In this document: piece after piece, positions 1 to 64,000 of the stretch
Position numbering within the stretch: position 1 is the stretch's first letter
Layout: each line of letters begins with the position of its first letter
Assembly (NCBI GenBank): GCA_964561475.1
Contig: CAZLPU010000002.1
Coordinates: forward strand, 20,707-84,706
Direction: 5' to 3'
DNA: 64,000 nucleotides
From: an uncultured Alphaproteobacteria bacterium
Lineage (GTDB): Bacteria > Pseudomonadota > Alphaproteobacteria > JAJFIK01
Position numbers and translations under genes: made by a program
Notes under the pieces: generated by a model
What the model saw: the letters and a program-made list of their open reading frames with translations, nothing else
What the model was told of the DNA's origin: nothing
Databases searched by the model: none

Positions 1-517
1 TGATCCGTATGGCTTCCACACCGCCCGTGGAGGCCCCCACCAGGACGATGGTCTCCGTGGACCGGAACACGACCGGTGCGGCGGGCCCCGCCGGGCGGTT
101 GGTGGCCTTGGCCCTGACCCGGGCGCTGGCGGCCGACTTGACCTTCGCGCGGATTTCATCAGTTTGCGCTTTGATGCCCCGGGCCAAATCGCTGACCGGC
201 TTGGCGACCACATCCACCGCCCCGGCATCCAGGGCTTCCAGTGTGATATCTGCCCCCTGCTGAGTGAGGGAGGAGACCATCACCACGGGCATGGGCCGTA
301 ACGCCATGATTTTGCGCAGGAATGCCAGCCCGTCCATCCGGGGCATTTCTACGTCCAGGGTGATCACGTCGGGATTGAGGGCCTTGATCCGCTCCCGGGC
401 CTGGAAGGGATCCGCCGCCGTGCCCACCACCACTATGCCAGGATCTGTACTGAGCAGTTCACTCAAGAGCTGGCGCATCAGGGCGGAGTCGTCAACAATA
501 AGTACACGGATGGACAT
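1..517 (-). CDS. cheB: Chemotaxis response regulator protein-glutamate methylesterase CheB (5' part, runs off the window start)
   Basis: Not in the ORF track. My translation from ATG at 517 reads [18 protein letters not shown]...[16 protein letters not shown]...[12 protein letters not shown]...GAVDVVAKP, the CheB receiver domain. It follows cheD. Confidence 0.93.
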
Positions 518-552
518 GGCGATCCTCCCTTGAGATGGTTCAGAGCATGCAA

Positions 553-1269
553 TCAGGAGAAGAGTTCCACATCTCCGGCCAGGGGCTCCCTGGCAAGACG
601 GGAGGTGTAGCGCCCTTCCTCCTCCACATGCTCATGGGCGGCGCCAGACTTGATCAGCCGACGCATCACCCGGCCTTCAACGGGACAATAGTGAATGCGC
701 CGGGCATGGAGGCCGCCCAGATCCTCACCGGCCACCTTCAGACCTTCCGCCCGGAGATATTCCAGAACAAAAGCCGCATTGCGCAGACCAACTGTATTGG
801 TGCCCGTTGTCACCTGCCCGCCCCCGAAAACCTTGATTTCAAGCCGCTCCTTGGGGCATCCCCACCGGGTCACCTCATTGATCAGCCGTTCCATGGCAAA
901 GGTGCCGTAGCGCAGGGCCGAGAGATCGGTTCTGCTGCCGTCGGTCTGATCGGGGAGCATGAAATGGTTGAGGCCGCCAAAACCCGTGGCCGGGTCACGC
1001 ATGCAGGCGGCCACGCAGGACCCGAGAATGGTGACCACCATGTCCTGCGGATCCCCGGTCACGTAAAAGCCGCCGGGTAGGACCTTCACCATCCATCGGC
1101 CCATCTGACCATTGTGGAAGCGGTGAAAAAGCTCCCCCCGAGGAGCATGTCGGGCCGGACGCCCGTCTCTTTGGACTGCCGGCCCCTGTACTGTTGGCCC
1201 TTGGACTGGGGACCTTTGGACTGGGGTGCCTGGAGCTGGGGGCGTGTGATCTGCCGATGCCGGGCTCAT
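553..1269 (-). CDS. cheD: Chemoreceptor glutamine deamidase CheD
   Basis: [29 protein letters not shown] and C-terminal GDVELF motifs. The ATG at 1269 overlaps the cheR stop (TGATG). Confidence 0.93.
1171..1228 (-). repeat. Degenerate 15-bp tandem repeat in the cheD N-terminal extension
   Basis: Encodes [19 protein letters not shown]. Confidence 0.6.
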
Positions 1270-2195
1270 CAGCCAGCCACCTTGCGGTAGGTGGTCCGTC
1301 CACAAAGGGTCAAGGGCAGGCCCGCCAGGGCCACCGTTTCCGAATGACCAATATACAGATACCCTCCCGGGCGCAGAAACTCGGCCAGACGTGCCACAAG
1401 CGCCTGTTTGGTTTGCGTATCGAAGTAGATCATCACGTTACGGCAGAAAATCGCGTCGAACCATCCGGTCATGGGCCATCTCTCCAGAAGGTTCAACGGT
1501 TTGAAGGTAATCATGGAACGGACCTCGTCCCCTATGGCGATCTCCTCGCCTCCGGGAACGGGCCTTGTATAGGTCTGATAACAGCCAGGGATCTTCTCGA
1601 GACATTCCCGGGGATAGTGCCCCCGAGCCGCCACATCCAGAATGCGGGTGTTGATATCCGTGGCCAGGATCCGGCTATCCAGCAGTCCGGCCGCCTGGGA
1701 ATTTTCCGACATCATCTGTAGAAGGATGACGGCGATGGAATAGGGTTCCGCCCCGTCTGAGCAGGCCGCCGACCAGATCCGCAGTTTGCGCCCCGGTCTG
1801 CCCCCTCCCTGATGATCCGGTACACCCTGCTCCCGTACACCGTCCTTGATCATGGGGGAGAGGACATGTTGGGCCAGGTGATCCAGGTGGTGGCTCTCCC
1901 GGAAGAAGGCCGTATGGTTCGTCGTCAGACGATTGACCAGGGTTTCAACCTCGCCGCTCAACGGATCACCAAGCCGGGCCCGATAGGCGGCGAAACTGTC
2001 CAGACCCAGATGTCTCAGGCGACGGGCCAGACGGGCATAGACCAGATCCGCCTTCGAGCGGGTCAGGCTGATCCCCACCTTGGCGTAGAGGATTTCGGCA
2101 ATCGCTTCGAAATCCTCCACCGTGAAGGCAAATTCCCGTTCCCCGGACGGCCTTGTGGCGCGTGCCGGAACCGCTCTGGCACCGCCAGCCGCCAT
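1269..2195 (-). CDS. cheR: Chemotaxis protein methyltransferase CheR
   Basis: LTTNHTAFFRE, RIWSAACSDGAEPYS, ILATDI, FDAIFCRNVMIYF and GHSE motifs. Confidence 0.95.
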   Translation of the reverse strand: MAAGGARAVPARATRPSGEREFAFTVEDFEAIAEILYAKVGISLTRSKADLVYARLARRLRHLGLDSFAAYRARLGDPLSGEVETLVNRLTTNHTAFFRESHHLDHLAQHVLSPMIKDGVREQGVPDHQGGGRPGRKLRIWSAACSDGAEPYSIAVILLQMMSENSQAAGLLDSRILATDINTRILDVAARGHYPRECLEKIPGCYQTYTRPVPGGEEIAIGDEVRSMITFKPLNLLERWPMTGWFDAIFCRNVMIYFDTQTKQALVARLAEFLRPGGYLYIGHSETVALAGLPLTLCGRTTYRKVAG

Positions 2196-2197
2196 GC

Positions 2198-4819
2198 CTA
2201 GAATTCCTTCCAGTCCGGATCATCCTCAACCGCGACCGCAAGAGCGCTCTGCATGGCCCGGGCGGGACCGGGTCTGGTCCGCCGCTCCGGGTCCTGATCG
2301 ACCCTGGCCTGGATGGCCACGCCCCGGCCCCCATCCTCCCTGAACTGAGGGACGGCGGTCACCACACCGGTCTGTGACGCGGTGTCCAGGGTGAAAAAGT
2401 CCACCCGCTGCTGCATATTGATGGCCTGATCCCGCAGCGTCTTGGCCGCCGCGGCGTTTTCCTCCACGAGGGCGGAGTTCTGCTGGGTCATCTCATCCAT
2501 CTGGGTGACCGCACCACTGATCTCCTCCACCCCTGTCGCCTGTTCCCGGCTGGCCGCGGCAATCTCGGAGACGATATCGGTCACGTTCTTGATGGCCCCG
2601 ACGATCTGCTCCAGCGCTTCTCCGGTCCGGTTCACGAGGGAAACCCCATCAGCGACCTGATCCGTACTGTGAACGATCAGATCCTTGATGTCCTTTGCCG
2701 CCTGGCTGGAGCGCTGGGCCAGATTGCGCACTTCCGAGGCCACCACGGCGAAGCCGCGCCCCGCATCCCCCGCCCGGGCCGCCTCGACCGCGGCATTCAG
2801 GGCAAGGAGGTTGGTCTGGAAGGCAATCTCGTCAATCACCGTGGTGATCTCGGTGATCTTGGAAGACGAATGTTCAATATCTGACATGGCCCGGACGGCT
2901 TTGGAGACCACTTCGCCGCCGGCGGTCGCCGCGTCCCTGGCTCCAAGAGCCAGTTGGTTGGCCTGAACCGCACTTTCGGCATTGCGCTTGACCGTTGCGG
3001 AAATCTCGTCCATGGCCGCGGCGGTCTCTTCCAGGTTCGATGCTTGCTGCTCCGTACGCTGAGACAGATCGGCAGTTCCCGAAGAAATGTCCGCTGCCGC
3101 ATTGGAGACTTCCGTGGCGGCACTCTTGATCTGTCCGACAATTTCCGTCAGCTGCGCCGACATGGCATTTGTATTGATCTGAATCTGATCGAAAATGCCC
3201 TGGTAGCTCCCGTCCATGCGCCGGGTCAGGTCACCACCGGACAGGGAAGAAATCACGGAGACGAGGGAGTCCATGGCGGCACCGATCCGCTCACAGACAT
3301 CATTCATTGCGGACGCGAGGGAGAGCATGAACCCGGTCTTGCCCTCAAGGCTCACGCGCTTGGTGAAATCGCCGTTGGCGACCGCACCCACCACCATATC
3401 AATCTCCGCCTGGATCGAGCGTTCGGCGGTCTCGTCGCGCCATTCAACAACGGTGCCCAGCCTCTGGCCCTCCTCATCCCGGATAGGGCTTGCAATCAGC
3501 ACGAGAGACCGTCCGCCCAGGGAGAGTTCGATCTGGCGGGGAACGGTGAGGGTTTGGAGAATGTTGCGCTGATGGGCCGGGTTCTTGTGGAACAGATCGA
3601 TATTGCTGCCCATCATCGTGCGCGCGTCAAACTGGGGGAGGTCCTTGCGAATGTCCGACTCAGCCGTCTGCAACATCCTTTCCACTGCCGGATTCGAGTA
3701 GACGAGATTGTTGTCCTCGTCCGCAATCAGAACATTGGACGTGCAGGAATCGAGGGCGGCGCGGACACGGAGGTTTTCCCGCGCGAAGGCTTCCTGGCGC
3801 CGACGTTCGGCCATCTGTTCTGTGATGTTGTTTGCGAACTTCACCACCTTGACCGGCTTGCCGTCCTTATCCAGAATTGCATTATAGGAGGCCCGGAGCC
3901 AGACTTCCTGCCCATTCTTGTCGAACCGGGCATATTCGCCGGCATGGAAATCGCCTCGGCGCAAGGTTTCCCAGAAATCCCGATACTCCGAAGACCGCCC
4001 ATAATCGGGATCGACGAACATGGAGTGATGACGGCCGACAATCTCCTCGAGCCGGTAGCCGGTCACCGCGAGGAAGTTCTGGTTGACGGTGAGGATCGTG
4101 CCGTCCATATCAAACTCGATCATGGCCTGATCGCGGCTCAGTGCCTTGACGATCCCATCGGCCATATCCGTAAGAGGGGCAGCCTCATTCCGGGCGGGCG
4201 GGATTTTCCACTCCATGAGCACCCCGCCAGCCCGTCCGATGGCCGGATCAAGGGGGCTCAAGACCACATCCACGGTCTCGCCCCCGAGCGCAATCCGGGT
4301 CGTGTACGGGGTACGGAGCAGCTCAAGTGCCGTCCGGTCTTCCTGCGCCACCAGCAGACTCTCGAGCGGCATTCCCACCACCGTGTCGGCCCGCAGGCCC
4401 GGAAACACCCGTGCAATATCCGCGGACCGGTCGTGGAGAAACTGAACCATGGCATTGTTGGCATACACAACACGACCGGTTCCATCAGTAGTCAGAACAG
4501 GATCTGCACACTGATCGAGCGCGCGCAATGCCCGGTCAGAGCCTGCTGACTGCACACGCAATCGCTGGACGGGGGGCACAATGGCCACACATGCCGCTCC
4601 AATCGCTACAATCTGCATGAGGATGACAGGAAGCAGACCGACAAAGGGCTGTAAAGCGGTCAGAGTGGCCAGTGTGGTGGCAAGGACGGCACCGGTGGCC
4701 AGGAGACGGTGCAAAGACGTTATGCCCTGATGCCCATCGGCGCGTGCGCTTGGGCGTCCATGGCCGGCAACAACGGGTGATACGGCTGGAGTGCCGGAAA
4801 CAGTGTCTACTGATGACAT
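2198..4819 (-). CDS. Multi-PAS methyl-accepting chemotaxis protein (Aer2/McpB-like) with a C-terminal pentapeptide
   Basis: Three PAS-like segments including [17 protein letters not shown]-like segments, the MCP hairpin [20 protein letters not shown] and C-terminal DWKEF. Start chosen at ATG 4819. Confidence 0.92.
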
Positions 4820-4893
4820 GATGGTCTGCCTCTTGTCTTCATATATGCCAAAGACCGGCAGCGGGAAGGCCGCCGGAAACATCCCGGCTCTGA

Positions 4894-5484
4894 TCAGGTG
4901 GTCAATGGGCTGCCAAGTGTGGTGCCGGAGAGATGGTGGAGATCAAGAAGCGCGATCATCTGCTCATTCACGGTCACCAGACCGGAGAGATAATCCACGC
5001 CGACAAGTCCGCAGGTCTGGGGAACGGGCTGGAACCGCTCCGTATCCACTTGCAGAATGTCTGAAACCCGGTCGACGAGCAGTCCAACAAGGCGCTCTTC
5101 GATTTGTACGATGATCACCACATGGGTCGGTGTGGCATCGGTCAGGCCCTGGCCGAACTTGCAGCGCAGATCAATGATGGGCACCACCACGCCGCGCAGA
5201 TTGAGCACACCACGCACAAAGGTGGGCTGATTGGGCAACCGGGTAACTTCGGTCCAACCCTTGATCTCACGCACCGCGATTATATCGACGCAGTAGTATT
5301 CATCATCAATCGCGAAGCTGATGAACTGGGCGGCGGCATTGGCGTCGGAACGCGCAGGATCGGCCGTCCCCGTTTCATTGATTTGGGACCCACTGGTTCT
5401 CATCCCGCCAGCGCCCGAGCCCGCCGCCAGACCGGACTCTTGATCCGTTGACGGCTCGATAGTGACTGCCTCTGCCGCGTTCAT
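4894..5484 (-). CDS. cheW: Chemotaxis coupling protein CheW
   Basis: [23 protein letters not shown] and [10 protein letters not shown] motifs. Start overlaps the cheA stop (ATGA). Confidence 0.95.
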
Positions 5485-7610
5485 GCCGCGATTTCTCCCT
5501 GTTCTGACTGGCTCAAGGCAGATCCGTCCGCCTCCGCCATGCCGGCATCCTTGTCGTCGAACCATGACCCCGGCCCGGTTGGACCGGTGAGGTCTCCACC
5601 GTCACCGGATTGTCCGGACATACCGCTCAGTGCATCCACATCGATGATCAACGCCACCCGTCCGTCGCCCAGAATGGTGGCGCCGGAGATGCCTTCGATG
5701 CTGTGATAGTTCTCGTCCAGGCTCTTGATCACCACCTGCTGCTGGTTCAAGAGATCATCCACAACAAGCCCCACCTTGCGCCCCGATTCCGTCTCGACAA
5801 GGACAACCAGGGCATCCTGGGCATTCCCCGACGAGGCACCGGCCCCAAGTCTCTGGCGCAAATGGATCAGGGGGACGAATTCCCCCCGGTTGGAAAGCAC
5901 TTCCTGCCCCGCGCCCAATCGGCGCAAGTCCCGGCGCTGGGGCCGCACACATTCCAGAATACCGGTCAGGGGAAGGATGTAGCGTTCCGTCCCTACCATG
6001 ATCAGCATGCCGTCCAATACCGCGAGGGTCAGCGGCAGGGTGAGGATGAATTTGGTCCCCTTGCCCGGCAGGGTCTCAATGGCGATGCGCCCGCCCAGTG
6101 CCTGGATGTTACGGCGCACCACGTCCATGCCCACGCCCCGTCCGGAGATATCGCTCACCTCCCGGGCCGTGGAAAAGCCTGGAGCAAAGACAAGCTGGTC
6201 AATGTCTCCGGGCGCCATGGTTGCGGCACTGTCCGCGCTGATGAGACCACGTTCGACCGCACGGGTACTGACGGCCTCCCGGTCGATGCCCCTGCCGTCA
6301 TCGGCGACACAAATGACGATGCGCCCGCTGCGATGCTCAGCAGACAATTCAATGGTGCCGGTCTCGGGTTTGCCCGCGCCGACCCGATCCTCCGGCGTTT
6401 CCAGCCCGTGATCGAGGGCATTGCGGATCATATGGGTCAGGGGATCGCTCAATTCCTCGATGACCGTCTTGTCGACTTCCGTTTCCTCGCCCCTGGTCTT
6501 CAAGGTGACCTTTTTGCCCAACCGGTCGCTCAAGTCACGGACCACCCGGGGCATCCGGGAGAAGACGGACTTGACCGGCTGCATACGGATTGCCATGACG
6601 CTTTCCTGCAGCTCCCGGGTGCGCAGGGTCAGATCCTCAAGACCGCGCAATTGGGACAGATCACTGACCTGGGCTGTTTCGGAGATGTTCTGCAGGACCA
6701 TGGACTGGGCGATGACCAGCTCACCAACCATGTTCACGAGCCGGTCCAGGCGGACGAGATCCACACGGATGGATGAGGTTCTCGGCGCTCCGGTCTGGGA
6801 CAGGACAGCCTGATTGTCCTCGCCCGACAGTTCCGCATCTGCCGGCCTCTGTGGGGCGCTTGCGCCTTCTGGGGCGTTGCGTGGGGATCCGGGATCACGG
6901 TTGAGGGCTTCGACACTCAGATCACAATCATCGCTGACGAATTCGAAGACGGCCCGGATCTCGTCAAGACTGGCCTCGGTCTCAAGATCGATCCGCCAGC
7001 CCAGATAACAGATTTCCGGATCGAACCGATCGAGACCAGGAAGCCTGGAGAGATCCGGAGTGACTGACGCCTGCCCCAGGGCGCAAAGCTCAGCCAACAA
7101 ATTGAGAGGCTCATTGCCGAACCGCAGAAGCGTCTCACCGGGTTGGAAGATGACCCGCACCTTGCCCGCCGCCCCACCATGCTCTTCCGCTTCCGGAGCA
7201 ACGGGAGCCGTCTCCGGTCCGGTTTCCATCTCCTTGAGCCGGCCAAGTACCGCCCGCTCATGGTCGGGCGCGTAGTATTGTTCCCCCTGAGCGTCGGTCA
7301 CAAGATCGTGGAGCATGTCCACCGCGCGCACCAGAAGGCTGGTCAGATCTTCCGTGAGGATGATCTGCCTGGAGCGTACCTTTTCGAGAACCGCCTCGAA
7401 GCTGTGGGTGTAGGTGACCAGCCGGTCGAAGCCGAAAGCGCCCGCCCCCGCCTTGATGGAATGAACCGCACGGAAGATCGAGTTCAGCTTTTCCGTATCA
7501 CGCTCGTCCGGCTCGAGAGTCACCACATACCCGGCAAGCCCCTCGAGCAGTTCGGCGCATTCGTCGAAATAGGTCTGTTTCAGGTGCTCGAACTGTCCGG
7601 TCCGGTCCAT
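5481..7610 (-). CDS. cheA: Chemotaxis histidine kinase CheA
   Basis: Hpt motif FRAVHSIKAGAG, SIRVD, HMIRNALDHG, SGRGVGMDVV and a C-terminal CheW-like domain. Confidence 0.96.
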   Translation of the reverse strand: MDRTGQFEHLKQTYFDECAELLEGLAGYVVTLEPDERDTEKLNSIFRAVHSIKAGAGAFGFDRLVTYTHSFEAVLEKVRSRQIILTEDLTSLLVRAVDMLHDLVTDAQGEQYYAPDHERAVLGRLKEMETGPETAPVAPEAEEHGGAAGKVRVIFQPGETLLRFGNEPLNLLAELCALGQASVTPDLSRLPGLDRFDPEICYLGWRIDLETEASLDEIRAVFEFVSDDCDLSVEALNRDPGSPRNAPEGASAPQRPADAELSGEDNQAVLSQTGAPRTSSIRVDLVRLDRLVNMVGELVIAQSMVLQNISETAQVSDLSQLRGLEDLTLRTRELQESVMAIRMQPVKSVFSRMPRVVRDLSDRLGKKVTLKTRGEETEVDKTVIEELSDPLTHMIRNALDHGLETPEDRVGAGKPETGTIELSAEHRSGRIVICVADDGRGIDREAVSTRAVERGLISADSAATMAPGDIDQLVFAPGFSTAREVSDISGRGVGMDVVRRNIQALGGRIAIETLPGKGTKFILTLPLTLAVLDGMLIMVGTERYILPLTGILECVRPQRRDLRRLGAGQEVLSNRGEFVPLIHLRQRLGAGASSGNAQDALVVLVETESGRKVGLVVDDLLNQQQVVIKSLDENYHSIEGISGATILGDGRVALIIDVDALSGMSGQSGDGGDLTGPTGPGSWFDDKDAGMAEADGSALSQSEQGEIAA

Positions 7611-7670
7611 GACGGGGCCTTCCTCCAGTAGTATCGCATTCAGACCGGCGGCCGGTCCTGGCCGCAAACC

Positions 7671-8036
7671 TCAGTGACAAACCTTGTTGACGACCTGAAG
7701 CAGCTTCTCGGGATCGAACGGCTTGACGATCCAGCCGGTCGCGCCGGCGGACCGGCCCTCCTGGCGCTTGGTGCCGTCACTCTCCGTGGTGAGAATAAGA
7801 ATGGGTGTGCCCTTAAAGTCCGGCCGCTCCCGGATTTTCCGTACCAGGGAGATACCGTCCAGCTTGGGCATGTTCACATCCGTGATGATCAGATCGAACC
7901 TGCCGTCGCCCAGTTTTTCAAGGGCGTCAACACCGTCACAGGCCTCGACAACGGTGAATCCCGCTCCCTGAAGGGTCAGGGCCACCATGTCCCGCATGGT
8001 GCGGGAGTCGTCGACTGCAAGGATTCTTTGGGTCAT
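7671..8036 (-). CDS. cheY: Single-domain response regulator CheY
   Basis: ILAVDDS, ITDVNMP, ILILTTES and GWIVKPF; lies directly upstream of cheA. Confidence 0.93.
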   Translation of the reverse strand: MTQRILAVDDSRTMRDMVALTLQGAGFTVVEACDGVDALEKLGDGRFDLIITDVNMPKLDGISLVRKIRERPDFKGTPILILTTESDGTKRQEGRSAGATGWIVKPFDPEKLLQVVNKVCH

Positions 8037-8042
8037 CGGATT

Positions 8043-8516
8043 TCAATCCCGTTGAGGCCATTGGGCAGGGTCAGGAGTAAGGCCGAGGCCCTCCAGGGCA
8101 TCGATCACCGCACGGGAGGGACTGCGCAGCACGAAAGCCGCATCTTCCGTATGGGTGCCCCGGGTGTTTCTCTCGGCCTGGCCATCATCGACGAGGGCAT
8201 CTTGGGCCAGAGCATCCTGGGCAAGCGCAAGGATGAGTTGGACACCGCTCGTGCCAACACGCACCACCCGGGAGCCGTCAACAATCCGGGGACGCTCCCG
8301 CCCCTCCATGGACTGAATGTCGGTGGCCAGACGGCAGGTCTCGGCCAGGTCCATATCCGCTGGCAGCACAAGCACCGGCGAAGGTGCCGGAGGGCTGCTT
8401 TCATCCGCACCCGTCTCTTCAGATCCGGCGCCGGCGTCCGGGGACCCGGCTGAAATGCGAGGGGCCTCGCTCCCGAAAAGACTGTCGTCCGGGCTGGTCG
8501 AATGGGTCGGGTTCAT
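8043..8516 (-). CDS. STAS-domain protein leading the che operon
   Basis: LVLPADMDL...IVDGSRVVRVGTSGVQLILAL...PSRAVIDALEGLGL is a STAS_2-like pattern, in the usual first-gene position. Confidence 0.75.
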   Translation of the reverse strand: MNPTHSTSPDDSLFGSEAPRISAGSPDAGAGSEETGADESSPPAPSPVLVLPADMDLAETCRLATDIQSMEGRERPRIVDGSRVVRVGTSGVQLILALAQDALAQDALVDDGQAERNTRGTHTEDAAFVLRSPSRAVIDALEGLGLTPDPAQWPQRD

Positions 8517-8819
8517 GGCGGGTTCACATCTTGTTGAGTGCAGGCGGCACGGGATCCCGATCCCGAGAAACTCGAAGCTCAAGGGCGGGACACGGGAGCT
8601 TCCCGCTCCAGAAGCGTGCCCCTAGTGGACCCGAACGCTGTAAAGGGCGGGTTAAGCGCGAATCGGTGGTGGCGGCATGTCCATACAATTCGGCCCGGGA
8701 TGTGCTCGGGCCGGTCCGGAAAGTCCCGCCTATGCAGGGGAACAATGAATCGCCATGATCACGGGATTGATAGGAAAAGCGGCTTACCGGCGCGTGAGAC
8801 ACTGACGAGAGGGTTGACC

Positions 8820-9593
8820 ATGAAACGCAGAGACATCTCCCAGGACCGCGGCCTGATCAGCCGGCGTCAGGTTCTTTCGCAATCGGGGATTGCCCTTGGT
8901 CTCGGTGCCACAGGGTTGGGCGCCACGGGTCTGGGTTTGACCGCCGGACCGGCCCATGCCGTGTTCGGAAATGATGCGGTTGACGCCCAGGCCCTGGTGG
9001 ATCGGTCCAAGGCATCGGTTTCCGTCTTCGCCGCGGATTCCCAGATGGCCTGGGTGCGCAACAATCTCTCCCGTGCGCGGGCTCTGATGATCATTCCGGA
9101 ATCCGTGCGGGGCGGCTTCATCATCGGCGGCAGCGGCGGCAGTGGCGTGCTCCTGGCCCGGGGGGACTGGCTCCAGGGGTGGAGCTATCCGGCCTTCTAC
9201 GCCATGGGCTCGGTCACATTCGGTTTGCAGATCGGCGGCCAGATTTCTGAAATCATTTTGATGGTGATGACCGATAACGGTCTTGACCACTTGCTGACGA
9301 CCAACTTCACCTTGGGCGCCGAAGTGAGCGTCGCGGCGGGTCCTGTGGGTGCGGGCGCATCCGCTCAGACCGCCGATATTCTGGCCTTTGCCCGCACCAA
9401 GGGGCTTTATGGCGGGCTGAACATTGAGGGCGCGGCAATCCGCATCCGGAACCGCTACAATGAGGTGTATTACAACCAGCCCGGTGTCCGGCCTCGGGAC
9501 ATTCTGCTCACCCGCACCGTCTCCAATCCCCAGGCCAATGACCTGCGCCGCGCCGTCGGAGCCCTTGGCCGGAGCGCGACCGAGGAACTGTGA
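8820..9593 (+). CDS. Lipid-binding SYLF (Ysc84) domain protein with a Tat-like signal
   Basis: GGFIIGGSGGSGVL, WSYPAF, GLQIGGQ and KGLYGGLNIEGA motifs. SRRQVL twin-arginine followed by a hydrophobic stretch ending AHA. Confidence 0.88.
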   Translation: MKRRDISQDRGLISRRQVLSQSGIALGLGATGLGATGLGLTAGPAHAVFGNDAVDAQALVDRSKASVSVFAADSQMAWVRNNLSRARALMIIPESVRGGFIIGGSGGSGVLLARGDWLQGWSYPAFYAMGSVTFGLQIGGQISEIILMVMTDNGLDHLLTTNFTLGAEVSVAAGPVGAGASAQTADILAFARTKGLYGGLNIEGAAIRIRNRYNEVYYNQPGVRPRDILLTRTVSNPQANDLRRAVGALGRSATEEL

Positions 9594-9988
9594 GGACCAA
9601 TGCCGCCCGGCTGCTGGACGAGGCCAAAGCCCTGGTCCGGCGCCACGGCTGGGAGGTCCGAGAGGAAGTGCGGGCGGACACGGGCTCTCTTTATTTCTCC
9701 GCCCACGCACCGGACCGCACCGGGCAGGATCATCCCAACTCGGACAATCCAGACACGGACAAAGACGGCGGGAGCTGCTGCCAGGAAACTGTTTTTCTCA
9801 GGGTGCGGATCAGCGATCACCGACCCGCCGGGTGGCAGGCCCGCGCCCGGTTTGCTTTCATTTCAAACCGGTGCATGACCCGGGCCAAGCGGGACCTGGA
9901 GCGTCTGGAACGGCGTATTGTGGCCTTGAGCCAGGGGGATGCGCGAGGCCGGGCGACCAGGGCGCTCAAACGGACATTTTCAGACTGA
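9590..9988 (+). CDS. Hypothetical protein
   Basis: GTG start overlaps the SYLF stop (GTGA). Contains TGSLYF...RVRISDH. Confidence 0.55.
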   Translation: MRTNAARLLDEAKALVRRHGWEVREEVRADTGSLYFSAHAPDRTGQDHPNSDNPDTDKDGGSCCQETVFLRVRISDHRPAGWQARARFAFISNRCMTRAKRDLERLERRIVALSQGDARGRATRALKRTFSD

Positions 9989-9994
9989 AGATGT

Positions 9995-10927
9995 TCAGCT
10001 GTTGAGCTTCGTGGTGAGCCTGTCGATGATGCTGTGCACTTCTTCTGCGAACGCACTCGCCGCAGGCGGCAGCACCCGTCCTTCCAGACTGGCGATCACC
10101 AGATCCACTGGTTCCGTATGCTCGTAATCGTCCACGGGCAGGACGGCAACCCGGCCGCTCTTGACATCCTTATGGAACACCGTGAAGGGCGCCAGTGCGA
10201 CTGCATCACTGCCGGCAATCAGTGAGCTGAGGACAGAGAAGTCCTCGGTGGTCAGGAACATGTTCCGCATGTCTTCAAGGTCAGGCAGGATGTCGTCAAT
10301 GAAGGGGTGCAGGCGGCGGATGAACCAGTCCGGCGCATCACCACCCATGAGCGGATACTGGATCACATCCGCCAGGGTGACCTTTTCCAGTTCGAACAGC
10401 GGGTGGCCCGTCCGTACCGCGATGACCGGAGGCGGGCAACTCAGATAGTCGATGTCGATACCCGGCGGCACAATGTCCGGCGCCGGACCAATGAATAGAT
10501 CCACGGATTTGGACCGCAGGGCCTCAGCCATTTCCCGCCAACTGACATTCTTCAGATTGAAGCGCAGTTTCGGGTAGACCTTCATCAAATGGAGCAGGCA
10601 CGGGCCCGCTAGAAACTCCGAAACGGTCGGTTCACAGCCGATGGACAGGCGCCCGCCCTCGAGATTGCGCAACAGGTCGATCTCCCGCTCCGCATGGGAG
10701 AACCGTTCCAGCGCGCTCCGGGCTGCATCGACCAACATCTGGCCGTAGACCGTGGGATACACACCCTTGCGGGTGCGCGCGAAAACAGGCACGCCATAAG
10801 TGTCCTCAAGCTTACGCACAGTCTGGCTCAGCGCCGAGTGGGTGATACCCAGCCGGTCTGCTGCCTGACGGAAATGACCTTGATCCGCCAGAGTCACCAG
10901 TTGCTTCAGGATCCGTAAAACCTCCAC
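9995..10927 (-). CDS. LysR family transcriptional regulator
   Basis: N-terminal HTH GHFRQAADRLGITHSALSQTVRKLE, 310 aa, substrate-binding C-terminus. Confidence 0.93.
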   Translation of the reverse strand: MEVLRILKQLVTLADQGHFRQAADRLGITHSALSQTVRKLEDTYGVPVFARTRKGVYPTVYGQMLVDAARSALERFSHAEREIDLLRNLEGGRLSIGCEPTVSEFLAGPCLLHLMKVYPKLRFNLKNVSWREMAEALRSKSVDLFIGPAPDIVPPGIDIDYLSCPPPVIAVRTGHPLFELEKVTLADVIQYPLMGGDAPDWFIRRLHPFIDDILPDLEDMRNMFLTTEDFSVLSSLIAGSDAVALAPFTVFHKDVKSGRVAVLPVDDYEHTEPVDLVIASLEGRVLPPAASAFAEEVHSIIDRLTTKLNS

Positions 10928-11295
10928 GGCGTACCCTCGCCCCTCCCAAAATCAATCATACCGAAATACGGCCACCGCCCGACCGGTGTATGCCGCATCG
11001 CACAAAACCGATTATAGCTGAACCGCATCAAAAATGGAGATGTAGACTTTTCACCTGCTTTGTGGGCGGTCACAGAGTATGCGCCGAGCGGCTACATCCC
11101 ACAGGTTTTGATACAATAGGCAAGCATGTATCCATTGACGAGCCCAAACATACACTTGTGCGAATGTTTTCCCTCTTCCGACACCTGACCGTTGAATTTC
11201 AATGGGTTCTGCGCCGGCACGCCTGGGCATGCTCAAGCAGCGGACCGGGCCACCGCCGCTAAGCCGCCGCCAGGGTGCGACCCACGGCCCCCCTC

Positions 11296-12144
11296 TCAAT
11301 TCCAATCGAGATAGTTCGCGACGATGTCATCCTCGTCACGAAAAAACCGGAAGAACGAGGGGTATTGGCGCTCCAGAAAATCGCGCTTGGCCTCGATGCG
11401 CAGATTGAGCATCTGCCGGCGGGCAAAAAGCCAGCCCTCGATGGCAATCCCCAGGATCACAAGGATCCACGCCCCTCCATAAACATAAATCGGCTCTGCG
11501 AGAGAGGCGTAATCTACAAACCCGCCACCGAGCAAAATCAGAATGCCCGGTGTGGCAATAATATATTGGATGATGGAGAACTGGCGCTCCCGTTCGCGGA
11601 TCAGGTCCATGTAATCGGTGTAATCCTTACCGATCAGCCGCACCAATTCGGACATTCTGACTTTCTCAAGTCCCGGGGGGAACTCGGTCCGTTTGTATGA
11701 GGCTAGAAGATCCGCAGTCCGTGCTTCGATATCGGCGGAATAGACCCGCTCGTCGTTTGGGGTCGTGGTCTTGAGCCGCTTGATGATCCGCGCCATGGCG
11801 GGGTCGGCACAATCCCCGGCCCACTCGAACAGATTGACATGGAGGCTGGCGTTGAATGGCGGGTGAAGGGCGCAATCCTCGATCCGGCAGGACACCAGCT
11901 TGTCTTCATCGAAGGCGATCATGGCCTCGGAATTGACCCAGCGGCTGTTTACCGAGCTGCGGGACCAGATCACCAGAACCGCCCGGGATGCATCCAGTTC
12001 CTGGCGGATCATGGCGAGAAAATTGTCCCCGATTTCGATCCCGTCGTCATACCAGACCGACAGGCCGGCTGCCCGGATGCAGTCCGCGATCCGGGCCACG
12101 GTTTCCCGGTCCTCGTGCTTGTAACTGATGAATACGTCCGCCAT
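11296..12144 (-). CDS. TIR domain protein with two C-terminal transmembrane helices
   Basis: DVFISYKHED...VWYD...AVLVIWSRSSVNSRWVNSEA (TIR_2 with catalytic-position Glu). Hydrophobic segments IIQYIIATPGILILLGGG and IYVYGGAWILVILGIAIEGWLF. Confidence 0.88.
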   Translation of the reverse strand: MADVFISYKHEDRETVARIADCIRAAGLSVWYDDGIEIGDNFLAMIRQELDASRAVLVIWSRSSVNSRWVNSEAMIAFDEDKLVSCRIEDCALHPPFNASLHVNLFEWAGDCADPAMARIIKRLKTTTPNDERVYSADIEARTADLLASYKRTEFPPGLEKVRMSELVRLIGKDYTDYMDLIRERERQFSIIQYIIATPGILILLGGGFVDYASLAEPIYVYGGAWILVILGIAIEGWLFARRQMLNLRIEAKRDFLERQYPSFFRFFRDEDDIVANYLDWN

Positions 12145-12149
12145 GGCCC

Positions 12150-13595
12150 CTACTCTCCCCAGCCTTGTCCGACCAGGGCCTGCCCGAGCATCTCAGGCCC
12201 AAGGCCGCCGCGGATCGCCGTGATCCTCCGGCGCGTCTGGGCCACTTCATCCCGGCGGATCGGAATGAGCCCCATGCCGTCCGCCCCGCCTTCCGGGTTC
12301 TGCGCATCACCCACGATGTTGAAGCGGTTGGGCACCATGGACAGGGCGTCCACAGAGAACAGACTGAACAGGAACCAGCCCAGGGGATCCACGCCCCTCA
12401 ATTCCGGGCGCCGCTCCGCACCCTGTGCATTGAGCGCAAAGGCACGGGCATGGCGCTCCTTGACATAAAGAAAGAGCGGGCGGGTCAGGGGATAGCGTTC
12501 CTCGCGCATGGCGGTCTGGGACGGCTCCACGCCATCGATGGCAACAGTCCCCAGGCCAAAATCCCGGCCCTGGCGGTTATAGGACAGGGAACTGACGATA
12601 CCGATTGCCGGGCCACTGATCCGCTCCAGGAACGACAGGTCGTCCTCTGACTCCGTGGGGAACCAGGCATTATCTGCACCGGGACGGACCTCATCGCGCA
12701 GAGCGGAGACCCGCCGGTGGAACCCGGCCGGATCCGCCCCGGCAAGATCGCGCATGCAGGGCACGGTCATGGCGCCGGCCCTGAGCGCCTTCTCCACGAA
12801 GATGGCGCGGGTCCCGGACTTCGCACCGGGGCCCGTCATCCGGATGGGCCAGGCTCGGCCATCCAGGCGGATGGCACGCCCGGCGACCTGGCTCCATGTC
12901 GTATAGGGATTATCCACGAACTCGCAGGAACCGGTGGCATACAGATCCGCAGGGACCTGTTCCGCCAGGGCGAGATAGAGATCCCTCGAGGTCAGGTTCA
13001 AGGTGCCGTTGCGGGCCTCGGTGACGAGCACCACCGCGTCATAACCGAATTTGAGTTCAGCAATCGGACCAATCCCCGCATTCCGGCATTCCTGGAGAAC
13101 AGCCTCGTTCAAGGGTGCGGACATGGCCACGAGATCGAAGGCGCCGGAACCCTTCAGGCAGAATTCACTGCGGGCCCCCACGGAGCCGATCGACTTGTAT
13201 TCAAAAAGCTCTTCCTGACGGAACTGAAAGACCGGCGCGGCGGGTCCCGAACCGGCTTCAGCACCCCGGAACCGCCGGGAAATGTCCCGGTTGATGTCGT
13301 CCCGGACCGCTTCCTTCACCACAAAGATGATGGGACGGATGGAGGAGGATCCCCCGAAGCGGACCTTGATCCGGTTGATCTCCGGCAGACAGGCATCACC
13401 GCACACCATGCCCAGGGACTGGATCCCCAGACAACAGTCGAGCCACCGGCACAGGCTCTGGCGCAAATCCGACCAGTACACCGCCAGGGCCGCCAGCAGG
13501 CTCAATGTCAGGAACAGCCAGAACCGGCTGCGGCGTCTGCGCGGTTTTGTTCCTTTTTTCCCGCGCTTGGCGCCCAAGTCACCCCCTTGGGTCAT
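12150..13595 (-). CDS. Divergent PstS-like substrate-binding protein with an N-terminal membrane anchor
   Basis: GGSSSIRP, ELKFGYDAVVL, GPGAKSGTRAIF and YPLTRPLFLYVK resemble alphaproteobacterial PstS. Basic N-terminus plus TM segment FWLFLTLSLLAALAVYW. Confidence 0.8.
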   Translation of the reverse strand: MTQGGDLGAKRGKKGTKPRRRRSRFWLFLTLSLLAALAVYWSDLRQSLCRWLDCCLGIQSLGMVCGDACLPEINRIKVRFGGSSSIRPIIFVVKEAVRDDINRDISRRFRGAEAGSGPAAPVFQFRQEELFEYKSIGSVGARSEFCLKGSGAFDLVAMSAPLNEAVLQECRNAGIGPIAELKFGYDAVVLVTEARNGTLNLTSRDLYLALAEQVPADLYATGSCEFVDNPYTTWSQVAGRAIRLDGRAWPIRMTGPGAKSGTRAIFVEKALRAGAMTVPCMRDLAGADPAGFHRRVSALRDEVRPGADNAWFPTESEDDLSFLERISGPAIGIVSSLSYNRQGRDFGLGTVAIDGVEPSQTAMREERYPLTRPLFLYVKERHARAFALNAQGAERRPELRGVDPLGWFLFSLFSVDALSMVPNRFNIVGDAQNPEGGADGMGLIPIRRDEVAQTRRRITAIRGGLGPEMLGQALVGQGWGE

Positions 13596-13814
13596 GTCCC
13601 ACCTCTCATGATGCGGATCATGGTTTGGCCCCGGCGAAACCGCCCACGGTCCGCGCCGTTCCGCCCGTCGCCAGGTCCCGCGTACGGCGCAAAGGACCAT
13701 GGCTTGACCAAGCCTGCAAGCACAGGATGAGCGGCCTCACCGGGGCCATGACCGGCCCCGGATTGACGACGCGCAAAAAAGGTGGAGACAGAGAGCGTTA
13801 GACGAACCGGGCGC

Positions 13815-14714
13815 TCAGTCCTTCTGTTTGGACTGTTCTTCGATGAGCTGTTCGATCCGGGCCTGGGCCTCTTCCTGGGTGAAGCCCAGCATGGCAAGGA
13901 TGGGGCTCTCCGCGCCCCGGTTCCAGGAATGGGGATGGCCCGAAGTGAGCCCCCCATCCACGACAAAATGCTGTCCCGTGACGAAAAAACTTTCCTGGCT
14001 TGCCAGGAACAGGGCCGTATTGGCGATGGCATCGGGGGATCCGGCCACGGGCAGGGCCTGCATATAGGGGCCGAATTCCGTCTCGATGCGGGCAGCCAAT
14101 TGGTCGGAGGAGTTCCGGTCCAGACCGATGGAGTCCCCGAATATGGACGTGGCGATCAAGCCCGGGCAGATGGCGTTCACCCGTATGCGCATCTGGGCCA
14201 GATCCATGGCTGCGGCCTTGGAGAAATGGATAACCGCGGCCTTGGCCGTGGAATAGGCCGTCGGCCCCCAGCCCGCCTGAAGCCCCGCAATGGATGCGGT
14301 ATTGATAATGGAGCCGCCGCCACGGGCCTTCATGTGGGGCACGGCAAATTTGGTGCCCGCCGCCACGGACCGGACGAGGAGATTGAAGGTCCAGTCCCAG
14401 GCCTCCATGCTCACTTCATCGATGGCGCCAAGGCCGCCACCGGCACCGGCATTGTTGAACACCACGTCCAGACCGCCGAACCGGTCGGCGGCACCGTCAA
14501 TCAGAACACGGATATCCTCGACCCGGGTCACGTCACAGCGGGTATAGGTGACCCGGCCGGGAAACCGTTGCTCCAGAATGGCGCCCTTTTCATCCTGAAT
14601 GTCGCCCACGGCCACCGACGCGCCCTCGGCCACGAACCGTTCAACCGCCGCAAGCCCGATTCCGGAACAGCCCCCGGTGATGACCGCAATCTTGTTCTCC
14701 AACGCATCAGCCAT
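13815..14714 (-). CDS. SDR family oxidoreductase
   Basis: TGGCSGIG, NNAG, YSTAK and IRVNAICPG motifs. Confidence 0.93.
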   Translation of the reverse strand: MADALENKIAVITGGCSGIGLAAVERFVAEGASVAVGDIQDEKGAILEQRFPGRVTYTRCDVTRVEDIRVLIDGAADRFGGLDVVFNNAGAGGGLGAIDEVSMEAWDWTFNLLVRSVAAGTKFAVPHMKARGGGSIINTASIAGLQAGWGPTAYSTAKAAVIHFSKAAAMDLAQMRIRVNAICPGLIATSIFGDSIGLDRNSSDQLAARIETEFGPYMQALPVAGSPDAIANTALFLASQESFFVTGQHFVVDGGLTSGHPHSWNRGAESPILAMLGFTQEEAQARIEQLIEEQSKQKD

Positions 14715-15056
14715 GGTTCATCCTCCCTTGTCGTGATTGCCTTGTTGCGGGATCCAGACCATCAGTCCTCGCCCGATCTCTCCTGGTATTTGCATGGACC
14801 CAGCGTGAACCGGCGCTGGCACCATTTCAAGCGGCCTGAAGGGTGCGCCCCTTCTGCCCTCGGGCGCGGGGCCGTCTTCTATGACCAGACTTCTGTGATG
14901 GGACATGGAAGACTGGTGAGATCAGGCCGGCCGGGCCGGAGGCGCGCCCGTAAACCGGGTATAGACGAACCGCCCCCCGACCCCGTGGAGACGGCCTGGA
15001 CGGGGACGAAGTCTCCAGCGATAGTTTGCGTGTGATGCTTCAGGAAGGAGAATGCC

Positions 15057-16262
15057 GTGAGTGGACCAGACCTTGGCTCGGACGAGAAGGAATTCCGGGA
15101 TTATGCCCGCCGCTGGCTGTCGGAGAATGCGCCGCCGCCGCCGCCCGAGCGCCTGCCGATCACGCCCATCGAGGTGATGACCACGGGACAGCGGGATTAT
15201 CTCCAGGCCTGGCAGCGCAAATGCTATGACGCAGGGCTCATCGGCACGGACTATCCGGTCGAATATGGCGGGCGCGGCAAAACCGGGTTCCAGCGGATCG
15301 CGAACCAGGAAATGAGCCGCGCGCGGGTGCCGTTCCTCATCAATATCGTGGGTCTGAGCATGGCCGCGCCCACGATCATGGTCCACGGCACCGAGGAACA
15401 GAAGCGCAAGTTCATTCCCGGTTGTCTCACGGGCGAAGAGATCTGGTGCCAGGGCTTCTCAGAACCCAGTGCCGGTTCCGATCTGTCCAACCAGCGGACC
15501 TCTGCGGTGCGCGACGGGGATGACTGGATCGTCAACGGACACAAGGTCTGGACGAGCCTGGGCCATTTCGCCAAGTGGATGATCCTGGTGACCCGCACCA
15601 GCAACGACCACAAATACAACGGACTGACCTATTTCCTCTGTCCGATTTCCGGACATCCGGGCGTCACGGTCCGCCCCCTGGTGAAAATTACCGGCGAGAC
15701 CGGTTTCAACGAAGTATTCTTCGAGGATGTCCGTGTTCCCGATGCCAACCGGCTCGATGAGGTGGGCAAGGGCTGGTCCGTGGCGATGACCACGCTCACC
15801 GCAGAACGGGGCGCAGCGGAAGGCGCGGGCAGTGGCGGCGGCGACGGTCCCGGCGATGTCCAGCGCCTGATCGAATTGGCCCGCAGCACCTGGCGCAGCG
15901 GCATTCCGGCCTCGGACGACCCGGTCACGCGGGACAGGATCATTCAGTGTGCGATCATGGGAGAAGGCATCCGCCAGAACGCCCGGCGCGCCCGGGTGCC
16001 CGCCCTGTGCGACCATCCCATGCGCCTGCCGCTTCAGCAGAAAGTATCGGCCACGGAGTTCACCCAACAGTCGGCGCGGCTTGGTGTAGAGATCGCCGGG
16101 GCCCATTCCACCCTCTACAAGCTCGACCCGCGTGCGCCGGGCTCCGGCCACTGGCCCCTTGCATATCTCAATTCCTACGGCAACACGATTGCTGCGGGCA
16201 CGAACGAAATCCAACGCAATATTCTGGGCGAGCGCGTTCTCGGCCTGCCAAAGTCGAAATAG
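15057..16262 (+). CDS. Acyl-CoA dehydrogenase (catalytic-type subunit)
   Basis: WCQGFSEPSAGSDL, NGHKVWTS, FNEVFF and IAAGTNEIQRNI motifs. Confidence 0.93.
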   Translation: MSGPDLGSDEKEFRDYARRWLSENAPPPPPERLPITPIEVMTTGQRDYLQAWQRKCYDAGLIGTDYPVEYGGRGKTGFQRIANQEMSRARVPFLINIVGLSMAAPTIMVHGTEEQKRKFIPGCLTGEEIWCQGFSEPSAGSDLSNQRTSAVRDGDDWIVNGHKVWTSLGHFAKWMILVTRTSNDHKYNGLTYFLCPISGHPGVTVRPLVKITGETGFNEVFFEDVRVPDANRLDEVGKGWSVAMTTLTAERGAAEGAGSGGGDGPGDVQRLIELARSTWRSGIPASDDPVTRDRIIQCAIMGEGIRQNARRARVPALCDHPMRLPLQQKVSATEFTQQSARLGVEIAGAHSTLYKLDPRAPGSGHWPLAYLNSYGNTIAAGTNEIQRNILGERVLGLPKSK

Positions 16263-16272
16263 GAGGACGGGA

Positions 16273-17445
16273 ATGTCCAGCACACTGAACGCGCCGAGGG
16301 ATTTCGGCTTCGGTGAAGACGAGGCCATGCTGCGGGATGTCGCCCGCAAGATGCTCGATGAACGCCTGCCCCTGGAAAAGCTCCGGCGGCTTGTGGCGGA
16401 AGCGCCCGAGCCCATCTACGATGCCGGTGAACGTGTCCCCTGGGACGAACAGCTCTGGGCGGAAATTGTCGCCCTTGGGTGGACGGGCCTTGCAATCGGC
16501 GAGGATGAGGGCGGTGCGGGCATCTCCCTTGTCGGGATCGCGGGGATGATGGAGGAAGTGGGCCGCCATGCCCTGCCCTCGCCCATCCTACCGACGCTGT
16601 CGTCCAGTCTCGTACTGCGGGCCGCCGGCGGCGACGTGGCCCGCCAGCTCATGACACGGATCGCAGGCGGCGCCACGGCAAGCCTTGCGATCACCGACGA
16701 TCGCGGCAGCTGGGAGCCCGAGGACGCCCCCCTTCTGGCCTTCCAGGAGTCCGGTGATCTGGTCATTCAGGGCACAGCCCGGTTCGTCCAGGAGGCCTTG
16801 AAGACGGATATCTTTATTGTCAGTGCCCGGATCGGAGGTGAGGTCCTGCTGTGCGCCGTGGACAGGGATGCGGAGGGGCTGACCATCGAGCCCGATCACA
16901 TCCACGACCTGACCCGGGATCAGGCCAGCCTGCATTTCGATGGCGTCCGGGTGGGTGCGGACCGGATCATCACCAATGACGGCCCCGCCGCTCTGCGCTC
17001 CGCCTGGCCGGGGCTGCTTGTCCTGGTTTCAGCGGATCTATGCGGCGCCAGCGAATGGCTTCTCCAGACGACGGTGGAGTATGCCCGGGACCGGGTCCAG
17101 TTCGACCGGCCTATCGGCTTTTTCCAGGCGGTCAAGCACCCGCTGGTCAATGCCATGTTGGAAATCGACCGGGCAAGGTCCCTGCTCTATCATGCGTGTG
17201 CAGAGATTGATGCCGGTTCTAGCAATGGGGAAACGGCGGCCCGCATGGCCAAAAGTGCAGCCTCCGATGCAGCCGGTTTCATTTCGGACCGGGCGATCCA
17301 GCTCCACGGCGGGATCGGTTTCACCTGGGAGTACGGGCTGCACATCTACTTCAAGCGGAACCTGCACAACCAGGCCCTTCTGGGCGACGGGGTGTATCAG
17401 CGCAAGAAGCTTGCGGACGTGATGATCGGCCCCATCGGCTCATGA
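16273..17445 (+). CDS. Acyl-CoA dehydrogenase (partner-type subunit)
   Basis: RVQFDRPIGFFQAVKH and IQLHGGIGFTWE motifs. AGGAGG RBS; starts 10 nt after the preceding stop. Confidence 0.92.
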   Translation: MSSTLNAPRDFGFGEDEAMLRDVARKMLDERLPLEKLRRLVAEAPEPIYDAGERVPWDEQLWAEIVALGWTGLAIGEDEGGAGISLVGIAGMMEEVGRHALPSPILPTLSSSLVLRAAGGDVARQLMTRIAGGATASLAITDDRGSWEPEDAPLLAFQESGDLVIQGTARFVQEALKTDIFIVSARIGGEVLLCAVDRDAEGLTIEPDHIHDLTRDQASLHFDGVRVGADRIITNDGPAALRSAWPGLLVLVSADLCGASEWLLQTTVEYARDRVQFDRPIGFFQAVKHPLVNAMLEIDRARSLLYHACAEIDAGSSNGETAARMAKSAASDAAGFISDRAIQLHGGIGFTWEYGLHIYFKRNLHNQALLGDGVYQRKKLADVMIGPIGS

Positions 17446-17684
17446 CCTAACCATCAGGGCAAAGAGTGAAACCTGCATATCCAGCCAAGGCGGCGTCCGG
17501 CCGGTATCTGGACGCTGCCTGAACACCCCTCCGGGCCTCTCGGCCTCGGGACACGGTTCCCAGAAGGCCGGAACGGGCCTACCATCACAGTCCGGATCGG
17601 GGGCACGGGTCCATCTGCGCACCCCCTTCCGGTCCAAGACACAAGTCCGGCCCAAGCCGGGCATGAAATGGGAGGAAGTGGGCG

Positions 17685-18158
17685 ATGTCGGAAGTGGAAA
17701 CGGAATTCCTGTTCGAGATGCAGGCGGAACTGGAAGCAGTGCCGAACTTTGTCGGCGCCTCGCCGGAAGGCACCCGCCTGATCGCCAATGTGGCCGGGGG
17801 CACCTTCCAGGGGCCGAAAATCAAAGGCACGATTGCCCCCAGCGGCGCGGACTGGCTGCTGATCCGGGCGGACGGCTCCATGAAGATCGATGTCCGGGCC
17901 GTCATGGTCGCCGAGGACGGGACCAATATCTATGCAACCTATGGCGGACGCATCGTCATGCCGCCGGATGTGGCCCAACTCATGGGCGACCGGGAGGCCA
18001 TCAGCGCGATCGATCCATCCCGCTATTATTTCCGTACAGCACCCATGTTCGAAGTGGCCATGGAGTCATCCCACGCCTGGCTCAACGGCATCGTGGCCGT
18101 CGGCGTCGGGAGACTGACCAGCAAAGGCGTCACCTATCGGATCCACGCCGTAAAGTAA
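17685..18158 (+). CDS. DUF3237-like protein
   Basis: GGTFQGP, GADW, DVR and YYFRTAPMFE...WLN pattern; GGAGG RBS. Confidence 0.85.
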   Translation: MSEVETEFLFEMQAELEAVPNFVGASPEGTRLIANVAGGTFQGPKIKGTIAPSGADWLLIRADGSMKIDVRAVMVAEDGTNIYATYGGRIVMPPDVAQLMGDREAISAIDPSRYYFRTAPMFEVAMESSHAWLNGIVAVGVGRLTSKGVTYRIHAVK

Positions 18159-18191
18159 CCGGATCCGCCCCTTGATCAATGGGAGGCAGCC

Positions 18192-19316
18192 ATGACCGGC
18201 CAATCAGGCAACGGTACCGGCGGAAAGGGCAGCGGCAAGGAGGTGGCTGCGTCCATCTCCGGGCTGCTTCCGCCGCTGATCGGGGCCATGGAAGCCCTGG
18301 AAATCGTGGCCCGTCACCTCCATCCCCCCAGTCTGCCGGATCTTGTCCGGCATCTGCGCCCGGTGGAAGAGCCCCTCAGCAAGGCGCTCGAAACCATGAG
18401 GCGGGCGCCCTGGCCGGACCGGCTCCTGCCCGTGCGGGAACGGCTGGATGTGGCAGGTGCGCTCCTGGTCGAATGTCATAAGGCCATCCGCCTGGCCGCC
18501 GCCGATCCCCAGGGGGTGCTCCAGGTCTACCGGACCCTGGGCAAGGCCACCACCGCCCAGGAAGTGCTCTATCCCCTTGGCGCGGTTCTCGCCCCACTCA
18601 ATCAGTTCTTCGTGGAACCGGCGAGGCGCAACAACACACGCCTCCTGGAGGCGCTCTCCGTCGGTGGGCGGACCAAAAAGCGGGTTGGGCTCCATCATGG
18701 GGGGGATGATCCGGCGGACCGGGGCAGCTTTGCGCTCTATATCCCCGAGACCCATGAGCCCGACCGCCCGAGCCCTGCCATCGTGGCCCTCCATGGCGGT
18801 GGCGGCAATGGCAGGCGTTTTCTCTGGTCCTGGCTGCGGGAAGCCCGCTCCCGGGGTGCCCTTCTGATCTCTCCCACATCCGTCGGCGATACATGGTCTC
18901 TTCAGGACCCGGAAATTGACGTGACCCGGCTTCTGGAAATCCTGGCTCAGGTGGCCGAGGAATGGACCATCGACCCCAACGCTCTTCTGCTTACAGGCAT
19001 GAGCGACGGGGGCACGTTCACCTATCTGGCGGGGCTGGAGCCGAACACCCCCTTTACCCATCTGGCGCCGGTCGCGGCCAGCTTCCACCCGATCCTGCTT
19101 GAGATGATCGACCGCAGGCAGATCATCGGCAAACCTATGTACCTTGTCCATGGTGCCCTGGACTGGATGTTCCCGGTCTCCATGGCAAGGGAGGCCCATG
19201 TGGCCTTCGAGCGGTCCGGTGCACAGATCACCTACCGGGAAATTCCCGACCTCTCCCACACCTATCCGAGAGAGGAGAACAGCCGCATTCTGGATTGGAT
19301 GCTCGGACAATCCTGA
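18192..19316 (+). CDS. Phospholipase/carboxylesterase-type alpha/beta hydrolase with an N-terminal helical extension
   Basis: ALHGGGG, GMSDG nucleophile motif, HGALDWMFP and SHTY. Confidence 0.85.
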   Translation: MTGQSGNGTGGKGSGKEVAASISGLLPPLIGAMEALEIVARHLHPPSLPDLVRHLRPVEEPLSKALETMRRAPWPDRLLPVRERLDVAGALLVECHKAIRLAAADPQGVLQVYRTLGKATTAQEVLYPLGAVLAPLNQFFVEPARRNNTRLLEALSVGGRTKKRVGLHHGGDDPADRGSFALYIPETHEPDRPSPAIVALHGGGGNGRRFLWSWLREARSRGALLISPTSVGDTWSLQDPEIDVTRLLEILAQVAEEWTIDPNALLLTGMSDGGTFTYLAGLEPNTPFTHLAPVAASFHPILLEMIDRRQIIGKPMYLVHGALDWMFPVSMAREAHVAFERSGAQITYREIPDLSHTYPREENSRILDWMLGQS

Positions 19317-19412
19317 CCTCCGGGAGGCATGGCGGCGAAACAGCCATGTAAGAATTGGGGCCTGCGAAAAGCGCGGAGCACGGTGTGTGCTGATCAAAGC
19401 GGACTTTGGATC

Positions 19413-19655
19413 ATGGGTCATCGGCGCAGCCTTCTGAAAACTCTTTGCACAGACCAGGACAGCCGCTGCTTCTACTGCGGCCGGACCATGACCTGGTCCA
19501 TCGGTAACCGGATGGCCACGGCGGATCATTACACGCCCTTGTCCAAGGGCGGCGCCAATGATCAATCCAACATCGTGGCGGCCTGTTATCGCTGCAACCA
19601 GTGGAAGGGGGATGAGGACGGCCCGTCCTTCGAGGCCCGCATGCGCCGGTCCTGA
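19413..19655 (+). CDS. Small HNH endonuclease domain protein
   Basis: CFYCG...TADHYTPLSKGGANDQSNIVAACYRCNQWKG. Alternative start at 19329. Confidence 0.82.
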   Translation: MGHRRSLLKTLCTDQDSRCFYCGRTMTWSIGNRMATADHYTPLSKGGANDQSNIVAACYRCNQWKGDEDGPSFEARMRRS

Positions 19656-19731
19656 TCCCCTTGCAACCGGTGCCTTCGCCGGTGCACGCTGTCAGGCAGT
19701 GACACCCCATGCAGCGAAGGCAGGTGGCGAC

Positions 19732-20874
19732 ATGGCAACGAGGGCCCCTGAACTCACCCTGGGGATCGAGGAAGAATATCTGTTGGTGGACCCGGTGACC
19801 CGGGATCTGGCCAGCCGCCAGCCGCCCGGCTTCATGGCCTTGTGCGAGGCCCAAGTGGGGGCCCGGGTCACCCATGAATTTCTCCAGTCCCAGGTGGAAA
19901 TCGGCACCGCCCCCTGTCGCACCATTCCGGAAGTGGCCGCGGAACTCCGGGAACTGAGGCTCACCATCGCCGCCTGCGCCGCCGAGTTCGGCATGGGGCT
20001 GATCGCGGCCTCCACCCACCCCTGGGCGCCCTGGCATACCCAGGTGCCCGTGGAACTGGAGCGCTACCGGCTTCTGACGGACCTCCATCAGGGTCTGGCC
20101 CGGCGCATGGTCATCTGCGGCATGCATGTTCATGCGGGGATCAGCGACAAGGACCTGCAAATCGACCTGATGAACCAGGTTGTCTATTTCCTGCCCCACC
20201 TGCTGGCCCTGACCACCTCATCCCCGTTCTGGGAAGGCCATGACACGGGCCTGAAAGCCTTCCGGCCCAGCGTGTTCGGCAACCTGCCCCGCTCCGGCCT
20301 GCCGGAACAACTGGACGGGTTCGGGGACTGGCAGGAGATGCTGGACCTGATGGCGGAGACCGGCCTGTGCGAGGACGCCACCAAGATCTGGTGGGACATC
20401 CGCCCCAGCGCCCGCCACCCGACCCTTGAGATGCGGATCTGCGATATCTGCACGAATTTCGACGATGCCATCTGCATCGCCGCCCTGTACCAGTCCATTC
20501 TCGCCATGCTGTGGGATCACAAGGCCAACAATCTGGTCTGGCGGGAGTACCGACGCATCTTCTTGGCGGAAAACAAGTGGATCGCCCAACGCTACGGCAT
20601 CGACGGCAATCTTGCCGATCTGGGTCAGCGCAAGCGCACCGCCATGGCCGATCTGACGGAAGAACTGATCACCATGCTCGCTCCCTATGCGGAGCGCCTG
20701 GACTGCCTCAAGGAAGTGCAGCACGCCAGGGAAATCGTCCGCAGAGGGACGAGCGCTGACCGCCAGCTTGAGGTCTACCGGGCAGCCCTGGCCGAGGGCG
20801 CCGATCCCCATGAGGCACAAATGCAGGTGGTGGACTGGCTGATGAAAGCCTCCCTCGAAGGCCTGGTGCCCTGA
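19732..20874 (+). CDS. Carboxylate-amine ligase (YbdK/GCS2 glutamate-cysteine ligase-like)
   Basis: LGIEEEY, QVEIGT, GMHVH, SSPFW, WWDIRP and LEMRICD motifs. Confidence 0.93.
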   Translation: MATRAPELTLGIEEEYLLVDPVTRDLASRQPPGFMALCEAQVGARVTHEFLQSQVEIGTAPCRTIPEVAAELRELRLTIAACAAEFGMGLIAASTHPWAPWHTQVPVELERYRLLTDLHQGLARRMVICGMHVHAGISDKDLQIDLMNQVVYFLPHLLALTTSSPFWEGHDTGLKAFRPSVFGNLPRSGLPEQLDGFGDWQEMLDLMAETGLCEDATKIWWDIRPSARHPTLEMRICDICTNFDDAICIAALYQSILAMLWDHKANNLVWREYRRIFLAENKWIAQRYGIDGNLADLGQRKRTAMADLTEELITMLAPYAERLDCLKEVQHAREIVRRGTSADRQLEVYRAALAEGADPHEAQMQVVDWLMKASLEGLVP

Positions 20875-20931
20875 TCCGCATCCCGATTTGCCGGGCAGGA
20901 TCCAGGGCCGCCGATGGGCGGTGAGGCAGGG

Positions 20932-21162
20932 TCAGCGGTCATCTGTGTCGGCAAAGTCGGCCTCATCCAAATCCCATGGGGCACCATCCGACGCCTCCCG
21001 CCTCATCAAGTGCTGAGTGAGCATCTTCTTGTACCGGCGCTGACGGCGACGAGCGGCAGTGGAGGATGCTCGCCACCCTTCCCGCTTGTCGTGTACCGCG
21101 TCTTCCAGATCCCGGGCATCCAGCACCTGGCGGGCACTTTTTGGTGAGGTTCTTTTGGTCAT
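20932..21162 (-). CDS. Small basic hypothetical protein
   Basis: MTKRTSPKSARQVLDARDLEDAVHDKREGWRASSTAARRRQRRYKK fills the gap between genes; no family recognised. Confidence 0.5.
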   Translation of the reverse strand: MTKRTSPKSARQVLDARDLEDAVHDKREGWRASSTAARRRQRRYKKMLTQHLMRREASDGAPWDLDEADFADTDDR

Positions 21163-21388
21163 GATCACGAGGTAATCCGGCCCAGCCGGTCGGCAAACAG
21201 ACATCATTGCGTCCCTGCAGCCAGGTCCAAGCCACGACGCCCATCAACCCTGGCGCCAAAACCGGGCATGGCTATACTGTGACGACAAATGCAATGGTGG
21301 CAGCATGGTCTGCCGCGCGGCGAACAGCGACAGACGGGTTCGCATTCAGTTTCGAAGACCATTTCCGGGCAGGGGAGCAGGCTTTTCA

Positions 21389-22651
21389 ATGGAGGACGTG
21401 TTCGGGGACGGCGGTGACAAAGTGGGCCTGACATCGTTCTGGCGCCGGTTTGTTCGCCGGTATGTGCCCTCCCCCGACTTCACCGTGGACGACAACCCGG
21501 ACAACCGCCACCCGTTCATCAAGGACCTGCTGCATACGGACGCCTTTGGCCGGGGAACCCTTGGCGAAGAACTCCGCACCCGGTCTTTTCCCCTGATCGA
21601 GCCGGGTGCCGCCACTTTTCTGTGGCATGGCACCGCCGACACGGTCTGGCTGCGCCATTTCCTGTCCCTGCCCCGGGGCGGCTTTCCCTTCGAGCCCCTG
21701 ATCGGCAATGACCTCTGGCATCTGCGGCTGCGCATCCCGGACGGAACCCGCTTCGAGTACAAGATCGACATCGGCCGGGACGGTCGGGGGGAGTGGATCC
21801 ACGACCCTCTCAATCCCCTCGCGGCCACGGATCCGTTCGGCGGCAATTCCGTGTGCCAGGCCCATGGCTATCAGGCGCCGGAATGGGCGGTCCGGGATCC
21901 GGCGGCACGGAGGGGGCGCATCGAGCGGTTCTCCCTGGACAGCGCGGCGTTCGGAGAAAAACGGCCCCTCGGGGTTTATTTCCCGGCTGATTTTGTTTCC
22001 GGCCGGGCCTACCCGCTGGTGGTGGTCCATGACGGCTTTGACTATGTGAACCACGCCTCCCTCATTCCGATCCTCGACACCCTCATCCATCGCGGGGACA
22101 TTCCCCCGGTGGTTGCAGCCCTGACCCAGTCTCCGGACCGGCCAAAGGAATATGTCGACGATCCCAGCCACGCCGCTTTCATCAGTGAAGAAGTGCTGCC
22201 CGCCCTTGAATACCGGTGCGGCATCATGATCGATCCCCGTCAGCGCATTCTCATGGGTGCGAGCCTGGGTGCCGTCGCGGCCCTGTCCCTGGCGTCCCGG
22301 CTGACCCAGACTTTCGCCGGGGTCGTGCTCATGTCCGGATCCTTCATTTTTGACCGGAAGCTGCTGGAGACCCGTGGGGAGGTGTTCGCCCGGGTGTCAG
22401 CCTTCGTCGACAGTCTGCGGGAGGATGAATCCATCCTGCGCCGTGCCTTTATCTGCTGCGGACGGTATGAAGCCCTGGTGACCGAAAACCGGCGCCTGTC
22501 CGCCTTTCTCAGAAACAGCGGCGTCTCGTCCCGTTTTGTGGAAACGCTGGATGCCCATCACTGGCAGAACTGGCGGGACCAGACCCGCGCGGGCCTGATG
22601 TGGTGTCTTCAGCCCCGGGGCACACCCGGCGCGCCGGCCCATGGCATGTAA
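21389..22651 (+). CDS. Esterase (enterochelin-esterase-like) with an N-terminal CBM48/Ig-like domain
   Basis: RFEYK...DPLNP N-terminal domain, LVVVHDG, GASLG nucleophile motif and HHWQNW. Confidence 0.82.
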   Translation: MEDVFGDGGDKVGLTSFWRRFVRRYVPSPDFTVDDNPDNRHPFIKDLLHTDAFGRGTLGEELRTRSFPLIEPGAATFLWHGTADTVWLRHFLSLPRGGFPFEPLIGNDLWHLRLRIPDGTRFEYKIDIGRDGRGEWIHDPLNPLAATDPFGGNSVCQAHGYQAPEWAVRDPAARRGRIERFSLDSAAFGEKRPLGVYFPADFVSGRAYPLVVVHDGFDYVNHASLIPILDTLIHRGDIPPVVAALTQSPDRPKEYVDDPSHAAFISEEVLPALEYRCGIMIDPRQRILMGASLGAVAALSLASRLTQTFAGVVLMSGSFIFDRKLLETRGEVFARVSAFVDSLREDESILRRAFICCGRYEALVTENRRLSAFLRNSGVSSRFVETLDAHHWQNWRDQTRAGLMWCLQPRGTPGAPAHGM

Positions 22652-22780
22652 CCGGTTCGTCCGGAAAAGCGCCGCAGGCTGAGCATAGGGAACGTACTGG
22701 GCAGACCGGATGGATTCCGGCTGGCCGCTCCGGCAGGCGGGTGTCTTTCCGGGAAATGAGCGGCATTTGGGGAGGACGGC

Positions 22781-24022
22781 ATGGCCGATCGCACAAGAAC
22801 CATCGGGCTTTCACTGGGCGCCGACATCTGTTGGCCGATCTGCTACGAAACCTTGATGAAACAACTCGATCTGGCCATCCCCTGGGAAGGGGAGACCCTG
22901 CGGTTCAATGTGGAACGGGTCACCATCGAACCCTTCAGCATGCAGCAGCCCAGCCGGTATGACGTGGTCATCGACCGGCTCACCCACTGGTACCACCCCT
23001 CCCGGGAATGGATCAAGAAGGCCATCATCCTCAACGATCTGTATGTCTACAATAATCCCTGGTCCCTGCAATCCAACGAAAAACAGACCAGCTATTGCGG
23101 CATGATGCGTCTTGGGCTGCCCGTGCCCGAGACCTGGATGATCCCGCCCAAGGCCTATGAACACAGCGACGACCTGGAAGCGACACTCCGTCAGTATGCG
23201 CGCCATTTCGATCTGGGCGAGATCGGTCAGCGGATCGGCTATCCCCTGTTCATGAAGCCCTATGACGGTGGCGGCTGGCGGGGCGTGAACAAGATCGACG
23301 GGGAGCAGCAGTTGCGCCAGGCCTATGAGGAGAGCGGCAAGCTCGTGATGAACCTCCAGGCCGGCGTCATTCCTTACGATTACTTCGTGCGCTGCCTGGG
23401 CCTTGGGCCCCAGACCCGCTGCGTGAATTACGATCCCGGAGCCGCTCTCCATGACCGGTATGGGATGGATTATGACTTTCTCGATGCAGAAGACCGGTCC
23501 GTCCTTGAGGACATGACCCTGACCATCAACGCCTTTTTCGGCTGGGACTTCAATTCCTGCGAGGCCCTGCGCAAGGATGGGATCTGGTACCCCATCGATT
23601 TTGCCAATGCGTGTCCGGACAGTCAGGTGACCTCCCTTCATTTCCATTTCCCCTGGCTCATCAAGGCGAATATCCGCTGGTCCGTCTTCCGGGCCGCGAC
23701 CAGGCAGAAAATGCGCATGAACCTGGACTGGGCGCCGTTCTTTGAGATCGCCGAGCTGGATCTGCCGTTGCGCGAGAAGTTGCGGGCTTATGCGAAGCTG
23801 GCCCATGCCCGGTTCGACACGGAACGCTTCCACGAGTTCTGCGCCACCCATCTGGCGCATCTCGACGAAGTGGCGGAGACCTTTTTCCAGTCCGAGACCG
23901 CCTATGACGCGGTCCGGCAGAAGGTCACGGCCCTGTTTCCCTCCCATGAAGTGGAACCGTTCACCAACCTGTTCTGGAACCGCATCCAGGCGGGCATTGC
24001 GGCGGAAAGGACTGGGTCATGA
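22781..24022 (+). CDS. ATP-grasp (RimK/glutathione synthetase-like) ligase
   Basis: YPLFMKPYDGGGWRGV, FNSCE and IDFANACPD; GGAGG RBS. Confidence 0.85.
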   Translation: MADRTRTIGLSLGADICWPICYETLMKQLDLAIPWEGETLRFNVERVTIEPFSMQQPSRYDVVIDRLTHWYHPSREWIKKAIILNDLYVYNNPWSLQSNEKQTSYCGMMRLGLPVPETWMIPPKAYEHSDDLEATLRQYARHFDLGEIGQRIGYPLFMKPYDGGGWRGVNKIDGEQQLRQAYEESGKLVMNLQAGVIPYDYFVRCLGLGPQTRCVNYDPGAALHDRYGMDYDFLDAEDRSVLEDMTLTINAFFGWDFNSCEALRKDGIWYPIDFANACPDSQVTSLHFHFPWLIKANIRWSVFRAATRQKMRMNLDWAPFFEIAELDLPLREKLRAYAKLAHARFDTERFHEFCATHLAHLDEVAETFFQSETAYDAVRQKVTALFPSHEVEPFTNLFWNRIQAGIAAERTGS

Positions 24023-24747
24023 GAGAAGTGGCACGCTGGCATTCTCCCCGGGTCGAGCGGGAAATCACCGTGGCCCGTTGGGGTCATTGGGGCGTCCCTG
24101 TCCTCGTCTTTCCAACGGCGGGAGGTGATGCTCTCGAAATCGAACGCATGCAGATGATCGATGCCCTGTGGCCCATGATCGATGCGGGCCGGATCAAGAT
24201 CTATTCCGTGGACAGTATCGCCGGACGGGCCTGGGCGGAAAATCACCCCCGGGATTATTGCGCCGTGCTCCAGAACCGGTTCGACGCCTGCATTGCCGAG
24301 GAAGTGGTCCCGGCCATCCGCAGCGACTGCGGCGATCCTAACATCGAGATGATCACTGCGGGGGCCTCCATCGGTGCGTTCAATGCCATTGCTACCCTGT
24401 GCCGTCATCCGGATGTGTTCCGCATCGCCATCGGCATGTCGGGCACCTACGATCTGGAACGGCTGTTCGAGTTCCGGGGCGACATGGACTTCTACTTCGC
24501 CTCTCCCCTCCAGTTCGTTCCCAATCTGAAAGATGGCCCCCAGCTTCAATTGCTGCGCCACCGCTTCGCCCTCATGACCTTCGGACAGGGCCGGTGGGAA
24601 GATCCGGGCGAGTCCTGGCGCATGGCGGATGTTCTCGGCGCACAGGGCATTCCCAATCGGGTCGATCCCTGGGGCCATGAATGGGATCACACCTGGCCCA
24701 CTTGGCGCCAGATGCTGCCCCTCTATCTGGACGAATTCACCGGGTAA
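24019..24747 (+). CDS. Esterase family alpha/beta hydrolase
   Basis: GHWGVPVLVFPT, GASIG, MSGTYD and HTWPTW; ATGA overlap with the upstream gene. Confidence 0.87.
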   Translation: MREVARWHSPRVEREITVARWGHWGVPVLVFPTAGGDALEIERMQMIDALWPMIDAGRIKIYSVDSIAGRAWAENHPRDYCAVLQNRFDACIAEEVVPAIRSDCGDPNIEMITAGASIGAFNAIATLCRHPDVFRIAIGMSGTYDLERLFEFRGDMDFYFASPLQFVPNLKDGPQLQLLRHRFALMTFGQGRWEDPGESWRMADVLGAQGIPNRVDPWGHEWDHTWPTWRQMLPLYLDEFTG

Positions 24748-24818
24748 GGATGATCCTGGCAGGGGACGGCGGTCCCGGCCGCTGACTTGCACAGCACCCA
24801 GATTTTGGAGCCGATACG

Positions 24819-26039
24819 ATGAACGTGATTTTCCTTGAGCCCGCCTTTCCGGACAATCAGCGCGAATTCGTCCGGGCCTTGCACAGTATCGGCTGCAACG
24901 TCATCGGGATCGGTGAGCGGCCCTACGACTGGCTCGATGATGAGCTGAAACACTGGCTGGGGGGCTATGAACAGGTCCATTCGGTCACCGATGAAGGCGC
25001 CTTGATCCACGCGGTGCGCCAGATCCAGTCCCGGGTCTGGGTGGACCGGCTGGAGGTTGCGGTGGAGGCCCATGTGCTGGCGGCGGCCCGGGTGCGGGAA
25101 GCCACGGGCATCCCCGGCCTGTCGGCGCGGACCGCCTGGCTCTGCCGGGACAAGGCGGCCATGAAAGAAGTGCTGCGGGCGGCGGGCATCCCCTGTGCCG
25201 CCTCGGCGGGGATTTCCAGCATGGCCGAGGGGCGGGATTTCGCCCGGGCGGTCGGCTTTCCTCTGATCGTCAAGCCCCGCTCGGCGGCGGGCGCGGCGGG
25301 CACCCACCGGGCCAACACCCCCGACGAGCTGAACCATATTCTCCAGTCAACGGGCGTGGCGGATGGTGCCTCCGCCGTCATCGAGGAATTCATCGAGGGC
25401 CATGAAGGGTTCTACGATACCCTGACCATCAACGGCCAGATCCAGCACGACTTCATCAATCACTACTACCCCAATGTGCTCGAGGCCATGCGCACACGTT
25501 GGATCAGCCCCCAGATCATCTGTACCAACCGGATGGGGGCCGCTGCCTATCAGGAAATCTACGCCATGGGCCGCCGGGTAATCGAGGTTCTGGGCATCAC
25601 CACCGCCCCCACCCATATGGAGTGGTTCTTTGGCAACAAGGGGTTGAAGTTCTCGGAAATCGGCGCCCGTCCGCCCGGGGTCGGCCACTGGAACGTCTAT
25701 TGCTACGCCAATGAATTCGACATTTTCCGGGAATGGGCCCTGGCGGTCACCCATGGGGTGTCGGAGACCCGGCCCTCACGGCGCTATTCCTGCGGCATCA
25801 TCGCTCTGCGCCCGGACCATGACGGGGTGATCTCCCATTATGACGGCGCCGACGAAATCTGGCACCGGTTCGGGGAGAACATCTGTGCCCAGCATTTTCC
25901 CTCCCCCGGGACCCCGACCCAGGGGGTGGAGGCGGGCTACATGGCCAATGCCTGGATGCATGTGCGCCATGAAGACTACGACACCCTGCGCGGCATTCTT
26001 GACACCATCGGCCGGACCATCCAGGTCCGCGCCCGGTAA
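24819..26039 (+). CDS. ATP-grasp domain protein
   Basis: RDKAAMK, GFPLIVKP, EEFIEG, HMEWF and SEIGARPPG motifs. Confidence 0.9.
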   Translation: MNVIFLEPAFPDNQREFVRALHSIGCNVIGIGERPYDWLDDELKHWLGGYEQVHSVTDEGALIHAVRQIQSRVWVDRLEVAVEAHVLAAARVREATGIPGLSARTAWLCRDKAAMKEVLRAAGIPCAASAGISSMAEGRDFARAVGFPLIVKPRSAAGAAGTHRANTPDELNHILQSTGVADGASAVIEEFIEGHEGFYDTLTINGQIQHDFINHYYPNVLEAMRTRWISPQIICTNRMGAAAYQEIYAMGRRVIEVLGITTAPTHMEWFFGNKGLKFSEIGARPPGVGHWNVYCYANEFDIFREWALAVTHGVSETRPSRRYSCGIIALRPDHDGVISHYDGADEIWHRFGENICAQHFPSPGTPTQGVEAGYMANAWMHVRHEDYDTLRGILDTIGRTIQVRAR

Positions 26040-26076
26040 CAGGTCCAGGCCCAGTAACAGGCCCGGTAACAGGCCC
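26032..26076. repeat. Short tandem repeat CCC(G/A)GTAACAGG x3 spanning the gene stop
   Basis: Seen directly: cccggtaacagg tccagg cccagtaacagg cccggtaacagg ccc. Confidence 0.8.
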
Positions 26077-26077
26077 G

Positions 26078-27187
26078 TCAGTACACCACCACCGAGCGGA
26101 TGCTTTTGCCTTCATGCATCAGGTCGAAGGCGGTGTTGATCTCCTCCAGGGGCATGGTGTGGGTGATCAGGTCATCGATATTGACCCGCCCTTCCATGTA
26201 GAGATCGACAATGCCCGGCACATCCGTGCGGCCCCGGGCCCCGCCAAAGGCCGAGCCCCGCCAGACCCGTCCCGTCACAAGCTGGAAAGGCCGGGTGGCG
26301 ATCTCCTCCCCGGCGCCGGCGACACCAATGATCACGCTCTCCCCCCAGCCCTTGTGACAACACTCCAGGGCCTGGCGCATGACCTCCACATTCCCGATGC
26401 ATTCGAAACTGTAGTCGGCACCGCCTCCGGTCAGTTCCACCAGATGGGCAACCAGATCCCCGTCAACCGTGGACGGATTGACAAAGTCGGTCATGCCGAA
26501 CTGTTCCGCCAGGGGCCGTTTGGCTTCGTTGAGATCCACACCGACGATCTGCCGGGCTCCCACCAGCTTCAAGCCCTGGATCACATTGAGACCGATGCCG
26601 CCCAGGCCGAAGACCACGCAGCGGGCGTTGGGCTCCACCTTCGCGGTGAACATCACCGCGCCGAGCCCCGTGGTCACCCCGCAGCCGATATAGCAGATCT
26701 TGTCAAAGGGCGCGTCCTTGCGGACCTTGGCCAGGGCAATCTCCGGCAGCACGGTATGATTGGCGAAGGTAGATGTGCCCATGTAATGGAGGATCGGCTT
26801 TCCCTTGTAGGAAAAGCGGGAGGTGCCGTCGGGCATCACGCCTTTGCCCTGGGTGGTCCGGATTTTCTGGCACAGATTGGTCTTGGGGTGGAGACAGTAG
26901 TCACACTCCCGGCATTCAGGAGTGTACAGAGGAATAACGTGATCGCCCGGCGCAAGGGAGCTCACTCCGGGACCCACCTCCAGAACCACCCCAGCGCCTT
27001 CATGGCCGAGAATGGCGGGAAAGGCCCCTTCCGGATCTTTGCCGGACAGGGTGTAGGCGTCCGTGTGGCAAATGCCCGTAGCCTTGATCTCGACCAGCAC
27101 CTCCCCCGCCTTCGGACCTTCAAGATCCACTTCCACGATTTCCAGGGGGCTCGCCGCTTCGAAGGCCACCGCAGCTCTTGTTTTCAT
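26078..27187 (-). CDS. frmA: S-(hydroxymethyl)glutathione dehydrogenase / class III alcohol dehydrogenase
   Basis: [38 protein letters not shown] and GKSIRSVV motifs. Confidence 0.96.
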
Positions 27188-27823
27188 CAGTGCTCTCCCG
27201 TGGTGTGCGCGCTCTGACCCGTAAGTGAGACGACGATCATGCTGACACGTTCCGCCGTACCATAGCGGATTGAGTCATGCAGGGTCCATCACGGCCCGCC
27301 CGGATCGGCTCTGCATGGGTCCGCGTGATTGGCCGAGCTGTCCGTCCCGATGCGGAACGACCGGTGATCCCGTCTGTTGAGAGCATCGGTCTGCGACCAC
27401 ATGCGCCAGCAGCTTCATTGGCGGCCGGTTCAACGGCGCTTTAATGTCAAACCGGGACGGCAATCCCCAACCGGATGAAGTGAATGGCCGAACTTCACAA
27501 TCACTTAGGCAAATCTGACAAATATGCGCGTCGGAGGTATCATCCACCACGGTTACTGTGTATCGACCAATCTGTCTCTGTATCCGCCTGGGTTGATGAC
27601 TTACTGGAGAGGTGTCCTCGTTGCCGGTTTGGTGGGATCATTGACGGCGATTTCAAGATGTCCAAAGGTCTAAAATCCGCAGAAGCCATAAGGTTATGGC
27701 CGGATTGTCCATGCCACTACCAGCAGATTTCAGATGACAGAATATGCTTAACCTTGATAAACCAACAGCGTACGACATAAACCTGCGTAAAGAACCACAA
27801 GAACTGTTCGATACAGGGACAAC

Positions 27824-28765
27824 ATGACGGAGAGACAGATGCTCAAACAGACCCTCTTGTCCGCCACTTGTGTTCTTGTTCTCGCTGCGTGTTCCGGCGA
27901 GCCGGCCACGGAGAGCGAGGCGGAAAGCACCACGACCACGACAGCCAGCGCCCCGGAAACCACCGCAACGACGCCGGAAGCTCCCGGCGAACCGACAGCC
28001 TCTGAAGATGCACCGGACGAGCCCGGTGCCGAGGAAGCCTCTGCCCAGGATCTGTGCCTGGATGCAGGCCCCCAGACCCCCCGGGACATCACCAACACCG
28101 CCGGTGAGAATACGGTCACCTTCCCCTTCGCTCCGGCGCCGTCAGAAATGAACCTGTGCAACATTCACACGCACACCAATGCGGAACACAAAGGGCCTGG
28201 CTACAGCGTGTTCGTGAATGCCACCGACTCCGGCGGTTACGCCTGTAACGGCACCGCCGACCTGAGCGACGCGGAACTGACCCCGGTCGATGGGGCCTTT
28301 GGCGGTGCCAAGCCCGGCGACACCATCGAAGTCCATTGGGTTCACACCACCTGCGGCAACGCTGCTCCCGGCGAAGGCCTGGGCGCCTGTGTGCCGGAAG
28401 GCTGCACCGATCCCCTGCTCCGGGTGGAAGCCCAGGTGTTCCTGGTCGTGAACGACGAAAATGCCCTGAACTTCATGGAGATGGGCTATGGCGGCACCAA
28501 CGATGCCGGATTCCATCAGGCCAGCATGATCCCGGACAATACCGGCACGCCGGTCGTGTTCCGCGGCTCCACCACTGGCCCGAGCTACGACCAGAAGACC
28601 TGCTCCCCAGCCCAGGTGACCTGGAGCGTGCGTCCCCAGTGCGCCAAGGTTGACATCAACTCCCTGCACGATTGGGCCGCCAGCGGCAACGTCTTCAACG
28701 AGACCGAATCCCACGGTGTGCGTCAGCTCGTGACCGCTCCGGAACTGCTTTCTCCGATCGAGTGA
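27824..28765 (+). CDS. Delta-class carbonic anhydrase-like lipoprotein
   Basis: Lipobox LVLAAC, acidic Thr/Glu linker, GPQTPRDI, NLCNIHTHTNAEH, GDTIEVHWVH, GSTTG and CSPAQVTW. Confidence 0.83.
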   Translation: MTERQMLKQTLLSATCVLVLAACSGEPATESEAESTTTTTASAPETTATTPEAPGEPTASEDAPDEPGAEEASAQDLCLDAGPQTPRDITNTAGENTVTFPFAPAPSEMNLCNIHTHTNAEHKGPGYSVFVNATDSGGYACNGTADLSDAELTPVDGAFGGAKPGDTIEVHWVHTTCGNAAPGEGLGACVPEGCTDPLLRVEAQVFLVVNDENALNFMEMGYGGTNDAGFHQASMIPDNTGTPVVFRGSTTGPSYDQKTCSPAQVTWSVRPQCAKVDINSLHDWAASGNVFNETESHGVRQLVTAPELLSPIE

Positions 28766-28781
28766 CGGGACAACTGTTTCA

Positions 28782-29501
28782 ATGATCTCAAGACTGACGA
28801 CACTTGCAGCCGTCGGGGCCATCATGGTCCTGACGGCACAGGAAACCTTTGCCCGGAACACCAGCGGTGTTTTCGGCGCCACGGTGGATGAGGGCGAGAA
28901 AGAGATTGAGTACCGGATCGCCTACGACCCAGACCTCAAGGATTTCAATCAGCGTGTTCATTATCAGCAGGCGGTGAATGGCAGCGTCCGCCTGAGGGGG
29001 ATCGTTCAGACCCGGGCCACCGACGACCGGGATTTCGATTTCGACTATGTCCGGGCGGAACTGCTCTGGCAGCTCACCCCCGATGGCAATTCCTGGGCCA
29101 GCGGTCTGCGTTTTGACGGACGGATCCGTGGTGATGACAGGCCTGCCCTGGTGGCGGTGAACTGGACCAATCAGTTCAAGCTCTCACCCCGTTTGAGCGC
29201 CCGGGCCATCGCCATTGCCGGGGTGGAAATCGGCCCTGGTCACAGCGAAGGTGTGCTCCTGGAGACCCGGGAGCGGCTCGCCTATGAGGTCACGGACGAT
29301 CTGAAGCTGGGTGTCGATATCTTCAACGAATACGGTTCCACGGCGGGCATTGACGATCTGGAAGATCAGGTGCACCAGATCGGCCCATTCGCATCGGTGG
29401 ATGTGGGCAGATCGTGGAACGTCTATGCCGGCGCCCTCTTTGGGGCCACCCAGGCATCGCCGGACACGGAACTTCGGCTGTTCATCATCCGGGAATTCTA
29501 A
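28782..29501 (+). CDS. Putative outer-membrane beta-barrel protein
   Basis: Signal peptide, alternating amphipathic strands and C-terminal Phe (IIREF). Starts 16 nt after the CA gene. Confidence 0.7.
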   Translation: MISRLTTLAAVGAIMVLTAQETFARNTSGVFGATVDEGEKEIEYRIAYDPDLKDFNQRVHYQQAVNGSVRLRGIVQTRATDDRDFDFDYVRAELLWQLTPDGNSWASGLRFDGRIRGDDRPALVAVNWTNQFKLSPRLSARAIAIAGVEIGPGHSEGVLLETRERLAYEVTDDLKLGVDIFNEYGSTAGIDDLEDQVHQIGPFASVDVGRSWNVYAGALFGATQASPDTELRLFIIREF

Positions 29502-29632
29502 AGCCGGTTTGTTGCTCACGCTGGGCAACACCTCCGCCGGGGCGGCGCAGGGGCCCGGTCGAGGTCGGAGCGTGATCCGGCGTGGTGCGATCACGGTCCA
29601 GCATCCCGACATTCAGGCACAATCAAGCTCCT

Positions 29633-31858
29633 TCAGAACCGGAACGTGTTGCCGATTCTGAAGGAGGCGCCGGACTGGTTCGTGCGGAAATCGTTGAAAT
29701 CCGTTGTCGCGCCCAGGGAAATCGCGGCAAAAAGCTCCGTTTCAGGGCGAATTTCCCAAAACAGCCGCGCCAGGATCCCGAGCGATTCAGAAATGTTGTC
29801 ATATTGGACCTCCATATCGAGCTGGAGATCCGGTGACCAGTTGTAATCCATGCTCAGGCTGTGGACATGGACGGTGACTTCTCCCGTCGGCAAGTCGATC
29901 GCATCACGCAGATGACTGATCTCCATGCCGAATGTTCCCGACGGACGGTAACCCAGACCCAGATTGAGAAACCGCCGGCGCCCATCGTAGAAATTGCAGC
30001 AGAAAAACTGTGCACTGAAATTCACGGGCCTGGCGCTTGAGGTGAACAGCTCGATCCCGCTGCGCACCCAGTGATAGCGCCCGGCGGGGACAAGGACATC
30101 ACCGGGCAGGAAAAAGGGTGCCTGAAGGATCTCCGACCGGGAGAAGGACACCAGAAACAGTTCGTCTCCGATGTGATTGCTCCCCCCAAGGAATACCCCG
30201 TTCTCCCGGTCCTCCAGCCCGTTCTCCAGATCCGTCACGATGTTGAGGAATGTGCCTGCATCGAAAAACCGGATGTAACTGTCCTCCGGCCGCCACCGGC
30301 GCACCAGTTCCCCCTCATAGGTGCGCACGCCGGTGCGGTTGGCAAAGCCGAGGGCCGGGCGGTAGGTTTCGGCCACCTGTTTGAAGCGGATGAACCCGTT
30401 GATCCGGTCATTGGGATAGGCCACCTCGATGCCGAAGGCTTCCCCCTGCTCCTCCTCCCGGTCAGACCGGCTGGCGACGAAGAAGGCATCGGCCACCAAA
30501 CGCTGATCACCGAACACGGATGTATCGAGAAACTGAAAATCCACACCCGCCACAGTGTTGCTGGTCTCGCCAGTGGGGTCCCCCTGGGTCAGGATGACCC
30601 CGGCACGGGATTCACCAAACACCGGGGTGGACAGACGAACCACGGACAGAAGCTGCGGGTCCAGATCATCTCCGGGCTCGGTCCGGGCGGTCAGGGCACC
30701 GATGGTGACCCCTTTCACACTGCCGGACAGCTTGATCCCCGCATCCAGGCCCAGCAATTGCCCTTCCACCACACCGATCCGCCTTGAAAAGAACGGCAGG
30801 GCATTGGTGTCGTTGAAAGCCCGCCCGCCGAAGGAGAAAAAGGGCGCGTCCTGGAGGAAAAAGTCCCGGGTTTCCGGGAAAAACAGGTCGAAACGGCCAA
30901 CATTCACCTGCCGGGGATCGAGAGGCGTATCGGAAAAATCCGTGTTGACGGTCAAGGTGCCGGTCAGGGAGGGGGTGATCCGGTAGGAAATATTCCCACC
31001 CGGATTGAACCGGGTCACATCCTGCCGGGGCCGCTCCTCCCAATTGCGCAGCCACTGGATCGAACTCAGCATTTCCACATCCAGGCCCAGTCCCGGCTCG
31101 ATGCCGTTAACGCCGCTCAGGCGCCCGGCCCGGCTCATATCCCGGCGGCCCAGGGACTGGTTCACCGCTGCCCAGCGGATCTCTTCATTGCGCCGGGCAA
31201 TTGAGCGGATGATCTGCAGGCCCCACGCATCCGCCTCCCCGTCATAGGCGATACTCCGGAAGGGAATGGCCATTTCCGCTTCCCAGCCGAACTCGGTGAT
31301 CCGGGCCTTGCCCTTCCAGATCGTGTCCCACTCTTCCTGAAACACCTCATTGTCCTCGATGAGCCCGTCCCGGCGCGCGCCCAAAGGGTTCAGTTCAAAG
31401 CCGAAGGCATTGCGTCTGGTATTATAGGAATCGATCAAGATACTGATAAAATCATCACCATCGAATGATCCGTCCCGAGACAGAACCGTGGCGGTGATCT
31501 CGTCGGGGGTGCGGTCGAAGGCATGAACGCCGATGTAAAGGGTCGCGCCGTCATGGAGCAAAACCACCCGGGTGCGTTCGCTGGGCTCGGCCCCCTGTTC
31601 GGGAAAGACCTCCAGGAAGTTATCGATGGGCAGGGCCCGGGACCAGATGTCGTCTGAAAGATCACCGTCGATCTCGGGCGCTTCGTCCCGCGCGATCCGT
31701 TCCACCCGCCCGGACCGCTGCTCCCGGGAGGACATGTCGTGGCCCGCCATCCAGGCTTCGCTGGCCCAAGCATGGGGTTCCAAACCAAGGGAGACCGCCG
31801 CAAGCAGACCAGCGATCCACCCCTGCACAATCCACCCAGTCCACCGCATCGCGGCCAT
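29633..31858 (-). CDS. CBM9-like / DUF5916 outer-membrane protein
   Basis: PEIDGDLSD, GWEAEMAIPFRSI, NTDFS, FFPETRDFFL and FFSRRIG motifs; C-terminal Phe. Confidence 0.82.
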   Translation of the reverse strand: MAAMRWTGWIVQGWIAGLLAAVSLGLEPHAWASEAWMAGHDMSSREQRSGRVERIARDEAPEIDGDLSDDIWSRALPIDNFLEVFPEQGAEPSERTRVVLLHDGATLYIGVHAFDRTPDEITATVLSRDGSFDGDDFISILIDSYNTRRNAFGFELNPLGARRDGLIEDNEVFQEEWDTIWKGKARITEFGWEAEMAIPFRSIAYDGEADAWGLQIIRSIARRNEEIRWAAVNQSLGRRDMSRAGRLSGVNGIEPGLGLDVEMLSSIQWLRNWEERPRQDVTRFNPGGNISYRITPSLTGTLTVNTDFSDTPLDPRQVNVGRFDLFFPETRDFFLQDAPFFSFGGRAFNDTNALPFFSRRIGVVEGQLLGLDAGIKLSGSVKGVTIGALTARTEPGDDLDPQLLSVVRLSTPVFGESRAGVILTQGDPTGETSNTVAGVDFQFLDTSVFGDQRLVADAFFVASRSDREEEQGEAFGIEVAYPNDRINGFIRFKQVAETYRPALGFANRTGVRTYEGELVRRWRPEDSYIRFFDAGTFLNIVTDLENGLEDRENGVFLGGSNHIGDELFLVSFSRSEILQAPFFLPGDVLVPAGRYHWVRSGIELFTSSARPVNFSAQFFCCNFYDGRRRFLNLGLGYRPSGTFGMEISHLRDAIDLPTGEVTVHVHSLSMDYNWSPDLQLDMEVQYDNISESLGILARLFWEIRPETELFAAISLGATTDFNDFRTNQSGASFRIGNTFRF

Positions 31859-32123
31859 CCGCCCCTCCCCCAGAAAGCAGTACCCGAAGTCTTTTGCGGG
31901 CTTGCTCAGCCACAGGTTTTGTTCCGCTATAACACGGGTTTGCCGACACGGATGCCAACGGTTTTTTCGACGAAGACGACCCCTGATCTGATTGATCCAG
32001 CGTCAATTCCGAGCCGGAGTGATCAAGACGTGTTTCCGCCTGCTGTGGATGTCACCGCCGCTCATTGGCAGCCCCTCACGGTTCAAGCGGCGGTTGAGGG
32101 GACCGGTTTTCCTCCAGTCATCG

Positions 32124-32152
32124 GCGACAGATTTGCGACATGGAACTGTCAC
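32124..32152 (+). promoter_or_regulatory. Candidate Pho box (PhoB site)
   Basis: Heptamers at 11-bp spacing, GCGACAG-attt-GCGACAT-ggaa-CTGTCAC, versus consensus CTGTCAT-N4. Lies upstream of the TonB receptor and phosphoesterase genes. Confidence 0.62.
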
Positions 32153-32277
32153 AGAACCTTTGCAGTCCTGTGCAGATCCCTGGCCCGCCCGCCGATAGTG
32201 TACGCGCGGAGAAGACTTAATCTTTACTCGGAAACGATCGGCGCTCGCATTTTCGGGCGCCTTTTGGGGGCAGAGCA

Positions 32278-34980
32278 ATGATGGATTTTTTGGGGACTGG
32301 CCTGCGGACTGGGATGAACACTGGTTTGAGCGTTGGGCTGCGGCGGACCCTGCTTCTGGGCACGGTTGCGGGTCTCGCATTCACCTTCGTGCAGACCGGT
32401 GCTTTCGCGCAGGACACCGGGGACACGGAAACGGCGGTGGCAGAAGACGCCGACCTGCTGGAGTCCGATACCATTGTCGTCAAGGGCTTCCGGGGCTCCT
32501 TTGCCCGCTCCATCCAGGACAAGCGCAACGCACCCCAGGTGGTGGACACAATCTCCGCCGAAGAAATCGGCCTGTTTCCGGACCAGAACATCACCGAGGC
32601 CCTTCAGCGGATCACCGGCGTGTCGATCACCCGGGCCAATGGCGAAGGGGAAACCGTGGGGATCCGGGGCCTTGATCCCGTCTTCACCCGGGTGGAGATC
32701 GACGGGCGGACCGCTTCCGTGACCATCGACAGCGCCAATCCGGGCCGGGAAAGCACCCTGTCCGTGTTCGCGTCCGAGCTTTACGACACGGTCGAAGTCA
32801 TCAAGTCCCCCACAGCGGCGGATATCGAGGGCGGCATCGGCGGTATTGTCCGTCTGTCCACGCCCAATCCCCTGGACATTGCGGAGCGCCGGTTCGGCGT
32901 GAATGCCTCCATCACGGAAGCCGATACCCGCAACGAGGTCGAGCCCGCGGTGGACGGCTACTATATCGACAATTTCTTCAACGAGACCCTCGGTGTGCTG
33001 ATCTCCGGCACCTATGAAGACCGACGCCGTGACATCGATAAAATCCAGTCCAACCAGGACTGGCGTGAGGTGAATGCGGGCTTCCTTGCAGACAGCGACG
33101 ACCCGGCCCTTCAGGCCCTGATCGGCGGACGGTATCCGGGCCGCCTGCGCCAGGAACAGCGCACCGGCGAGGCCCCGAAATACAACATCAATGCGAAGGT
33201 ACATTATCGGCCTGCGGAGAATTTCGAATTCTTCGTCAACGGCCTCTACACCCTGGAGGAACGCGACGAAGACCGCTCCCGGATCCAGGTGGACTTCCGC
33301 CGGGGTCAGCTTGAAGGCGGCACCCTGGGCAGCGGCGGTACCCTGACGGAAGCCACCTTCACCCGTCAGCGCACCGAGTTCCGGGACTTCACCCGGATCG
33401 CCGATATCGAGACCTATGGCATCACCGGCGGTTTTGAATGGGAGCTGGGCAAGTGGCTGATCGAGTCCGAGGCAAGCTTTTTCTCCAGCGAGGAGGATTT
33501 CGATGAGTTCCGGGTGGATCACCGCACCAACCGGGACGGCCTCGGCGGTTACTCCATCAAAGACGATCCCCAGACGCCGGTTCTCTTCACACCGGCCGCG
33601 GAACTGGCGCCGGAGGATGTGGACATCCGCCTGATCCGCCAGCAACGCCGGATCATTTCCATCGAGGAGGAAAGCTTCCGGGCTGATGTGAAGCGTGGCC
33701 TGAATTTCGGTGCCCTCGAATCCCTCACCCTCGGCTTCCGGTTTGCCTCCACCGAGTTCGACCGGCGCCAGGGGAATATCGACGCTGACGACAGCGGCCT
33801 GACCTATGCGGATGGCGGACGGTTCGTGGTGGACGGGGAATTCGGCGATGATTTCGGTTCCGATGACCTTTTGCGCCGCTGGCCCTCCACGGACCCGGTG
33901 AAGCTGTTCAACATCTTCCCTCCCGAAGGCAATCTGACCTTTGATGACCAGAACTTCTTCACCCTGACCGAAGAGGTTCTCTCCGGCTACTACATGACGA
34001 ATTTCGATACTTCCCTGTTCGGGCTCTATGCCAGGGGGAATGCGGGTGCCCGGATCGTTCATACGGACGTGCGCGGTGAAGGCCGGGTCACCATTGAAAC
34101 GGCGGATGACGTTGTGGTGCTCGACAATGCGCCGGCCCTGGAAGCGAGCTACACCGAGGTTCTGCCGGCCTTCAACATCGTCCTGTCCCAGAATGCCGAC
34201 TCCGATCTTCTGGTGCGCGGTGCCATTACCCGTGCCCTGAGCCGTCCGACCATTGACGAATTGAACCCCAGCACCTCCGTGAACTTCGTGGATGCGGAAG
34301 TGAGCCGGGGCAATCCGGACCTGGATCCTTTCCTGGCCTGGCAATATGATCTGGGTGTTGAGTATTATTTCGGCGAAACCGATGAAGGGCTGATGTCCGC
34401 CGCCTTCTTCTACAAGGACGTGTCCAACTTCATCACGCCGACCCAGACCATCGAAACCATCGAATTCGGCGGCGCCGGTATTCCGGCTCAGGAATATCAG
34501 GTCTCCAGCTTCGAAAACGGCGGGGACGCCACCATCTTCGGCGTCGAGGTCAGCCTGCAGACTCCGTTCTTCTTCCTGCCCGGCTTCTGGAGTGATTTCG
34601 GCATTTTCGCCAACTACACCTACACCAACAGCGAATTCACCACGGCGACGGGGCAGACCTTCGATTTCCCTGGCGCTTCGGAGCATGCCTACAATCTGGT
34701 GGGCTATTATGAGTGGGGCGGATTTTCCGGGCGCCTCGCCTACACGTATCGGGACGATTTCCTGATCGTTCCCAACAGTCCCAATGCCCAGTTCGGCGAC
34801 AGCGACGGGCGCTTGGATCTGGCCTTGCGCTACCGGTTCGAGAACGGTGTCCGCCTTTCCTTCGATGCCCTGAACCTGACCGAAGAGCAGAACTACAAAT
34901 ATTACGACACGACCGATCGGCTTGAGGATTTCGAATTCGAGGGCCGGATCTATACGTTCAGCATCGGTTTCATCTATTGA
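32278..34980 (+). CDS. TonB-dependent receptor
   Basis: TonB box DTIVVKG, EALQRITGVSI, VEVIKSP, GNPDLDP and an aromatic C-terminus. Confidence 0.95.
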   Translation: MMDFLGTGLRTGMNTGLSVGLRRTLLLGTVAGLAFTFVQTGAFAQDTGDTETAVAEDADLLESDTIVVKGFRGSFARSIQDKRNAPQVVDTISAEEIGLFPDQNITEALQRITGVSITRANGEGETVGIRGLDPVFTRVEIDGRTASVTIDSANPGRESTLSVFASELYDTVEVIKSPTAADIEGGIGGIVRLSTPNPLDIAERRFGVNASITEADTRNEVEPAVDGYYIDNFFNETLGVLISGTYEDRRRDIDKIQSNQDWREVNAGFLADSDDPALQALIGGRYPGRLRQEQRTGEAPKYNINAKVHYRPAENFEFFVNGLYTLEERDEDRSRIQVDFRRGQLEGGTLGSGGTLTEATFTRQRTEFRDFTRIADIETYGITGGFEWELGKWLIESEASFFSSEEDFDEFRVDHRTNRDGLGGYSIKDDPQTPVLFTPAAELAPEDVDIRLIRQQRRIISIEEESFRADVKRGLNFGALESLTLGFRFASTEFDRRQGNIDADDSGLTYADGGRFVVDGEFGDDFGSDDLLRRWPSTDPVKLFNIFPPEGNLTFDDQNFFTLTEEVLSGYYMTNFDTSLFGLYARGNAGARIVHTDVRGEGRVTIETADDVVVLDNAPALEASYTEVLPAFNIVLSQNADSDLLVRGAITRALSRPTIDELNPSTSVNFVDAEVSRGNPDLDPFLAWQYDLGVEYYFGETDEGLMSAAFFYKDVSNFITPTQTIETIEFGGAGIPAQEYQVSSFENGGDATIFGVEVSLQTPFFFLPGFWSDFGIFANYTYTNSEFTTATGQTFDFPGASEHAYNLVGYYEWGGFSGRLAYTYRDDFLIVPNSPNAQFGDSDGRLDLALRYRFENGVRLSFDALNLTEEQNYKYYDTTDRLEDFEFEGRIYTFSIGFIY

Positions 34981-35100
34981 TCCGGGCCCTGCCCTGATCC
35001 TCTCGATGCCGATGAGTTGACGTGCCCCAATCCCGGCCATCCGCCCCGCGCCCTTGAACGGACGTGGGGCGGCCTCACCGGGGCCACAAGGAGCGCCCCC

Positions 35101-36630
35101 ATGACAGTCTTCCCGGTTCGCTTCAGCGCGGGTCTCCCCCTCGGTCTCCTTCTTTTATGCCTCACCCTGTGCACTGCCCTGGCAACGCTTCTGGTGGCAC
35201 CGGCAGAGGCCCATGATGGCAGCCACCGGGCCGATCCTCCCTGGCAGCAGGCGAGCCCGTGGCCGGACCGGATCATCGCCACTTTTGCGGGCGATCCGTC
35301 CACATCCTTTTCCGTCACCTGGCGCACTGATGAAAGCGTCGGGCGCACCATCGCCCAGATCGTGCCCGCCAGCGCCGATGCCCGTTTCGATCTGACCGCC
35401 GAGACCGTCCGTGCCAAAACCAGCCGGATCCGTCTTGACCGGCTTGAAACCCCAGTGGGTATCCATGAAAGCCTCGAGAACCAGGGGCTCGCGCCGGTCC
35501 ACTATCACTCAGTCACCTTTACGGACCTGACGCCGGGCACCCGCTATGCATACCGGGTCCAGGGGGCCAGGGGGCACTGGAGCGAATGGGTTCAGATCTC
35601 GACCGCGCCTGAGGAGGGTCCTGTCTCCTTTGTCTATTTCGGTGATGCCCAGAACGGCATTCTCTCCCACTGGTCCCGGGTGATCCGGGCCGCCCATGAC
35701 GCGGCGCCCGATGCAGGGTTCTATCTCCATGCAGGGGATCTGGTGGATCAAGGTCCCAGCGACTGGGATTGGGCCCAATGGTTCAAGGCCGGAGGATTTC
35801 TTCACGCCCAGATCCCGTCAGTGCCCGTGCCGGGTAATCACGAGTTCATGCCGGCCCTGTCCAGCCAGACCGGCGAAAAAACCCGTGTGCTGACCAGTCT
35901 GTGGCGGGCCCAGTTCACCCTTCCCGTGGTCCGGAGCCTGCCGGAACGCCTCCATGAGGCAGTCTATGATCTGCGGTACGGCAAGGACCTCCACGTCTTT
36001 GTGCTGAGTTCCACACCGGCGAGCTACAATCGGGAGACCTTCCAGGCCCAGGCCGCGTGGCTTGACGAGGCCCTCAAGGTCAGCACCGCCCGCTGGCGGG
36101 TGGTCACCATGCACCATCCCTATTGGGTGCCCGGCCGCCGGGAGCGGGACAAGGTCCTGGGTGCAACCATCGGTCCCGTGATTGACCGCAACGATGTAGA
36201 TCTGGTCCTTGTGGGTCATATTCACACCTATATGCGCGGTTCGTCTGCGGACGGAACCACTGCCCGCAGGATTCAGGGTACGCCGCGGGATGTGGATACG
36301 GTCTTTGCGATCTCATCCTCCGGGGCCAAGATGTTTTCCCAGCTTGATGCCCTCCATGACCCGGAGTCCATCGGGGATGGCCGGGCGGATATCGGCGGTG
36401 TCGGTGTCGACCGGCTGGCGGGCAACACGCCCATGTTCCAGGTGATCCGGATCGATGGCGGAGTGCTCACCTATGAAGCCCATACCGCATTGGGCGATCT
36501 TTACGACAGCTTCCGGCTGGAGAAGAGCGCAGACGGGCTCAAACAGATGACCGACGGCCCGGCCGCGTTCGGCGATCCCCGCCTGTTTTCCAATACCGGC
36601 CCCTACAGGGATTGGTACGACCTGCGCTGA
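35101..36630 (+). CDS. Secreted FN3-like + calcineurin-like metallophosphoesterase (purple acid phosphatase family-like)
   Basis: Signal peptide ending AEA; GDAQ, GDLV, GNHE, MHHP and GHIH metal motifs. Confidence 0.88.
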   Translation: MTVFPVRFSAGLPLGLLLLCLTLCTALATLLVAPAEAHDGSHRADPPWQQASPWPDRIIATFAGDPSTSFSVTWRTDESVGRTIAQIVPASADARFDLTAETVRAKTSRIRLDRLETPVGIHESLENQGLAPVHYHSVTFTDLTPGTRYAYRVQGARGHWSEWVQISTAPEEGPVSFVYFGDAQNGILSHWSRVIRAAHDAAPDAGFYLHAGDLVDQGPSDWDWAQWFKAGGFLHAQIPSVPVPGNHEFMPALSSQTGEKTRVLTSLWRAQFTLPVVRSLPERLHEAVYDLRYGKDLHVFVLSSTPASYNRETFQAQAAWLDEALKVSTARWRVVTMHHPYWVPGRRERDKVLGATIGPVIDRNDVDLVLVGHIHTYMRGSSADGTTARRIQGTPRDVDTVFAISSSGAKMFSQLDALHDPESIGDGRADIGGVGVDRLAGNTPMFQVIRIDGGVLTYEAHTALGDLYDSFRLEKSADGLKQMTDGPAAFGDPRLFSNTGPYRDWYDLR

Positions 36631-36713
36631 ACGAGGGGCATCCCGCAAGCCCTGCGGTGTCGCATGCTCCGTCCCCTCACAATCCACTGTGCCGCCAGGA
36701 AAGGATGCCTCCC

Positions 36714-38192
36714 ATGCGCTTCCTCCCGCTGCTGATGACCTTGATCGGTCTGATCGTCGCCGCCCCAATGGCCCAGGCCCACGAGAGCGAAGACGGCCAG
36801 CCCCCCTGGCAGCGCCCAAGCCCCTGGCCGGACCGGATCATTGCCACACTGACCGGTGATCCGGCCCGCAGCTTTTCGGTTTCCTGGCGGACCGACCAGA
36901 CCGTGCCCGTCGCTATCGCCCAGATCGCCCCCGCAACCGCTGATGCCCGCTTCGATCTGGCGGCCCGCACCGTCAAGGCCCGGACCACCAGCCTGTCTTT
37001 GGAAACCATTCAAGGTCCGGAGGGTCCCCGGCCCGTGATCCACAATCAAGGCCTTGCACCGGTCCACTACCACGCGGTGACCTTCGAGGAGCTGGAGCCG
37101 GATTCGCTTTATGCCTATCGGGTGCGCGGGCGCAAAGGGGCCTGGAGTGCCTGGCGGCAGGTGCGCACAGCCCCTTTGTCAGGACCCGTTGAATTCATCT
37201 TTTTCGGCGATGCTCAGACCGGGATCCGCTCCCACGTCACAAGGATGTTTGACACGGCGGCGGCAGCGGCACCCAACGCCCGGTTTGCCATCCATGGCGG
37301 CGATCTGGTCAACACGGCCATGTATGACAAGGAGTGGGCCGAGTGGTTTGAGGCCGTCGGGCGCACCCATCAGGTCATGCCGGCGATCCCCGTGGCAGGC
37401 AACCACGACTACATCAATTTTGAGGAGGAGACGAAGCTTTTCGTCGCGGAGAAGACGGTCACCCCCATGTGGCGGGCCCAGTTCGCCCTGCCCAAGACCC
37501 CGTCCCTGCCGCCAGCTCTTCAGGGGACGGTCTATACCATCGCCTACACGGAAGAGCTTCAGATCTTCGTGCTCGATTCCTCCGGCATCGCCTTTGACCG
37601 GCAGTTGGCATGGCTTGAAAAGGCCCTGGAGGAATCGGTAGCCCGGTGGAAAATCGTCACCATGCATCACCCTCTGTTTTCCTTTGTGGGGGGCAATGAG
37701 CACCCGGCCCACAAGGACCGCCGGGAAGCCCTTCTCGAGGTCATGGCCCGGCAATCCGGCAACAGAACAATCGACCTCATCCTGACCGGACACCGCCATA
37801 CTTATCAGAGGGGCGCTTATGGGGATGATGTTGCCCGGTTCGCCGTGGGTGATGATCAATCCGTGGAGACCGTTTTTGTGGTCACCGCCTCCTCCACCAA
37901 GCGGGGCACCTCGAAGCGGGCCGGCTGGGAGCGTTACGCCGGTGAACAGGACGGGCGGTTCGCTCTTACCCGTTCCGGCGACAACACACCGATTTTTGCC
38001 GTCTTCTCCGTGGACGGAAACCGGCTCGCCTACGAGGCCCTGGATGCCACCGGCGCGATCTATGACGCCTTCACACTGGTCCGCGATCCGGAAACCGGCA
38101 GGAAGACCCTGACCAATGGACCGGAAGCGGCCGGGCCGGAGCGCACCTATGACACCACCGGCCCTTACATCCGGTGGGACGATCTGCGCTGA
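36714..38192 (+). CDS. Secreted metallophosphoesterase, paralog of the upstream gene
   Basis: Signal peptide ending AQA; shared PWPDRIIAT; GDAQ, GDLV, GNHD, MHHP and GHRH motifs. Confidence 0.88.
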   Translation: MRFLPLLMTLIGLIVAAPMAQAHESEDGQPPWQRPSPWPDRIIATLTGDPARSFSVSWRTDQTVPVAIAQIAPATADARFDLAARTVKARTTSLSLETIQGPEGPRPVIHNQGLAPVHYHAVTFEELEPDSLYAYRVRGRKGAWSAWRQVRTAPLSGPVEFIFFGDAQTGIRSHVTRMFDTAAAAAPNARFAIHGGDLVNTAMYDKEWAEWFEAVGRTHQVMPAIPVAGNHDYINFEEETKLFVAEKTVTPMWRAQFALPKTPSLPPALQGTVYTIAYTEELQIFVLDSSGIAFDRQLAWLEKALEESVARWKIVTMHHPLFSFVGGNEHPAHKDRREALLEVMARQSGNRTIDLILTGHRHTYQRGAYGDDVARFAVGDDQSVETVFVVTASSTKRGTSKRAGWERYAGEQDGRFALTRSGDNTPIFAVFSVDGNRLAYEALDATGAIYDAFTLVRDPETGRKTLTNGPEAAGPERTYDTTGPYIRWDDLR

Positions 38193-38223
38193 TCAGCAGC
38201 TTGTCTTGCCTGTGCCAACCGTC

Positions 38224-38257
38224 AAAAAAAGCGGCGGACGCAATGGCCGCCGCTTTT
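38224..38257. terminator. Bidirectional rho-independent terminator
   Basis: AAAAAAA-GCGGCGG-loop-CCGCCGC-TTTT between convergent genes. Confidence 0.82.
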
Positions 38258-38285
38258 CCATGTCAGATGCGGTCGTCGTCCCGGA

Positions 38286-39863
38286 TCAGGGTGCTTCCTC
38301 AACAGAGGGTTCCTGCGTCGCAGGCGGGTTGTCCGCTGGCTGATCTTCCGATGTGTCGGCATCCCGGTTCATGATCGCTTCCAGCATGGCTGCCACCGGC
38401 AGGGGCGGTGCATCATTCATGGACAGGCCACCATCGGCGAGGTCCGCGTTCAGGGTTACGGTGTCGTCCTTGAGCAGGAAGAAGGGCGACTGGGTGACAA
38501 GTTGCTCCACGGATGCGGCCGCAAGCAGGTCCACAGTGCGCTGGGAATGCCCTTCCGTGCTTTGAGTCGACTGAATGAAAAGCGCCATGACCTTTTCCGC
38601 CAGAGCCCGGGGGATGGACAGATCCGCCCTTCCTTCCAGGTCAGCCAGGAGGGCCGTGGGCTGGGAGAGATTGAGTGCGGTCCCTTCCTCGAAACCCAGA
38701 TAGAGAGAGCCGGTCATCTGCTCCGCACCGGGAACACCGGCCTCGATCACCGGTACGTCAAGGGCGACCCCGGCATCAAACAGCATGTTCACGAGGTCGA
38801 TGCCCTTGCTCAATGCTTCCGCTTCCCTGGCAGGCGGCAAATTGCCTTGGCCGTCATAGTCCGCGCCAGTCAGCATATCGAGAAACTCAAGATAGCCCGT
38901 ATAAGCTTCCAGAGGGATATTGACCAAAGACATGTCAAGCCGGACCGGTCCCATGGGGATCGGCTTGCCGCCATGGATCGGCACTGTGAACTCACCGCTC
39001 TGATACTGATTGAACAGGCGCAAGGTGCCGTCATCCGCAACGGTCATATCGGTGACGAAGGTCAGCCCGCTCATCCGCAGATCATCCAATTTCAGCTCAC
39101 GGATGGAAAAACGCCCGCCGCCCAGGGTGACATCACTGGTGTAAGGGGTGAGGTTCGCTTCCGCCGCGACATCGAGAAGATCCAGGGTCATGCCATCGCC
39201 TTCTTCCGCGATGGAGGCCCGGTCCAGTTCGAAACGGGTGGTGCTCTCGCGCCCGGGCATGGGCAGATCGCCGGAACAGGTCAGGGTGCCGATGGAGACA
39301 GTGCCGGACTCGTCCGGTCCCTCGCCCGTCACCGTGATGATGGCGGGTTGACTTGAGCAGGACAGCGCGGCCGATCCATCAAATCCGAATGTGGCCGCGT
39401 ACTGAATGACATACTCACCGTCAGCCCGGGGCGCGTCCGCCATGGCGGCCTCACCGGCCAGCGCCCGCAGCCACGCCCCCATTGCGGCGGCGACCGCAAT
39501 ATCGCCCTCCGCCCGGGCAAGGCCCAGGCCGTAGCCGCCAGACCCGAACAGCACCGGTCCGTGGCGCACCAGCACTTGATCTTCGACGGAAACGGGCTCT
39601 AGAGCCGGGTCTCCGGCATCCGCGGTGGCGGGGCTGACTGTTGTGGTCAGTGTCGCGACAGAAGAAAACCACCCCCGCTCATAGTTGGTCACTTCCATTT
39701 TACTGCCGGTCAATCCGGAACCGCTCAGCTGTTCCGTTGCGCTCCTGGCCAGCTCGGTGAGCTTCTGTTCGGCGACGCCCCCCGTGATATAGGCCCCGGC
39801 ACACACACCGCCGCCGATCAGCAGGGCAGTCCCGGTCATCAGAAAAAGTGCGGTTCGGCTCAT
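38286..39863 (-). CDS. YdgA/DUF945-like protein
   Basis: N-terminal TM, YERGWFSS and VRHGP motifs; acidic and beta-rich. Confidence 0.75.
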   Translation of the reverse strand: MSRTALFLMTGTALLIGGGVCAGAYITGGVAEQKLTELARSATEQLSGSGLTGSKMEVTNYERGWFSSVATLTTTVSPATADAGDPALEPVSVEDQVLVRHGPVLFGSGGYGLGLARAEGDIAVAAAMGAWLRALAGEAAMADAPRADGEYVIQYAATFGFDGSAALSCSSQPAIITVTGEGPDESGTVSIGTLTCSGDLPMPGRESTTRFELDRASIAEEGDGMTLDLLDVAAEANLTPYTSDVTLGGGRFSIRELKLDDLRMSGLTFVTDMTVADDGTLRLFNQYQSGEFTVPIHGGKPIPMGPVRLDMSLVNIPLEAYTGYLEFLDMLTGADYDGQGNLPPAREAEALSKGIDLVNMLFDAGVALDVPVIEAGVPGAEQMTGSLYLGFEEGTALNLSQPTALLADLEGRADLSIPRALAEKVMALFIQSTQSTEGHSQRTVDLLAAASVEQLVTQSPFFLLKDDTVTLNADLADGGLSMNDAPPLPVAAMLEAIMNRDADTSEDQPADNPPATQEPSVEEAP

Positions 39864-40437
39864 GAACATCCCCTGCTCTTTAAACGCCAGTCCACGTTGA
39901 ATGGCCTGCTCTCTCCCCATGCCCCAGCCGACACTTTCTCAGCCGGTGCCCCCTTCCGCTGATTTCAGGGCCAAAATCATCTGGTGCCCAGCGGATTGAA
40001 AACGTGGCTCGCCAGGGCTCCGCCTTTGACGGTCGTACCCAGGCTGCCCCAGGACCGGTGGCGGACCTCTCTGCCGGCGCGATCTCCCTCGCGAAACCTG
40101 GCGAGCAGTGCCTCATGGCTGCATCCTATCAGCGGCCCCCCAAGGCCACCGGGTCAGCCAACGGCCTGATCTCGGCTGGCCTTCTATTTTGAAGCAATTC
40201 CGGTCTTCGATAAATCCCGGTGCCAGGCTTTACAACCAATCGGAGCCGGACTGGGAGAAAAAATCCCAAAACCGCGCCGATTACGCGTAATCTTGAGGCG
40301 ATACGATCAGGCGCAAAGACCTGGTATCGCGATACCGGTCGGGGCGTGCCCAGGGCCCCCATGCGCATTCCCGGTGGAGTCCTCGACGAGACCTGCTGTC
40401 AACCACCCGCTTCATTGATCGGTGCCAGATCGATCAT

Positions 40438-40454
40438 TGCCTAGATTGTAGGCA
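40438..40454. promoter_or_regulatory. Candidate NtrC-type binding palindrome
   Basis: TGCCTA-GATTG-TAGGCA, a 17-bp dyad of TGC-N11-GCA form, upstream of the TorF-like and glnA genes. Confidence 0.55.
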
Positions 40455-40567
40455 AAATCTGCGGCTTATCCGCAATGAAATTACGTTTTTGGTGGTTCAG
40501 GACAATTTGCTATTGCCAAGCGGACATCATATTCCCCAGAGTTTAGGTCGATCACGCTGCGGCAGAC

Positions 40568-40583
40568 CGGCACGGTCTTTACA
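40568..40583 (+). promoter_or_regulatory. Possible sigma54 -24/-12 promoter (imperfect)
   Basis: CGGCACGGTCTTTACA versus TGGCACGNNNNTTGCW; the -12 GC is AC here. Confidence 0.3.
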
Positions 40584-40700
40584 GCGAACCTTGGGGCATG
40601 GCGCCGCTCATAGCCGGCGGCCAGGATTGGCAATGGGAACACGATCATGACTTCTACTTGGAACACAGGTGCGTGGGCGACGGAAACGACACGGGCTTCA

Positions 40701-41468
40701 ATGAAATCTGCCGGTAAGACCGCGGCCCTCGCGGCCGGCGCGCTGGCCATGGGCCTGACGGCTTTTGCAGCCACGGGTAAAGCCCACCACGATCTGTCCG
40801 TATCCACGACCTGGGCCTTTGAGTCCGAGTACATTTTCCGGGGTGTTCAGTTCTCCGAAACGGCACTGCAGCCGGACCTGAATTTCACCTATGGCAATTT
40901 CAACCTGGGCGCCTGGGCGAGCGTCCCGGTGGGTGACGACGATGTGGCTTTCGGCGACGAAATCGACATCTACGGCAGCTATAGCTTCGGCCTGAGCGAG
41001 ACGTTCTCCAGTTCCGTCGGCTTCACCTATTACATCTTCCCGGACGCAGCGAGCGGCTTCTTCGATACGCTTGACGAAGAAGACGGCACCGGCGCCAACA
41101 CCTTCGAAATCAACGGCTCCATTGCCGCTGACGTGTTCCTGTCTCCCTCTGTCACCCTGTACTACGACTTCATGTTCGAGACGGTGACCCTCGAGGGCTC
41201 CATCGGGAATTCCTTCTCCCTTTATGATGCCCTGAGCCTGGATATCAGCGGTACCCTCGGCCATGTTTTCGATGACGACGAAGACAGCGACTACACCTAC
41301 TACATGAGCAACATCAATCTGTCCTACGGCTTCACCGAAGATGTCGCCGGTTATGTGGGTGTGCGTTACGGGCGGTCTTCCGAAGACTTCTACTTCGACG
41401 ATGTCATTGAAGGCACCTTCCAGAACAACTCCATCTGGTTCGGCTTCGGTCTGAGCGCCGGGTTCTGA
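40701..41468 (+). CDS. TorF/Gcw_chp family putative porin
   Basis: SEYIFRGVQFS, ALQP, GAWAS and EIDIYGSY motifs; signal peptide; C-terminal Phe. Alternative start at 40647. Confidence 0.83.
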   Translation: MKSAGKTAALAAGALAMGLTAFAATGKAHHDLSVSTTWAFESEYIFRGVQFSETALQPDLNFTYGNFNLGAWASVPVGDDDVAFGDEIDIYGSYSFGLSETFSSSVGFTYYIFPDAASGFFDTLDEEDGTGANTFEINGSIAADVFLSPSVTLYYDFMFETVTLEGSIGNSFSLYDALSLDISGTLGHVFDDDEDSDYTYYMSNINLSYGFTEDVAGYVGVRYGRSSEDFYFDDVIEGTFQNNSIWFGFGLSAGF

Positions 41469-41713
41469 TCAACCGGACCCAAGGGCATTGGCCGGTCTGC
41501 ATGACCGGCCGGCTCAGCCCTGTTGAGACGATCGAACCCTGATCAGCCGCTCCGGCATTGATCAGGGTGCCGATTATCCCGTCCTTCCGGCTCCGAACCC
41601 CTTGATGTCTTGCATGTCGGGAACCCCGTATTTTGGGAAACCTCGGGGTTCTATAGGCCCGGAGTCTGTCGGCGGCTTGGTTCTGCACTCCCAAAAATCA
41701 TGGAGACTTTTCA

Positions 41714-43123
41714 ATGGCGGACACACAATCCGTGCTCCAAATGATCAAGGACGCCGCGATCGAATATGTGGACCTGCGGTTCACCGATCCCCGGGGCAAG
41801 TGGCAGCACGTGACCTTCGACATTTCCATGGTCGATGCGGACTTCCTTGAGGAAGGCGCCATGTTCGACGGCTCCTCGATTGCGGGCTGGAAGGCCATCA
41901 ACGAGTCCGATATGAGCCTGAAGCCCGATCTTGCCTCGGCGGTGGTCGATCCCTTCATGGCCAACCCCACGCTGGTGCTTTTCTGTGATGTCCTCGATCC
42001 GATGACCGGCGAGCCCTACAATCGGGACCCCCGCTCCACGGCGAAGATGGCCGAAGCCTATCTGATGCAGACCGGTGTGGGTGACACGGCCTTTTTCGGT
42101 CCGGAAGCTGAGTTTTTCATTTTCGACGACGTGCGCTGGACCGTGGACCAGAACAGCACGGGCTTTGCCATCGATTCCGCGGAAGGCCCCTACAATACGG
42201 GCCGGGATTACATTGGTGGCAATATGGGCCACCGGCCCGGCCCCAAGGGCGGCTACTTCCCGGTCCCGCCCGTGGATTCCGGCCAGGATATCCGCTCGGC
42301 CATGCTCTCCCGGATGACCCAGATGGGCCTCCAGCCGGAAAAGCATCACCACGAAGTGGCCCCCTCCCAGCATGAACTGGGGATGCTCTTCTCGCCCCTC
42401 ACCCGCATGGGCGACAAGATGCAGATGTACAAATATGTTGTGCATCAGGTGGCCGCCGCCCACGGCAAGACCGCCACGTTCATGCCCAAGCCCGTGTTCG
42501 GCGACAACGGCTCGGGCATGCATGTCCACCAGTCGGTCTGGAAGGACGGCCAGCCCGTCTTTGCCGGTGCCGCCTATGCGGATCTGTCCGAAACCGCCCT
42601 GTTCTATATCGGCGGCATTCTGCGCCACGCCCGGGCCCTCAATGCCTTCACCAATCCGACCACGAACAGCTACAAGCGTCTCGTGCCCGGCTATGAGGCT
42701 CCGGTCCTGCTGGCCTATTCCGCCCGCAACCGCTCTGCATCCTGCCGGATCCCCTACTCTCCCTCGCCCAAGGGCAAGCGTATGGAGATCCGTTTCCCCG
42801 ACGCCACCGCCAATCCGTATCTGGCCTTCTCGGCCATGCTGATGGCGGGCCTGGACGGCATCGAGAACCGCATCCATCCGGGTGATCCTCTGGACAAGGA
42901 TCTTTACAATCTGCCGCCGGAAGAACTGTCCCAGGTGCCCCACATTTCCCGCTCCCTGCGCGAAGCCCTCGTCCATCTGGACCGGGACCGGGCCTTCCTG
43001 ACCAAGGGCGGCGTCTTCAACGACGATCAGATCGACGCCTATATCGAGCTGAAAATGGAAGAAGTGGTCCGCTTCGAAACCTGTCCGCACCCGGTGGAAT
43101 TCGACATGTACTACAGCGTCTGA
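41714..43123 (+). CDS. glnA: Glutamine synthetase type I
   Basis: [45 protein letters not shown] and the adenylylation loop KDLYNL. Confidence 0.98.
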
Positions 43124-43140
43124 GGGATCAGGACGCTGAC

Positions 43141-43170
43141 GGACGGGCGGGCCCTGGTGCTCGCCCGTCC
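43141..43170 (+). terminator. Stem-loop downstream of glnA
   Basis: GGACGGGCG...CGCCCGTCC inverted repeat, but no clear U-tract. Confidence 0.5.
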
Positions 43171-43334
43171 CCCTCCTCCCGTCTGTCCCCCCTCTCCTGC
43201 CTGCTCCCCTTGGCCCCTTTCCGTCCCCAGGTTTACTGTGGTAGCGGACCGCTGAACCGCCCGGCGATCATGGCGGCACCAGCACCCCTATCCTGAAAAT
43301 CTTGAGGCACATGATGCGCTCAGGGGGAGATCGT

Positions 43335-43724
43335 ATGATGGCGCACCATGATGACCGTCAGGGTGATGGCCCAGAGCCGCCCCGCTGCCCCCTCGATCCC
43401 CTGATCAGCATGATTTCCGGGGAATGGACCGTGCACCTGATCTGGACACTGAGCCGGAACGGGCCCACCCGGTTCGCCGACCTGCGCCGGCTTATGGACG
43501 GCATTTCCTCGAAGGTTCTGACCGAGCGTCTGCGCCTCCTGGAGGCCCGGGCGTTCGTCCACCGGGACGAGGAACCGACTGTTCCCCCAAAAGTGACCTA
43601 CAGCCTGACCCCCATGGGCCACCAACTCGACCGGGCCCTCAGGGATCTGGAAACCATTGCCGGAACCTGGACAGAACCTTCTTTTTCCAAGGAAACATCG
43701 GGCGGCCCGGCCCGTTCAGACTGA
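43335..43724 (+). CDS. HxlR family winged-helix regulator
   Basis: CPL...ISGEW, RFADLRR, ISSKVLTERLRLLE and PPKVTYSLT motifs. Confidence 0.9.
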   Translation: MMAHHDDRQGDGPEPPRCPLDPLISMISGEWTVHLIWTLSRNGPTRFADLRRLMDGISSKVLTERLRLLEARAFVHRDEEPTVPPKVTYSLTPMGHQLDRALRDLETIAGTWTEPSFSKETSGGPARSD

Positions 43725-43957
43725 GGCCTTTCCATCGGCGCGTGTAAATTGGCCGCGTCATACTGGTGGGCTGCAGGCGTTCCCTCCCCCAACCGATATC
43801 TGTACATTAGGGGTCGGGTAACAGATGGCAGCCTGGAGGTGCGCGCAATCCAAGCCGGTGGTCGGGCGGGGAAACGGACACCTGGAAAGAGGCGGCCTTG
43901 CAGGCACTTCGGTGTCCAGAACTATCGGTGTCCAGTAACTTCAGGGGAAGAATGGCC

Positions 43958-45388
43958 ATGACACACGGGTCCCACATCCGCGACCGGTCCATTTTGAGGA
44001 GATTTGCCCTTTTGGCGGCTTTGGCCGTCACGGCCCTGGCCCTCATGGGACCGGCGCAGAACGCACCCGTTCATGCCGCCCCTTTGAAAGACGACTTCAC
44101 GGACCTGGCCCAGCGCTACCTCCCTGCGGTGGTGAACATCACCGCGACCCGGTCCGGCGGCGGCTCCGGGGGCAGTGGCAATCCTTTCGGCACCTCCCAG
44201 CAGAGCCAGCAGCCCCGGCGGGCCCAGGGCTCCGGTTTCATCATCGACGCCAGCGGCGTGATCGTGACCAACAATCACGTCATCGCCGGTGCTGCCGAAG
44301 GCGGCAGCCTCACCGTCACCCTGAGCGACGGCACCGAACTGCCCGCAACGATCCGGGGCCGGGATCAGGCAACGGATATCGCCGTTCTCCAGGTCCAGGC
44401 CGGGCGGCCCTTACCCTTTGTCGGGTTCGGCAACTCCGACAGCGCCGAAATCGGAAGCTGGGTTCTGGCCATCGGCAACCCCTTCGGCTTTGGCGGCACG
44501 GTCACCCACGGCATCGTCTCCGCCCGCAACCGGAACATCCGCCAGGGCAGCGTCTATGACGACTTCATTCAGACCGACGCGGCCATCAACAGCGGCAATT
44601 CCGGCGGCCCTCTCTTCGACATGAACGGTGAAGTGATCGGCATCAACACGGCGATCATCTCTCCGAACGGTCTGAATATCGGACTGGCCTTCGCCATTCC
44701 GTCCTATGTGGCCCAGGCCATTGTCAGCCAGATCCTGCGCTTCGGCGAAGCGCGGCGGGGCTGGCTCGGCGTGCGCATCACCATGGTCACGCCCGAGATC
44801 GCCAACCAGATCGGCCTGAACAACACACGGGGTGCGGTGGTAACCAGTGTCACCGCCGGCAGCCCCGCCGCTACCGCCGGCATCCAGGTCAACGATGTGA
44901 TCCTGCGCTACAACAATCGCCCGATCCGGGGCCTTTACGACCTGCCGCGCCTGGTCACCACCACGGACGCGGGGGCCACCGTGCCCATCCGCATCTGGCG
45001 GGGCGGACAGGTCTCCAGCATCAACGTCACCATCGAACCTCTGCCCGGCAACCAGTCCCAAAGGCTGAGCATCGTGCGCCCGGAGCCGGAGCGGTTCGCC
45101 GCCCTCGGCGTGACCCTGTCGGAAATGTCCATCCCCATGCGCATCGAACAGGGCATCCACCGGTCGGTTGAAGGCCTGATGGTGGTGGATGTGGACCCGG
45201 GCAGCCCGGCTGCCGCCCGCCTGAAACCCGGTGACGTGATCACCAGTGTCTATGGCTGGCCCGTTGACTCCATGGCAGCCATGAAATCCCGGATTTCCGC
45301 TGCGGATGACTCGGACATGGGCGCGCTTTTGCTGAAGATTGACCGCAAGTCCGATACCCTGTTCGAAGCTCTGCCCGTCGACGAGTAA
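43958..45388 (+). CDS. Do/DegP/DegQ family periplasmic serine protease with two PDZ domains
   Basis: GSGFII, TNNHVI, DIAVL, QTDAAINSGNSGGPL and RGWLGV motifs. Confidence 0.95.
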   Translation: MTHGSHIRDRSILRRFALLAALAVTALALMGPAQNAPVHAAPLKDDFTDLAQRYLPAVVNITATRSGGGSGGSGNPFGTSQQSQQPRRAQGSGFIIDASGVIVTNNHVIAGAAEGGSLTVTLSDGTELPATIRGRDQATDIAVLQVQAGRPLPFVGFGNSDSAEIGSWVLAIGNPFGFGGTVTHGIVSARNRNIRQGSVYDDFIQTDAAINSGNSGGPLFDMNGEVIGINTAIISPNGLNIGLAFAIPSYVAQAIVSQILRFGEARRGWLGVRITMVTPEIANQIGLNNTRGAVVTSVTAGSPAATAGIQVNDVILRYNNRPIRGLYDLPRLVTTTDAGATVPIRIWRGGQVSSINVTIEPLPGNQSQRLSIVRPEPERFAALGVTLSEMSIPMRIEQGIHRSVEGLMVVDVDPGSPAAARLKPGDVITSVYGWPVDSMAAMKSRISAADDSDMGALLLKIDRKSDTLFEALPVDE

Positions 45389-45549
45389 GACACCCGCCTC
45401 CTCCGGTCCCGGCACGCCTGCCGGGACCGGCTTCCCGGTATGTGCGGTGTCCGGTTCGATGCGGGCCGGACACTCATCGCCGTTCGACCGGTCCGGTCCG
45501 AACGCGAGCACATACTCGCCCGAACCGGGCATATTGGGGAGCGCGCATC

Positions 45550-46797
45550 ATGCTTGAGGGGTTGAAGGTCGTTGAAATGGCGACCTATATCGCCGCGCCG
45601 TCCGCCGGAGCCATGCTGGCGGACTGGGGTGCGGAAGTGATCAAGATCGAAGCCACCGCCGGAGATCCGATTCGGGGCTTCTTTTCCTCGATCGGTGTCG
45701 ACCTGGAGGACAATCCGGTCTTTGAACTGGATAACCGGGGCAAAAAGGGCATCGCTCTTGATGTCTCCACCCCTGAAGGCGCTGAAATTGTCCGCCGTCT
45801 GCTGAGTGAGGCGGATGTCTTCCTCACCAATCTGCGGCCCGGATCCCTGGCCCGGGCCGGGCTGGACTGGGACAGCCTCCACGCCATCAATCCGCGCCTG
45901 GTCTATGCCAGCGTGACCGGCTACGGCCTTGAGGGAGATGAAGCGGACCGGCCCGGTTTCGATGTGGCGGCCTTCTGGTCCCGGGCGGGTGTGGGCAAAC
46001 TCTTTGCCGTACGGGGTGCGGAGCCCACCCCCATCCGCACGGCCTTCGGTGACCACGTGACCGGCCAGTCCACCGCCGCCGGCATCCTTGCCGCCCTGTT
46101 CGAGCGGGAGCGCACGGGCCGGGGCCGTCTGGTGGAAACCTCCCTTCTGCGCTCCGGCATCTACTCCCTGGGCTCGGACATGGCTATCCAACTGCGCTTC
46201 GGCCGGGTCGCCTCCACCCGCCCCCGCCATGAGGCCGTCCAGCCCAACAACAATTTCTTTCAGAGCTCGGACGGGTACTGGATCTGCCTGGTGCCCCGCC
46301 AGGGCACGGCGGACTGGAACGCCTTCCTCAAAGCCATCGACCGGGAAGATCTGGGCCAGGATGAACGGTTCTCCTCCACCCGCAAGCGCCGGGAGAACGG
46401 CGCGGCTCTTGTCGACATCATCGACGAGGTCTTTGCCCAGCGCACCCTGGAGGAATGGGGAGCCCGCCTGGACGAAGCGGATCTGGTCTGGGCCCCGGTC
46501 CAGACCCCGGCCCAGGTGGTGGCCGACCCCCAGGCCCATGCGGCGGGGGCCTTTGCAGCGATCCCCGGCATGAGCCTTCCCGATGGGGACGGCAATCCCC
46601 AGCCCTACATGACCCCGGCAACGCCCGTGCGCTTTCACGGCGCGGACGACGGACCCAAGGGCCCCTCACCAACACCCGGTCAGCACACAGAAGAAGTCCT
46701 GTCTCGCCTGGGCTACGATGCGAGCGCCATCGCCAGCCTCTCGGAAAGCGGCGTTGTCCGTCTCGCCGGACAGGAACCGCCGAAAAAACGCTCCTGA
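45550..46797 (+). CDS. CaiB/BaiF family III CoA transferase
   Basis: LADWGAEVIKIE, NRGKK, NPRLVYASVTGYG and PGQHTEEVL motifs. Confidence 0.93.
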   Translation: MLEGLKVVEMATYIAAPSAGAMLADWGAEVIKIEATAGDPIRGFFSSIGVDLEDNPVFELDNRGKKGIALDVSTPEGAEIVRRLLSEADVFLTNLRPGSLARAGLDWDSLHAINPRLVYASVTGYGLEGDEADRPGFDVAAFWSRAGVGKLFAVRGAEPTPIRTAFGDHVTGQSTAAGILAALFERERTGRGRLVETSLLRSGIYSLGSDMAIQLRFGRVASTRPRHEAVQPNNNFFQSSDGYWICLVPRQGTADWNAFLKAIDREDLGQDERFSSTRKRRENGAALVDIIDEVFAQRTLEEWGARLDEADLVWAPVQTPAQVVADPQAHAAGAFAAIPGMSLPDGDGNPQPYMTPATPVRFHGADDGPKGPSPTPGQHTEEVLSRLGYDASAIASLSESGVVRLAGQEPPKKRS

Positions 46798-46921
46798 CAA
46801 CATCATCAGCACCCGGCGCACCTGCGTCAGCGTCAGCGTCAGCGGGTGCCCGCGGGGAAAGGCCAGGAGGTCTGCCCCCGGCCTCAAACCGAGGACCCGA
46901 CGCCGGAGCAGCCTGGAGCCC

Positions 46922-47413
46922 TTACCCCCGCCCCCGGTAGGGCGCGACACCGGTTTCCGGCAGCCACACTCCCTCCGGCACCGGTCCGGTCTGGTAGAAC
47001 ACGTCGATGGGAATCCCGCCGCGGGGATACCAGTACCCGGCGATGCGCAGATAGACCGGTTCGAGAAAATCCTTGAGCCGTTTGCCGATGCCCACGGTGC
47101 AGGCCTCATGGAAGGCCGCGTGATTTCGGAATGAGCCCATATAGAGCTTCAGGCTCTTGCTCTCGACCAGATAGGCACCGGGCACATAATCGATCACGAT
47201 ATGGGCGAAATCCGGCTGACCCGTCACAGGACACAGACTGGTGAATTCGGGACAGACGAACCGGGTGACATACACCGTGTCCGGATGGGGATTGGGGACC
47301 CGGTCCAGAACAGCCTCCTCGGGGGATGCGGGCATGCGGCTTTCCCGGCCCAGATGAAGAGGCCCGTCGCCAGTTGGTCCGTTCCGGGGCGTCAAACCCT
47401 CTGTCTCGCTCAT
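46922..47413 (-). CDS. queF: NADPH-dependent 7-cyano-7-deazaguanine (preQ0) reductase
   Basis: [28 protein letters not shown] and PRGGIPI motifs. Confidence 0.96.
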
Positions 47414-47741
47414 GGTGTTTGTCTCCTCATTGCCATCATTTCGCCCGATGGTGTGATTGATCAAACCGCGCCGTGACAAAGTAGTAATAACGGCCTTGGT
47501 GCACACTATGGCCTGAGGGCGCGGAGTGGGTTAGCGTGCCAGAGCAGATCAGGAAATCCGGTTTTGAGGTGGGGAAACAGACCGGTAGCGCGTGCGGATG
47601 TGGTCAGACCCTGAGGGTAGCCTCCCCAGCGCATGAAGACGTGATCTGAACGGAAAACCTGAGCCAGTATAATCCGAAGGCTTCAGGCCCGAGCGGAACG
47701 GCAGGAAGTGAAACGCCCGGTAGGAACATCGCGGGGGAAGC

Positions 47742-48527
47742 ATGGCGGGAACCATACACACCGACATCATCGGGTCCATCGGCTGGATCATCATTGATAA
47801 CCAGGAGCGCCACAACGCGCTCAATCTGGATATGTGGCGGATGATCCCCGATCGCCTCGATACCCTCGAAGCCCACGACGATGTGCGAGCGGTCGTGCTG
47901 GTGGGCGCCGGTGACCGGGCCTTTGCCGCCGGTGCGGATATCTCGGAGTTTGAATCCCTGCGCAGCACCCCGGAAGGGGCCATTGCCTATGAAAAGGCGA
48001 CGGAAACAGCTTTTGCCCGGATCCGGGGCTGCATGCACCCCACACTGGCCTCCATTCGGGGATACTGCATGGGCGGTGGCCTCGCGCTCGCCCTGGCCTG
48101 TGATCTGCGCTACGCCCGGGACGATGCCAAATTCGCCATCCCCGCCGCCAAGCTCGGTGTGGGCTATGGTTTCGAGATGACCCGGGATCTTGTGCTTGCC
48201 GTCGGTCCCGCCAATGCCCGGGAAATTCTTTACACGGCCAATACCTACGATGCCCAGGATGCCCTCCGGATGGGCCTGCTCAACCGGGTTTTCGCCCATG
48301 GCAAACTGAGCCCGGCCGTGCACGAATTATGCAACCGCATTGCCGCCAACGCCCCCCTGACCCAGCGCACCGCCAAACGGGCCGTGGCCGAGGCGGTTGC
48401 CCTGTCGGAACGGGCGCGGCTCGATCACGTCGAGACCCTGGTGGAGCATTGTTTCGGCAGTGACGATTATGTGGAAGGCCGGCGCGCGTTCATGGAAAAG
48501 CGTGCACCCCAGTTCAAAGGACAGTAA
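47742..48527 (+). CDS. Enoyl-CoA hydratase/isomerase family protein
   Basis: AFAAGADISEF, GYCMGGG, DLR and EGRRAFMEKRAPQFKG motifs. Confidence 0.93.
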   Translation: MAGTIHTDIIGSIGWIIIDNQERHNALNLDMWRMIPDRLDTLEAHDDVRAVVLVGAGDRAFAAGADISEFESLRSTPEGAIAYEKATETAFARIRGCMHPTLASIRGYCMGGGLALALACDLRYARDDAKFAIPAAKLGVGYGFEMTRDLVLAVGPANAREILYTANTYDAQDALRMGLLNRVFAHGKLSPAVHELCNRIAANAPLTQRTAKRAVAEAVALSERARLDHVETLVEHCFGSDDYVEGRRAFMEKRAPQFKGQ

Positions 48528-48629
48528 AAGGTTGAACAACCGGAAGCCTTTTTCCTGGCCATCGGCAACCAATCAGACCCGGTCCCCGGGATCGGACAAG
48601 CGAAAGTGAAGCGAGCGGGACACCCATCA

Positions 48630-49610
48630 ATGCGTATCTTGACCATGCCTGCTTCTTGCGTGCGCGCCGCCGCAAGTGCCGTGACCCTGGCCGCGGTGTG
48701 TTTTACCATGCTGAGCATTCCGTCCGCCGTTGAGGCGATGGCCCGGGACTGGCTGTCGATCCCCACGAGCGAACGCTCCATCATGGTCAAGCAGATGATG
48801 CAGCCGCGCCTTGAGGAAGCCCTGGCCGAGGAAGGGCTGCGGCTCGGGGCACCGATTTTCATCCGCATCTATAAGATGCCCCGTCAGCTTGAGCTTTGGG
48901 TCGAGGGGGAAGACGGGCGTTACGACCTGTTCCGGACCTTCAGCATCTGCGCCTATTCCGGCGGGCTCGGCCCGAAGCATTATGAGGGCGACCTTCAGTC
49001 TCCGGAGGGGTTCTACAGTGTGCGCGCCGAGAACCTCAATCCCAACAGCCGCTTTCACCTCTCCTTCGACATCGGCTTTCCCAATGCTTATGACCGGGCC
49101 CATGGCCGGACCGGTGCCCATCTGATGGTGCACGGTGATTGCATCTCCGAGGGCTGTTATGCCATGACCGACGGGCGCATCGAGGAAATCTATACCCTCG
49201 CCGCCGCGGCCCTCGATGAGGGGCAGACGGAAATTCCGGTCCACATCTTCCCATTCCGGATGAGCACGGCGGCGGTCAATGCCTCGCGCCGGATGGAATA
49301 CCACGATTTCTGGCGCAATCTTCTGGAAGGTCATGCCCTGTTTGAAAAGACCAGGGTGCCTCCGATGGTCTATGTGTCCCGGGACCAGTACATTTTCGCA
49401 CCCCGCAAGCCGGGCTGGCGCGATGTGGAAACGCCGTCCCGCCGCGACGCACCTGATCGCTTGCCCCTCGCGGCACCGGCTGTCATGGCTCAGATGAACC
49501 AGGGCACGCCGGAGGCCGCCGAGCCGGAAACGGACGAGAACGGAGAGACGGACGGAGAAGACGGCGTGCCTTGCGGCTGGCCCAAATGCAGCCTTCCCAG
49601 CGTCCAGTAA
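48630..49610 (+). CDS. YafK/DpaA-like L,D-transpeptidase (YkuD) family protein
   Basis: IFIRIYK, GPKHYEGDLQSPEGFY and MVHGDCISEGCYAM (catalytic H...C). Start uncertain (48606-48646). Confidence 0.9.
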   Translation: MRILTMPASCVRAAASAVTLAAVCFTMLSIPSAVEAMARDWLSIPTSERSIMVKQMMQPRLEEALAEEGLRLGAPIFIRIYKMPRQLELWVEGEDGRYDLFRTFSICAYSGGLGPKHYEGDLQSPEGFYSVRAENLNPNSRFHLSFDIGFPNAYDRAHGRTGAHLMVHGDCISEGCYAMTDGRIEEIYTLAAAALDEGQTEIPVHIFPFRMSTAAVNASRRMEYHDFWRNLLEGHALFEKTRVPPMVYVSRDQYIFAPRKPGWRDVETPSRRDAPDRLPLAAPAVMAQMNQGTPEAAEPETDENGETDGEDGVPCGWPKCSLPSVQ

Positions 49611-49672
49611 TGGGGGTCCAGTAGCGGGGGTCCACTAACGGGGTCCAATGACGAGCCGCCAGTAACGGGCGT
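49604..49672. repeat. Degenerate 13-14-bp tandem repeat x5 starting at the gene stop
   Basis: ccagtaatgggggt ccagtagcgggggt ccactaacggggt ccaatgacgagccg ccagtaacgggcgt. Confidence 0.75.
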
Positions 49673-49755
49673 TCAAGACCAAGCGGGAGTAAGGCGCGCG
49701 CCCTTCATCCCCGCTCTCTCTTCAACACACGGATCATCCACCAGACCAACGATGA

Positions 49756-52530
49756 TCAGGCAGCCTGGCCCAGCTTTTTGGTGGTGCCGCCGTCCGCAGA
49801 CGGAACCCGGCCGTGGTTCAGCAGGCCGTCCAGCACCTTGACCTGTTCCGGTTCCGGCAGGAATTCCACACGGACTTTTTCTCCGGTGCTGCCCAGGGCG
49901 ACTCCGGTCAGGTTCAGGACCGCTTCCTCAAGGGGCATTCTCACGGTGATGGTCTCCCCTTCATCGAACAGGGAAGATGTCTCCAGAAGGCAGCCGCCCG
50001 TGGACATGTCTTTCAGAACGGCATCGTGATCAATCCCGTCCACGCCGGAAACGGTGACATCCAGATTGAACGCCGTGCGTTCCGTCAGCCGCCTGGAACC
50101 GCTTTCCTCCACGAATTTCAGGAAGCCATTCAGTCGGTCGAGAAGCTCAGAATACTGTCTGTCGATATCTTCAGCCGCCTGACGCATGTGGCTGATTTCA
50201 CCTTCCACCTGTTCCATGGTGCCGCCCACCGTGGCAATCGCCTGGTTGACGTCCTGGGTTTCCTGGGCGGCCCGCTCCACGGACTGGGCGACATCGGACA
50301 CGACGGTCTGCTGCTCACGGACGGTCTCGTTGATGTCCATGGCATTGCGGGTGGACACCCGGACCGAGCGCGAGATTTCCTCCGCGGACTCATAGACACG
50401 CTGATTGGAGGTCTGGATGCCCTCTACGGTCTCCCGGATCTGCCGGGTCATGCGCTCGGTCTCCTTGGCCAGGGTCTTGACCTCCGAGGCCACCACGGCG
50501 AACCCGCTTCCGGCGGCGCCGGCCCGGGAGGCCTCGATCGTGGCGTTCAAGGCAAGAAGGTTGGTCTCGACCGCCACATCCTCGATACTGTCCACCACGG
50601 AGCCGATGGCCTCGCTCAGAGTTTTCAGTTCACGGACCGTCGAGCGGGTGTTCTCCACCCCTTCCGCTGTTTCCTCGAAACTGCGGGCAGACGAATCAAC
50701 CCGTGTGGTGAGGTCGACAATGGAAGCAGACAGTTCCGTGCTTGCCCCAGCCACGGCGGTGATCTGTTCCAGGCCCGCCGTGGAGCGCTTGACGGCTTCC
50801 GTCGCCAGGGATTTGGCCTCCTTCGAGGCCGCCTCCACATGCCCGATCCGCTCACCGAGCTTTTCATTCGCCTGAAGAAGGGTCTGCATCATCGGGGTAA
50901 TGACAGACTGAAAGGTGTTGATCTCGTTCAGGACCGCTTCCCGGTGGATGTCCCTGGCCCGCTGGCGCTCGGAGAGCAGCATGCGTTCGGCCTCCACCCG
51001 GTCCATGAGCCGGTTGATCAGGGTGGCGATATCGCTCACCTCATCACCGGGATCGACCCGGATCCGCCCCATGGCACTGCCCTTCCGGTCCAGGAGGGTC
51101 ACCACCGCTTCCTTGACCACGCCCATGCCGAAGATTGTTCCGTGTTCGGCGGCATTAAGGCCCAGTTCCTCGTCCTCCCGGGGCACCCGCAGACCGCTGC
51201 CCCCGTCCGGGTTACCGGCCAGCACCCGGTCCGCGACCCGCAGACACAGATACGCAACGCCAAACGCCCAAGCGAACACGATGGCGGCACCGGCGCACTG
51301 AACACCGATCTGCGCCACCCGGGACCCGGCCGCGAGGGAGTCAGGGGAGGCAAAGACGCCGACCATGATCGTGCCCCACACACCGGCAATGCCGTGGACG
51401 GAGATGGCTTCGAGAGGGTCGTCGATCTTGAATTTCTGCTCCAGAAACCGTGCACCGGCAAAACCGATGGCACCGGCGGTGCCGCCAATCACCAGGGCCG
51501 CCCCTGAGCCCACATCATTACAGCCCGCCGTGATGCCCACGAGACCCGCCAGAACGCCGTTGATCGCGTGATCCGGCCGGAAAATGCCCGCATGCATCCG
51601 TCCAATGACCATTTGCACCGTACCGCCTGCCGCACCGGCGATCACCGTGTTCATGATGATATGGGCAAAGACTTCCGTCCCCACAGTGGTGGAACCGCCG
51701 TTGAAACCGATCCAGCCAATCCACAGGATCACACCGCCCGCGGTCGCCAGAACCGGATTGTGACCCTGGAGATGCTGGGGCTGGCCATTCTCGTCGAACT
51801 TATCCGTGCGCGGCCCGATAACCAGAACCGCTGCAAGGGCCACCCAGGCGCCGACCGAGTGCACGACCGTGGAGCCCGCGAAATCCATGAACCCCCAGTC
51901 GGCGAGAAACCCCTGGCCCTCTCCGCCCAGGGCACCGCCCCAGATCCAATGCCCGGACACCGGATAGATCAAGCCGCTGATCATGACCACACAGATAATG
52001 TAGCCGGTCAGGCGCATGCGTTCTGCCACCGCGCCGGACAGAATGGTGGCCGCGGTCCCGCAGAACACGAGCTGAAAGACGAAGAATGTGTAGGTCCACG
52101 GCTCATTACCGCCGAAAAAGGCCAAGTCGGTGCTGAAGCCGATCAGGCCACCCTGGCTGGCGCCGAACATGAGGGTGAAGCCGACGGCACCGAAAATCAG
52201 GGTGGACAGGATGAAGTCAATCAGGTTCTTCTGGGCGACATTGATGGAGTTCTTTGAGCGGACGGTTCCTGCTTCCAACAGCAGAAAGCCCACCTGCATG
52301 AAGAAGACCAGGGCAGCGGCGATGGTGGTCCAGACAAAATCCACACTGCGCTGGAGGGCAAAAAGGTCCGTTTCGGAGACGGATGCCCAGGCCTGGCCTG
52401 GAAAAAGCGCGAAAAGTGCCGCGACGATGGAAAAGACGACGGACCATCGTGCTCCGCTGACACACCGCTGCGCCCACTGACCATGCGATCGCGAACCAGA
52501 GTTGAATTCGTCCATCACAAGCGCAGACAT
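49756..52530 (-). CDS. Ammonium transporter (Amt) fused to HAMP, MCP signalling and PilZ domains
   Basis: Amt motifs [33 protein letters not shown] and [14 protein letters not shown] hairpin [17 protein letters not shown]. PilZ motifs RLTER and DMSTGG. Confidence 0.93.
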
Positions 52531-52700
52531 TCACCGCCCCCTCTTTCTTGCCGATATACTTTGCAATCCGGCCACGCACGGCCGATCCCACCCCGATGAG
52601 CCGCGGCGGGGCCATCGGGACGTTCAGAGGCGAACCTTGCAAAGTGTGGTGAAAGAGCGATGAACGCACAGGGGACCCGTGAGACGTTTTCCGCCCCCGC

Positions 52701-53435
52701 CTAATCGGCGAGGTGACCCAGCAAAGCGCGCAGGACAATTTCCGCCCGGCTGGGCAGCACGCCGGTGCTGGGCTCGCCCAGGTCGGCGCCATCCTCCACC
52801 AGAAGCCAGGCCAGTCCGTGCATCGCCGCCCACAGGCCGATGCCCAGGGCCGGATTGCCCAGGCGCCCGCCGATCCGCCCGGCAATCTCATCATTGAGGG
52901 CGGCAAGATCGGGATAGGCGCGCAATGTCTTGATCTCCCGCCCGAACATCAGACGGAACAGATCCGGACGATCCGTGGCAAAACGAATATAGGTGCCGCC
53001 CATCACCACGACCGCCTCAAGCCGGTCGTCCTTGCACCGGGAGGCGGAGAGATCCATGTCCTCCAGCAGGCTTTGGTAGCCCCGGGCCGCCACGGCGGCG
53101 AGCAGGGCTTCCCGGTCCTTGAAGTGCCGGTAGGGTGCCGTCTGGGACACCCCGGCCGCGCGGGCCGCCGCTCTGAGGGACAGCCCGGCCACACCCTCAC
53201 GGGCCAGGAGATCTTCCGCCGCGCCCACAAGGGCCGCACGCAGATTACCGTGGTGGTAACGCCCCTTGGACTTCGGCTTTTGAGCCGTCCGCCCCTTGCC
53301 TTTACGGGTGGGGCAAGACCGGTCACAGGGGGCACGGGCGACCGCGCTACCGGCATTGGTCCCGTGATCCCTAGGCTTCCGGGATTGGGCCGTTTGGGTT
53401 TGGGGAGAACTGGCGGGTGCCGCCGGTGTATCCAT
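52701..53435 (-). CDS. TetR/AcrR family regulator (WHG-type C-terminus)
   Basis: YHHGNLRAAL, SLRAAARAAGVSQTAPYRHF and WAAMHGL motifs. Confidence 0.92.
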   Translation of the reverse strand: MDTPAAPASSPQTQTAQSRKPRDHGTNAGSAVARAPCDRSCPTRKGKGRTAQKPKSKGRYHHGNLRAALVGAAEDLLAREGVAGLSLRAAARAAGVSQTAPYRHFKDREALLAAVAARGYQSLLEDMDLSASRCKDDRLEAVVVMGGTYIRFATDRPDLFRLMFGREIKTLRAYPDLAALNDEIAGRIGGRLGNPALGIGLWAAMHGLAWLLVEDGADLGEPSTGVLPSRAEIVLRALLGHLAD

Positions 53436-53573
53436 GGAGGGTCTGGTCCATCAAGCTCTGGGGGCGGAGCGATTGTGCCATATCGGGACAATCAGCCCCC
53501 GTTTCATGACAGAAAATTATATGGCCCACGGACAATTTCCGATTCGTACCGCATGCTGCAACCACCCTGTGCC

Positions 53574-54476
53574 CTACTTCTCCAGCCGCGCGATCAGACT
53601 GGACGTGTCCCAGCGGCCGCCGCCCATACGCTGAACATCTGCATAGAACTGATCCACCAGGGCGGTCAGGGGCAGGCGTGCGCCATTGCGCCGGGCCTCC
53701 GCGAGGCAAATGCCCAGATCCTTGCGCATCCAGTCCACGGCGAAACCGAAATCGAACTTGTCCTCGTCCATGGTCGCCGCGCGGTTTTCCATCTGCCAGG
53801 ACTGGGCGGCCCCTTTCGAGATCACATCCACCACCTCGCCCACGGGCAGACCGGCGGCCTTGGCGAAATGAAGCCCTTCCGCCAGGCCCTGGACAACACC
53901 GGCAATACAGATCTGATTAACCATTTTGGTAAGCTGGCCCGAGCCCGCCGGGCCGATCAGTCTGGCCATGCGGGCATAACAGTCGATCATGGGACGGACA
54001 GCCTCGAATGCCCCGGCCTCACCGCCGGCCATGACCGTCAGGGTGCCCCCTTCAGCCCCGGCCTGGCCGCCGGACACGGGCGCATCCAGGGCCTGAAGAC
54101 CCCGGGCGCGGGCTTCCCGGTCCAGGTCCCGGGCCAGATCCGCCGAGGCCGTGGTGTGGTCCACGAAAACACTCCCCGCCTCCATGGCTTCGAACGCCCC
54201 GTCCGGACCAAGCGCCACGGCGCGCACATCATTGTCCGCTCCGACACAGGCAAAAACCGCGCTTGCACCGCTGACGGCCTCTTTCGGCGTGGACGCGGTT
54301 CGGCCCCCATACTCCGCCTGCCAGCGTGCCGCCTTCTCCGCAGTGCGGTTATAGACCGTGACCTCATGTCCGGCCCGGGCCAAATGCCCTGCCATGGGGT
54401 AGCCCATGACGCCAAGGCCCAGGAAAGCCACCTTCGCCGCTGCGTCCTTGCCCCGTAATTGTTGTCCGTCTGCCAT
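53574..54476 (-). CDS. NAD(P)-dependent oxidoreductase, 3-hydroxyisobutyrate dehydrogenase family
   Basis: FLGLGVMGYPMA, YNRT, DAPVSGG and KMVNQ motifs. Real start is ATG 54476 with an AAGGA RBS. Confidence 0.93.
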   Translation of the reverse strand: MADGQQLRGKDAAAKVAFLGLGVMGYPMAGHLARAGHEVTVYNRTAEKAARWQAEYGGRTASTPKEAVSGASAVFACVGADNDVRAVALGPDGAFEAMEAGSVFVDHTTASADLARDLDREARARGLQALDAPVSGGQAGAEGGTLTVMAGGEAGAFEAVRPMIDCYARMARLIGPAGSGQLTKMVNQICIAGVVQGLAEGLHFAKAAGLPVGEVVDVISKGAAQSWQMENRAATMDEDKFDFGFAVDWMRKDLGICLAEARRNGARLPLTALVDQFYADVQRMGGGRWDTSSLIARLEK

Positions 54477-54689
54477 GGTCCGTTCCTTTACCAGAATGCC
54501 TGTCTGTTCCCGGACCCGCTGCCTGCAACCTGTCACGGGCAGGCGGCCTAGGTCCTGGAGGATGATAAACCCAGGATTAATCCCTGCCGCCCAAATTTGC
54601 ATCGAGCAACGTTTGCACTGAGTGGGTTTTGCCGGAGCAGGTTCACGCAAGCCGGAAACACGAAAGTCGGAACTGGGAGCCTTGCGCAA

Positions 54690-56213
54690 ATGGCATTGGA
54701 CATAATCCGGCGCGTCCGGACGCTGGTCCGTCTGACACGTCTCCGGCAAACACTCCCGGCCTGGTTCGGATCTTTGGGTTTCCGGTTTCTTCATCCCAGA
54801 CCCGGCGTGGGGAGAAACACGGACGCGACCGACTCCCCCACCAGCTCCCCGACCGGCTCCCCCGGCGACTACTCTCGAACCTCCGAGGACAGGCCGAACC
54901 CGGAAGATATGCCCCCGGAACATGACGAACAGGGGCAGCCCGGTGATGTGGCCGACCTGAAGCAGATCATTCTGCTGGTCGAAATGCAGATGAAGTCGGC
55001 CATTTCCAGCGTCGGGGATTGCGCTGAAAGCATCATCGCCGCTGCCGACCAGATGGCCGCCGACTCCGAGGTCGCCCAACACAATTCCGGCGATCTTGCC
55101 CAGAACGCAGCCCAGGTCCGGGAAACGGTGATCAGCGCCGCCAATGCGGCAACGGATGTTCGCGGTTCCTTTCAAGACCTGGCCGGGCGCACCACCCAGG
55201 CCGCCCGGATTGCCGCAGAGGCCGCCCAGTCCGGCTCCCATGCCCGGAAAACCATCCAGGATCTGACCCAGTCCATGGACCGGATCGGCACGGTCAGCGC
55301 GATGATCCGGACCATCGCGGATCAGACCAATCTGCTCGCCCTCAATGCCACCATCGAGGCGGCCAGAGCCGGAGACGCGGGCAAGGGCTTTGCCGTCGTC
55401 GCAGCCGAGGTCAAGGAACTGGCCCGGCAGACCGCCGCGTCCACGGAAGAAATTTCCACCCTGGTGAACGCCATCCAGTCGGCGACCCGGGAAGTGGTGG
55501 ATGCCTTTTCCGCCATGACCGGCAGTGTCGAGCGCATTTCCGGCATTTCCGCCGGGATCGCGGAAACCATGGACCGGCAGGCGGAAACCACCCAATTGAT
55601 TTCCAAACAGATTAACGGAACCGCGTCGGCCATTGATACCATGTCGTCTCTTGTCGGTGACGTGGCCGCGGACGCCAAGGCCAGCGGTCAGCAGGCGGAC
55701 ACCGTGCGGCAGGGGTCCATAACGGTGCTGAACCGGCTCAACACGGTGAAAGAAGATCTGGTCCGCATTGTGCGCCATTCCGCCACGCCCATGGACCGGC
55801 GCCGGCTTGGACGGATCACGATCAGTGGAGACACCACCCTGGCCTCGATAATTGGCACACTCCAGGTTCTCACAGAGCGCGGCAGTTTCCCGGCGGTCCT
55901 CGTCGACATCTCGCCGTCAGGTGCACGGATCGAGCGATTCCACAGTCTTGTCGAGGGCGATCAGGGACACCTCGTCTTTGCGGACCACGAACTCGAACTG
56001 GCTTTCAAGGTTGTGGAAAGCAGCTTCGACAAGACGCGGATGTCCTTCGATTTGTCCGACCGGGATGGGGACGCTCTGGGGATCTTGATCGGCGCCTTGC
56101 AGGATGCGCAATCACGGGACGGTCAGGGCACTCCCGATCAAAAACCGACGTCCAGCGCGCCGGCCACCCCGTCGTCGGATACAAGCGATCAGGACACAGA
56201 TCTCTGGCTGTAG
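54690..56213 (+). CDS. Soluble methyl-accepting chemotaxis protein with a C-terminal PilZ domain
   Basis: [20 protein letters not shown] hairpin; PilZ motifs RRLGR and DISPSG; no TM segment. Start uncertain (54690 or 54909). Confidence 0.85.
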
Positions 56214-56329
56214 CCCCACCCATGGCCTGAGGCCGCATTTGCCGTTCACAGCCTTGCCCTCCCGGACAGCGTGGTGTTGGATCCAATCGACCGGATCAAC
56301 GGAGCCGGAAGCGGGAGAGGCAGGCAACC

Positions 56330-58825
56330 ATGGCGGACACGACAGAGGCGCAAACACCCAGCGCACGAACCCCCAAGGCGCAAACCCCCAGGGGGCAAAC
56401 CCGCAGAACCTGGGGCGGCTGGGTCATACGGTGGCTCGGGCGCGTTCTCTTGGCCGTTGTCCTTGTGCTTCTGGTCCTCGGGCTCTTTCTGGCGGAACGG
56501 GTATTCAATAGCGGCCATTCCCTGCCCCGCACCGAAGGCACACTGGCGGTCCCCGGTCTGAACAGCCCCGTAGAGATCATCCGGGACCGTTACGGCATTG
56601 CCCATGTGGTGACTGACCGCCTGGACAGCGCCATGACCGCTCTGGGGCTTGCCCACGCCCAGGACCGTCTGTGGCAAATGGTGTTCTTCCGGGCCGCTGC
56701 CGGTGGCCGTCTGGCGGAGATTGCCGGGTCGCCGGCCCTGCCCGTGGACCGGACCATGCGTGCCCTGGGCTTTGCGGATCTGGCCCAGAAGCGACTGGCC
56801 CTGCTGAGCCCCCGGGCCCGGTCGGCCCTGGAGGCCTACGCCAAAGGGGTCAATCAGGAGATCACCGGACGGGACCGGCGCCTGCCCCTGGAATTCTCCC
56901 TCCTTCAGGTAAGCCCCGATCCCTGGCGGGCTGAGGACTCCCTCATGCTGATGGATCTCCTGGCCCTCAGCCTCTCCACGAACGCCTTCATGGAACTGGC
57001 CCGGGTGGAGCTGAGCAAGACCCTGGATGCCGAAACCATCGCGGAGCTGCTCGCCCCGTTTCCCGGCCTGCCCGACGGCGTGGACCTCGATCCTTTCAAG
57101 AGCGGACCATCGCAGGGGCAGGATCTCGCGGCCCTGGAGCAATTGCCCGCCATCACCGGTGCGTCGAACAACTGGGCCGTGGACGGATCACGCAGCGCAA
57201 GCGGAGCGCCTTTGCTGGCCAATGATCCCCATCTGGGCTTGAACATGCCGGGCCTGTGGTACCTCGCCCATCTCTATGTGGGGGACAAGGTGCTGGCCGG
57301 TGCCACGATCCCGGGCATTCCAGCCATCCTCCTGGGGCGGACCAATGATCTTTCCTGGGGTTTCACCAATACGGGTACGGATGTTCAGGACTTGGTTCTG
57401 GAGCGCCTCGACCCTGCCGATGAAGCGGCTTATCTGACACCGGATGGCCCCCGGTCCTTCGAGACCCGGGAAGAGACGATCAAGGTCCGCCTGGGCCGGG
57501 ATGAGATCATCACCATCCGGAAGACCCGCAACGGTCCGGTCCTGCCGATCCTGGACGGGGAGGCTCCCGACGGCCATGTCTATGCCCTGCGCTGGACCGC
57601 CCTTGAGCCGTCGAGCATCACATTCGAAAGCACCCTGGCCATTTTCGATGCCCGCACCATTGACGAGGCCCGGAAGGCCATGGCGGGCTATGTCACGCCC
57701 ACCCAGAGCATGGTCTTTGCCGACACGAACGGCGGCATTGGCTTTCTGGCCGCAGGCGACGTTCCCGTGCGCGGGGCGGATCACGGGGGCAACGGTCTGG
57801 TGCCCGCCACCGGCTGGGACCAGGACGCTCTGTGGCCGGACAGGCTTACCCCGGATCAATGGCCGGCGATCTGGCGGCCCGAAAGCGGTTATGTGCTCAC
57901 GGCCAACAACGACATCCGGCCAGACGGTTATCCCCATCACATCACGTCCGAGTGGAACGCGCCGGACCGGGCCAACCGCATCCGGGATCTACTCACCGCC
58001 CGGCCCATCCACGACGTGGAGAGCTTCGCGGCGATCATGACGGACACCCGCACGGGCTTTGTGGACCACCTTCTGCCCCTGATGCTCGACGGTGTCGCGG
58101 AGACGCCCGATGAAGATCCCCGGTTCACCGCCGCCCTCGCCCGCCTGCGGGCCTGGGACGGGTTCATGGATGCGGACAAAAGCGAACCGCTGATCATGGC
58201 CGCATGGCTCACGGACCTCACCCCCCAACTGGTGGCCGATGAGCTTGGGGCGGACCATCAGATGGCACGGGGCATCCGGACCGCCTTCCTGTCCGGTGTC
58301 CTGGGTGGCAAGGGCACCATGGCCCGGTGGTGCGATCGAACGGATACGGAGGAAAAGGAGACCTGCGGGTCCATTCTGGCCGCAAGCCTGAATGCGGCCC
58401 TGGACCGGCTCTCGGAAGAATACGGCGCGGACCCGGAGGCCTGGCGCTGGGGCGTGGCCCATCAGGCCCGCAATCTTCACCTGCCTCTGGGTCTCGTGCC
58501 CGTGATCGGCGACCAGTTCTCGCGCTATGCGCAAACACCGGGGGGACGCCTCACCGTCAACCGAGCCTCCTACAGCGCCGGAGGAGACCGGCCGTTTCTG
58601 AATGTCCATGGCGGCGGCTACCGGGCCATCTACGACATGGGCGCGCCGGAGAACTCCGTCTACATGATCGCTACGGGGCAGTCCGGCAACATCGCCTCAC
58701 CCCATTACGACGACCTGCTGCCCCTCTGGGCCGACGGCGTGTTCATTCCCATGGTGATGGATGCCCAGACGGCCCGACGCAGTGGCGTGGCCACTCTCGC
58801 GCTTGAACCGTCCCCGGGGGAATGA
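56330..58825 (+). CDS. Penicillin acylase family (Ntn hydrolase) protein
   Basis: IRDRYGIAH, AQDRLWQM, GASNNW nucleophile, LANDPHL and GQSG motifs; N-terminal TM. Confidence 0.95.
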   Translation: MADTTEAQTPSARTPKAQTPRGQTRRTWGGWVIRWLGRVLLAVVLVLLVLGLFLAERVFNSGHSLPRTEGTLAVPGLNSPVEIIRDRYGIAHVVTDRLDSAMTALGLAHAQDRLWQMVFFRAAAGGRLAEIAGSPALPVDRTMRALGFADLAQKRLALLSPRARSALEAYAKGVNQEITGRDRRLPLEFSLLQVSPDPWRAEDSLMLMDLLALSLSTNAFMELARVELSKTLDAETIAELLAPFPGLPDGVDLDPFKSGPSQGQDLAALEQLPAITGASNNWAVDGSRSASGAPLLANDPHLGLNMPGLWYLAHLYVGDKVLAGATIPGIPAILLGRTNDLSWGFTNTGTDVQDLVLERLDPADEAAYLTPDGPRSFETREETIKVRLGRDEIITIRKTRNGPVLPILDGEAPDGHVYALRWTALEPSSITFESTLAIFDARTIDEARKAMAGYVTPTQSMVFADTNGGIGFLAAGDVPVRGADHGGNGLVPATGWDQDALWPDRLTPDQWPAIWRPESGYVLTANNDIRPDGYPHHITSEWNAPDRANRIRDLLTARPIHDVESFAAIMTDTRTGFVDHLLPLMLDGVAETPDEDPRFTAALARLRAWDGFMDADKSEPLIMAAWLTDLTPQLVADELGADHQMARGIRTAFLSGVLGGKGTMARWCDRTDTEEKETCGSILAASLNAALDRLSEEYGADPEAWRWGVAHQARNLHLPLGLVPVIGDQFSRYAQTPGGRLTVNRASYSAGGDRPFLNVHGGGYRAIYDMGAPENSVYMIATGQSGNIASPHYDDLLPLWADGVFIPMVMDAQTARRSGVATLALEPSPGE

Positions 58826-58827
58826 TT

Positions 58828-59355
58828 TCAGGATGCCAGGGTGCCGTAATCACCGCGGAAATAAAGTAATGGCTGGCCCGACGCCTTGCTGGCAAGTTCA
58901 GCGACCCGCCCGACCAGAATGATGTGATCCCCGCCATCATGGCGGGCCTCGACCATGCAGTCGATCTGGGCGAGCGCGCCCTCCAGCATGGGCGTGCCGG
59001 TGACGCCAGTGCGGGTGGGGACGCTTCCCGTTCCGGCACCGGCCTCGTCATCGCCCGCAAAAGCCCGGGAGAGATCCTCTTGGTCCGCCGCAAGCACACT
59101 GACGGCAAAACTGTCCGTGTTCAGAAAGACGCCGGCCCGGTCCGAGTCCTTGCCCAGACACCACAACACCAGGGGCGGGTCCAAGGACACGGAGGTGAAG
59201 CTGTTCACGGTAAGGCCCACAAAACCGCCCGGTGCGCCGGCTGACCGGGTGGTGACGACACACACACCAGTGGCGAATGTCCCCAGGGCGTCCCGGAATG
59301 CCCGGTCCGTGAAGGCCGGAGCGCCGGATGGGCCTGTGGTGCTGGACTGTGTCAT
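58828..59355 (-). CDS. Flavin reductase family protein
   Basis: FRDALGTFATGVCVVT, NSFTSVSLDPPLV and GGDHIILVG motifs. Confidence 0.94.
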   Translation of the reverse strand: MTQSSTTGPSGAPAFTDRAFRDALGTFATGVCVVTTRSAGAPGGFVGLTVNSFTSVSLDPPLVLWCLGKDSDRAGVFLNTDSFAVSVLAADQEDLSRAFAGDDEAGAGTGSVPTRTGVTGTPMLEGALAQIDCMVEARHDGGDHIILVGRVAELASKASGQPLLYFRGDYGTLAS

Positions 59356-59543
59356 GGCGGTCTCCCTGGTCGCGCGCCGCCCGGCCCCGTGCCGTCCGGT
59401 GGTCAATCTGGATCTGCGACACACAAGATAGGACAAGGACTGGGGAGGCAAGCCCGGCGGCTCACGCTTTCCACGCCCGCGCAGGGTGTGGCAGGGTTAC
59501 TGCCATCGCCATCCTTTACAGAATGCTTAAGAGGGTTCCCGCC

Positions 59544-60800
59544 ATGTTCACACGCCGCGCCCTGCCCGGAACGCGCCTTGCCCTGCCGCTCGCCACGACC
59601 CTGCTGCTCGCAACAACCCTGCTCACGGTTCCCACCGCACAAGCCCAAGCCGAATCCGCCCAAAGCGAAACAGCATACGCCGGAGACGCGGGCACGCCCC
59701 TCTACATGGATGTATCCGAAACCCATCTCCCCCAAGGCGTGTTGGATGGCTTGAGCATGGATGCGGGTGCCTTCGACAGCGACGGGGACGGCGATCTGGA
59801 TCTGCTCATCGCCAATGAATACCGCCCCAACATCCTTCTCCTCAATGACGGCACGGGCCGGTTCACCAATGCCAGCGCCGAGCGCCTGCCCCAGACCGAC
59901 CGGGACAGCGAGGATGTGGCCATCGCCGATTTCGACGGGGATGGTGACCTGGACGCCGTGGTGGTCAGCGAGGACGATGAAATCAACGAATACTACCTCA
60001 ATGACGGCAAGGGCCGGTTCAAGGACGCGCCCCAGGGCCTGCCCGTGACCGGCACCACCAATGGTGTGGCGTTCGGGGATGTGGACGGGGACGGCGACGC
60101 GGATCTGGTGTTGGGCAACAAGGGCCCCAACGCCCTGCTGATCAACACCGGCGGCACCTTTACCGATGCCTCCGACCAGCTTCCAGGCCTGGATGACGTC
60201 ACCCAGGATGTGGCCCTGGGGGACCTGGACGGGGACGGCGATCTGGACCTCGCCATGGGCAACGAGAACGACAACCGCATCTATCTCAATGACGGCGCAG
60301 GCCGGTTCACCCAAGGGCCCGCCCTGCCCCTGCGGGATACGCCCGAGGAAAGCCGGGAAGTGGATCTGGGGGACGTGGACGGAGATGGTGACCTGGATAT
60401 CCTCTTCGGCAATGTCCGCTTTTTCGACCAGACCGCCGACCGGGCGGACCGGCTCCTGCTGAATGACGGATCGGCCCGGTTCCGCTACGCCACCACAGCC
60501 CGTCTGCCGCTCGATGACGAAAACGGCGCCGAAGCCGATCTCGTGGATCTGGACGGGGATGGGGATCTGGACATCGCCACCACCAACATCACCGCTCTGC
60601 GGGAGCCGGGAGACGGTCGGGTGCGGGCTTTGCTCAATGACGGGGCAGGCGTCTTCACCGATGCCACGGACCAGATTTTCCCGGAAACCGCCAAAGGCAA
60701 CGGCTTCGATCTGGTGCAGGGGGACTTCAACGTCGACGGCAAGCCGGACCTGTTCCTCTCCAACCGGGTCGGCCCGGACAGCCTGTTCCTGCGCCGGTGA
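59544..60800 (+). CDS. Secreted FG-GAP/VCBS repeat beta-propeller protein
   Basis: About seven DxDGDGDxD + LNDG repeats and a signal peptide. Confidence 0.9.
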   Translation: MFTRRALPGTRLALPLATTLLLATTLLTVPTAQAQAESAQSETAYAGDAGTPLYMDVSETHLPQGVLDGLSMDAGAFDSDGDGDLDLLIANEYRPNILLLNDGTGRFTNASAERLPQTDRDSEDVAIADFDGDGDLDAVVVSEDDEINEYYLNDGKGRFKDAPQGLPVTGTTNGVAFGDVDGDGDADLVLGNKGPNALLINTGGTFTDASDQLPGLDDVTQDVALGDLDGDGDLDLAMGNENDNRIYLNDGAGRFTQGPALPLRDTPEESREVDLGDVDGDGDLDILFGNVRFFDQTADRADRLLLNDGSARFRYATTARLPLDDENGAEADLVDLDGDGDLDIATTNITALREPGDGRVRALLNDGAGVFTDATDQIFPETAKGNGFDLVQGDFNVDGKPDLFLSNRVGPDSLFLRR

Positions 60801-60903
60801 ACCCGACCTGAAACGCAGGCCCGGGTCGCGCCCTGCGTGGCCCGGGCACCGCACCGGCACCATTCATCCCTGCCACGACCATCCGCCCACAGAGCCCTGT
60901 CCC

Positions 60904-61782
60904 ATGAAACTTGCCGCCTCTAATATCGCCTGGGCACCGGAAGACCGCCGGGCCGCCTACGGGCTTCTCCGCCGTCACGGCGTCAGGGGTCTGGAGATCG
61001 CGCCGGGTCTGTTGTTTGACGGTGAAGCCGATCCCCTCGACCCGCCGGAACACCGGGTCAAGGCTGTGTGCGCGGAACTGGAAGACGCGGGCCTGTCTCT
61101 GGTCTCGATGCAGTCTCTCCTTTTCGGCACGCAGGGGGCAGCCCTGTTCGGCACACGGGATGAACGCGCCGCATTGCAGCACCGCATCGGCTGGGCGATC
61201 CATCTGGCGGGCCGGCTGGGCATCCCCAATCTGGTGTTCGGTTCACCGGGATACCGGGTCATTCCGGCAACCATGGACCGGGATCGGGCGTGGCATCAGG
61301 CAGCAGAGATTTTCCGGTGCCTTGGCGATGAGGCGGCGGCGGCTCAGACCGTCTTTTCCATCGAGGCCGTGGCGCCGGCCCATGGCACGAATTTCCTCAA
61401 CACGACAGAAGAGGCCCTGGCGTTTGTCGAACTGGCAGCCCACCCCGCCGTCACCCTCACCTTCGACACGGGCGCCCTTTACAGCGCAGGAGCGCGGGAG
61501 GCACCAGAGTCCCTGGTGTCCGGGGTCCCGGTGTCTGGGACCCTGATGTCTGGGGCCCTGCCCCTCACCTCCCATGTGCATCTGAGCGAGCCGGATCTCG
61601 CGCCCGCTCCTGCAGATACGGAACAGGCCGCCACGATCCTCAGCACTCTGAACAGGTCCGACTATGACGGCTGGGTGTCCCTGGAAATGCGGGCGGTTCA
61701 AGGCAGGGCTCTGGGTTCGTTGGAAGAGGCCCTGGGCCGGTTCAGCGCGGCGGTTCAGCGGGTCCAGGCATTGGCCCGCTGA
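60904..61782 (+). CDS. Sugar phosphate isomerase/epimerase (xylose isomerase-like TIM barrel)
   Basis: MKLAASNIAW, GLEIAP, SMQSLLF, LVFGSP, FDTG, HVHLSEP and WVSLEM motifs. Confidence 0.85.
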   Translation: MKLAASNIAWAPEDRRAAYGLLRRHGVRGLEIAPGLLFDGEADPLDPPEHRVKAVCAELEDAGLSLVSMQSLLFGTQGAALFGTRDERAALQHRIGWAIHLAGRLGIPNLVFGSPGYRVIPATMDRDRAWHQAAEIFRCLGDEAAAAQTVFSIEAVAPAHGTNFLNTTEEALAFVELAAHPAVTLTFDTGALYSAGAREAPESLVSGVPVSGTLMSGALPLTSHVHLSEPDLAPAPADTEQAATILSTLNRSDYDGWVSLEMRAVQGRALGSLEEALGRFSAAVQRVQALAR

Positions 61783-61800
61783 ACCGTCAGACCACGGCTC

Positions 61801-62805
61801 CTACGTTACCAGAGCATCGAAACGCTTCGGGATCCCCGCGCCGACCTCAAGCTCGATGACTTCCCGGGCCACACTTGCGCCGCCCCGGCCGTCAAACTCG
61901 GTCCATTTCAGTTCAAGACCGTTCCAGCGACATCCTTCCGCATACCCTTTCGCATGCGCCATGGGCAGGCGATAGCGCCACAACTCGCCGGTACGGCCGA
62001 GAACTTCGCAGTCACCGACCCGCTCGTAATGGCCGGATTGCTCAAGCTGCTTTGCAGGAGTGGTGGCGAATGGCCCCGCCTCCATGTCGCGAATGCGGAA
62101 GGGAGAGGTGAACGGATCGCTGCCGTCCCGGCGGTCCGCATAGGTCCGTCCCTCCTGCCACAGAGCAATATCCCGGCTGCTGGCGCGGTCGGTTTCCTTG
62201 GCCACCCGGGCGCCGTGATCCTCGATCCACAGGGTCAGCGTCCCGTCCGGGTACTGAGTTACGATCCTCGCCGCTTCGAGAGCGAAATCCCCCTCCTTCC
62301 GGGTGGCATTGGCAATCGCGGCATCAACGCCGAGCCGTCCGTTCCCGTCCACATTTTTGGGGGCATCCACCATGGCCTGGGCCGCCGCGCGGGCGGGGGC
62401 GGAGGCTGGTTCTCCCTTCGGCGTCTGGCCACGGGGTGCGGGCCCCGGATCGCCCTTGCCCGCGAGAATGCTCACCACCCGGGCGGCGTCCGCTTCCGCG
62501 TCAGCCCATTTTTCAGCGGCGGAGGCTTCCCGCTCCGTGGCCCGATCAAGCTTGCCCCGCGCCCGGTCCTTGGCGGCCCGGCGCATTTCCTCGGCCGCCC
62601 GCTCCCGCTTGCTGTTCACATCGCCGATCAGGTCCAGAACATCGTCCCGGTCGTCCTCGGACAAAGCGGCGAGTTTGCCGGGATCCACCTCATAAACCGG
62701 CGGGTTCTCAGGCACCGCCACATCCGGCGCGGCTGAAACCTGCACCAGACCAAAAACGGCGACGCCAAAGGCCGCCACCCCAATCATCATGCCTGAACGC
62801 ATCAT
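61801..62805 (-). CDS. Secreted hypothetical protein (helical N-terminal region, beta-rich C-terminal domain)
   Basis: Signal-like N-terminus, charged coiled-coil region and GGGAGG RBS upstream of ATG 62805. Confidence 0.7.
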   Translation of the reverse strand: MMRSGMMIGVAAFGVAVFGLVQVSAAPDVAVPENPPVYEVDPGKLAALSEDDRDDVLDLIGDVNSKRERAAEEMRRAAKDRARGKLDRATEREASAAEKWADAEADAARVVSILAGKGDPGPAPRGQTPKGEPASAPARAAAQAMVDAPKNVDGNGRLGVDAAIANATRKEGDFALEAARIVTQYPDGTLTLWIEDHGARVAKETDRASSRDIALWQEGRTYADRRDGSDPFTSPFRIRDMEAGPFATTPAKQLEQSGHYERVGDCEVLGRTGELWRYRLPMAHAKGYAEGCRWNGLELKWTEFDGRGGASVAREVIELEVGAGIPKRFDALVT

Positions 62806-62933
62806 TCTGCTTTCCTCCCATGCCACTGCCGCGAAATCTGCGGTCTTCTTACACGGGCAAGACCCTACGTCCGGACACCTTGTCGCATCAAGCCTCAAGC
62901 CAGCATGCAATGGGACTGGGTTGCCCAACGGGC

Positions 62934-62963
62934 AAAAAAAGGCGCCCAGGGGGGGGCGCCTTT
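62934..62963 (-). terminator. Rho-independent terminator
   Basis: AAAAAAA-GGCGCCC-loop-GGGCGCC-TTT just downstream of the minus-strand gene ending at 63028. Confidence 0.8.
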
Positions 62964-63027
62964 CTCACGTCACGACCGATCATCCGCACAAGGCAGAACC
63001 CTCGGTAAAGCCGTATGGAGCAAAGGA

Positions 63028-63504
63028 TCAGTTCACGTTGATCCGGCAGATGGCGGCGTTACCGGTGCGGCACTTCTTGCCGTTGGGGCCGTAATCGGAG
63101 TCGCCCAGACGCTCTTCGCCCTTCTTGCACTTGCCATTGCACAGGGGAGCGGTGCCGCGAATGATGATGTCGGAGGTCTTGCAGCACTTGGCCTTGGAGC
63201 CGGTGACGCATTTTTTGCCGTCGCCGGATTTGCCGCGCCTCACCAGGGTATAGCCGGGCCGGCATTCGCCATTGCAGGCCGGCGCACGGCCCTCCCACAG
63301 GCAGGTTCTCTTTTTCTTGGCCTCTTCCATGTCTTCAGCGGCAGTCTCGGTCACGGCCGCTTCGGTCGCGGCCGCTTCGGTCGCGGCCGCTTCGGTCGCG
63401 GTGGCTTCGTTTGCGACCGCTTCGGTGACTTCATCCGCATGGGCGGACAGGGGCAAGAGGAGCAAAGCAAGAGCGCCCAGAACGGCGCCGCGCAGGAATG
63501 TCAT
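63028..63504 (-). CDS. Secreted Cys-rich repeat protein with an acidic ATEAA-repeat region
   Basis: Signal peptide ending AHA, TEAAA repeats, two GxAPxCNGxC...GKKCxTG units with 10 Cys, GGGAG RBS and its own terminator. Confidence 0.85.
   Translation of the reverse strand: MTFLRGAVLGALALLLLPLSAHADEVTEAVANEATATEAAATEAAATEAAVTETAAEDMEEAKKKRTCLWEGRAPACNGECRPGYTLVRRGKSGDGKKCVTGSKAKCCKTSDIIIRGTAPLCNGKCKKGEERLGDSDYGPNGKKCRTGNAAICRINVN
63354..63428 (-). repeat. 15-bp coding tandem repeat (ATEAA)
   Basis: cggccgcttcggtcg x3 plus degenerate copies. Confidence 0.85.
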
Positions 63505-63677
63505 GGTGGAATTCTCCCAAGATCGTTGTGTGGCAAGCCATCACGGAACCGTGATGCCAGCAACGATATCCCGCGCCTCACGGTTGTGCCACCACGATCC
63601 GGGTAGTCCATCCGAATTGTAATCCGATGGGCCAACCGAGGGTTTCCAGCCTTAACGCTTCGAAAGGTGTCAGAGGG

Positions 63678-63696
63678 TTACACCATAAAGGTGTAA
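63678..63696. promoter_or_regulatory. Perfect inverted repeat TTACACC-N5-GGTGTAA, candidate operator
   Basis: Seen directly in the AT-richer region upstream of the Cys-rich gene. Confidence 0.45.
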
Positions 63697-63740
63697 GGGC
63701 TCTTTGATCCGCCCAGGGCCGAATGCCAGCCATGCACCGT

Positions 63741-64000
63741 TCATTGCGCAGCGGAGGGAGCCGCTTCCTGCGCAGGCGGCGCTGGTGTGCCCAACTGAAG
63801 AACCGCCGTGCCGTCCAGCTTCCAGATGCGGGCGGTCCCATCCCGTGAAGCCGTCAGGATACGGCCTTCCGCCGGCCCCACATCGATGCTGGTCACCCCC
63901 GCCTCATGGCCTTCATAGACCACCGATACGGCCCCGTCCCGGTCCCAGAGCCGGGCAGTGCCGTCATTGGAGGCGGTCAGCACCTGATTGGCGGAGCCAA
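63741..64000 (-). CDS. WD40 repeat protein (3' end only, runs off the window end)
   Basis: LTASNDGTARLWD...GH...LTASRDGTARIW. Confidence 0.88.
   Translation of the reverse strand, partial: GSANQVLTASNDGTARLWDRDGAVSVVYEGHEAGVTSIDVGPAEGRILTASRDGTARIWKLDGTAVLQLGTPAPPAQEAAPSAAQ

Follow-up and report, generated by a model that had tools for sequence, protein, structure and literature searches.

A PstS-like binding protein and a membrane-anchored TIR protein as possible halves of a split bacterial receptor

The window (the whole stretch of 64,000 nucleotides that was analysed) contains two neighbouring genes on its minus strand. The first encodes a PstS-like protein with a PBP_like_2 domain (481 aa; positions 12150..13595, stop codon 12150-12152), the second a protein of 282 aa that consists of a TIR domain followed by two membrane helices and is called TIR-2TM in the following (11296..12144, stop codon 11296-11298). 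Only five nucleotides (GGGCC, 12145..12149) lie between the TAG stop codon of the PstS-like gene and the ATG of the TIR gene, which confirms the original prediction of a closely spaced, co-oriented pair. The ATG of the PstS-like gene at 13595 is preceded by the Shine-Dalgarno sequence GAGGTGG, and the Shine-Dalgarno-like run GGGGAGAG of the TIR gene is located inside the last codons of the PstS-like gene. The five-nucleotide spacing suggests that the two genes are translated in a coupled manner. The junction between them is covered, with no differences, by independent contigs from four DNA runs that belong to one study, and the GC3 of the pair (0.77 and 0.73) is typical for the genes of this genome.

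Neither pstCAB and phoU nor other ABC genes adjoin the pair, as had been noted originally. The direct neighbours encode a LysR regulator and an SDR, and chemotaxis and acyl-CoA dehydrogenase genes are found close by. No mobile or defence genes were detected among the neighbours by a Pfam run on ten genes around the pair, which lie mostly on the chemotaxis side and include the SDR gene and one acyl-CoA dehydrogenase gene. The same genome possesses a complete phoR-pstSCAB-phoU-phoB operon on another contig (G000:C25), so that the description of the window protein as an orphan, repurposed PstS-like protein stands. Promoter and terminator scans of positions 10800-14000 gave nothing that exceeds shuffled sequences. 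With up to three mismatches, the E. coli Pho-box consensus matched the window four times, versus 3.71 expected matches, and none of these is near the pair; since the same consensus also gives no match at the genome's own pst locus, it says nothing about the pair. In four genomes of the same genus the SDR neighbour is conserved (72-74% identity), the LysR neighbour was not found at 1e-60 and no orthologs of the two window proteins were found. The surroundings of the pair have no local gene order in common with these congeners, and no insertion boundary could be drawn.

The PstS-like protein starts with a basic tail (residues 1-24, KRGKKGTKPRRRRSR, 13524..13595, minus strand) that is predicted to be cytoplasmic. 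It is followed by a hydrophobic helix of 17 residues (25-41, 13473..13523) and a juxtamembrane cluster of five cysteines (C49, C54, C55, C65 and C69; 13389..13451). Tail and cysteine cluster are present as predicted. The transmembrane anchor held up only in part: the hydrophobic stretch exists, but it is short, its hydropathy peak of 1.58 stays below 1.6 (19-residue window) and its C-terminal end reads A-L-A, so that it may be a membrane anchor or, possibly, a cleavable signal peptide. The AlphaFold model predicts a helix at residues 22-56 and has low pLDDT at residues 61-69.

Residues 78-460, approximately, constitute according to the alignments a PstS-type Venus-flytrap domain with insertions (12216..13364). 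It matches PBP_like_2 (PF12849) with 58.2 bits (cut-off 27, 1.4e-15). The AlphaFold model of the protein (pLDDT 80.2, pTM 0.76) has the two-lobe PstS fold, and the top 49 PDB rows of a Foldseek search with it are all phosphate-binding proteins, with 9JWY as the best (3.2e-20, TMt 0.78). We had also considered a C-terminal extension, which was dropped, as the tail aligns with the normal C-terminus of PstS and an insertion lies in between. Ten longer PstS-like matches (439-486 aa) were inspected for extra domains, and all ten contain only PBP_like_2; two still longer matches are PstS-PstC fusions.

In CpPstS (PMC12421899), phosphate is hydrogen-bonded by Ser32, Ser33, Thr34, Thr61, Ser83, Gly174 and Thr175. 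The equivalents in the window protein are S83, S84, S85, S138, S159, G261 and T262, i.e. five of these seven positions are identical and two are Thr-to-Ser exchanges. Next to the ligand serine, within the ASR motif, the window protein has Ala160 where 28 of 30 aligned relatives have Arg. The originally reported MSAPL in place of ASR is therefore correct, and the flanking Arg is indeed lost; the broader claim of an altered ligand region is overstated, as all seven positions are kept or exchanged between Ser and Thr. The Arg itself does not occur in the ligand list of the paper. Four further cysteines of the flytrap domain (146, 170, 224 and 280) are invariant in all eight sequences compared, which fits an oxidising compartment, and the YPLTRPLFLYVK motif is kept as well.

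The TIR domain of the second protein comprises residues 1-126 (11767..12144, minus strand), as delimited by phmmer alignments to PdTIR (3H16) and AbTir (7UWG/8G83). It matches TIR_2 with 82.1 bits (cut-off 28, 5.9e-23), pLDDT across the domain is 79-96 per block of ten residues, mostly above 90, and the best Foldseek match of the model is the active AbTir filament 7UXU. The original prediction that the glutamate is kept (WVNSEA) proved right: WVNSE aligns to the W-x3-E catalytic motif of AbTir, with W69 (11938-11940) at the position of W204 and E73, the catalytic position (11926-11928), at that of E208. The roles of these two AbTir residues are described in bioRxiv 10.1101/2022.05.07.491051. 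In the BB-loop the glycine is kept (G39) and Asn41 stands at the serine position; G174 and S176 of AbTir are needed for assembly. Judged by its catalytic positions, the domain is probably a TIR of the NAD+-cleaving type.

A helical linker (residues 127-188, 11581..11766), modelled with low confidence, connects the TIR domain to a two-helix membrane hairpin (TM1 189-209, TM2 219-241; 11422..11580). The hairpin is evident from hydropathy and translation, in line with the original prediction of two helices, and the model places helices at 164-209 and 218-260. The loop between TM1 and TM2 consists of nine residues (VDYASLAEP). This loop is the periplasmic part of the protein and would offer little docking surface if the helix of the PstS-like protein were a cleaved signal peptide. 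The C-terminal cytoplasmic tail (residues 242-282, 11299..11421) is weakly similar to the tail of a paralog at G000:C117 (second BLASTP segment, E 1e-04), and the linker is partly alignable with a TIR-2TM homolog from genome G006. An ESM Atlas search with residues 120-282 gave no usable match.

The relatives nearest to both proteins include single open reading frames with a TIR domain, one transmembrane helix and a PstS-like domain. They occur in three sister genera (G006, G008 and G009; proteins P0003, P0004 and P0005), i.e. in three of the twelve genomes of the order, and in a word-indexed search PF13676 and PF12849 were found together in three of 45 matches. In a search of 1.84 billion representatives, the fusions rank fourth and sixth among the non-self matches to the window PstS-like protein, for which there is no match better than 2.1e-29 at 36% identity. 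The window proteins share 30-33% (PstS-like) and 41-44% (TIR) identity with the fusions. In the tree of the binding domains the window protein joins the clade that contains the fusions (SH-aLRT 94), although its position is unsure because of a very long branch (2.38), and the window TIR falls into one clade with the TIR domains of the fusions (SH-aLRT 90). When aligned to the fusions, the window PstS-like protein starts, with its basic tail, at the end of their TIR domain. The single transmembrane helix of the fusions lies at the place equivalent to its hydrophobic helix, all three fusions have conserved or Ser/Thr-exchanged residues at the seven CpPstS positions, and a C-x5-C occurs in the G009 fusion where the window protein has its cysteine cluster. 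Compared with the genuine PstS that the pst operon of the respective genome encodes, the sensor of the fusions is 44-46% identical.

The fusions contain the same two domain types in the same predicted topology, with TIR inside and the PstS-like domain outside. They differ from the window pair in being one polypeptide with one transmembrane helix, whereas the window has two genes and a TIR protein with its own two-helix anchor. The gene order in the window (first the binding protein, then TIR) is moreover opposite to the domain order of the fusions, which speaks against a simple fission. We propose that the window pair is akin to the single-chain TIR-TM-PstS proteins, from which it differs by a split, a rearrangement and fast evolution. 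Since the fusions are close to both window proteins, they support the originally suggested functional link and the Toll-like layout. The idea that each gene contributes one half of a membrane receptor, with a PstS-type sensor and a TIR output, has in our estimate an even chance of being right.

It is also possible, but rather unlikely, that the two genes are independent neighbours on a merely common transcript: a spare tethered or secreted phosphate-binding protein, used for scavenging, storage or feeding of PstCAB, next to a self-sufficient membrane TIR protein. The distribution of relatives is compatible with this. Both window proteins are sequence singletons, and no full-length relative of TIR-2TM was found. 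Without orthologs, conservation of the pair itself cannot be shown, and it is present in no other genome searched. The closest TIR-2TM homolog (G006:C48, its sister in the tree with SH-aLRT 91) has no PstS-like gene within a stretch of 10 kb, i.e. about 5 kb on each side, so that the TIR-2TM module can stand alone. The paralog G000:C117 likewise lacks such a partner in the DNA available. The originally envisaged co-occurrence outside this order was not found either: a PstS-like domain is encoded at none of 79 genome loci and none of 80 metagenome loci of related TIR proteins (159 in total). For these scans, which started from the fusions and from the TIR-2TM pair, the search patterns came from TIR alone, and hence TIR-only relatives were returned; a scan with the three fused binding domains matched 166 stretches and yielded no relatives. 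All support for the link between the two domain types comes from a single small order and from one or two evolutionary events there. That all phosphate positions are intact would suit a spare phosphate-binding protein, too. Nevertheless, the same domain types are fused in three sister genera in near relatives of both halves, and the short spacing suggests coupled translation. In addition, the window protein reaches only 46.4 bits with the PstS family model TIGR02136 of NCBIfam (curated cut-off 206.6), which, like the very long branch, is not what would be expected of an ordinary transporter PstS.

Several other TIR proteins were encountered in the course of these searches. G008:C160, itself a near TIR relative, was rejected as a TIR-2TM protein, since it is the start of a TIR protein that continues like the FGE-sulfatase type. 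The word-indexed search also shows N-terminal TIR domains with a downstream TPR, FGE-sulfatase, OmpA, Sel1 or DUF805 domain. The check for a membrane span between TIR and partner domain covered the three fusions and the TIR-2TM proteins.

A two-gene anti-phage system of the abortive infection type, in which the periplasmic protein detects an envelope infection cue and TIR-2TM responds by using up NAD+ or disturbing the membrane, appears improbable to us. The TIR domain has partial matches to defence models (PADLOC PDC-S66 6e-13, SAVED-TIR 1.3e-11 and ThsB 5e-06, besides the retron-TIR model of NCBIfam), and the genome contains 13 TIR_2 matches, several of them on antigen-sensor-like FGE-sulfatase proteins. 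Between genera, moreover, identity is lower for the sensor domains of the fusions (42-48%) than for the TIR domains (79-82%) and for canonical PstS (66-69%). However, the matches to defence models are all confined to the TIR core and far below the family cut-offs, and the PstS-like protein has no PADLOC match at all. The chemotaxis and metabolic genes around it lend no contextual support to the predicted defence role, the neighbours of the fusions are housekeeping genes as well, and a SIR2-type ThsA is absent from the genome.

Finally, we consider it very improbable that the PstS-like gene is a functionless remnant of a broken-up TIR-TM-PstS gene drifting under relaxed selection, since the extremely long branch, the several insertions, the loss of the near-invariant Arg and the absence of orthologs are set against two intact reading frames of normal GC3, retained ligand positions, structural cysteines and YPLTRPLFLYVK motif, a model that folds and the absence of variants in four environmental samples.

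The most likely explanation is that the pair is a split periplasmic receptor for phosphate or another oxyanion, a variant of modular bacterial TIR sensors. The sensor half would be a PstS-derived Venus-flytrap domain in the periplasm, held at the inner membrane by the N-terminal helix and a cysteine-rich stalk, and would bind phosphate, as we presume, or a closely related tetrahedral oxyanion. The output half, translated from the same mRNA, would be a TIR domain on the cytoplasmic side, of the type that cleaves NAD+ and with a two-helix hairpin as its anchor; it would be an active NADase and would bind to the sensor protein. Occupancy of the sensor by its ligand could alter the packing or clustering of the membrane-embedded parts, and this change could permit or prevent the assembly of TIR domains with one another, on which catalysis by TIR enzymes depends. 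Control of TIR oligomerisation, in the one direction or the other, would then convert the state of the external anion into NAD+ cleavage or a nucleotide signal made by the TIR domain. As to the function in the cell, we favour signalling in response to nutrients or at the envelope over phage defence.

More speculative, and in our opinion somewhat doubtful, is the wider idea that these proteins are true bacterial Toll-like nutrient receptors. Their PstS-type ectodomain would read periplasmic phosphate or a look-alike (arsenate, phosphite) and gate the assembly of a cytoplasmic TIR NADase. In this way the phosphate status outside the cell would be linked to the breakdown of NAD+ or to a nucleotide signal from the TIR domain, in the service of dormancy, the salvage of phosphorus or signalling at the envelope. 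The receptors would be single-chain in three genera and split into two subunits with a fast-evolving sensor in the window. So far, nearly all work on bacterial TIR domains has dealt with them as cytoplasmic components of anti-phage systems. If the idea is true, a periplasmic solute-binding input would drive a TIR output across the membrane in response to an extracellular small molecule. In the library of full-text papers that was searched, no description of a TIR-PstS or TIR-solute-binding-protein architecture was found, and the N-terminal TIR proteins with varied downstream domains hint at a possibly large class that has received no study. A simple test system would be at hand, since phosphate, the likely ligand, is a known compound that can be varied cheaply, and the single-chain relatives could serve as an internal control for the split version.

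Among the known systems, the PstS component of the PstSCAB importer is the closest to the window binding protein, which shares its fold and has CpPstS of SAR11 (PDB 9JWY) as its best match in both sequence and structure. The ligand positions GSS[ST], G[ST], S and SGT are kept. In contrast to PstS, the window protein is encoded away from pstCAB and falls well short of the TIGR02136 cut-off. In place of a plain signal peptide it has a basic tail, a hydrophobic helix and a cysteine cluster; it also contains insertions and has lost the conserved Arg. The TIR half resembles the TIR NADases AbTir, PdTIR and BtpA/TcpB, and also ThsB of the Thoeris system, in its TIR_2 fold, the W-x3-E motif and the BB-loop glycine, but its TIR domain is N-terminal, with a linker and a membrane hairpin behind it. 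Regarding Thoeris, Pfam ThsB_TIR matches with 25.4 (cut-off 21.2) under the stronger TIR_2 match, the best PADLOC model for ThsB gives the value mentioned above and NCBIfam ThcB4 reaches 22.9 versus 220. The TIR gene is flanked by the LysR and PstS-like genes and not by ThsA, SIR2_2 (PF13289) has no match in the whole genome, and no CBASS or Pycsar nucleotide cyclase was detected in the Pfam run on the ten genes around the pair.

Periplasmic solute-binding proteins whose genes lie beside that of a membrane protein, and which signal through it and not through an ABC transporter, are known from LuxP/LuxQ, TorT/TorS and PstS-dependent chemoreceptor signalling. The window pair differs in its output, a TIR domain and not a histidine kinase or chemoreceptor, and in a membrane partner almost without periplasmic surface. 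Animal Toll-like receptors combine an extracytoplasmic ligand-binding domain with leucine-rich repeats, a membrane span and a cytoplasmic TIR domain. Nothing argues for a common descent of the whole architecture, and the likeness would be one of analogy, not homology. The layout is found literally, in one chain, in the fusions of the sister genera but not in the window pair, which consists of two chains, and the ectodomain is of the PstS-type flytrap kind. If the proposed receptor is real, the control of a TIR domain by an extracellular cue would follow the same logic as in the animal Toll-like receptors.

We consider it an even chance that the two genes together encode a split membrane receptor, which is kin to single-chain TIR-TM-PstS receptors found nearby in the tree. 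Both open reading frames are co-oriented on the minus strand. That of the PstS-like protein extends over 12150-13700, and its likely start is the ATG at 13595, since GAGGTGG sits upstream, resulting in a protein of 481 aa. The TIR-2TM gene (11296-12144, 282 aa) follows after 5 nt (GGGCC between the stop codon TAG and the ATG), and GGGGAGAG lies within the final codons of the PstS-like gene, upstream of the TIR start. Coordinates, orientation, gap, domains and TM features were all re-found, so that the original prediction described the gene pair accurately. The junction is spanned with 0 differences by contigs that were assembled from four DNA runs, all belonging to a single study, and the arrangement is therefore not an assembly artefact. 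A high-depth contig in three runs matches only 24-26 nt each at 11263-11286 and 12503-12528, with 3162 other letters between the two matches; most likely it belongs to another organism that shares short words and is not a variant of the locus.

The PstS-like protein matches Pfam PBP_like_2 (1.4e-15, 58.2 bits at a cut-off of 27) and consists of a basic 24-residue tail, a 17-residue hydrophobic stretch, five clustered cysteines and the binding domain. With its modest length and its A-L-A end, the hydrophobic stretch may be no anchor but a signal peptide that is cleaved off. The AlphaFold model has the PstS fold (pLDDT 80.2, pTM 0.76), and the top 49 rows of a Foldseek search against the PDB are all phosphate-binding proteins, the first being PstS of SAR11 (9JWY). 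According to the available part of the source (PMC12421899), phosphate is bound in 9JWY by Ser32, Ser33, Thr34, Thr61, Ser83, Gly174 and Thr175, and Arg has no part in binding. Phmmer and MAFFT alignments place S83, S84, S85, S138, S159, G261 and T262 of the window protein at these positions. In 28 of 30 sequences, the ligand Ser is followed by Arg; this residue is indeed replaced, by Ala in the window protein and by Val in one single-chain relative. However, the ligand region is not altered in the sense originally proposed, because the phosphate-contact positions are kept, or in two cases swapped from Thr to Ser, and the exchanged Arg is no ligand in 9JWY, as far as that part of the source goes. 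Given these retained positions and the kinship to PstS, phosphate or a similar oxyanion is most likely the ligand, as judged from the sequence.

The TIR-2TM protein comprises an N-terminal TIR domain (Pfam TIR_2, 5.9e-23), a linker, the two predicted hydrophobic helices, 9 residues apart, and a 41-residue tail. It aligns with PdTIR and AbTir, and the Glu expected at the NADase position is in place, as W69 and E73 fall on W204 and E208 of AbTir, where, according to the available portion of the preprint (bioRxiv 10.1101/2022.05.07.491051), W204A is impaired and E208A inactive. Residues 1-126 are modelled with a pLDDT of 79-96 per 10-residue block, most blocks exceeding 90, and the structure that resembles this part most closely is that of the AbTir filament with a bound NAD+ mimic. 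For the linker and the membrane part, the model shows long helices, at low confidence.

The order of the window genome is small (12 sampled genomes, one family), and genomes of three of its other genera (G006, G008, G009) encode, in one open reading frame of 514-540 aa, an N-terminal TIR, then one hydrophobic helix and at the C-terminus a PstS-like domain. The window PstS-like protein starts, in the alignment, where the TIR domain of these fusions ends. Across the genomes of relatives, the fusions are the best non-self matches to the window PstS-like protein (35-40% identity), and they are among the best matches to the window TIR (41-44%). An exhaustive HMMER search of 1.84 billion representatives ranked fusions 4th and 6th among the non-self matches to the PstS-like protein. 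In a rapid maximum-likelihood tree built from 42 PstS-like sequences, this protein falls into a clade that also holds the three fusions as well as three soluble proteins (SH-aLRT 94), although its placement is unsure because of its very long branch (2.38). In a tree of 45 TIR domains, the window TIR stands beside a TIR-2TM protein of one of the fusion-bearing genomes (support 91), and both lie within a clade containing the TIRs of the fusions (90), which are themselves united with a support of 100.

All three fusions also retain the 9JWY ligand positions. In the fusion-related group, each of the 8 sequences has the same four cysteines, which suits a periplasmic location of the domain. From one of the three genera to another, identity amounts to 42-48% for the fused sensor, against 66-69% for canonical PstS and 79-82% for the fused TIR; within a genome, the fused sensor shares 44-46% identity with PstS of the pst operon. 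The sensor is released from the constraints of PstCA docking. The canonical PstS of the fusion-bearing genomes has an insertion of approximately 40 residues in the second lobe (for instance G009 pstS, locus L055, 3261-4460), owing to which search matches split into two segments.

The association does not extend far. A word-indexed search of 5.8 billion proteins with one fusion gave 45 matches, of which 3 carry TIR_2 and PBP_like_2 and 3 PBP only; in the other 39, an N-terminal TIR_2 stands alone or together with different Pfam domains (mostly TPR, but also FGE-sulfatase, OmpA, DUF805 and Sel1). Both window proteins are sequence singletons: the PstS-like protein finds only itself below 1e-30 (next match 2.1e-29, 36% identity), and every match to the TIR-2TM protein covers at most 63% of it. 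The four same-genus genomes contain no ortholog of either protein and share no local gene order around the pair. The closest TIR-2TM homolog (contig G006:C48; locus L002, 1501-2382) has the same TIR-linker-2TM-tail build and adjoins ccmA/ccmB divergently, with no PstS-like gene in a 10-kb stretch of about 5 kb on each side. A TIR-2TM paralog in the window genome (contig C117; locus L041, 4782-5840) ends 460 bp short of the contig end on its upstream side. An HMM from the PstS-like alignment, which recovered 5 of 5 positive controls, detected no such domain on the flanks of related TIR genes at 79 genomic loci (828 kb; best 80 of 482 confirmed stretches) or 80 metagenomic loci (511 kb; best 80 of 424). 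The link between TIR and PstS-like domains is therefore supported by no more than one or two events, all within one order. The expected co-occurrence holds for the fusions in three genera, but neither for the related TIR loci nor for the congeners. That the two genes are independent neighbours is a rather unlikely alternative.

The pair is flanked on one side by a chemotaxis cluster (CheD, CheR, PAS-HAMP-MCP, CheA and CheY; 553-8036, minus strand), a Ysc84-domain protein (8538-9593, plus strand), a small open reading frame without family and a LysR regulator, and on the other by SDR and acyl-CoA dehydrogenases. None of the flanking genes examined encodes an ABC transporter or PhoU, belongs to a mobile element or is recognisable as a defence gene. 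Since a complete phoR-pstS-pstC-pstA-pstB-phoU-phoB cluster is present on a different contig, the PstS-like gene is an extra copy, and its orphan status is confirmed. The E. coli Pho-box consensus has no match at the pst operon of this genome either, so that the lack of a match at the pair says little about a Pho box there. The PstS of this operon (L053/L054, contig C25) has HGTRE in place of SGTRD and, separate from the best PstS matches of the four congeners (L046-L049), groups with a PstS from a different family within the class (support 100).

A role of the pair in phage defence is somewhat less probable than mere neighbourhood: matches of the window TIR in the defence library are confined to the TIR core, and the genome contains no SIR2-type ThsA. 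Nutrient or envelope signalling seems to fit the context better. That the pair is a decaying remnant is improbable, the long branch of the PstS-like protein standing next to its intact ligand positions.

In a split receptor, one transcript would give rise to both subunits, a PstS-type sensor in the periplasm and a TIR protein anchored in the membrane. The way in which the membrane parts pack might then depend on the ligand and control TIR assembly, and the assembly state would determine NAD+ cleavage or signal production. This mechanism is modelled on the known behaviour of TIR enzymes, which require self-assembly for activity, as the available part of the AbTir filament study indicates (bioRxiv 10.1101/2022.05.07.491051).

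Both modules also turn up in other arrangements. Six proteins (P0077, P0085, P0089, P0103, P0109, P0184) share an N-terminus MNDDFLHR...PPxEF without Pfam match, followed by one membrane helix, a long low-complexity linker and a PstS-like domain with decayed GSST and SGT ligand motifs; they form a single clade (SH-aLRT 98) and look like a further case in which the PstS fold serves as a sensor tethered to the membrane. PstS and PstC occur in a single open frame of 688-831 aa in apparent fusions (P0099, P0165; L029 on G028:C28, L039 on G047:C2). The window genome itself has 13 TIR_2 matches to the TIR query (contigs C18, C51, C55, C58, C59, C62 (two), C71, C117, C125 and C17; loci L226-L235 and L041), and N-terminal TIR_2 domains head five FGE-sulfatase proteins, one Sel1-repeat protein, a second TIR-2TM protein and three related long proteins, one with a weak nSTAND_NTPase5 match.

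We found no description of a TIR domain paired with a periplasmic solute-binding domain in the main texts of the papers searched. The component families, PstS-type binding proteins and bacterial TIR domains, are known, and TIR domains are often part of modular proteins in which their partners vary. The novelty lies in a TIR output that is paired with a solute-binding domain of the periplasm, both as a fusion and as two separate chains.

What the first reader, a model, noticed from the sequence alone, without database searches (positions are those of the whole stretch)
49756..52530. Four-module ammonium chemoreceptor: Amt-HAMP-MCP-PilZ in one polypeptide
Seen: one 924-aa ORF with a complete Amt domain that keeps the twin-His pair ([15 protein letters not shown]), Phe gate ([13 protein letters not shown]) and Trp (HWIW). 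It continues into a HAMP-like segment ([18 protein letters not shown]), an MCP hairpin and a PilZ domain with both c-di-GMP motifs (RxxxR = RLTER, DxSxxG = DMSTGG). Known: Amt domains have been repurposed as ammonium sensors when fused to histidine kinase or diguanylate cyclase outputs, and PilZ-bearing chemoreceptors occur in Azospirillum. Inference: this receptor couples ammonium binding or transport to CheA and is tuned by c-di-GMP. I know of no characterised protein with all four modules.
Basis: partly seen in the sequence, partly recalled or inferred. Interest (0 to 1): 0.85.

Follow-up and report, generated by a model that had tools for sequence, protein, structure and literature searches.

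The report
Ammonium-sensor chemoreceptor with c-di-GMP domain
One real 924-residue gene joins an ammonium-transporter-like membrane sensor, of the kind already shown to act as an ammonium receptor, to a chemotaxis receptor and a c-di-GMP-binding domain, so it probably lets the bacterium steer in ammonium gradients, although nobody has tested such a protein.

Summary
Window 49756-52530, on the minus strand, is one uninterrupted 924-aa ORF. Pfam finds Ammonium_transp (66-465), MCPsignal (617-775) and PilZ (813-896), all above the curated cut-offs. Between Amt and MCP lies a helix-loop-helix that looks like HAMP but scores below Pfam's threshold.

Contigs from three samples of one study bridge both domain junctions without differences, so the fusion is not a misassembly.

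The Amt module carries the complete N1/N2 ammonium-receptor signature published for Sd-Amt1 and Ks-Amt5. These two sensors are its closest solved relatives (about 305 bits, against 150-163 for transporters). The genome also has a separate glnK-amtB pair, two che clusters, flagellins and 12 GGDEF proteins.

The most likely function is an ammonium-sensing chemoreceptor whose output is modulated by c-di-GMP. This is inferred and was not tested.

Amt-MCP fusions are common, mostly in Alphaproteobacteria among the named records: 157 of the 159 proteins listed carry both domains. My searches found no paper that describes them. The PilZ-bearing form is rare: about 18 protein clusters, and no ortholog in four genomes of the same genus.

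I rate it a new variant of known kinds (sensor Amt, PilZ chemoreceptor). Interest 0.6.

The parts
49756..52530 (-). Whole gene: 924 codons plus the stop. Encodes the Amt / HAMP-like / MCP / PilZ protein (P0001).
52537..52543 (-). Shine-Dalgarno-like GAGGGGG, 6 nt upstream of the ATG at 52530.
   Evidence: Read from the sequence. No sigma-70-like promoter was found by the consensus scan.
52384..52530 (-). Residues 1-49: N-terminal extension plus a hydrophobic helix ending in AWA. This is a probable signal peptide, judged by eye, which would put the Amt N-terminus outside the cell.
   Evidence: Translation. Helix 20-41 with low pLDDT. No signal-peptide predictor was run.
51136..52335 (-). Residues 66-465: Amt/Rh membrane module with 11 predicted helices. 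The pore residues W197, S280, F156, F276, H224 and H379 are intact.
52036..52296 (-). Residues 79-165: complete N1/N2 ammonium-receptor signature Q79-x6-E86-x15-N102-x2-D105-F106-x55-T162-x2-S165.
   Evidence: The signature comes from PMC11152129. The regex matched. Residues correspond one to one with Sd-Amt1 Q22, E29, N45, D48, F49, T104 and S107.
50956..51129 (-). Residues 468-525: HAMP-like helix / connector / helix, containing [18 protein letters not shown].
   Evidence: Secondary structure. Invariant G495, E497 and N506. Sub-threshold Pfam HAMP hits occur at the homologous place in 5 of the 8 closest relatives scanned. This protein itself gives no Pfam HAMP hit.
50098..50937 (-). Residues 532-811: long helical hairpin of the chemoreceptor signalling domain, with the tip near A672. 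Pfam MCPsignal covers 617-775. Methylation-consensus matches lie at 585-592 and 770-777.
49813..50094 (-). Residues 813-906: PilZ beta-barrel plus a C-terminal helix, with RxxxR (R814, R818) and DxSxxG (D841, S843, G846).
49759..49812 (-). Residues 907-924: predicted disordered tail ending in -QAA.
   Evidence: pLDDT below 50. 47 of the 120 homologues end in -AA.

Best explanation
The gene encodes a chemoreceptor whose sensor is an ammonium-receptor (AmR) type Amt module rather than a periplasmic ligand-binding domain.

Proposed mechanism, all of it inferred:
1. NH4+ enters the Amt pore from outside. It passes the Trp/Ser vestibule, the Phe gate and the twin His, and is diverted into the lateral N1/N2 pocket formed by Q79, E86, N102, D105, T162 and S165.
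2. Occupancy of the pocket changes the conformation of the membrane module.
3. The change is passed through the cytoplasmic C-terminal linker and a divergent HAMP-like helix-loop-helix to a hairpin of about 40 heptads.
4. The hairpin tip controls a CheA/CheW complex. The likely partner is the flagellum-linked cheA-cheW-cheY-cheB-cheR cluster on contig C49.
5. Two methylation-type sites allow CheR/CheB adaptation.
6. The C-terminal PilZ domain binds c-di-GMP and biases or adapts the receptor output, as shown for the PilZ chemoreceptors Tlp1 and Cbp1.

The cell's ammonium uptake is probably left to the separate glnK-amtB pair.

Shown here: the architecture, the motifs, the folds, the presence of the partner systems, and that the fusion is real. 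Inferred: ammonium binding, lack of transport, coupling to CheA, c-di-GMP binding, and the sign of each response.
For: Architecture.
- Three Pfam domains above the curated cut-offs lie in one open frame.
- The AF2 model has mean pLDDT 83.7. Amt is above 90, PilZ about 90 and the hairpin 64-83.

Sensor class.
- The published AmR signature Q-x6-E-x15-N-x2-D-[FT]-x54-60-T-x2-[ST] (PMC11152129, passage seen) matches at residues 79-165. It does not match in the genome's other two Amts.
- The best solved relatives by sequence are Sd-Amt1 (8qj3, 305.9 bits) and Ks-Amt5 (6eu6, 304.2 bits). Af-Amt1 scores 163 and E. coli AmtB about 150. The PDB codes were tied to these proteins.
- By fold, 6eu6 has TM 0.95 at 41% identity and Sd-Amt1 TM 0.94 at 42-43% identity. 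The transporters are 30-32% identical.
- The ligand positions Q79, E86, N102 and D105 are conserved in 107 of 108 aligned Amt-MCP proteins. T162, S165 and N324 are conserved in 108 of 108.

Division of labour.
- A P-II gene lies directly upstream of the canonical Amt on contig C24.

Output.
- The hairpin tip matches the family consensus, with N662, A663, E666 and F677 invariant.
- There are two matches to the methylation consensus.
- The genome has 13 MCPsignal hits, two CheA/CheW clusters, CheR, CheB, CheD and 3 flagellins.
- The protein aligns with no net gap over 156-241 residues to 5 of the 12 other MCPs of the genome.

PilZ.
- The motifs are intact and invariant in 14 of 14 rows.
- A separate model (pLDDT 81) finds PilZ domains as its top Foldseek hits, most of them solved with c-di-GMP bound: BcsA, Alg44, 4xrn, MapZ, YcgR, PlzA and VCA0042.
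- The genome has 12 GGDEF proteins.
- PilZ on chemoreceptors binds c-di-GMP and alters taxis in Tlp1 (PMC3604760, abstract seen) and Cbp1 (PMC6454048, abstract seen).

The gene is real.
- Contigs from three samples bridge both junctions.
- The same four-module order occurs at 41-46% identity in independent assemblies.
Against: - There are no functional data of any kind, and no RNA run was listed.
- Pfam does not recognise a HAMP domain in this protein. In relatives the hits are below the gathering score, 18-21 bits against 25.
- All pore residues needed for transport are also intact. PMC11152129 states that some proteins with N1/N2 residues (plant AMT1s) do transport. So 'sensor, not transporter' is not settled.
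- Two tip positions differ from the family majority: A672 where 54 of 108 have E, and S675 where 78 of 108 have K or R. This could weaken array contacts.
- The hairpin is modelled with only moderate confidence.
- The PilZ part gives no significant sequence match to any solved PilZ.
- Amt modules are trimers, whereas HAMP and MCP modules work as dimers. How one feeds the other is unresolved, also for Sd-Amt1.
- No che or nitrogen-regulation gene is adjacent.
- The gene is missing from all 4 genomes of the same genus and all 7 further genomes of the same family that were searched, so it is dispensable for that group.
Confidence: 0.62

Rival explanations
1. Transceptor. The Amt module still conducts ammonium, and the receptor reports flux or transport cycles rather than occupancy of a dead-end binding site. 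It might even contribute to uptake.
For: The Trp/Ser pair, the Phe gate and the twin His are all intact and invariant in the family. PMC11152129 places transporting plant AMT1 proteins in the same N1/N2 cluster and suggests dual function (passage). N324, the counterpart of the exit-narrowing Asn-269 of Sd-Amt1, also occurs in the genome's canonical Amt (read from the translation), so it does not discriminate.
Against: The two characterised fused relatives, which are by far its closest solved homologues, mainly bind rather than transport. The genome has a separate glnK-amtB pair for uptake.
Confidence: 0.2
2. The receptor feeds a chemosensory pathway that does not control flagella. One candidate is the CheA-CheW-PAS-MCP-CheR-CheD cluster at window 553-7667. 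It would then regulate something else, such as surface behaviour or c-di-GMP-linked lifestyle, in response to ammonium.
For: There are two che clusters in the genome, one of them 42 kb away in the same window. The PilZ domain links the protein to lifestyle signalling. 4 of the 13 MCPs carry PilZ.
Against: The MCP encoded in the window's che cluster differs in arm length: 211 against 169 aligned residues. Five orphan MCPs align with no net gap. The C49 cluster lies next to a fliI-like ATPase and encodes no MCP of its own, which fits a role as hub for orphan receptors. Receptor class was judged by length only.
Confidence: 0.13
3. The C-terminal domain is a PilZ fold that no longer binds c-di-GMP. 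It would act only as a structural or protein-docking cap, leaving a plain ammonium chemoreceptor.
For: Some clade members have lost the motifs: P0002 and P0018 lack RxxxR in the alignment. Pfam recognises PilZ in only 14 of 55 clade members. Non-binding PilZ domains are known (bioRxiv 2020.02.11.943704; only the start of the abstract and one passage were seen).
Against: In this protein both motifs are intact. The fold matches c-di-GMP-bound PilZ structures.
Confidence: 0.08
4. Assembly chimera or frameshift artefact that joins separate genes.
For: The genome is a metagenome-assembled genome of 166 contigs. No genome of the same genus has the gene. The gene sits at a synteny break.
Against: Contigs from three samples bridge both junctions with no differences. 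The same domain order occurs in independent assemblies. The GC content equals that of the flanks.
Confidence: 0.02

Closest known systems
Sd-Amt1 of Shewanella denitrificans (Amt-HAMP-GGDEF ammonium receptor; PDB 8QJ3, 8QJ4, 8QPF; PMC11152129)
   Same: It has an Amt module with the full N1/N2 site, followed by a helical HAMP-type linker and a cytoplasmic transducer that works as a dimer. It is the best sequence match among solved structures (305.9 bits), with fold TM 0.94 at 42-43% identity.
   Different: The output is a chemoreceptor hairpin plus PilZ instead of a diguanylate cyclase. So this protein would read c-di-GMP rather than make it. Only the Amt part (query residues 66-464) aligns.
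Ks-Amt5 of 'Candidatus Kuenenia stuttgartiensis' (Amt-histidine kinase; PDB 6EU6; PMC5764959)
   Same: It is a sensor Amt with the N1/N2 site. It scores 304.2 bits, with fold TM 0.95 at 41% identity.
   Different: The kinase is fused directly, without a HAMP domain (passage seen). There is no chemoreceptor and no PilZ.
PilZ-bearing chemoreceptors: Tlp1 and Aer of Azospirillum brasilense, Cbp1 of Azorhizobium caulinodans (PMC3604760, PMC6406031, PMC6454048)
   Same: An MCP signalling domain is followed by a C-terminal PilZ with an RxxxR motif. In those proteins c-di-GMP binding alters taxis (abstracts seen; PMC6406031 seen only as a search listing).
   Different: Their sensors are not Amt modules. 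I had none of their sequences, so relatedness was not measured.
Uncharacterised Amt-MCP fusions annotated 'ammonium transporter' or 'methyl-accepting chemotaxis protein'. Examples: Terasakiella pusilla, Rhodospira trueperi, Roseospirillum parvum, Tritonibacter mobilis, Thioclava sp. SK-1, Hwanghaeella grinnelliae, Azospirillum spp.
   Same: They have the same Amt/HAMP-like/MCP order at 40-47% overall identity. The N1/N2 ligands are conserved in 107-108 of 108 aligned proteins.
   Different: Most lack PilZ. In the list, 11 of 120 carry a precomputed PilZ hit and 15 of 120 carry the motif pair. The forms of about 950 aa have extra HAMP and HAMP_2 units instead.

Membership tests
Amt/Rh family (PF00909, TIGR00836) | Profile match over the whole 11-helix module, above the curated cut-offs | tested here: met
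   Pfam gives 360 bits against a cut-off of 23.2 over profile positions 1-396 of 399. TIGR00836 gives 375.4 bits against 343.3. Eleven helices are predicted between residues 53 and 438.
Amt/Rh family (PF00909, TIGR00836) | Pore residues: Trp/Ser vestibule, Phe gate, twin His | tested here: met
   W197/S280, F156/F276 and H224/H379 align with Sd-Amt1 W139/S225, F98/F221 and H169/H323 (residue roles).
Ammonium receptors (AmR, sensor Amt; PMC11152129) | N1/N2 signature Q-x6-E-x15-N-x2-D-[FT]-x54-60-T-x2-[ST] | tested here: met
   The regex matches at residues 79-165. The other two Amts of the genome do not match.
Ammonium receptors (AmR, sensor Amt; PMC11152129) | Closer to characterised sensors than to transporters | tested here: met
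   About 305 bits to Sd-Amt1 and Ks-Amt5, against 150-163 to Af-Amt1 and AmtB. Foldseek gives the same order.
Ammonium receptors (AmR, sensor Amt; PMC11152129) | Binds NH4+ without net transport; NH4+ changes the transducer's activity | not testable with these tools
   Needs electrophysiology and biochemistry.
HAMP domain (PF00672) | Sequence profile match | tested here: not met
   No hit at E<=1 for this protein. Five of the 8 closest relatives scanned give sub-threshold hits (18-21 bits, cut-off 25) at the homologous place. HAMP is found at E<=0.01 in 35 of 55 clade members, but partly at a second, later HAMP.
HAMP domain (PF00672) | Helix / connector / helix of about 50 residues, directly after the last membrane helix and before the output helix | tested here: met
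   H468-481, loop 482-496, H497-525 at pLDDT 72-87. The motif G-D-E-x3-(I/L)-x4-(F/I)-N is conserved. Formation of a dimeric four-helix bundle was not tested.
Methyl-accepting chemotaxis proteins (PF00015) | Signalling-domain profile and conserved hairpin tip | tested here: met
   97.2 bits against a cut-off of 34.6. It matches the solved receptors TM1143 and Tsr at E 1e-14 to 1e-16. N662, A663, E666 and F677 are invariant.
Methyl-accepting chemotaxis proteins (PF00015) | Methylation sites and adaptation enzymes | tested here: inconclusive
   Two matches to [ASTG]xx[EQ][EQ]xx[ASTG], at 585 and 770. The consensus itself is recalled, not taken from a call. The aligned columns are not conserved in the family. 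CheR, CheB and CheD are present in the genome.
Methyl-accepting chemotaxis proteins (PF00015) | Heptad class, and hence partner pathway | tested here: inconclusive
   The arms are about 140 residues each, roughly 40 heptads, judged by length only. No class-specific models were on hand.
PilZ c-di-GMP receptors (PF07238) | Profile match plus the RxxxR and [DN]xSxxG motifs | tested here: met
   34.3 bits against a cut-off of 22.5. R814, R818, S843 and G846 are invariant in 14 of 14 rows.
PilZ c-di-GMP receptors (PF07238) | Six-stranded beta-barrel fold | tested here: met
   The model of residues 801-924 has pLDDT 81. All 31 Foldseek matches at E<=0.001 that are listed are PilZ domains, with TM to target up to 0.84.
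PilZ c-di-GMP receptors (PF07238) | Binds c-di-GMP | not testable with these tools
   Needs ITC or dialysis.

The most novel reading that the evidence does not exclude
Amt-MCP proteins are the dedicated bacterial chemoreceptors for ammonium, a receptor class that has not been described. A trimeric, transporter-derived 11-helix sensor has to drive signalling hairpins that work as dimers and pack as trimers of dimers. These receptors would therefore either leave one hairpin in three unpaired or cross-link neighbouring Amt trimers into a lattice, giving a chemoreceptor array geometry unlike the canonical one. In the rare PilZ subgroup, to which this gene belongs, ammonium taxis is additionally gated by the cell's c-di-GMP level.
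Probability: 0.3. Interest if true: 0.8.

Novelty: new variant of a known kind. Interest (0 to 1): 0.6.

Why it matters
Ammonium is a central nitrogen currency in microbial mats, sediments and the sea. None of my eight literature searches on the topic found a bacterial receptor for ammonium taxis. The last one returned mostly algae, animals and other eukaryotes, and no bacterial ammonium receptor.

Sensor Amts are so far characterised with only two outputs, a histidine kinase and a diguanylate cyclase. A chemoreceptor output would be a third. It would link the well-resolved N1/N2 binding site to a fast behavioural read-out that is easy to assay.

The family is large and occurs in culturable marine and phototrophic Alphaproteobacteria, so the idea can be tested directly. 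It also poses a clear structural question: how does a trimeric sensor talk to a dimeric receptor in a hexagonal array? The PilZ-bearing subgroup adds a second input, tying nitrogen foraging to the motile-sessile decision.

Tried and rejected
- Misassembly: rejected (and the homologues with the same domain order).
- Recent fusion with a paralogous MCP-PilZ of the same genome: rejected. The cytoplasmic part is only 29-38% identical to the 12 other MCPs of the genome, with one 48% match over 89 residues to a short fragment (C76). The alignments that extend furthest, up to 396 residues, are with the family members P0002 and P0003.
- Sigma-54 control: by eye the upstream TGG...TGC has the wrong spacing for a -24/-12 promoter. 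The sigma-70 scan found no site. Regulation remains unknown.
- Compositional sign of transfer: none. GC is 0.61-0.645 in the gene and 0.60-0.69 in the flanks.
- PilZ by sequence against solved structures: nothing significant. The fold comparison was used instead.
- Expression: no RNA holder was listed among the 4 runs found. This says nothing either way.
- Heptad class: alignments to Tsr and TM1143 show uneven gaps, so no class was assigned.
It was repeated on the 55-row clade.
- Complex prediction and the search of protein representatives were not used. A homodimer of an MCP hairpin would pass by likeness to solved receptors and would not settle the trimer-dimer question.
- Literature: eight searches found no paper on an Amt-chemoreceptor fusion. 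Neither sensor-Amt paper contains the words chemotaxis, MCP, methyl-accepting, chemoreceptor or PilZ. Subscription journals and supplements were not searchable.
Only the run label 'stromatolite metagenome' is known.
Full report
**What is there**

The stretch 49756-52530 is a single ATG-started ORF of 924 codons on the minus strand. It translates without a stop (kept as P0001). A GAGGGGG Shine-Dalgarno lies 6 nt before the ATG.

Pfam finds three domains above their curated cut-offs:
- Ammonium_transp at 66-465 (E 1.7e-107).
- MCPsignal at 617-775 (97.2 bits, cut-off 34.6).
- PilZ at 813-896 (34.3 bits, cut-off 22.5).

NCBIfam's 'amt' subfamily model is also passed.

An AlphaFold2 model built on 108 homologues has mean pLDDT 83.7. 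From the N-terminus it shows:
- an N-terminal hydrophobic helix;
- eleven membrane helices (pLDDT above 90);
- a short helix 468-481, a loop 482-496 and a helix 497-525;
- a low-confidence hinge;
- one long helical hairpin at 532-811 (pLDDT 64-83);
- a six-stranded barrel with a closing helix at 819-906 (pLDDT about 90);
- a disordered tail.

The protein is real, and its order is Amt, HAMP-like linker, MCP, PilZ.

**Is the fusion an artefact?**

No. Four DNA runs of one study, labelled stromatolite metagenome, hold the stretch. In three of them, separately assembled contigs cross both domain junctions with no differing letter and no indel:
- The Amt/linker junction (about 51138-50973) is crossed by X1 record 2, X2 record 8 and X3 record 18.
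- The MCP/PilZ junction (about 50094) is crossed by X1 record 2, X2 record 6 and X3 record 15.

X1 may be the source of the assembly, and all runs are one campaign, so this support is moderately independent. Stronger support comes from elsewhere: the same domain order is found at 41-46% identity in proteins from unrelated assemblies.

**The sensor is of the ammonium-receptor type**

Pfluger et al. 2024 (PMC11152129; I read the introduction and passages) describe two 'sensor Amts':
- Ks-Amt5 is an Amt fused to a histidine kinase.
- Sd-Amt1 is an Amt joined through a HAMP domain to a diguanylate cyclase.

In both, ammonium that has passed the twin-His pair is diverted into a lateral two-ion pocket called N1/N2. 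The paper proposes the signature Q-x6-E-x15-N-x2-D-[F/T]-x54-60-T-x2-[S/T].

P0001 matches this signature exactly at residues 79-165. The genome's two other Amts do not:
- The one on contig C24 fails at several positions.
- The one on C42 misses only by having Met after the Asp.

In the HMMER alignment to Sd-Amt1 the residues correspond one to one. Q79 corresponds to Q22, F82 to F25, E86 to E29, N102 to N45, D105 to D48, F106 to F49, T162 to T104, S165 to S107 and N324 to N269.

Among all solved structures, Sd-Amt1 (305.9 bits) and Ks-Amt5 (304.2 bits) are far ahead of the transporters Af-Amt1 (163) and E. coli AmtB (about 150). The PDB codes were tied to these proteins. Foldseek on the model gives the same order.

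Conservation across 108 aligned Amt-MCP proteins:
- Q79, E86, N102 and D105 are conserved in 107 of 108. The remaining row has a gap.
- T162, S165 and N324 are conserved in 108 of 108.
- Position 106 is F or T in 94, and M or L in 13. This largely accounts for the strict pattern matching only 93 of 120 homologues.

The pore residues for selectivity are also invariant, so transport cannot be excluded from sequence. The paper itself notes that plant AMT1 transporters share the N1/N2 residues.

**The linker**

Pfam reports no HAMP in P0001, even at E<=1. The segment nevertheless has the shape of one. It also carries the family-invariant G495, E497 and N506 within G-D-E-x-x-(D/E)-(I/L)-x-x-(L/A)-(F/I)-N.

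In 5 of the 8 closest relatives scanned individually (the other two rows, P0022 and P0044, are forms of about 950 aa), Pfam HAMP gives sub-threshold hits (18-21 bits, cut-off 25) exactly there, right after the Amt module. I therefore call it HAMP-like. The sequence criterion is not met, and the predicted secondary-structure criterion is met.

**The output**

The hairpin tip carries the chemoreceptor consensus, and N662, A663, E666 and F677 are invariant. Two tip positions, A672 and S675, are minority variants in the family.

The MCP part matches the solved receptors TM1143 and Tsr at E 1e-14 to 1e-16. The two arms are about 140 residues each, roughly 40 heptads by length. I could not assign a class. 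Two matches to the methylation consensus lie at 585 and 770. Both the consensus and the comparison with the Tsr sites are recalled, not taken from a call.

The genome can use such a receptor. It holds:
- 13 MCPsignal hits;
- a CheA, CheW, PAS-MCP, CheR, CheD, receiver cluster at window 2-7667;
- a second cluster on contig C49 with CheA-REC, CheW, CheY, CheB and CheR, next to a FliI-type ATPase and without an MCP of its own;
- three flagellins.

P0001 aligns with no net gap over 156-241 residues with five orphan MCPs of the genome. The MCP of the window's che cluster needs about 42 extra residues. I therefore infer, weakly, that P0001 signals with the orphan receptors through the C49 cluster.

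**PilZ**

RRLTER and DMSTGG give the two c-di-GMP motifs. R814, R818, S843 and G846 are invariant in the 14-row alignment of PilZ-bearing relatives.

Sequence search against solved structures found nothing significant. A separate model of residues 801-924 (pLDDT 81) retrieves PilZ domains as its best Foldseek matches, most of them solved with c-di-GMP bound: BcsA, Alg44, MapZ, YcgR, PlzA and VCA0042.

The genome encodes 12 GGDEF proteins. Four of its 13 MCPs end in PilZ, one of them only 2 kb away at 54597-56213.

C-terminal PilZ domains on chemoreceptors bind c-di-GMP and change taxis in two studied cases:
- A. brasilense Tlp1 (PMC3604760, abstract seen). The authors liken the effect to methylation-based adaptation.
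- A. caulinodans Cbp1 (PMC6454048, abstract seen).

**Division of labour**

A P-II gene sits directly upstream of the canonical Amt on C24. This is the usual glnK-amtB pair, so uptake does not depend on the fused protein.

**Distribution**

- Of the best 120 homologues among 5.8 billion proteins, 118 carry Amt plus MCPsignal and 2 carry Amt plus a histidine kinase.
- A profile search added 39 more proteins, all Amt plus MCP.
- By HMMs I built from alignment A1, 41 of the 82 Amt-bearing ORFs in those loci have an MCP part. 23 have the HAMP-like part with another output, and 18 have the Amt part only or with other extensions.
- Named carriers include Terasakiella, Rhodospira trueperi, Roseospirillum parvum, Azospirillum spp., Pelagibius, Hwanghaeella, Tritonibacter, Jannaschia, Thioclava and Rhodovulum. 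MAGs labelled Granulosicoccus, Micavibrio and Bradymonadia also carry it.
- The ESM Atlas lists two Amt plus MCPsignal clusters, of 90 and 99 members.

The four-module form is rare:
- 11 of 120 have a precomputed PilZ hit.
- 15 of 120 have both motifs.
- 1 of 82 ORFs in species genomes has it, in a Methyloligellaceae MAG (L010).
- The profile search found no member beyond the 18 already aligned. Scores drop from 1166 or more to 1068 and below.

On a FastTree of the N-terminal 540 residues, P0001 and P0003 branch at the base of a clade of forms about 950 aa long that carry extra HAMP units. The other 13 PilZ forms cluster elsewhere, so the PilZ label needs at least 4 changes on starred branches. 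This is a quick tree, and I draw no direction of gain or loss from it.

None of the 4 genomes of the same genus, or the 7 further genomes of the same family, has an ortholog. Their best matches cover only the Amt part, at 39-44% identity. Next to the conserved QueF, enoyl-CoA hydratase and YkuD-like block, all four congeners continue differently. I examined 13 kb in two of them and about 1.9 kb in the other two. GC content is not deviant. The gene is thus an accessory gene at a synteny break. Whether it was gained or lost is undecided.

**What remains open**

- Nothing here shows binding, signalling or expression.
- The main mechanistic puzzle is symmetry. Amt modules are trimers, and HAMP and MCP units are dimers. 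For Sd-Amt1 the authors propose that two of three HAMPs pair, and they consider pairing between trimers unlikely because the linker is short. For a receptor that must also enter trimers of dimers, the question is sharper.

**Literature**

Eight full-text searches found no paper on an Amt-chemoreceptor fusion or a bacterial ammonium chemoreceptor. The two sensor-Amt papers contain none of the words chemotaxis, MCP, methyl-accepting, chemoreceptor or PilZ. The two PilZ surveys mention MCP fusions but not Amt. Supplements were closed. Fig. 7B and Data S1 of PMC11152129 may list fused architectures that I could not see.

**Verdict**

The protein is a new variant that combines two known kinds, the sensor Amt and the PilZ chemoreceptor. 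It belongs to a large Amt-MCP family that my searches found described in no paper. Interest 0.6.

Noticed in passing
window 54597-56213 (+): A second chemoreceptor with a C-terminal PilZ (538 aa; MCPsignal 109.8 bits, PilZ 23.7 bits) lies 2 kb upstream of the finding. In the whole genome, 4 of the 13 MCPsignal hits are followed by PilZ.
   Followed up: partly
window 2-7667 (-): A chemosensory operon: CheA (5481-7667), CheW (4894-5565), a PAS-HAMP_2-MCP (2198-4882), CheR (1269-2195), CheD (553-1305) and a receiver domain that runs off the window (2-517). Its MCP has longer arms than the finding.
   Followed up: partly
P0001 residues 923-924 (window 49759-49764) and homologues P0002-P0120: 47 of the 120 Amt-MCP homologues end in -AA, in both the PilZ forms and the forms of about 950 aa. 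Another set ends in [YF]K[TIV], for example KYKI, QFKT and AFKV. These may be C-terminal recognition tags, for instance for a protease or an adaptation enzyme. This is speculation and was not tested.
   Followed up: no
own genome, contig C42:7686-9107 (-) (locus L003): A stand-alone 474-aa Amt with a nearly complete N1/N2 signature (Q, E, N, D, T and S are present, with Met instead of F/T after the Asp) and a C-terminal extension of about 60 residues. It could be a second, unfused sensor-type Amt.
   Followed up: no
window 53574-55778 (-): The 734-aa ORF listed here is over-extended. Only its C-terminal part of about 290 residues (about 53574-54440) matches 3-hydroxyisobutyrate-dehydrogenase-type NAD-binding domains. 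The rest overlaps the MCP-PilZ gene on the other strand.
   Followed up: partly
window 49700 onward, compared with L098-L101: Synteny with the four genomes of the same genus (QueF, enoyl-CoA hydratase, YkuD-like) ends exactly where the finding begins. The TetR, dehydrogenase, MCP-PilZ and penicillin-amidase genes that follow it are not next to that block in the congeners.
   Followed up: partly
loci L050-L087 (genome contigs): Many Planctomycetota, Nitrospinota, Verrucomicrobiota and Desulfobacterota genomes encode Amt or Amt-HAMP-like modules fused to long C-terminal parts other than MCP, with ORFs of 700-1350 aa. Most carry the strict N1/N2 signature. I did not identify their outputs.
   Followed up: no
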